Source: Zygophlyctis sp. KS116 (taxonomy: Eukaryota > Fungi > Chytridiomycota). From it: a DNA stretch of 32,000 nt. Below are positions 1-32,000 of this stretch, in pieces; positions within the stretch are counted from its first letter, which is position 1, and each line of letters begins with the position of its first letter. The stretch is from contig BAAFSQ010000045.1 in NCBI GenBank assembly GCA_054661495.1, positions 1 through 32,000 of the forward strand, read 5' to 3'. Below the pieces are notes generated by a model that was given only the letters and a program-made list of their open reading frames with translations, was not told where the DNA came from and did not search any database. Made by a program: the position numbers and the translations under genes.

Positions 1-130
1 ACGAGCGGTTGGATTGAAAGTTTTCCGAGTTGATTATCGGACAAACTATTTAAAATGCAATTCACAAGTCATATATTCAAGTTGAAACGATAGTTTAACA
101 ATCTTAAGAAAGAATTATCATTTATTCAAT

Positions 131-382
131 AGGGATTCGGTGTTTTGTATCCTCTTCCAGAAGCCCCCCACCTGCCCAAACTGGTCTCACCACCTCCAAC
201 TTCACCAGCTTCTAGTCCAGCTTACTCTTCTCTGCCAAGAGTCTCTGGATCTGCTCCTAGTGGAACAGCCTAGCAGCCTAGCAACCAGCCCCAGCTCCAT
301 CAGTTATAAACAATGCAGACTCGCTAACTGTACTTTCTGTAGTTGCCATCAATATAATATAATTGCTTTGTTCGCATTATGA
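131..382 (+). pseudogene. Possible decayed 3' end of a Pro/Ser-rich GPI-anchored protein gene
   Basis: Different frames give SPPPTSPASSPAYSS..GSAPSGT and PAPAPSVINNADSLTVLSVVAIN. Removing one copy of the 5-nt ATAAT duplication (~354-363) yields a GPI-like tail ...NNADSLTVLSVVAINIIALFAL*. Further stops and frameshifts lie near the CAGCCTAG duplication. Confidence 0.3.
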
Positions 383-476
383 CGAGACGAGTTTGATACA
401 CAGATCATAATGTTAAATGTTAAATTGACTGAATCGTTCAACTCCTAATTCTGTGTCCTAGGACTCGGTTAATAAA

Positions 477-814
477 ATGAAATACGTCAAATCTCTTGAA
501 GAATTTAAACAGCTAACTGCATCTGGGATAGTAGTAGTAGATTACTTTGCAGAATGGTGTGGCCCGTAAGTTTCCTTTGAATTGAAAATATTAGATGCAA
601 GATTATTGCTCCTGTTTTTGAAGAATACTCTAAAAAATACCAAAATGCAACTTTTGTTAAAGTGGATGTTGATGAAGCTCCAGAAATTGCACAAGCTGTA
701 GGTGTAAGAGCAATGCCAACTTTTCAAATCTATGTCAATGGAGCAAAGGAAAAAGAAATTGTTGGAGCAGATAAAGTTAAATTGGAACAAGCAATTCAAT
801 CAGTGACTGCTTAA
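477..814 (+). CDS. TRX1: Thioredoxin
   Basis: MKYVKSLEEF..VVDYFAEWCGP|CKIIAP..VDVDE..VRAMPTF. A 29-nt GT-AG intron (566-594) splits the WCGPC motif. Missed by the ORF track. Confidence 0.95.
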
Positions 815-1899
815 ACTCTTTTTAAAAGATCCAGTTAAACTCCAATATCCAATTGTTGGAATGGAAAAGAAATCTTGAAATCCTGATTTTTCCATGATTG
901 ATTTTAATTTTTCCCTAGTATACTGTTGTCCTTTAGTCCAAAATAGCATGTCCAATGATACCATCGCAGTAGCTAATGGTGATTTACGATTAGTATTTAA
1001 TAGTTTTTCATGGACTAATAGTAGTCCACCATCGGGTAGAGTATCATACGCCTTTTTAAGCAATTCTAAACCAGTTGATAGATCCCAATCATGAAGTATT
1101 TGAGATAAAAATATAGTATCTACCCCTATATTTTTAGAATTTACATTAGGCCATGGATCAGTAAACATGTCTCCAGAAATTAAATCCGTTCTAGATTCTA
1201 TTCCTTGTTCTAAAAGCCATGGTCTAGTTGTAGAAAAAACATTTGGTAAATCAAATAATATTCCAAATAAAGAATCATGCGATTTTAACAATTGTGCAAG
1301 ATGAATTCCAGCTCCAGCGCCAACATCTAATATAACTTTACGAGTCTTAAATATCTCTAATTCACAAAGTGCTTTAGCTGGTAAAGAAGATATAGATCTC
1401 ATTGCTAATGTAAACTATATTTAATAATAATAAAACTTACTCTATCTGCATCAATTGCCGAATCTTCTTGTTGTTCCCATGGATCTATTGCCCCATATAC
1501 GTTTGGTGAATCACTTAAAAGACTAGATAGTAATCGTTCTGGAGTTAAAAAGAATTTAGAGTCCATAGAAATCAAATATCCAAGATATAATGGTGAATTA
1601 ATAGTCAAGTATTCTCTAGACATTTGATTTAATTGGTATTTTTGATTATACCAATCATTAGGATCATTGACATCATTTAAAACAACTTGATCTAATAGAT
1701 CTAAACAACTTAAACCAACTAAAACAGCATCCGCACCTCTTAAAGAAAACTTGAAACGTTTAGAAATGTCATGAGCGGTAACAATCTGTTCTTCATTAAT
1801 AAAATCAAATAGTTTCAAGTCTACTGCAACTGATAAAAGTGCAGAAGATCTATTATTCATTAAAATATTGTAAATGTATTGATCTCCAGATTCTGACAT
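800..1899 (-). CDS. SAM-dependent O-methyltransferase (ASMT/class II-like, N-terminal dimerisation domain)
   Basis: LDVGAGAG, GDMFTDPWP and SQILHDW motifs. A 26-nt intron (1415-1440) joins the two track ORFs in frame. Confidence 0.88.
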
Positions 1900-1902
1900 T
1901 TT

Positions 1903-2541
1903 TTAAACACCAATAATTCCACGTAGAGCTTGAGGATCAGTAAATGCAATCTTCTTATTCATGATAAACTTTGACCGATGACTAGAATTACTTTAAATAT
2001 AATCTTACTAATGTCTTGGTTGCACTGCCACCTGATCTTTTTCCTCGACAATTGTCTCTTTCCTTTCCTTCTTCTCTTTCCTTTCCTTCTTGTCTTTCTT
2101 GTCTTTTTTCTCTTTTTTAGTCTTGTCCTTTTTAGTCTTTTTAACTATTGTATCATCTTTACTCTCAACGGTGGATTTTTCTGACTTTTTATCAGATTTC
2201 TTCTTTTTCTTTTTAGGCTCTTGCATAGGCTCTAGTACAGTCTCTTGTCCAGTCTCTTGCTGGGAATCATTTAAAGATTTAAGTAGTAAACTAAATGCAG
2301 AGGTATTATCTAACCAATTATCAATTGTTCTCTGATCAGCTCCTAATCCAAGAGTATTTTCTTTTAATTTAATTTTAATATGATCCTTTTCTCCATCTTC
2401 ATTAAGTCCAAGGCCTTTTCCTACCTTCCATCCCATCTTTTCCAACATCTTGTATCCAAAAGAACTTGTATCATTTTTCCAATGCAGATTCTGGGGATCA
2501 CTAGAAATAACTTGTTTTCTCTTGACTCCTGCTAATCCCAT
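1903..2541 (-). CDS. PXR1: G-patch protein Pxr1/Gno1/PinX1
   Basis: MGLAG..DPQNLHW..FGYKMLEKMGW..GKGLG G-patch and a KKE-rich tract. After a 27-nt intron (1982-2008) the frame reads HRSKFIMNKK..LRGIIGV*. Confidence 0.92.
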
Positions 2542-2586
2542 CTTTTTACTAATAAAATTTGTTGAATTTGTTTAGCAGGAAAATTC

Positions 2587-2967
2587 ATGATTTCTTGCTC
2601 TAATTCTGAGAGTACAGCTAAACTCTTAAATACTCAAGGACTCAATCTTAACAATCTATACTGTCCTAGATGTTCCTGTCTGATTCTAAAAGCTGGAACT
2701 GCTAAACTGGACTATACAAGGTTTGAAATTCCATCAATTAGAAAAGATTCTAGTCAAGATTCTGAATTTAATTGGATGATAGAGGATATGATGACTTTTG
2801 AAAATATTGGATTTACTCACTCCCTACCAAATCAGTCTCATATTAAAAGGTACATGGCATGTGCAGAATGCGATCTAGGTAATACAAGATTATCATATTT
2901 ATTAGGTCCACTGGGTGTACAAACAGACTTTTTTTATCTTGTAGGAGATAGAGTGAAATATAGTTAA
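2587..2967 (+). CDS. DSS4: Mss4/Dss4/RABIF-family Rab nucleotide-release factor
   Basis: CPRC, WMIEDMMTFENIGF and CAECDLG|PLG motifs. In-frame 27-nt intron at 2879-2905. Confidence 0.88.
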   Translation: MISCSNSESTAKLLNTQGLNLNNLYCPRCSCLILKAGTAKLDYTRFEIPSIRKDSSQDSEFNWMIEDMMTFENIGFTHSLPNQSHIKRYMACAECDLGNTRLSYLLGPLGVQTDFFYLVGDRVKYS

Positions 2968-3897
2968 AAATCATCCCATCCTCCATCAGAATCTTTTTTA
3001 GACTCGTTTTTAGAATTGATTTCTAGGTTATAAGGTGTTGCTTCTGCTGATAAATTTGGTGAAATTGGAGATGTTTGATTCCATAATTCTTGATCTCTTT
3101 CAGATGGAGAAATTGGTAATCCTTGTTCATTCATCCATTTTTTAGCTTTATCAACTCCTGAATTTGCAATTGAAAGTCCACTATTTCCTGCATCAACTAC
3201 AGATGTTGTTATAGTATTCATATAACTGCTCATATTTTGTTGAAAATTAGGATCAGTAATTGCAATTGTAGCAGGTTGAATTACTTTTTCATTTAGAGTT
3301 GATCCCATTTTAACGGCTGTAGATGATAACCATCCAAATCCTTTTGAAAGGGCTGAAATTGGATCATCTAAAATTTCTGCATAAGGATCTTTGGTAGGTG
3401 GTGTGTCTAGAATTTTTACAATTTATAAAAAACTTACAAATATTACTACCAAATCCATCATACTTTTTTTCATTTATGGACTTTGATGAATCTTGTACAG
3501 AAATTTCACTCTTTACAAAGGGTGGTGAAACCCATATTGTTCCTTCACAATCTGCAGATAGTTTCTCCTTGTAAAATTTGGCAAAAACTGATTTATATTT
3601 TTGAGGAATGTTCATGTTTGATGACCAATCAGGATGAGATTTAAAAAATTCCAATGCTTTCATATTGCCTCCATTATCCATTCTAACTACTTGTTCTTCG
3701 CTCCATTTATCCATTGTCACTGACCGTACAAAGGAATGATGGACTCCTAGACTACGATGTACGCCAGAACAGTCTAAACAAAAAAATATTCCATAAGTTA
3801 CAGAGGCCCATTGAGGAAAGTGAACCCCACAGTCAATGCAGTTTTTATTTTCAGGTCTTGATGCAATTTCCTGTAGTTTTAGCTTCAATGGATCCAT
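2964..3897 (-). CDS. GCS1: ArfGAP1/Gcs1
   Basis: [28 protein letters not shown] zinc finger, YDGFGS and C-terminal GWDDF. Intron at 3407-3437 (31 nt). Confidence 0.92.
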
Positions 3898-3935
3898 AAA
3901 CTCGACTTTTTTGCGATAAAACGCGCAATTTTGTA

Positions 3936-4394
3936 ATGGAAAACGACAATGAAAACTGCACAGTCTGCACTCAATTCAAATCTATTCTGAAACAATCAAA
4001 AAAATCATCTCTGGAAAAATCATCGGCACAAGAATCAGTACAAGCATCAGCACCAGCAATGAAATGTCCTCCTGACGCTGATGAATTAGGATCACATTCT
4101 TGGACTTTTCTTCATACAATGGCTGCTTACTATCCATGCAACCCAGATCTCAAGTCCCAATCTATAATGTTGGATTTCATAAAAGGACTATCAGTATTTT
4201 ATCCATGTCACTACTGTGCATCTCATTTACAATCAGACTTGGTTCAACATCCACCAAATGTTAAGAGTAGACAAGAGTTTAGTGAGTGGATGTGCCAAAT
4301 GCATAATAGAGTCAATACAAGACTAGGAAAGCCAGAATTCGATTGCTCTAAAGTCTTTGAAAGATGGAAAAAAGGAAATGCAGATTGTCTTTAA
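3936..4394 (+). CDS. ERV1: FAD-linked sulfhydryl oxidase Erv1/ALR
   Basis: N-terminal CTVC, then CPPD..ELG..SWTFLH, YPCHYC and [14 protein letters not shown]. Confidence 0.95.
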
Positions 4395-5679
4395 ATATTT
4401 CTAGAATCTGAGAATGAAATTCCATCATCAGATCTTGCATCATCAAAATCTATTGTCCATGGTAAAGATCTATTAGGAGGTGAAAAATCAGTCGTGGGAT
4501 TTCCTTGTCCATACCGTTTAGGAGACAGAGATCTAGAGAGTCCGGATGATTTTAGTTTTATCGGTATATTTCTCGGACTCGAGCTAATATTCTCCCAATC
4601 CTTGCTACTAGATGGGAGTCTATCCAGGGCATTAGTATCATTATAATTCGGTATAGGGAGTAATGATAATGGATCATAAATCGCCACAGGAATCGTTAAA
4701 ATTATATCAGAATTAAATAGTCCCATTCCTAAAGACACTTGGATCCAACAGTTTACTTCTCCTAAAACAGCTTTAGAGACTGTATAAATCCCTATAGGAA
4801 TCTTGATTGTAGATGCTAAATGTCTAGTTTCATGTGCATTCACAAAAAATTCAGAGTTTTTGACTAGTAATGGTGCATAATCTTGAATTTCATATTGTTC
4901 AAAAGATCTATGAGAAATATTTGAAAGACTTTCTAAAGATCTATAGAGATATAGCTTGATACCTTGAACTTTTTTAGTAGAATTATTCAAGATTTTTAAA
5001 TCAATTCGAACCTCTTGTCCTGAAATTGCCAGAGGTGATCTTAAACATCCTTCAACTTGTACAGATCCACGTCCGATCCAAGGCTGATGACTAACCTTGA
5101 TTGAAACGGGTTTATTTAAAAATGAATTTGATACATCAGCATATTCAAAAACTCTAGTTTCTACTGATGTAAATGCTGTATCAGAACGACCATGATACCT
5201 GTATTGCACCAATCTATGATTAGATCTATTAGATAATGTAGTACCCGGTAACTTTGTATCTTACTGCCAACAGACTTTTAAAAGTAAATGAAGAAGGAAT
5301 TCCCAATGGTAATTTAAACGCAAAAGGAAAACTAAATCGTCCTTTATTGGCCATTCTAAATCCTTGAGAGTTGAAACCACACACAGCTAATGATAATGGA
5401 ATATTCTCTCCTTGTAGAGTTATACTTGAAGATAAAAAAGATTCAATTAATGCATCCGATCTATCCTTGAATTCTAAAATTATTAGAGTCAGTCTTACCT
5501 TCATATCCAATGAGTTCTACGAGTATTTCACCCAATTGCAATGAATTATTTGTTGTAATGATCAAATCTAGTCTCCCGTAGAGAATTTCACCCCCAACAA
5601 AGACTTGTTTATCTAGAATTATATTAAATTTAAATTTTGGACATTTATTAGTTGCTACTCCCTTCTGATGAGATAACAT
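4391..5679 (-). CDS. Arrestin-domain (alpha-arrestin-like) protein
   Basis: FVGGEILYGRL..LIGYE, G.FSFPFAFKLP..IPSSF..VRYKV and C-lobe GQEVRIDLKILNNSTKKV. Introns at 5474-5498 (25 nt) and 5214-5244 (31 nt). Confidence 0.82.
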
Positions 5680-6036
5680 TTTAGACTGAAAGAGAATCGG
5701 TCGCGTTGGGAATGAATCGGAGATTGCATTTTTATCTTTCCAATAATAGTCAACTACAGTCCACCAGATGTATTATTTGAGCGTTTTGTATCTATTGATC
5801 ATAGGAGCATAGATAAAGATCTAGTCTATAGCCTTGAGACTGCATGTTCAAGTTGTAACAAAATTATAGAATATAAAATAGAAAATAGAAAACATAAATA
5901 TATTTATAACATAAAGAGAATATCTGGGATTATCATGTCTATCAAGGAATATTAGATCTATCAGGGAACCAAATGCCATGAGTAGTACATGTGACGACAT
6001 GTCATTGTTCCAAACCATTAGAATTTTACAGGAAAA

Positions 6037-7357
6037 ATGAATGAATTGCCTGGTTTCTCAGGACCAAATAGAGACTTTTATTCAATTCTACAAGTTGAAA
6101 GAAACTCTGATCTTAAGACTATTCAAAGAGTAAAAAAGTTGAATAATATTATAGGCTTACAAGAGATTAGCATTAAAGTATCATCCTGATAAAACAACAG
6201 ATCCGGAAGCTACCGAGATCTTTCAGACTGTTAAAAGAGCTTATGATGTACTCTCTGATGATAAGAAGAGAAGGATTTATGATGAATATGGAGAAAGAGG
6301 AGTCACAATGGTCGAATCAATGGGAGAAGTTGCTCCATTCATTGATCCTGATATTATATTCTTTTTAAATTGGATATTCTTTATTTCTTCATGTTTGGTA
6401 GCATTACTCATTCTATTTCCTACATTTATCTCTTTAAAAGCAGATGGATCAGTCAATTGGTCATGGGTAAATGTTTTTATTCCTGCATTTATACTTGATG
6501 GTTTAATACTACTAGTTTTATTAATGAAACCGGCTGAAGTAGATGTTGAAGAAGTGGATGATATTGATCTAGACGATGATGAGACTGCAGCAAGTAGTCA
6601 AAATAAACCAAAAAAGGTTTCAAATTCACTTTCAAAATGGTTGGGAGTTATTATTTTTGTATTATTGATACTATTTCAAGTATTTTTATCAACAAAATTA
6701 GATGGGACTTTTGATGGATCATGGTGGAAAGTATTTACTCCTCTTTTAGTCATGGAATTTTCAAATCTTGTTGATATGTTTTATTCAGTACCTTCAAGTT
6801 TAAAAAAGGGATATATAGATTTCAGTATAAGTGAATCTGGAGCAAGAGAAATTAAAACAGTTCCATTTTCATTTATAGAAAAAATGTCTGTGATTCTTGA
6901 TACTTTTGGAATGTGTGCATTAAGAATTTGTCAAATTCTCCTAATTTGTGCAAAATTAGAATCTCAATTAGATTCTAGTTGGGCCAAAATTTTTATACCA
7001 ACTTGGTTATGGGGATTTGTAAAGATTAGTACTATTCTTTTAATGGCAAAAGATTCTAGTAGTACATCTAAACGTACAATGATTCAATCTTCAATAGTAG
7101 CGTTTATATTTTCAAGTTTGTTTATATACATTACTTTTGGACTTTTAGTCACAAGATTGGATAAGAATGATGGGACACCAAAAGCTTCGGTGATTTTGAT
7201 CCCTGTATTTATTATAACTGGAACTTTGTTTTGTTGCTTGGGATGTTGTTTACCATGCTTAACATTGGGAATAAGAAATGCTTTAGCTCAAGAATTAAAA
7301 TCAACTGATCAGCAATTTGTATCAGTTGAACGTAGAATAGAAGCAGGAAGTGCCTGA
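6037..7357 (+). CDS. DnaJ-domain protein fused to a multi-pass TMEM185/FAM11-like membrane domain
   Basis: [11 protein letters not shown]|[29 protein letters not shown], with an intron at 6130-6154. Repeated W..(V/I)F.P TM motifs and a CCLGCC tail follow. Confidence 0.85.
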
Positions 7358-7385
7358 TGACACGTGGCATTCCTTTAGTTTTTAA

Positions 7386-8451
7386 ATGTTGACTAGTGAT
7401 AGCGTCCAGACCTTTATGATTTATAATTTCCCCTTGGAGTCTGGTATTATAATACCAAAGTGTCCAATCGCATATCAATCTTGGGGATCTCTAAATCATG
7501 AGAGAAATAATGTAATTGTTGTTTGCCATGCTCTTTCAGGCTCTTCCAAAGTCTCTGAATGGTGGCCTAATCTATTTGGAAAAGGAAAATCATTAGATCC
7601 TTCTTTATATTTCATATTTTGTGCAAACGTTTTGGGCTCTCCGTATGGATCAGCGTCTCCATTAACAATTGATTCAACTACAGAAAAGCCTTATGGTCCC
7701 GATTTCCCTATAACAACTCCCAGAGACGATGTTGCTGCTATTAAACTAGTTTTGGATTCTTTACAAGTAACAAAAATACATACTGTAATTGGAGGCTCTA
7801 TGGGAGGAATGCATGTATTGGAATGGTCATTTTATAGAGACTATGTTTTAAATTTAATACCTATTGCTACAAGTGGTAAAACATCAGCTTGGTGTTTAGC
7901 AATGAATGAAATCCAAAGACAATCTATACAATTGGATCCATGTTTTAAAAATGGGTATTATTCACCATTAGAAGCACCCTCTATTGGACTTTCTCTTGCT
8001 AGAATGAATGCTCTTTTAACTTATAGAACACATTCTTCCTTTGAAAAAAGATTTGGTAGATCTATACAAAAAGATTGTGATACATATTCTGCAATTTCAT
8101 ACTTGGATTATCAAGGATTAAAGTTTGTAAAGAGATTTGATGCAAATTGTTACTTGTCAATCATCAAGAAATTAGATAATCATGATATATCTCGTGGAAG
8201 AGGAGATTATTATCAGGTTTTACAAAGTATTAAACAAAAAACTTTGATTGTTGGAATAGATAGTGATGGTTTATATCCTGTTTGTGAACAAGAAGAATTG
8301 GCACGATATATCCCAAATTCTCGTTTAGTAATTTTACATTCTGGTACAAAATTTAAATTTAAATTAATTAATAGATGATGGACATGATGGATTCTTGTTA
8401 TTAAAGGAAGAATTAGATTCTCTAGTCTGGAACTTTATGGGTCAGACCTAG
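7386..8451 (+). CDS. MET2: Homoserine O-acetyltransferase
   Basis: CHALSG, GGSMGG and RFDANCY motifs. Splicing the intron at 8344-8374 restores the GHDGFL catalytic His motif. Confidence 0.93.
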
Positions 8452-8512
8452 GTTCAATTTTAGGTTTCAATTCATCTTGCGTCAATCCATAAATGTATAG
8501 GTTTTTTTTAAA

Positions 8513-9565
8513 ATGCCAAAGAAAGCAGTAGAGTCTTCCAAAAAGAAGCAGCTAGAAGACAAGACATTCGGACTCAAAAACAAGAAATCCGCCAAAGTTC
8601 AAAGGTATGTCGAACAAGTAAAAACTCAAGCCGCACAATCAGGAAACAAGGATGAAAGAATAGCTGCGGAAAAAAGGAAAGCTGCTCAGGCTGCAAAGAA
8701 AAAGGCTGAAGAAGATAAAAAACTAGAATTGGCAGAATTATTTAAACCAGTCATTCAACAACAAAAAGTCCCTTTTGGAGTTGATCCTAAAACTATACTT
8801 TGTTCTTTTTTCAAAGCAGGCTCCTGTGCCAAAGGATCCAAATGCAAGTTTTCTCATGATTTAAATGTCGAGAGGAAGGCAGAAAAAATTAATCTATATG
8901 AGGATTCCAGAGAAACAATGGAAAATTGGAATCAAGAGAAATTGGAAGATGCAGTAAAGCAAAAACATGAATCAAGTAATCTTAATCGCCCTACAGAAAT
9001 TGTATGCAAGTTTTTCTTGGAAGCTATAGAATCTAGAAAGTATTTTTATTTTTTTTAAAAAACAAGATATGGTTGGTTTTGGGAATGCCCTAATGGAAAT
9101 TCAAAATGCAAATATAGACATGCTCTTCCTCCAGGATTTGTACTAAAGAAGAAGGAGACTGAAGAAGAAAAACGTGAACGTGAAGCTTTGGAAAAGGATA
9201 ATGAGATTACAATTGAAGACTTTTTAGAAAAGGAAAGACATTCTCTAGGGCCTAATCTGACACCAGTGACTGCAGAATCATTTGCGGAATGGAAAAAATC
9301 AAGAAAAGATCGAGATGCTTTAGTAGAGTCTGAAGCTCAAAATAAGAAATCCGAAGAGTACAAGAGACTCAAAGCTGGAATGAAGACTGGAATGACATTT
9401 TCTGGCAAAGAGTTGTTTGACTTTAATCCTGAATGGGCTGATGCAATTGAAGAAGATGGAGCCATGGACAAGTATGAAGTACAGTCTCATTCAGAAGAAA
9501 CTCAACCAGTTCCAGTACAATTAGACATGTTTAAAGATGAGAATCTTGAAGGACTAGATGACTAA
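8513..9565 (+). CDS. TMA46: Tma46/ZC3H15 (DFRP1) CCCH protein
   Basis: EDKTFGLKNK, QKVPFGVDPK..C.FFK..C.KG.KCKFSH and K|YGWFWECPNG, with an intron at 9040-9066. Confidence 0.94.
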
Positions 9566-9567
9566 AT

Positions 9568-9758
9568 TTATTTTTTGGCTTCTACAAACAAGACATGCCT
9601 ATTCACTATTGATAAAATTAGAGAAATTTACCGATTGGATCATGTTTTAATAATGAAAGTTTTGGTAGTAGTCTTCTTCTTGTTGTGGTATAAAAGTATC
9701 CAGTTCCAGCAGTTGAGACTAGCCGGACAATGAGAGTTCTAGCCTTTACCCGTGCCAT
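9568..9758 (-). CDS. MRPL33: Mitochondrial ribosomal protein bL33m
   Basis: MARVKARTLIVRLVSTAGTGYFYTT..LLKHDPI|VNRHVLFVEAKK*, with a 26-nt intron at 9606-9631. Missed by the ORF track. Confidence 0.92.
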
Positions 9759-9864
9759 TCTTGAAGTAAAGTGCCACTTTTTTTAGATTTGAAAGTGTGC
9801 AAGGGTGTAAAAGTGTAAAAATGGAACATGGGCAAGGTTGCAGCCTAAACATTTTCTGTTAAAA

Positions 9865-10380
9865 ATGGATTCGTTGGCGTATTTAGATAATCTTTCTCCT
9901 CAGGACTCTGCAGAGATTTCTAAACTTTTATCTAGAGAGCCTAGAGGACAAATCAACAATCCGTTTCCTGAAATAGACACTTGTAACCCAGCCCCTTTGA
10001 ATGCAATTGACTTTCAAAGATTTCAACTTTTACTCCCAGACTCTGATTCCTTAATAGACTGGGAGTCTGCTCTTAATAATGCCAAGAGTTGTTTCGAATA
10101 CTCCAACAATAGAATATTAGAACTAGAACTTTTATCAAAATATGGAATTGAAGGATGGAAATCTAAAACATTATTTCTCTCACAACTCTTGGCCGTTAAA
10201 GAGTCTCAACTCTTGGAAAAAAGATCTAAAATAGATGAAATTAACAGAGAAAGAAAAGAATCTCAATTGTATATATCTGGAACTCTTAAATCTCTGGAAA
10301 ACAAGTATCAGAATTTACTCAAATCTCATATTCAAGTCAAACAAGCAGTTTTAGAATTGGAAAGTAATAAACGGAATTAA
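9865..10380 (+). CDS. SPF27: BCAS2/SPF27 (Cwf7) spliceosome-associated protein
   Basis: MDSLAYLD, W..ALNNA...EY..NRILELELLSKYG..GW and INRERK.SQ motifs. Confidence 0.85.
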   Translation: MDSLAYLDNLSPQDSAEISKLLSREPRGQINNPFPEIDTCNPAPLNAIDFQRFQLLLPDSDSLIDWESALNNAKSCFEYSNNRILELELLSKYGIEGWKSKTLFLSQLLAVKESQLLEKRSKIDEINRERKESQLYISGTLKSLENKYQNLLKSHIQVKQAVLELESNKRN

Positions 10381-10388
10381 GTGTGATC

Positions 10389-10437
10389 CATCCCATATCC
10401 CATATCCCATATAAATCATTTTAAATCATTTTAAATC
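10389..10437. repeat. Short tandem repeats (TCCCATA x3; TAAATCATTT x2+)
   Basis: Read directly: catcccatatcccatatcccatataaatcattttaaatcattttaaatc. Confidence 0.7.
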
Positions 10438-10528
10438 GATTGTATCAAGGTCGCTAGATCAGGTTAAAGCCAAGGTCAAAAACATAAAAGTTAAAAAAAG
10501 TGGCTAGGAAGTTCTTTAAAAAAATTAT

Positions 10529-10695
10529 CTGACTCTTAGATCACTTCTTTGCTCATTGTAAAATGGGTAAAGGGAAAAGTCCTCGGATCAGTCGGCAGAA
10601 ATGTCGTTTTATAATTTGTAAAGTCTAATAGACCCATGATCATTATTCATAGTTATGTGATCCATTATGAACAGAATGAGGCTTGGAAGAGTCAG
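10529..10695 (+). ncRNA. NME1: RNase MRP RNA (minimal, ~167 nt)
   Basis: P1 CTGACTCTT/AAGAGTCAG; P2 GATCAC/GTGATC; P3 hairpin with GTAA loop. CR-I GAAAAGTCCTC pairs with CR-V GAGGCTT (P4 with bulged U). P5/7 GATCA/TGATC; P8 CGGCA-GAAA-TGTCG; CR-IV ATAGTTA. T-rich tracts lie downstream. Confidence 0.87.
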
Positions 10696-10849
10696 TAATT
10701 TTCATAAACTTTTTTTGCTCATTTAACACTCTGTTGTCTCTATTCCTATTAGAGATTTCAACTTTTTGAATGTAGCTATAATAATCTCATGAATTCTTCT
10801 TTCTAGGGGAATTCATGATACAATTTCTCTTTTTAAATTCCGTAATAAA

Positions 10850-11328
10850 ATGTCTGATTTTTCTACTTATGAGTCTTTCAAGTAATTTATTTTATTAGAA
10901 ATCATAATTTTAGACCTGATATGTCTCATGAACAAGTAATGTCTTGGTTTCAGTCTAGACTAAATAGAAATGCAGAAGCTTATGATGTTTATCAAGTAAT
11001 TTTACAAGATTAAGAACCAGGTAGCAAAAGACTTTTATCAACTTGGATCATTCTCTAGAGCTAAAACATGTCTAATAACTTATGTACTTCTAAAGTAATT
11101 TAAACGCGATTTAGACAATGCTTTCAGGAGCAATGACTCAAGGAAGACACTTACTAGGCTATTGTTATTTAAATTTGGGAGATTTAGAAAGAGCTCTTGG
11201 AGAATTTAAAAAATGTATTTCAGGTATTTTTATTATTTTTATTATTTAAAAATCAAGAGGATTTTGATGATGATTGGCAATTGATTGTGGAATTAATCAT
11301 TGAAAATCAAGAGAAAATTTATTCTTGA
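10850..11328 (+). CDS. Small TPR-like helical repeat protein
   Basis: Five exons (introns 10882-10913, 10996-11020, 11084-11114, 11224-11257) give an open frame containing AKDFYQLGSFSRAKTCL and HLLGYCYLNLGDLERALGEFKKC. Missed by the ORF track. Confidence 0.72.
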
Positions 11329-11381
11329 TTTTTCTCCTTGTCCATAGCCTTGAGAGATTGAAAGCGGTAAAGCCTTGCCAA

Positions 11382-13888
11382 ATGATTATTCTTACTATTC
11401 TGATATATTTGTCTGTTTTTGCAAGAATTTCTAAAGGATCAATCAGTCCTTTAGAGAGTCTACCTCAATCATCCCTATTTTTACTAAAAGATGTTCGATC
11501 GGATCTCAAATTTCCTGAATTGTCGCTGCAAGAAAAGATCAAAATTGTAAATCAGACAAGATCAATCTTTAGTATTTACATTCATAGAGGAACTAGACTG
11601 ATCAATGCTTTGGATGATTTAGAAAATGTTTTGTATTCTCTAAAGAATTTGACTCAAGAAGAATTTCAAATGTCAATGCACTCAATTTATTTAAATTTAC
11701 ATGATATACAACAACAGTATGTATTTCCGGTTCCTTTTTCTTGTTCTAAAATTATTATTCCTTTGGAATTTGGTAGAATTCAAGGAGATAATACATCACT
11801 GTTTAATTATGCAGTAAAGGAAAAAAGGGATTTATACAAAAAGTTTGGGGTTGGGTGGCTGGCTGGGGTTAATCTCGGAGATGTTTTAATTAGCGTAGAT
11901 GGGATAATAATTGAAGATTTACAAGTTTATTTTCCAGAATTATTTATAAATGCAAACAAAGAGGCAGTTATTGCTAGATGGATACAAAAAGTTACTTTTA
12001 GGTTTGATTACGGTTTTAATAATTTATAGATCTCTTAAATATAATCCTCTTCCAACTAGGAATCATGTTACTTTGGGGTTTAAAAGGAAAAATAAGGTTT
12101 TTCTGCAGACATTGGACTATCTAGTGTATTCTTCTGAATGCAATCATTTGATAGAATTAAAGTCTTTAAATCTTAAAGATGATATTTCAATCAATGATGC
12201 TTATGAAAGAAGGGATTTTTATGAAATTGATCATCAAGTATTTAATCATTTTTGGGGGGATTATGGTTATATCTATTTGAGTAATTTTATGGGAGAAACT
12301 AGAGAAAGTCTTTATGAATTTAAAGAAATTTTATCAAGGGAAATGGTCAAGACAAATGGATTAGTCATTGATGTACGAAATAATCCAGGTGGGTCAATAA
12401 ATTTTGCACAAAGGTAGATAAAATATTTTTAAAATTAGTTTGGTTCAGTTTTTTTCTTCTGTGGAAGTTTTACCAATCAAATCTAGAGTGATTGATTGTA
12501 AAATGAATCAAAAAATAGTTGATACAGATTTGGTTGTAGATGAGTCTTTATGGAATATTTCTTTTAAAAATACTAAAAATGTAATTACTATAATTAACAT
12601 CAAAGTTTACCTATCCACCAATTTCAACTTCAAAAAAAGAACAACTCAATCAGTTTGGGAGGGTGTATTATGGTTCAGTCGCAGTCTTAACAAATGCTCA
12701 ATGTACTGGGGCATGTGAAGTATTTGTTGCATTAATGCAAGATTTGGAAATTGCTCGTATATATGGTGAAGGTATTATACTAAAAGTTTAACATTAGACA
12801 CTGTAACTGCAGGTGCTTGTGCTACAACGTTGGATTCTAATCTTTTGAGTAAATATTTTCCAAATTCCTTCTTTTCTTCTGTGGCTAGTTCTCAAATTGC
12901 ATGGAAACAATTAATTAGAATTGGGCTCAATGACGGAAAATTACTCGATGAAAATGGAGTTTCAGTTGATGAAGTCATACAGGTACCATTATAAAAACTA
13001 AAAGTATAGCCCGAATCTCAACATATCACTAGAGAATTACCTCTTTATCTTGTTCATCGTATCAATTATAAGATGCGATTTGACAATCCAGTTTATCTAT
13101 CAGTAGATGGATCTCATAACATTGATATTCCTGTGAATAAAACTCTCATTTTTCGTGGTGCTAGTCGTGGAATATCAAAAGTCTCTATCTCTGAAAATGG
13201 AGTTGTTCTTGATACAGTCTATGTTTCAATGCTTCCATTTCATCGCTGGAAGGCAAGTTTATACATACCTTTTTCATCAGACTATGCGCGGACCTTTACT
13301 ATTTCCGGATTATCGGACCAAGACTCTGTTTTAAAACAGATGATTCGTGTAATAAGACAAATCCCGCTTGAACGTATCAAGTTAAAGAGATCCCATCATT
13401 TCTGGGATTGGCATTACGGATTTCAATGGGCATGGGACTTTACATTTGGAAGGTTTACTAGTATTTACACACTTGCAGGGAATGAAAAAGATGGGTGGCA
13501 GGTGTCTGAAGCAGATGACGTCAAAACATTGATCATACCAAAATCTTGTAAGTATTAAGTAAACTTATGCCTAGATGTTCCTGGGACTGTTTCCATGTTT
13601 TCTTTATTCCTTGATGCAAAATATGTTGAGTACGGAATGTTAACTGTAAAATTGGATATGGATCTTTGTCCTAATGACACTCTGGAGTTTGAAATTGCTG
13701 ACTCTTTCTCCGCACTCCAAAATTTAGGAATTTATCACGGTCAATTGGGTTCATCTGATCTAAACTTTAATCTTCGTGAATTTATTGGCCGTTATTTAGA
13801 ATTTAGAATCATTTTCAGAGCCAAAAGCAATGATTCTTTCAATTTTGGCGGCGTTTCGGTTCAGAGTTTGCAAATTCTTGCATCTTAA
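11382..13888 (+). CDS. Secreted S41-family (CPAF/tail-specific protease-like) protein, probably inactive
   Basis: Signal peptide, PDZ-like GDVLISVDG, GYIYLSNF, GLVIDVRNNPGGS, VAVLTNAQCTGACEVF..MQD..IYGED and WKQLIRIG..DENGV. Six 25-28-nt introns (12002-12029, 12414-12438, 12581-12605, 12772-12797, 12983-13009, 13548-13574). Confidence 0.85.
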
Positions 13889-13890
13889 AA

Positions 13891-15775
13891 ATGATTAAAA
13901 AACTATCACTTGAGAATACTGAGATTTTGAGGTCCCAAATAGATATTCCATCTGTTCGTCATACAGTAGTTGAGTTGATTCTCAATTCCATTGATGCAAA
14001 AGCGATGTCTATTTCTGTCACTGTTCATAAATTGAGCGTTTCAGTCTCTGACGATGGAAATGGATTTGATCCTCAAGATTTAAAACTGTTAAAAAGAAAT
14101 TGTATTGAGCTAAACTAATAGAAAGGTAGTTCCAAGGCCAGTCCAGACACATTTGGACATTGTGGATCTACGCTTGCGAGTCTTTCAGTACTGGCTGATC
14201 TGGAAATACAAACTAGAAGATATTGGAATGGATATCATGCAATTTATACTGTAAAAACATCATCTAAATATAGAATCAAGAATTTATTTGTAAGCAAATC
14301 TCAAATGCAAGAATTGGGACAACAGTTACAGTAAATAATCTATTCAAAAATGTAATTATTAATTCATTAATAACGATTAGTTTCCAGTTCGCCAAAAGAT
14401 TGCATTCAAAGAAAAAACGTCTGAAATTAAGAGATCAATTGAAATTCTAGCATTGGGACTCCCCGAAATTTCTCTACAGTTCAAAGATAATCATCATTTA
14501 ATTCAGACAAATGGATCAGGAAATCTTATGAATACTTTTGATTCATTATTCGGACAGAATTTAGGAGAATCTCGTAAAGAAGTTAATTCGCAAAATTCGG
14601 ACATGGCAGTCAAAGGATTTATTTCAAATAATTTATTTCATTCAAGATATCATCAGTATCTTTATGTCAATCAAAGATACATTTCTAAATCTGTCCTTCA
14701 CGATCTCATCGATGCGGGAAATCAAAAAGGTATATATAAACAATTTATGCAAAGGATGTTATTCAATTTTCTTGATACATATTCATCTACCGTGGGATTC
14801 TATATCTCTATTTAAAAATGATTGCTATTCTTATGAACTAAAACTTATCAAAGATGACGGAATTTTAGATTTTATCTTGAAAGCATTAGGCATTGCAATT
14901 GATAAAAATGTTTCCTCAAGTAAAACCTGCCAAAAAAAGAGGAAGTCTAATCCGTCATCTTCAATTAGGACCAGTGCAAGCGTGGATTTTGATTCGGTGT
15001 TTCAAAAGCCATTTGAATTATCGGTACTTTTTAACTTCATAAAACTCATGCTTTAGAAGTGGAGAAATCCTGTATTTGAAAATATACATAAACCACTACA
15101 ATCCTTAAGAAGTGATCCATTTATTAATAGTGATCAGAAACATCTCAACATCCAAAAGTCCGAATTGAAGCACTTCCTTTTGATCGGACAAATGGACGCA
15201 AAATTCATTCTTTGTAGCTTAAAAACAATTGATAAAACTCAAATAATTTGTTTAGATCAGCATGCAGTAGATGAACGTATTCGTTTAGAGGAACTGGAAT
15301 CGCTGTTGAATTCTCAAGGAACGATCAAATCATATTTTCTCCAAAAACCGCTTATACTTGAAAAAAGGATACTTTCTATCATGACAATATATAAAAGAGA
15401 TTTGGAAAGATGGGGGATCATTATCAATGATCAAGGCGTAATTGCTTATCCGAATATCTTCAAATCCAGACTCGAGAAAGACTTTATAAAATTAAAAAAT
15501 ATTGTAATGGATCACTTGCAATATCTCCAAGAAGGTTTTAGTAATTCTCAGGTTCCTAAAGGCTACAAGAATTTATTAAATTCCATGGCATGCAGATCCG
15601 CAATTAAGTTTGGAGACCAATTGACTCGGGATGAATGCCGCGAGCTAATTATAAAACTTGGTGAATGCAGTTTTCCTTTTCAATGTAAGCTATTGTTGCA
15701 TTTAAATATTAAATAGGTGCGCACGGTCGTCCTTCAATGATTCCTTTGGTGACTTTAGTCAATGAACATGCGTAG
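13891..15775 (+). CDS. MLH3: MutL homolog MLH3
   Basis: ELILNSIDA, DDGNG, GTTVTVNNLFKN|FPVR, WRNPVF, GQMDAKFI, DQHAVDERIRLE, ACRSAIKFGD and FPFQ|CAHGRPS. Six introns of 23-33 nt. Confidence 0.92.
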
Positions 15776-15785
15776 GGCCAATTAA

Positions 15786-18349
15786 ATGATTGTCATAAAC
15801 TGCACTGGACCCTTTAATGAGAAAATCACAGCATTTTCCAGAGCTGCTACTTTGATTGTGTCTCAAGGGTCTTTTAATGCCTCCTTGTCTAGCTCATGGC
15901 AGGAGATATGGGTTTTGCCAGATGAAGGTCATGATTTTATGAATGCATTAGATCAAGGGGCTTCGAAAGTGATTCTACCCGCTCCAAAAGACTCTAGTAC
16001 TCATGATGAAATTATTAGGATTTTCCCTTTGGATCGGATTGTTTGGAAACTATCTGATGTAAATTTCTCAATTGAAATGTTTCTCAATCATGGATGTCAG
16101 TTTATGATTGATGTCGAATCCCCAGATGAATTAGAAAACATTATCTGCAGATTCAGAGGTTATTCAAACTTTTTAATAGCTGTAAATAGCCTTGATTTTG
16201 TTGATATCCCGTCTCTGAATAGTAAAGGATTTGGAGTCGTGATCAACCAAGATTTGATTTCTCTAGGTAAACATGGGATTGGCACTTTGAATTTGGGGGA
16301 TATAATTTGCAATCTTCTATCTTCTGACCGCCCAGATGGTCTATTTCCTACTATAGTGACTGATGAACAAGGTCTTGCCCTGGGGCTCTGCTACTCATCA
16401 AAGGATAGTTTAAATGAAGCAATAAGGCTTGGAAAAGGAGTATATTGGTCAAGAAAAAGAGGTTTATGGCTAAAGGGAGAAACATCAGGTGCCACGCAAG
16501 AATTAGTTTCGATTGCAATAGATTGTGATCGAGATACTCTTCGTTTTGCTGTTCGTCAAAAAAGTCCTGGTAATTTTGCAATTTGTTTAATTTAAGGATT
16601 TTGTCATTTAGAAACCAAAACTTGTTTTGGCTCATCTATTGGTGTCGCTAAGCTTATGGATACACTCAATAGTAGAAAGAAAGATGCGCCAAAAGGTTCT
16701 TACACTAGGCGTCTTTTTGATGACGAAAATCTCCTGAAGGCCAAAATTATTGAGGAAGCTCATGAACTATGTGATGCAGAAAGTCGGGATGATATTGCTT
16801 GGGAAACTGCAGATCTCATTTATTTTGCTTTGACCAAATGCGTTACAGCTGGAGTATCCCTTGAGGATATAGGTAATCAGTTGGACAAAAGGTCTAAAAA
16901 AGTCTTTAGAAGATCTGGAGATGCGAAGCCTGAGTTTTTGTCAAAATCTGTGCCCAAAAACCCTGAAAGCCGCCCTCAAAATATCAAAATGAATCATTAT
17001 GCTCTTAAAAATACTTCCAAAGAAGATCTTAAACTCCTTCTTCAAAGGCCTATTATTAAATCAGACGATATAATGACTCGTGTCAAGCCAATAATGAAGC
17101 AAGTTCGAGAAGAAGGGGATAAGGCAATAATGGATTTCACTCGTAAATTTGACAACATAGACTTGGAATCGTGTGTCCTGAGACCACCTTATGATCCTTC
17201 GCTGATGAAGATAGACCCAAATGTGCGAGGAGCGATTGATCAGGCATTTGCAAATATTAGAAAGTTCCACCAGGCTCAATTCGATCCCCAGGTTTTGGAA
17301 GTTGAGACACTTCCAGGAGTTTTATGCTCACGTTTTGTTCGCCCAATTGAAAAAGTAGGATTGTATGTTCCAGGTGGTACTGCTGTTCTTCCTTCAACTG
17401 CATTAATGTTGGGTATACCAGCGCAGGTGGCAGGATGTAAAGAAATTGTTCTGGCTACACCTCCTACAAAGAATGGAAAGCCAGCTCCTGAAGTGATGTA
17501 TGTAGCAGATAAAATTGGCGCCACTTGTGTTCTTTTAGCAGGTGGCGCTCAAGCAGTTGCGGGAATGGCTTACGGTACTGAATCGATCCCTAAAGTTGAT
17601 AAAATTGTTGGTCCTGGGAATCAGTATGTTACAGCAGCCAAAATGATTGTACAGGTAACTCTGGCCTTAAGTTTTACGTTAGGCGGACAGCTCTGTATTA
17701 GTTTCTATTGATATGCCAGCAGGGCCTTCTGAGCTATTGGTAAGCATTCAATTATAATGGCTAGGTTATAGCGGATGAAACTTGCGTACCGAAGTATGTT
17801 GCTGCAGATTTGCTTAGTCAAGCCGAGCATGGTGAGGATTCACAAGTAGTTCTTGTTGCAGTAAATTTACCCAAATCGCATTTAGAAGAAATAGAAATGG
17901 AACTTGAATCTCAAGGATCTGTTTTGCCTAGATCGGATATTGTTCGTGTATCCATTTCCAAGAGTTTCATTTTGGAAGTATCTACAATGAAGGAAGCTAT
18001 AGATTTCTCCAATTCTTATGCACCTGAGCATTTGATACTGCATTTTGATGACGCGGATTGCTGTATAGATTTAATCCAGAATGCTGGCTCTGTATTTGTT
18101 GGACGTTGGTCCCCAGAAAGTTGTGGAGATTATGCTTCAGGTACCAACCATACACTACCCACTTATGGCTATGCCAAAATGTATTCTGGAGTGAACACAA
18201 ACACATTTGTAAAGCATTTGACATCCCAAAAGCTTACTAAAGAGGGATTAGATTTGCTGGGAGATACTGTCACTACATTAGCACATCTTGAAGGTTTGGA
18301 AGCACATAGAAATGCTGTAGCAGTTCGACTGAAGGACATTCGAAAATAA
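15786..18349 (+). CDS. HIS4: Trifunctional histidine biosynthesis protein (HisI-HisE-HisD)
   Basis: YWSR..LWLKGETSG..DCDRD..G|FCH, GSYTRRLF, GLYVPGG, GPGNQYV, IDMPAGPSE, SQAEH and GDYASGTNHTLPT. Introns at 16570-16596, 17655-17682 and 17740-17764. Confidence 0.96.
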
Positions 18350-18358
18350 AGATTTATA

Positions 18359-20553
18359 TTACTTATTTTGACTAATAATCAGCTCCTGCAACTGATCGCT
18401 TCCTTCTATGGATAGATTCTGCTCGTTCGCCAAGTGAAGTACACATATAAAGCAGAATGCCACAGAAATATCCTGTCTCTTATGTTCCGGGTAGAAATTA
18501 TCGAGTCCATGAACCAAATCAGTGAACTTCTTGGGCTTTTCAAATGTTGCTTCAGTTGGCAACTCGGATGACTAATGTCAGCAAACTTTAATTATTACCT
18601 CGTCATTCACTTCTAGTAATTCCTTCCAAATGTTTTCCTTCAATCGTTTAACATCTACTCGCTTTGCTGTCTTTGCATATCTTAACGGCGCAGCGAGGAC
18701 TTTTTTGGGCTGGTCGACCAGCTGATCTCCGTAATCTAAAAAAACAGAAATATCACCAGGAGGCCCTTCCGGTGTCTCTCCTTCATTGTCAATTCCAGAG
18801 TCTTCATCGTCATACGGATCAAATTCAAATCCTTGCGGAGTATCTATTAATTAGCTCACTCGTAATGATATTCTACCATCTGCTGCATTATTTACGGGCT
18901 CATCAGGACTGATCATTTCATTTTGGGCCCAGAACAAATCGTCCTGTTGCAAGTCATCAGGAACATCATCTATACATTATAATTAATTGATTTTACTGAT
19001 ATTTTGCACATTATGTAAAGTGCGCCCTTGGACTTTGTTTTTCATCCTAAAACTGATCTAAAGTATTTTAGTTTTTGGAAGTACCTTGTATTCTGGATTT
19101 GAAAATAATTTTGCGATATTTTTATATGAAATATGTAAATCTTCAGGAAGCAAATGCTTAGTTTTCAATTTATCAGCTTTTGGAAGATTAATTGATGAAC
19201 CTTGTGAAAATAGAGCCTTTAAATCAACCGGATTCGGATCAAGAAAATTGATAAGTTCCACTTCCTTTGGTATCCTTTTCTTTACTTTTGACTTTTCAGT
19301 TCTAGCAGCTACAATATTAATTTCACCGTTTATATTACCCAATAATGGTTTAGATCTCCAGTGCTCTGGACCAGCCCAATTCCTCAAAATAGACGTATCA
19401 AAGTACGAGAATACGCCCTCTTGAATTCCGATTGCTGGAAGATATTGCGCTTGTGAGACCATGCCCATGTCACCTTCTTCATTAAAATGCTCTTGATCAG
19501 GATCGACACTAAACATTAAATTATTGCATTCATCTCCACCAATACTAACATTATCATCAATATTGGGCGAAAAATCATAAAAATCATTTGGCTTTGCTTC
19601 TTTGGTAAAATCAATCTCTGCGCAAATCTGATTATCTGGGTTAGAAAATTCAAAGTTTCTTAGAGATGAACATATCTCTGTATCCCACAAACACTCTAAT
19701 TTAGAGTAAAAGTGATCTAATCATTGAGATATCCAAAAAGCACCTTTGAGCTTATCATAATCAATCCAAGATTGCTCTAAAACCTCTTCTTTTGGTTTGA
19801 CCGCATTGATTGAAATATCACCAGCATCAAATATAATTTGTCCATTTGACGAAATACTCAAATGATTTAACAATAATCCTCTCGCACCGCCTTCATCAAA
19901 ATCCGCTGATGTTTTTCTAAAAAGTGGATCGACTGTAAATTCTATGTCAAGCTTTTTTAGATCGAGATTATTTATATCCTTTTCGAGCGTATTGGTATGC
20001 CGATGGCCCTATTTTTCAAATAAAATTTATACTCTCTTTTTCACTTTAACAGCTCCAGCCTCCACATCTTCTTCTAAATCTACTTCTTCCTTTTGATTTC
20101 CTATTAAATTAGCTAGAAATATGGATTAAAAGACGTGAATAGAATGAAATACGTACCATAATTTTGTAGTCCACTTAGCAACTTTTTAGTTTCTACATCT
20201 ACAGAGTCTACTCTAGATGTATATATCTTGACACAACCGTCAAGAGTGCATGAAGCCTTTTGAAAGTTTATAGAATCTCCTTCTCTTAACAGCGTAAGAT
20301 CGTGAAAATAGTCAATTAGCGCCAAAGTCCAACTATTACTTGCATTGATTTTCTTGCTCTTAAAAGTATTAAATCATACATTATCAGCGACTATTTTCAT
20401 CCACTCATCAAATGATTTCTTTAACTCATCAGAACTTTCGTTTTGGTCCGAAAATGATTCTGAAATTCGTTGTCTACGGTCTGAAATTATAGACTGTCTT
20501 CTAGTTTCCCTTTTACCTCTCCGCCCAGTACTCGTATCTGTCTCGACAGTCAT
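18359..20553 (-). CDS. BRN1: Condensin I kleisin subunit Brn1/Cnd2/CAP-H
   Basis: FDEWMKIVADN|KINASNSWTLALIDYF, NFQKASCTLDGCVKIYTSRVDSV, VDPLFRKTSADFDEGGA, NWAGPEHW and ISVAFCFICVLHLANE. Several short introns (e.g. 20353-20379, 19309-19338). Confidence 0.94.
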
Positions 20554-20567
20554 TTTATCGAATTCCT

Positions 20568-20574
20568 CGCGAAA
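20568..20574. promoter_or_regulatory. SCB/E2F-like element CGCGAAA upstream of condensin BRN1
   Basis: Exact CGCGAAA 14 nt upstream of the BRN1 ATG in an AT-rich context, sitting inside a CGAATTC..GAATTCG inverted repeat. Confidence 0.45.
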
Positions 20575-20786
20575 TGTGAATTCGTCCGAATCTACTTTTG
20601 ATCAAACTCACTGATACAATGCTTTTGTAGATTTATAGACGGTTGTCAATCATATGGAATAAGTAAAGCGGAATCTCAATCATCGATTTTATTATAAATT
20701 GTACAGAGTTTGTTCATACATGATAATGCCAATTGTTTATCTTGTTTACGCATTGTTTGAGTGACGCATTGTGTTCATTCATAATC

Positions 20787-21601
20787 ATGACATCTAAAGT
20801 TTCAAATGAAGATAGGGAATTCTCCCCAAGGGCCCAAAGAAGACATTTTGTGAATTCTCTAGTGGAGTACCTGATTATTACTTAATATTAGAAATCGACA
20901 TCTTAATCTATTAAAGGAAGATCTTACAGAAAATGCAAAAGAGCTATACAAGCGACCTTTAAATCCAATCCCTGCAAACCCAAAAGGAAATGTGAAATCC
21001 TATCATAATGCTGAAGTACAAGTAAGACATTTACAAACTCAATTTAGCAAAAACTCTCAGATATTGAAAAGGATTTAGCATCAATGAACATGGGACAAAT
21101 AAGTAAAAATGAGATCGATTCAATTTTATATGTTTCAACATATCAAGCAGGATATAATCCCAAAAAAGTGACTGCACCCAACTTTATAAAGGCCGAATTA
21201 TCTCAAGCCAATTTGGGAGATCGTTCTAAAAAAGACTCAAAAGATCCACATGTCATGAGTCTTTATCAGACTTCTTTTGGTGAAGACAACTCTTACCACA
21301 ATACTACTTTTAATAAGACACTGAATCGCGATCTTCACTCTTATGGAAAACAAAACATTTTGTATCATTTATATAGCCCAGGTAAAACTCTTTATTAATT
21401 TATACAAGGCCTCAAAGTTGAGGAAGTGATGGTATTGGATCCAAAAGCAACTGTTTACAAAACTTCATATGAAAATGATTATAGTCAACGTAAATTTTTC
21501 AAAGAGATTCCTCCAGAACAAATTCCAATTCCCTCTAGTTTGGGATCAAAACATAACAAACGCAACATGAAATTTAGAAAATGGGGAGGTTATCAAGGTC
21601 C

Positions 21602-21605
<4 letters not shown>
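20787..21605 (+). CDS. Uncharacterised protein with repeated (S/T)xYxxx(Y/F) motifs, candidate axonemal microtubule-inner protein
   Basis: Four exons (introns 20867-20891, 21022-21047, 21382-21408). Motifs STYQAGY, SLYQTSF, NSYHNTTF and TSYENDY. Confidence 0.6.
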
Positions 21606-22940
<1,335 letters not shown>

Positions 22941-22993
22941 TTGAAAGAGCCGCCAAGTTGATGCTTGGAAAGCGTGAAATTTTTTAGGAAAAA

Positions 22994-24125
22994 ATGCTTC
23001 AATCGCTGCCCGATTGGAATCAGTTATTATCAAATGTGCAGGAATCTATTGCACTAAATAGAGAGTTGACTCAAAAGGTATTTTACTAATGCACTCAACT
23101 TAAAGGAAGCACATGGAATTAGAAAGCATTCCCCATATTTTATTGATAAGAAAAAAACTGTAATTTCATCTCAACTCATAATAGACTCCAAATTATTCAA
23201 ATGCACAAACCATCAATGGGATCCCAATATCTCAGTTAGTTTTCGGATCTAGAACTTGGTCAGTAAAGGAAACCATTGCTCTACAAAAGGCAATTGCAAG
23301 ACAGAGCTTAATGCAAAGTTTTGAAATACAAACTGAAAAATCAAACTTGGAGCTTTTAATTGAATCAAATAATTTTAATTTAGACTGGGATCAAGTATCT
23401 AGGGAAGTACAGTCTAGATCAGCTTTGGAATGCCAATCAGAATGGTTTTTTCACAAGTATCCATTGTTAAATTTTAAACCATTTACACAACAAGAATTAG
23501 AGAAATTAGAGAAATTAGTAGAGAAATACAAGGCTTCAAACTGGAATTTGATTGCAAGAGATTTAGGCGTAAGATTATCATTTTTAAAGTATATTAGAAT
23601 AGTAGAGTACCATGGCATGTTTATAAAACTTATGTACTGAAAATAAAAAAACTCAATAAATTGGGAAAATGGACAGATCAAGAAGATCAAATTTTAAAAG
23701 ATTCAGTTTCTAGATTAGGAGTTAAATCATGGATTTTGGTTGCAGCAAATTTACCTAATAGATCTGCCTCACAATGCTTACAGAGATGGAATTTCACTCT
23801 TTCTCCTAAAATTAAAAAAGGACGATGGTCTAAAGAAGAGGATGCTGCATTACTTGAAGGAATTAGAAAATACGGTCGAGGAAAATGGAAATTAATATCA
23901 TCTGTAGTACCTGGAAGAACAGATGCACAAATCAGAGAAAGATTTGAAAATGTACTAAATCCAGATTTAAATCGTGGACCGTGGTCCGTGTCTGAAAGAG
24001 AAACACTTACATCTCTTGTACAGACTATTGGACCTAAATGGTCAATTATATCACAAGAGCTGACTAATCGCACTGATAGCATGTGTAAAAGAGAATGGGA
24101 AAAAATCCAAAAGAAACGATTTTGA
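22994..24125 (+). CDS. SNAPC4: Multi-repeat Myb protein resembling SNAPc subunit SNAPC4/SNAP190
   Basis: N-terminal ALNRE and PYFID motifs, then a half repeat plus four Myb repeats (DWDQVS..RSALECQSEW, NWNLIARDLG, KWTDQED, GRWSKEED, GPWSVSE). Introns at 23078-23105, 23160-23184 and 23569-23597. Confidence 0.72.
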
Positions 24126-24173
24126 GTTTAAAATCTATTTTTAGTTAAGTTGTGGCGTAAGGTTTTTCTATAA

Positions 24174-25146
24174 ATGGAACAAGAGTACAGCCCGTCGTTG
24201 GAAAACATCCTTGAACAGAAATCACTTCGATGGATATTTGTAGGAGGAAAAGGAGGAGTTGGAAAGACTACAACCTCTTGCTCCTTGGCCACTCAATTGA
24301 GTTTTGTTCGTGAATCAGTGCTGTTGATTTCTACCGATCCGGCACATAATCTCTCTGATGCTTTCGGACAAAAATTTAACAAGGATCCAACTCTAGTAAA
24401 TGGATTTCCTAATCTTTATGCCATGGTAAAATCACAAATTTAAATCATAGGAAATTGATCCAACTTCCACAATGGAAGAAATGAATTCTCCTGGTGAAGA
24501 AGGAGGACTTGCATCTCATTTCCAGGACTTATCTCTATCTATTCCTGGAGTTGATGAAGCAATGTCTTTTGCGCAAGTTATGAAACTAGTTAAATCTATG
24601 GATTATGAATGTGTTGTATTTGATACAGCACCTACTGGACATACAATGAGATTTTTATCTTTTCCAACTGTTATGGATCAGGCATTAGGTAAATTATCCG
24701 AGCTTTCAGGAAGATTTGGACCAATGATACAAGGTTTGATGGGAGGAGACGCTGAAAATGATATATTTGGTAAAATGGCTTCAATGAGAACCACAATTCA
24801 AGAAGTTAATTCTCAATTCCAGAATCCTGATTTAACTACATTTGTCTGTGTTTGTATTCCAGAATTTCTAAGTTTATATGAAACTGAAAGAATGATTCAA
24901 GATCTGAATGGATTTAACATTGATACTCACAATATTGTCGTGAATCAATTATTGTATCCTAAAAAAGACTCTACTTGTGAACAATGTCTTGTTAGGGCTA
25001 AAATGCAAGCCAAATATTTGGATCAAATTGATGAATTATATGAAGATTTCCATGTTGTCAAGATGCCCTTATTAACTGTAGAAATACGTGGGCCTGAAAC
25101 TATAAAGAAATTCTCTAGAATGTTGATTGAACCCTATATTCCTTAA
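24174..25146 (+). CDS. GET3: ATPase Get3/ArsA/TRC40
   Basis: [24 protein letters not shown]|EIDP, DTAPTGH and CEQC. Intron at 24426-24450. Confidence 0.96.
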
Positions 25147-25414
25147 ATTGGATTTTTAGGATTATAATCTCAAGTTTATTCTATATTCTTTATATTCTAT
25201 AGGGAAATAAAATCTTGATAAGTTTAATGTCTAGAGTAGCGTTCTAGGTCATACACCTTGACAATGCACATTACGGGAATTAAAGTTGAGGGTAGAGGAA
25301 TAAAGAAGTAAAACTTTAATTCTTTAACCGAGAAATTAAACTTTTACAGTTGTAAATCAGACAATTTTTAGTCTAAAGTTTGCTAGGTTTGAACCCTCAA
25401 AATTCTTTTAGAAA

Positions 25415-25858
25415 ATGAAATTTTTCATGAAATTTTTGTTAAATTTACTTGTCGTGCAATTTGTCTATTCCCAATCACTAGATTCTACCCTAACTGCATT
25501 ACAACAGTCTGCATATTCAATCCCTAATATACCATGCTCATCACAGATTCTCATGACTTTGAATGAAGTTGAAAATATTTACTCTTCAAAAGGATTAAAT
25601 CAAGAATTTCTATCCGCACTCTCAACTTTAAAAAATGTCTCTGGAGATTTACCCGCTGCAACTCAATTTAGAACTTTACTGGATGAATCTATCAAGGGTT
25701 ACACAGAATTAGAAAATTCAATAATATCTCTAAATACTACAGTCTTTAAAACAGGCCCTGGACTTCCTCTAGGATTTGGTAAAAAGTCTAATTCTTCAAG
25801 ATTGGAATTTAATTACGTAATTTGGACATTGTTTGTTTTATTTATTATAAATTTATAA
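25415..25858 (+). CDS. Small secreted, probably GPI-anchored protein
   Basis: N-terminal signal-like stretch, and SNSS followed by a hydrophobic C-terminal tail. Confidence 0.62.
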   Translation: MKFFMKFLLNLLVVQFVYSQSLDSTLTALQQSAYSIPNIPCSSQILMTLNEVENIYSSKGLNQEFLSALSTLKNVSGDLPAATQFRTLLDESIKGYTELENSIISLNTTVFKTGPGLPLGFGKKSNSSRLEFNYVIWTLFVLFIINL

Positions 25859-25879
25859 ATTTAAAAGAATTTAAGTAGA

Positions 25880-26128
25880 ATGACTCTAGTAAAGGAATTG
25901 CAAGGAAAAGTATCTAGTATTTTATCAAGATTGGAACAAGTCAAGAAGAATGTAAAATCTGAAGAAATTTCAAAAATTCAAGATGAATTACATGAAATTG
26001 ATGAGAAATTCTCTAATGGAGTGATTTTAGAGTCTGATGGAACTATTGCTCCCGGACAAGGAGAATTGACAAGTGATATTAGTGATGCTCATGAGATTAT
26101 TGCAGATTTATTAGAGTCTATTGATTAA
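25880..26128 (+). CDS. 82-aa protein resembling a single DUF2408 (Cub1/YPL260W) repeat
   Basis: QDELHEIDEKFSNG....DGTIAPGQ..L resembles the recalled L..ID....G.F...G.IP.GQ..L repeat. Confidence 0.55.
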   Translation: MTLVKELQGKVSSILSRLEQVKKNVKSEEISKIQDELHEIDEKFSNGVILESDGTIAPGQGELTSDISDAHEIIADLLESID

Positions 26129-26582
26129 GCATCTCATCAAGTAATAAAGCAAAGTCCTGAGCTTTTTGACTGAAACCTGATTCAGTCTTGAATTCCAGTA
26201 AACGTTCAAAGAGATCAAGAGGATCTTTGGAAATTGATTTTAGAGTCTTTTCAGGCCAATCAATGACTTGTAAGATATTCACCAATTCTAATAGAGCGTT
26301 TGGATCTTGAGGATTTACAGTAATAACTTTGGTGTTTTCTGAATCATCAATACTAGAATCACTAGAATTAATGTAAATTATAGTTAAACTGGGATCAATT
26401 AGAGTTGAAACATGGATATCATCAAGGATTACTGCTTGAATATTGCTGTTAATCTCTAAATTTGAATGTATTCTTGTGTATTCTAAAGGAGCAGTATAAT
26501 ATTTGTTATCAAGAGTTTTTAGAGAATATACTCGAGTTTCAAAGTCTCTATCTTTAAGTGGAAATACTGCGATTTGATTCAT
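26118..26582 (-). CDS. IRC6: Irc6/AAGAB (adaptin-binding p34)-like protein
   Basis: LDNKYYTA motif, LVNILQVIDWP and a C-terminal helical LFERLLEFK segment. The ATG at 26582 is preferred over the upstream track start. Confidence 0.62.
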   Translation of the reverse strand: MNQIAVFPLKDRDFETRVYSLKTLDNKYYTAPLEYTRIHSNLEINSNIQAVILDDIHVSTLIDPSLTIIYINSSDSSIDDSENTKVITVNPQDPNALLELVNILQVIDWPEKTLKSISKDPLDLFERLLEFKTESGFSQKAQDFALLLDEMLNQ

Positions 26583-26598
26583 TCTTAGGACAGTAGGC

Positions 26599-26642
26599 TC
26601 GGTGGGTATCCTGAAACTTGCCCAATAAATATCAAAGATCAA
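26599..26642 (+). repeat. Bipartite direct repeat, left copy: TCGGTGGGTATC-N19-TATCAAAGATCAA
   Basis: Both boxes recur exactly at 27854-27865 and 27886-27898. Confidence 0.9.
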
Positions 26643-26767
26643 CCAATTCACTGAAAAATATGGCATAGTATGTCGGACAGACTCCTTTCGAGTGGTGGGA
26701 CTATTGTCGGGATCATTACAGATCACAATTATCGTGGCGAGTGGCACCGATCGGTTCTTAAAATAAA

Positions 26768-27784
26768 ATGAATATTGCAGCAGAAACAAAACAGCTGCTA
26801 CAGCAATACTATGGGCTCTCTGAAGGACTTCCAGCGCAAAGAATAAAGTCTAAATGGATTCCGGAAAACAACTTTGGCTTCTTGCTCGGCATCATTGCCT
26901 ATGGAAATGATACCCATATCACTCAACTCCACAGCTTGCTGCAAAACAATCAGTTCAAAGATCAGGAACAGTATTTTATTGACTTAATGTTTAACTGGTA
27001 CATTAGGCCTTTTCACAAGAGCTACAATAATTCAGAATCCTGCCATACTTCAAGAAGCGGCTCTGCTGAAAATTTAGAGATAGTGTCAGAAGGAAGTTTG
27101 TTGAGTCATAATCATTTTAAATCAGCTATCTTAGCAAGGGATGGTGTATGTTTGTTTTGTTGGGATATTTTGAGATGTGAAGGCGCTCATATTATTGCTC
27201 AGAAGAACATTGGAATCGAGTATGATGAATCCTCAATTTTCCATCGAGCTGGTCTTACTCAGAAACACCAAGTGCAGAATGGTTTACTCTTGTGTAAAAA
27301 ATGTCACGATTTATTTGACATATTAAAACGATATGTGGATGTCTTGGATGGCAAGTTTATTGTGAAGGTGGTGAATGAGTCAAATGATCCGAAGAGTGAT
27401 TGGTACAAAGTGTGGGAAAAAAACACTAGAAAATTAGAAGCAGATCGAACGTTTTATAAAAAAGATTGGACTCTTATTGATAATCGCCCAGCGGTTGAGC
27501 CTAATGGACAAATGGCCTTGTATTTCATTAAAAATGATCCAAATCAACTACCCCATAGCGATGCATTAAAATTTCATAAGACGGCTTGTCTAATATGGAG
27601 AATGGCAGGTGGTTCTGAACCTGATGAAGAATACTGTTCTGATGATGATGATGATGAACAATGCCCGGTGGATACGGCTGCCTTAAGAAAACGGTTTAAT
27701 CTCCCAGCCCAGGATTCATCCTCAACTCTAAATCCTGACACTGAAATGGTCACATCTCTGAATCAGGTTACTAATTTGATTTAA
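26768..27784 (+). CDS. HNH endonuclease (HNH_2-like; Crinkler/CR-effector-type C-terminal nuclease family)
   Basis: FKSAILARDGVCLFC..EGAHIIA..QNGLLLCKKCHDLFD and ALKFH..CLIWRMAGGSE. No introns. Confidence 0.85.
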   Translation: MNIAAETKQLLQQYYGLSEGLPAQRIKSKWIPENNFGFLLGIIAYGNDTHITQLHSLLQNNQFKDQEQYFIDLMFNWYIRPFHKSYNNSESCHTSRSGSAENLEIVSEGSLLSHNHFKSAILARDGVCLFCWDILRCEGAHIIAQKNIGIEYDESSIFHRAGLTQKHQVQNGLLLCKKCHDLFDILKRYVDVLDGKFIVKVVNESNDPKSDWYKVWEKNTRKLEADRTFYKKDWTLIDNRPAVEPNGQMALYFIKNDPNQLPHSDALKFHKTACLIWRMAGGSEPDEEYCSDDDDDEQCPVDTAALRKRFNLPAQDSSSTLNPDTEMVTSLNQVTNLI

Positions 27785-27853
27785 AATAAATAAATAATTA
27801 ATGTTGTTTTCGCATCAAAGTATCGTTGAAATACTGCATTATGCAGACTCTGA

Positions 27854-27898
27854 TCGGTGGGTATCTTCCATATCGGCTAGGAAATTATCAAAGATCAA
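27854..27898 (+). repeat. Bipartite direct repeat, right copy: TCGGTGGGTATC-N20-TATCAAAGATCAA
   Basis: Matches the boxes at 26599-26610 and 26630-26642. Ends 3 nt before the RAD18 ATG. Confidence 0.9.
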
Positions 27899-27901
27899 AG
27901 A

Positions 27902-28706
27902 ATGGAGTCTCAAATTATTCAGTATTTAAAATGTAGTATATGTAAAGATTTATTTGATACAGCAATGTCACTTTCATGCTCTCATACATTTTGTTCCCAA
28001 TGTATTAGAGTGTACACAAGCTGTAAAAGTAATTGTCCAACTTGTATGAGGGAAATCAAGGGGATTCATGAGCTCAGGAATGATAGATTGTTGGATGCTA
28101 TTGTTGAATTAGTCAAAAGAAAGGATAGCACTGATACTCTTCACGATTCTGGATATGGATCAGTAGAAAATGTAGAAAATGATTTAGAGCAAGATTCTGC
28201 AGAGATACAGCAAGAGCAGCCTGTCGAGTGTCCAATCTGTCATAACTATGTTATATTAAAGGATTTAAATACACATTTGGATTTGGGATGCAAGCAAGTT
28301 TCAAGTTTCTTTAAGAAAAAGTCAAAGGCTAGAGCTTTTAAACCAAGTGTTCCTTATTCTTGTTATAATGATAAGGAATTAAGAAGGTTGTTATCTGGAG
28401 ATGGACTATTGGCGAGTGGAGATCGTCAGACTCTGATTAAAAGACACTCTCAGTTTTTGCATATTCATAATTCAAATTTGGATAGATTGGATCCAAAACC
28501 GCAGGATTGGGTTCTTCAGCAGGTGGAAGACTGGGAAAGAAATGGTACATTTAGAAATTTACATTATAGTAATCGTCAAGTCAGTTCCTGCAAGTAATCA
28601 TTTAGAGAAATATAAAGAAGAATACGATGGATTAATTCAAGAAATTAAATCTAGATCAAGAAAACGTAGAAAAGTCCAAGATGATCAATTGGAAGATATT
28701 TTGTAA
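27902..28706 (+). CDS. RAD18: E3 ubiquitin ligase Rad18
   Basis: RING CSIC..CSHTFCSQCIR..CPTC, UBZ VECPIC..LNTHLD..C and SAP-like ELRRLL..GL..SGDR..LIKRH..NSNLD. Intron at 28545-28569. Confidence 0.92.
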
Positions 28707-28709
28707 AAT

Positions 28710-29140
28710 CTAGATTTTGTTCTCGGAATCTTGTTTTTCCATGAGTCGGACAGAATCAAGTTTTGAAGTCGCAAGCTAAAACTCAAATTATTAATAAATT
28801 TACCATATCTAATAATACACTCACCTTGAATCTTAACAAGTGATTTTCTGCTTCCAAAGTACGATTACGTTCAGTCATTTGAGGATCTGCATTAATGATT
28901 TCACTCTCTGAATTCAAAATTGAATAAATTACCTTGAGTCCATAGTTTGTCTTGGTATTTTAATCTCAAATGTCCAAGATCCATGTCGATTGGACGGTTC
29001 GCGTCTTGACCCAAGTAGACATTGAGTGGCGAAGGAGTCATTGGACTGGTAGGAGAAAGAATACTAGTAAATATTAAAAAACTCTAATACTTTGCATTTA
29101 ATCTTCTTGTACGATCTTTAACGTAATTCCAGGCCTCCAT
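28710..29140 (-). CDS. CBY1: Chibby-family basal body/ciliogenesis protein
   Basis: Spliced product (introns 29064-29090, 28908-28932, 28776-28803) reads ..PIDMDLGHLRLKYQDKLWTQE..NRTLEAENHLLRFKVSVLLDMLATSKLDS..LMEK, matching the Chibby EENNLLRLKVDILLDML coiled coil. Missed by the ORF track. Confidence 0.85.
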
Positions 29141-29224
29141 AAAAAATAATAGATCAATTCTCGGGCCATTTCCGTGGACGCACAATTTCTAGTGATATAA
29201 ACAGCCCAAAAATATTCGAAAAAA

Positions 29225-32000
29225 TCAACGGAAAGGAATGCCGTTTTGCATGTATTGGAAGCGATCATACAGGCCACTGGAAGTAAACAGTATTCATATA
29301 TACCTTCTAGTATTTTCATGACTCGACTTGATTAATGAAATCATATAATCTGCAGCTGCTCGATCAGTCTTGTCCAACTGGAATCGATCGCGTAATTTTC
29401 TAATTGTAGATTCACCTATTCTTCAATTTGTTTTAATTTTACCTTTAAAGCAAGGTAGGCTAGAATCAGACATAAGAGAGACCATTTCTACGATTTCTTC
29501 TGCATAAGGACGACATGCCAAAAATGCTTTTACACATAGGCGGGAGTACTCTTTGTAAAGAGGAGCATTAACATCTCCACCCATTACTTGAACCATTTCA
29601 GCGGTTAGTTTAAAGGGAGAAACTTCCAAAATCCCACCACCTGGAGCTATAGAAAGCATAAACCCAAAATCTTCAATTTTTAATTTAAGTTCACTCACCT
29701 ATATGAATAATATGCCCTTCTTTATCAAACATAATGTTGCCATTGTGTCGATCTTTAATCTGCAGGATATAAGATATAACAGAGTATGCAGCATGGCTCT
29801 TTACAAACTCTTTTTGGGCATTTTGAAAACTTTGTGAAGCTTCGTTTCCAAATTCTGCCAAATACCAACTACAGCTAAATAATAGTATAACATACTCATA
29901 TAAATGATTGACCTTTTCTCTACCCATCATATCCCTTGAAATTGAATTTGGGATAACCTCAATCACGCCACACTGAATAATTAAATATAAATCATGTACA
30001 CCGGGCTGAGTAGCCAAGACTCTATAAGGAAATACATACATATCCAATCCTGCAGTGAGAAAAATGTTTTTAAATATAGCGATTATCTGCAAAGCTAGGA
30101 CATCCTGTCTACAATCATCACCCACTTTGAAAATAGATGACATCCAACGTTCTTTAACAGGTTCATCTGCTTCTGAATTATTTATTGAATCTTTGACAAG
30201 GAATGTTGCCATAAAAGGTGCCTGTTGTCAGAATTCTCAAACCTTAAACTTACTTTTGCGTGACTTTGTAATGGGCGACCTGAGGTATAGTCTATATCTA
30301 CGACAATACTATCTGGATTTGTTGGAAGGTATACACCTTCTTGGAATTTGACTTTTCGCAATTCTTGATCAATTTTTTTCTAGAGTCAGCAAACCAGTGA
30401 ATTCAAACCTTCTTGTCCGCTTTAGTAGCTCCTGATTGCACCAACGGCTTCAGAGAACCAGATATTCCAGTTATTTGATTAAAAAATGAAAACTCTCTTT
30501 CGTAAAATTCTCTATCCTTTGCCGAAAACGAGCCAAGGATCAATTCCAAAACTCTATCTAGTATAGGTTTTAACGAATCTGGCTATATAATTATACTAGA
30601 ATTTGTTTACTTGTAAACCTTCATCATCCTTACACATATTTGCCTTCATATTCCATATAATTTGATGCGCAAAAAGCGGCGATGATTTGGCTGCCTTCAA
30701 GATAAATCTCTCAATAAATCCTTCAAATTAAAAGGTTTCAGAAAGTACCATAAGAGTCATATCGAAGAGCCTGAACAAGCTGTGGTACATAAAAAAAGAC
30801 ATGATCAGTTGGATAATTTTCTAGCGTACGCACAGCATACTGCAGGACCCACGGATGAACTGATTTTTTGCACAACATGCCAATTGCCAGCACTGGAGAG
30901 TTAACAGCCCAAAATAGAAGATACTTATGTTAAAAATATTCAAAAAGGTACTCTCATTGACGAATTTTGGTCGATTTTAGATTTTTCCTTTAGCTTTAAA
31001 AGATATAATGCATTATCCATTCCACTGACAGTTACCTCTGATAAAAAGCTATATTTTGTTAATTCTTCGTCAATCATTTTTCTAGCCGAAGAAAAACGAT
31101 AACGAAGCTGAACTGCAACAGAAGGATTTATTGCCCATGCAGTCTTCACAAGCTCTTTCCATTTCATCTAAAGTATAAAACATAATAAATACATCACGAT
31201 CATGCGAAGATTGACTTGGCAAATTTGGTACAGTTCGGGGATTTGTAGGATTAATCCACGCAGAAATTCTATGAATTTCATTTTCCAATAAAGGAATCAA
31301 TAATATGATGGCTTTACTAAAGTTGACATACTGATTCAGAGTAATCATCCATTTTTTTGATTTGTCTGCTGAGCTGAAATTGATGGATTTAAGTGCTGTA
31401 TAGAAAGAAAATATTTCTTTAAATCCTTCTTCAGAGCAGTCGCCGTATCTAAGGAATTAAACGAATCAATAGTGAAATACATTGGTGCGTGTTCAAACCA
31501 TTTAAATGAATATTCAAAGACGCATGTCCAAATAAGAGCCGACTGTTTACAATCCTCGGCTTCTAACGCCAAGGATACTTCCAGTTGTAAATTACAAAGT
31601 GCAAACCAAACTTCTCTGGTTGACCAAGTATATCTATAAGATTAAAATTTCACCTTAAGTAACATACTGTTGATTAGAGACAAATGAAGCAACTGTTTGG
31701 ACAAAATCAGCATACGGCTGAATTTTAGCAACTCCTAAGAATTTGTCCGTTTTAAAACTATGTAAAAACATTCGGACTATCTGAAGATGCACACTAGATA
31801 TGTTACCATTTTCGACTTGACGATCTGTAGATCCATAAGTTATCTTACTATGGAAAGGATGCAAACTTCTAGCTACTTAACTACAAAAAATACATGGTTG
31901 GTTTAGAATAAATTCCCAATTTTTTTTGATATGATAGCTGCCATAGCTTTCTTAGATTTTCTAAAATCAGTGCAGTTCTAGCGGGTTTTGCAGATAATAC
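29225..32000 (-). CDS. STT4: Phosphatidylinositol 4-kinase type III alpha (3' part; 5' end outside window)
   Basis: [63 protein letters not shown]|[13 protein letters not shown] and [13 protein letters not shown]. Many ~25-27-nt introns. Confidence 0.95.

Follow-up and report, generated by a model that had tools for sequence, protein, structure and literature searches.

Long direct repeats around an HNH nuclease gene in a divergent promoter of a chytrid fungus point to insertion with target duplication

In the window, by which we mean the whole 32,000-nt stretch of Zygophlyctis sp. KS116 DNA that was analysed, an HNH nuclease gene lies between an IRC6-like gene and RAD18 and is bracketed by two copies of a direct repeat. 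The reading that we favour on balance is that the HNH segment was copied in at the DNA level, that a long target duplication kept both neighbours intact, and that the flanking repeats recombined later. A 1.17-kb DNA segment comprising the HNH_2 gene, a 117-nt leader and a short 3' UTR would have been copied into a head-to-head promoter of ~63 nt, and ~103 nt of the target, namely 43 nt of IRC6-like coding sequence and the whole spacer, would have been duplicated. Each host gene would thereby have retained a complete copy of the promoter, which probably explains how a very compact genome could tolerate the insertion. What makes the locus of interest is that this layout of insert and long duplication is recurrent, and that a recombined junction copy of it exists.

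Results

Direct repeats and conserved boxes around the insert

Two short boxes each occur twice at the locus: box 1, TCGGTGGGTATC, at 26599-26610 and 27854-27865, and box 2, TATCAAAGATCAA, at 26630-26642 and 27886-27898. In both pairs, order and strand agree and the spacers are 19 nt on the left and 20 nt on the right, exactly as an earlier, sequence-only reading of this DNA had described them. Across the whole assembly (12.73 Mb, 1175 contigs), box 1 has two occurrences, both here, against 0.41 expected from base composition, and the probability of its random recurrence inside 2 kb is ~3e-5. Box 2 has ten occurrences against 1.9 expected; those outside the locus (six of eight inspected) fall mostly within unrelated ORFs or at unrelated spots, none of them near an HNH gene.

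The boxes are portions of a longer direct duplication, in which alignment pairs 26540-26642 (103 nt, plus strand) with 27815-27898 (84 nt, plus strand). The aligned copies are identical at 63 of 83 positions (~76%), the right one being shortened by two deletions of 9 nt and 10 nt. While the left copy spans the start codon of the IRC6-like gene (26582-26580 on the minus strand), its first 14 codons (43 nt) and the whole intergenic spacer, the right copy consists of a decayed pseudo-5'-CDS of that gene, box 1, a divergent spacer and box 2. Deleting one repeat together with the insert leaves ~63 nt between the two start codons, in agreement with the short head-to-head gap that had been proposed. 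The left copy is the native sequence and the right copy its duplicate, given that both the IRC6-like N-terminal codons and the spacer motifs of the left copy (AGTAGG...CTTGCC) recur at the empty sites of relatives described below. The left spacer is also the ancestral one, being common to a degenerate HNH copy on contig C583 and to a closely related strain (L052), and partly to the empty-site relative L049; the right spacer was probably replaced rather than drifted.

The right and left spacers agree at 9 of 19 positions, against perfectly identical boxes, and this had been read as a sign that the boxes are still under selection. In the non-functional C583 copy, box 1 carries a 7-nt deletion and box 2 six mismatches, with the spacer there ~80% conserved, and the intergenic differences between the window and the 97% identical strain are confined to the spacer and flanks, the boxes being unchanged. 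Decay in the one copy and lack of change in the strain, while its spacer changed, favour selective constraint on the boxes, which we consider plausible on these comparisons. The statistics are modest, and selection, although likely, is not proven, because two such perfect runs arise in ~6% of shuffles of the match/mismatch string (P about 0.06). Within the duplicated host promoter the boxes are the best-preserved pieces, and they do not act as a site that the insert recognises; most likely both host genes need them, as elements of the promoter or 5' UTR. The further suggestions of a nuclease or recombinase site, and of a two-box motif linked to HNH paralogues across the genome, found no support: box 1 is unique to this locus, the other box 2 sites inspected lie near no HNH gene and no other HNH copy carries the boxes.

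Host genes and empty sites in relatives

The gene called IRC6-like after the earlier reading (26118-26582, minus strand, 154 aa) was recognised as an ORF that is conserved and syntenic in relatives, where its orthologues show 40-43% identity and a common N-terminus, MNQIA[VL]FPL. Its protein had no Pfam match, nor any PDB sequence match with a profile of four orthologues. The first exon of RAD18 (27902-28597, plus strand), whose ATG lies 3 nt downstream of box 2, encodes a RING finger and a weak SAP match by Pfam, and its orthologue is named RAD18 by JGI. Orthologues were searched for with RAD18 exon 1 alone (no spliced model) and with the 154-aa IRC6-like gene, and those of both queries were found on shared contigs.

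In three relatives (L049, L051 and an ENA contig), the gene order is GET3 - x - IRC6-like(-) / RAD18(+) - PI4K with the HNH gene absent, and the start codons of the IRC6-like gene and RAD18 are 38, 61 and 69 nt apart. RAD18 is ~62% identical in these three relatives, and the empty site of L049 shares the spacer motifs AGTAGG... and CTTGCC of the left copy. The same left junction, followed by the first part of the HNH ORF, stands on a 675-nt metagenome contig (L052) that matches the window at 96.8% identity; the insertion is thus not an assembly artefact and is older than the split from that strain. Metagenome scans with the IRC6-like gene and with the Methyltransf_28 neighbour of another HNH copy gave no matches.

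With three relatives lacking the HNH gene and a 97% identical strain carrying the insertion, the gene is a lineage-specific insertion into a former head-to-head promoter of 38-69 nt. The earlier expectation of an empty site at the orthologous interval was therefore borne out three times over; together with the native left copy, the empty sites also uphold the proposal that the insert integrated at a promoter and that the repeats are its target duplication.

The inserted unit and its nuclease

Comparison with paralogues bounds the inserted unit at ~26652-27812 (1.17 kb), made up of the 117-nt leader, a 338-codon ORF and a UTR of ~28 nt. A left junction of ~9 nt and the leader (~26652-26767) together occupy 26643-26767 on the plus strand. 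The leader is 96% identical to that of the copy on contig C88 and is conserved in a locus of a sister organism (L047); within this genome, the leader and its 23-nt core are restricted to five HNH copies. The HNH_2 nuclease gene follows at 26768-27784 (plus strand, 338 aa) as a single, intact open frame matching PF13391, so that the plus-strand ORF is indeed an intronless HNH nuclease, as had been supposed. Behind it, at 27785-27814 on the plus strand, comes a short 3' UTR with AATAAA motifs (AATAAA stands ~20 nt before the unit end), where 3' end alignments place the end of the sequence common to other copies.

An upstream frame of 34 codons also lies in the leader (26690-26794), its TGA overlapping the ATG of the HNH gene (ATGA). 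As a coding uORF this frame was rejected: its start codon is not conserved and three of its four substitutions relative to C88 are non-synonymous. A known RNA in the leader or flanks was likewise rejected, Rfam giving only a sub-threshold chance match.

The PF13391 match (E 1.8e-8; 34.6 bits against a cut-off of 21) covers residues 137-184 of an HNH core that extends over residues 128-184. Among 33 homologues, N171, H180, C176 and C179 are invariant and H141, C128 and C131 are present in at least 90%, and the protein has the His/Asn/His set of a beta-beta-alpha-metal fold as well as zinc-binding Cys pairs. With dN/dS of 0.28-0.45 against paralogues, the gene is under purifying selection. In the predicted model, residues 3-78 form four helices at a pLDDT of ~90, the mean over the whole protein being 64; no PDB match was found for the N-terminal four-helix unit, and a Foldseek search of the HNH model against the PDB returned nothing below E 2. 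NCBIfam gave no matches for the protein and PADLOC weak matches to the HNH core only, and its Atlas neighbours are chytrid HNH_2 clusters. The idea of a Crinkler-type nuclease found no support in these comparisons, since Pfam gives only HNH_2 at E up to 0.1, with no Crinkler header, and the predicted N-terminus is all-helical, with four helices in the model.

The insert has none of the usual marks of a transposable element for which it was searched, in line with what had been seen by eye: its ends score below shuffled controls for terminal inverted repeats, there is no A-run of a poly(A) tail at 27800-27815, and the HNH gene is the only ORF, leaving no transposase.

A second insertion on the same contig

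About 22 kb downstream on the same contig (C45 49019-51271; L053:2520-4772), a 1.9-kb gene is flanked by direct repeats of 148 and 166 nt that are 92-95% identical and come from the 3' end of a Snf7-family gene. The gene has no Pfam match and its junctions show no poly(A) tail; EF1-gamma and a Snf7/VPS60-like gene converge on its site with their 3' ends. Judging from the two loci, the layout of an insert with a long duplication is independent of both cargo and target type.

The junction copy and the sister-organism locus

On contig C583, HNH codons ~227-338 and the 3' UTR are followed by an 85-nt repeat of IRC6-like 5' CDS and spacer, then by the leader and HNH codons 1-13. This arrangement is that of a head-to-tail junction of the IRC6-like/RAD18 HNH locus, in a copy that is degenerate and carries flanking DNA. 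Its repeat is chimeric, with derived states of the right copy beside the UTR and left-type sequence in the spacer and leader junction. A crossover between the flanking repeats would produce just such a chimera, and we infer that the C583 structure arose from one, through a circle or through unequal exchange.

The HNH copy on contig C252 is syntenic with L047, where the HNH gene stands between AMP-binding and Methyltransf_28 genes, at 93-97% nucleotide identity. In L047, the HNH UTR gives way directly to a stretch that matches the beginning of the duplicated segment at 14/17 positions. This stretch is followed, as in the native spacer, by CTTGCCCA and then by 117 nt from a coiled-coil gene that is found intact beside the C583 fragments; the upstream flank has a 12/13 match to 26637-26649. 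If L047 is assumed to be the donor, the junction matches amount to 14/17 at the 3' side and ATCA at the 5' side, and these are equally expected if L047 descends from the present locus. The matches are possibly microhomologies from donation to the IRC6-like/RAD18 promoter, or possibly flank that was carried over by copying in the reverse direction; with carried-over flank, L047 may end in register with one repeat period, as a linearised circle would. Sequence distances do not settle the direction, because the copies exchange sequence.

Further observations concern the same two loci. The 117-nt pseudogene fragment in L047 (7081-7197) comes from the last exon of the coiled-coil gene, to be compared with L041 (contig C583) 2505-2622. 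The C252 copy (L044:4517) has lost 221 nt relative to L047:7005-7225 and has had its C-terminus replaced, and dN/dS of 0.78 between C252 and L047 suggests relaxed constraint. An extended homology between the upstream flank of C252/L047 and the IRC6-like 5' region was dismissed as not significant, the suggestive MAFFT alignment being spurious.

The C583 and L047 copies also bear on the order of events. A circular DNA that had captured a ~100-nt segment of the IRC6-like/RAD18 region could have integrated by a single homologous crossover (Campbell-type), which would leave the cargo between two copies of it. Such an origin would suit a duplication whose length and position are arbitrary relative to the genes and whose length varies between cases; C583 shows the exact order of a circle junction, and the L047 copy has ends that fall next to each other within a single repeat period. 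However, the C583 repeat is a chimera of copies that had already diverged and is thus easier to explain as derived from the integrated locus than as its precursor, no circle was observed, and an extra step would be required to load target DNA onto the circle. We therefore regard integration of a circle as unlikely.

Copies and contexts of the HNH family

This genome contains at least six full-length copies of the family and many fragments. A word search returned 215 homologues, of which the named ones are all from Chytridiomycota, several per genome, with hosts that include Batrachochytrium, Globomyces, Gorgonomyces and Boothiomyces. The family is intronless throughout, and its paralogues and homologues occupy at least six unrelated contexts; it is evolutionarily mobile and keeps landing in new places. 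The nearest paralogue of the window copy is at a dS of ~0.5. No flanking duplications above shuffled controls were found at the paralogues on C88, C252, C136 and C181.

Four of six independent contexts are divergent promoters, in which the HNH gene is co-oriented with the right-hand gene (binomial ~0.04 against 25%). This is a weak hint of a target preference, and selection for expression accounts for the excess equally well. A self-mobilising, selfish HNH cassette could in principle recognise the boxes, or promoters generally, cut there and insert itself, and the earlier reading had proposed a promoter-targeting element of this kind. The nuclease is intact and under selection, and its family moves, often into divergent promoters. 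Against this stand the boxes, found at no other family copy (nor are terminal inverted repeats or a poly(A) tail), the other copies, which have neither common termini nor duplications, and the unrelated, non-HNH cargo that sits in the same layout where two 3' ends converge. HNH homing, moreover, normally proceeds without target duplication. Taken together, these points make such a cassette highly improbable.

Several further features of the family were noted. Window positions 26684-27033 (the leader and first ~270 nt of the ORF) are 97-99% identical to L043 (contig C88), and identity is 63-90% further 3'; this patchiness is probably due to ectopic gene conversion between paralogues. On C88, the HNH copy is surrounded by secreted pepsin-like aspartic protease genes, at least four of them in tandem (L043:900-7510). 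The HNH paralogue on contig C136 has a tandem duplication of 122-127 nt, 95-98% identical, at its 5' end (L045:3192-3405). Tandem HNH arrays occur in relatives (L069:5001-8889; L048:324-3718), as three genes with a period of 1.38-1.54 kb between a proteasome subunit gene and Tfb2, and as two copies around a JmjC/cupin gene.

Discussion

How the segment may have entered

As the layout is independent of cargo and target type, we argue that the copy-in would have proceeded through DNA break repair or replication by the host, rather than through a transposase or a reverse transcriptase. Copies of the family carry pieces of flanking DNA and not fixed ends. In a process of this kind, insertions would survive only where the duplication left both neighbours intact. 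The flanking repeats could then recombine into a head-to-tail circle or tandem, and the fragment now on C583, with its head-to-tail structure, would have arisen by such a route. The age of the event (repeats ~76% identical, dS ~0.5) prevents a confident reading of the donor and of the junction chemistry.

One alternative to DNA-level copying is retroposition: a LINE enzyme would have copied an HNH mRNA into DNA at a break with a wide stagger, which would account for both the lack of introns and the long target duplication. The shared unit is of transcript size, comprising leader, ORF and an AATAAA ~20 nt before the end, and only a few nt separate the end points of the window and C88 copies. 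The lack of introns is uninformative in this respect, since the whole family is intronless. However, a poly(A) tail is absent both here and at the younger neighbouring insertion, and the C583 copy, possibly also the L047 copy, carries flanking DNA that is not transcribed, so that retroposition seems to us no more credible than a self-inserting cassette. Least probable of all is that slippage first duplicated the promoter in tandem and the HNH gene later entered the junction between the copies, which in a compact genome would be among the few neutral places for an insertion: this requires two independent events at exactly one point, no relative has the duplicated promoter minus the insert, and the layout recurs elsewhere in the genome.

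Copying at the DNA level with a long target duplication thus remains our preferred reading, and it leads to a more tentative idea, which at present we would rate as possible rather than likely. Long target duplications may turn inserted genes into pop-out modules, in that circles with the gene and a hybrid repeat could re-insert elsewhere and so carry nucleases and other cargo to new sites with no transposase. The permuted C583 copy with its chimeric repeat, the copy between AMP-binding and Methyltransf_28 that ends in register, and the tandem arrays in relatives are all in line with this idea.

Significance and comparison with known systems

The locus offers a clean, datable example of gene gain in a compact eukaryotic genome with unbroken neighbours: relatives preserve the arrangement from before the event, two strains carry its outcome, and C583 holds a secondary product. 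Taken with the second case, the locus points to a recurrent movement of whole genes that fits no transposon class and in which circular DNA may be involved. The duplicated promoter is, in addition, a natural experiment that singles out two short sequences as candidate motifs of the core promoter; to our knowledge, promoters are almost unstudied in this fungal group. Our search of the literature on long target duplications and on chytrid HNH or Crinkler mobility found nothing directly relevant.

Several familiar classes of mobile DNA were considered. A homing gene is inserted precisely, at one site in all carriers; here, there are at least six contexts and a duplication of ~103 nt. As a cut-and-paste transposon, the insert lacks terminal inverted repeats and a transposase, and its ~103-nt duplication is absent at other copies. 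As a LINE retrocopy, it lacks poly(A), and the derived C583 copy holds flanking DNA. Crinkler/CR effectors, of which some with HNH toxin domains are listed in PMC5289972, are similar as nuclease genes expanded by lineage in chytrids but differ in their N-terminal header, which is missing here. Free-standing HNH homing endonuclease genes of phages and organelles are likewise small, intronless HNH genes that are present or absent between close relatives. The gene described here belongs instead to the PF13391 subfamily, has paralogues at unrelated sites and is flanked by a duplication of ~100 nt in place of a precise insertion.

A closer likeness in layout is found in the Campbell-type integration of phages and integrative elements into tRNA genes, where direct repeats of the target (attL/attR) keep the host gene intact and recombination between them releases a circle. 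In contrast to those elements, there is no integrase here and no constant att site, each insertion duplicating a different local sequence. Insertions by template switching or break repair (FoSTeS/MMBIR, or SDSA in which templates are switched and end joining closes the gap) share with the present locus a segment from elsewhere, a duplication of variable length, the lack of fixed termini, unrelated cargoes and possibly short matches at the junctions, although any junction microhomology is here obscured by age. What sets the chytrid locus apart from them is that its cargo is a whole functional gene, that two packed host genes are preserved, and that the layout is recurrent in a small genome.
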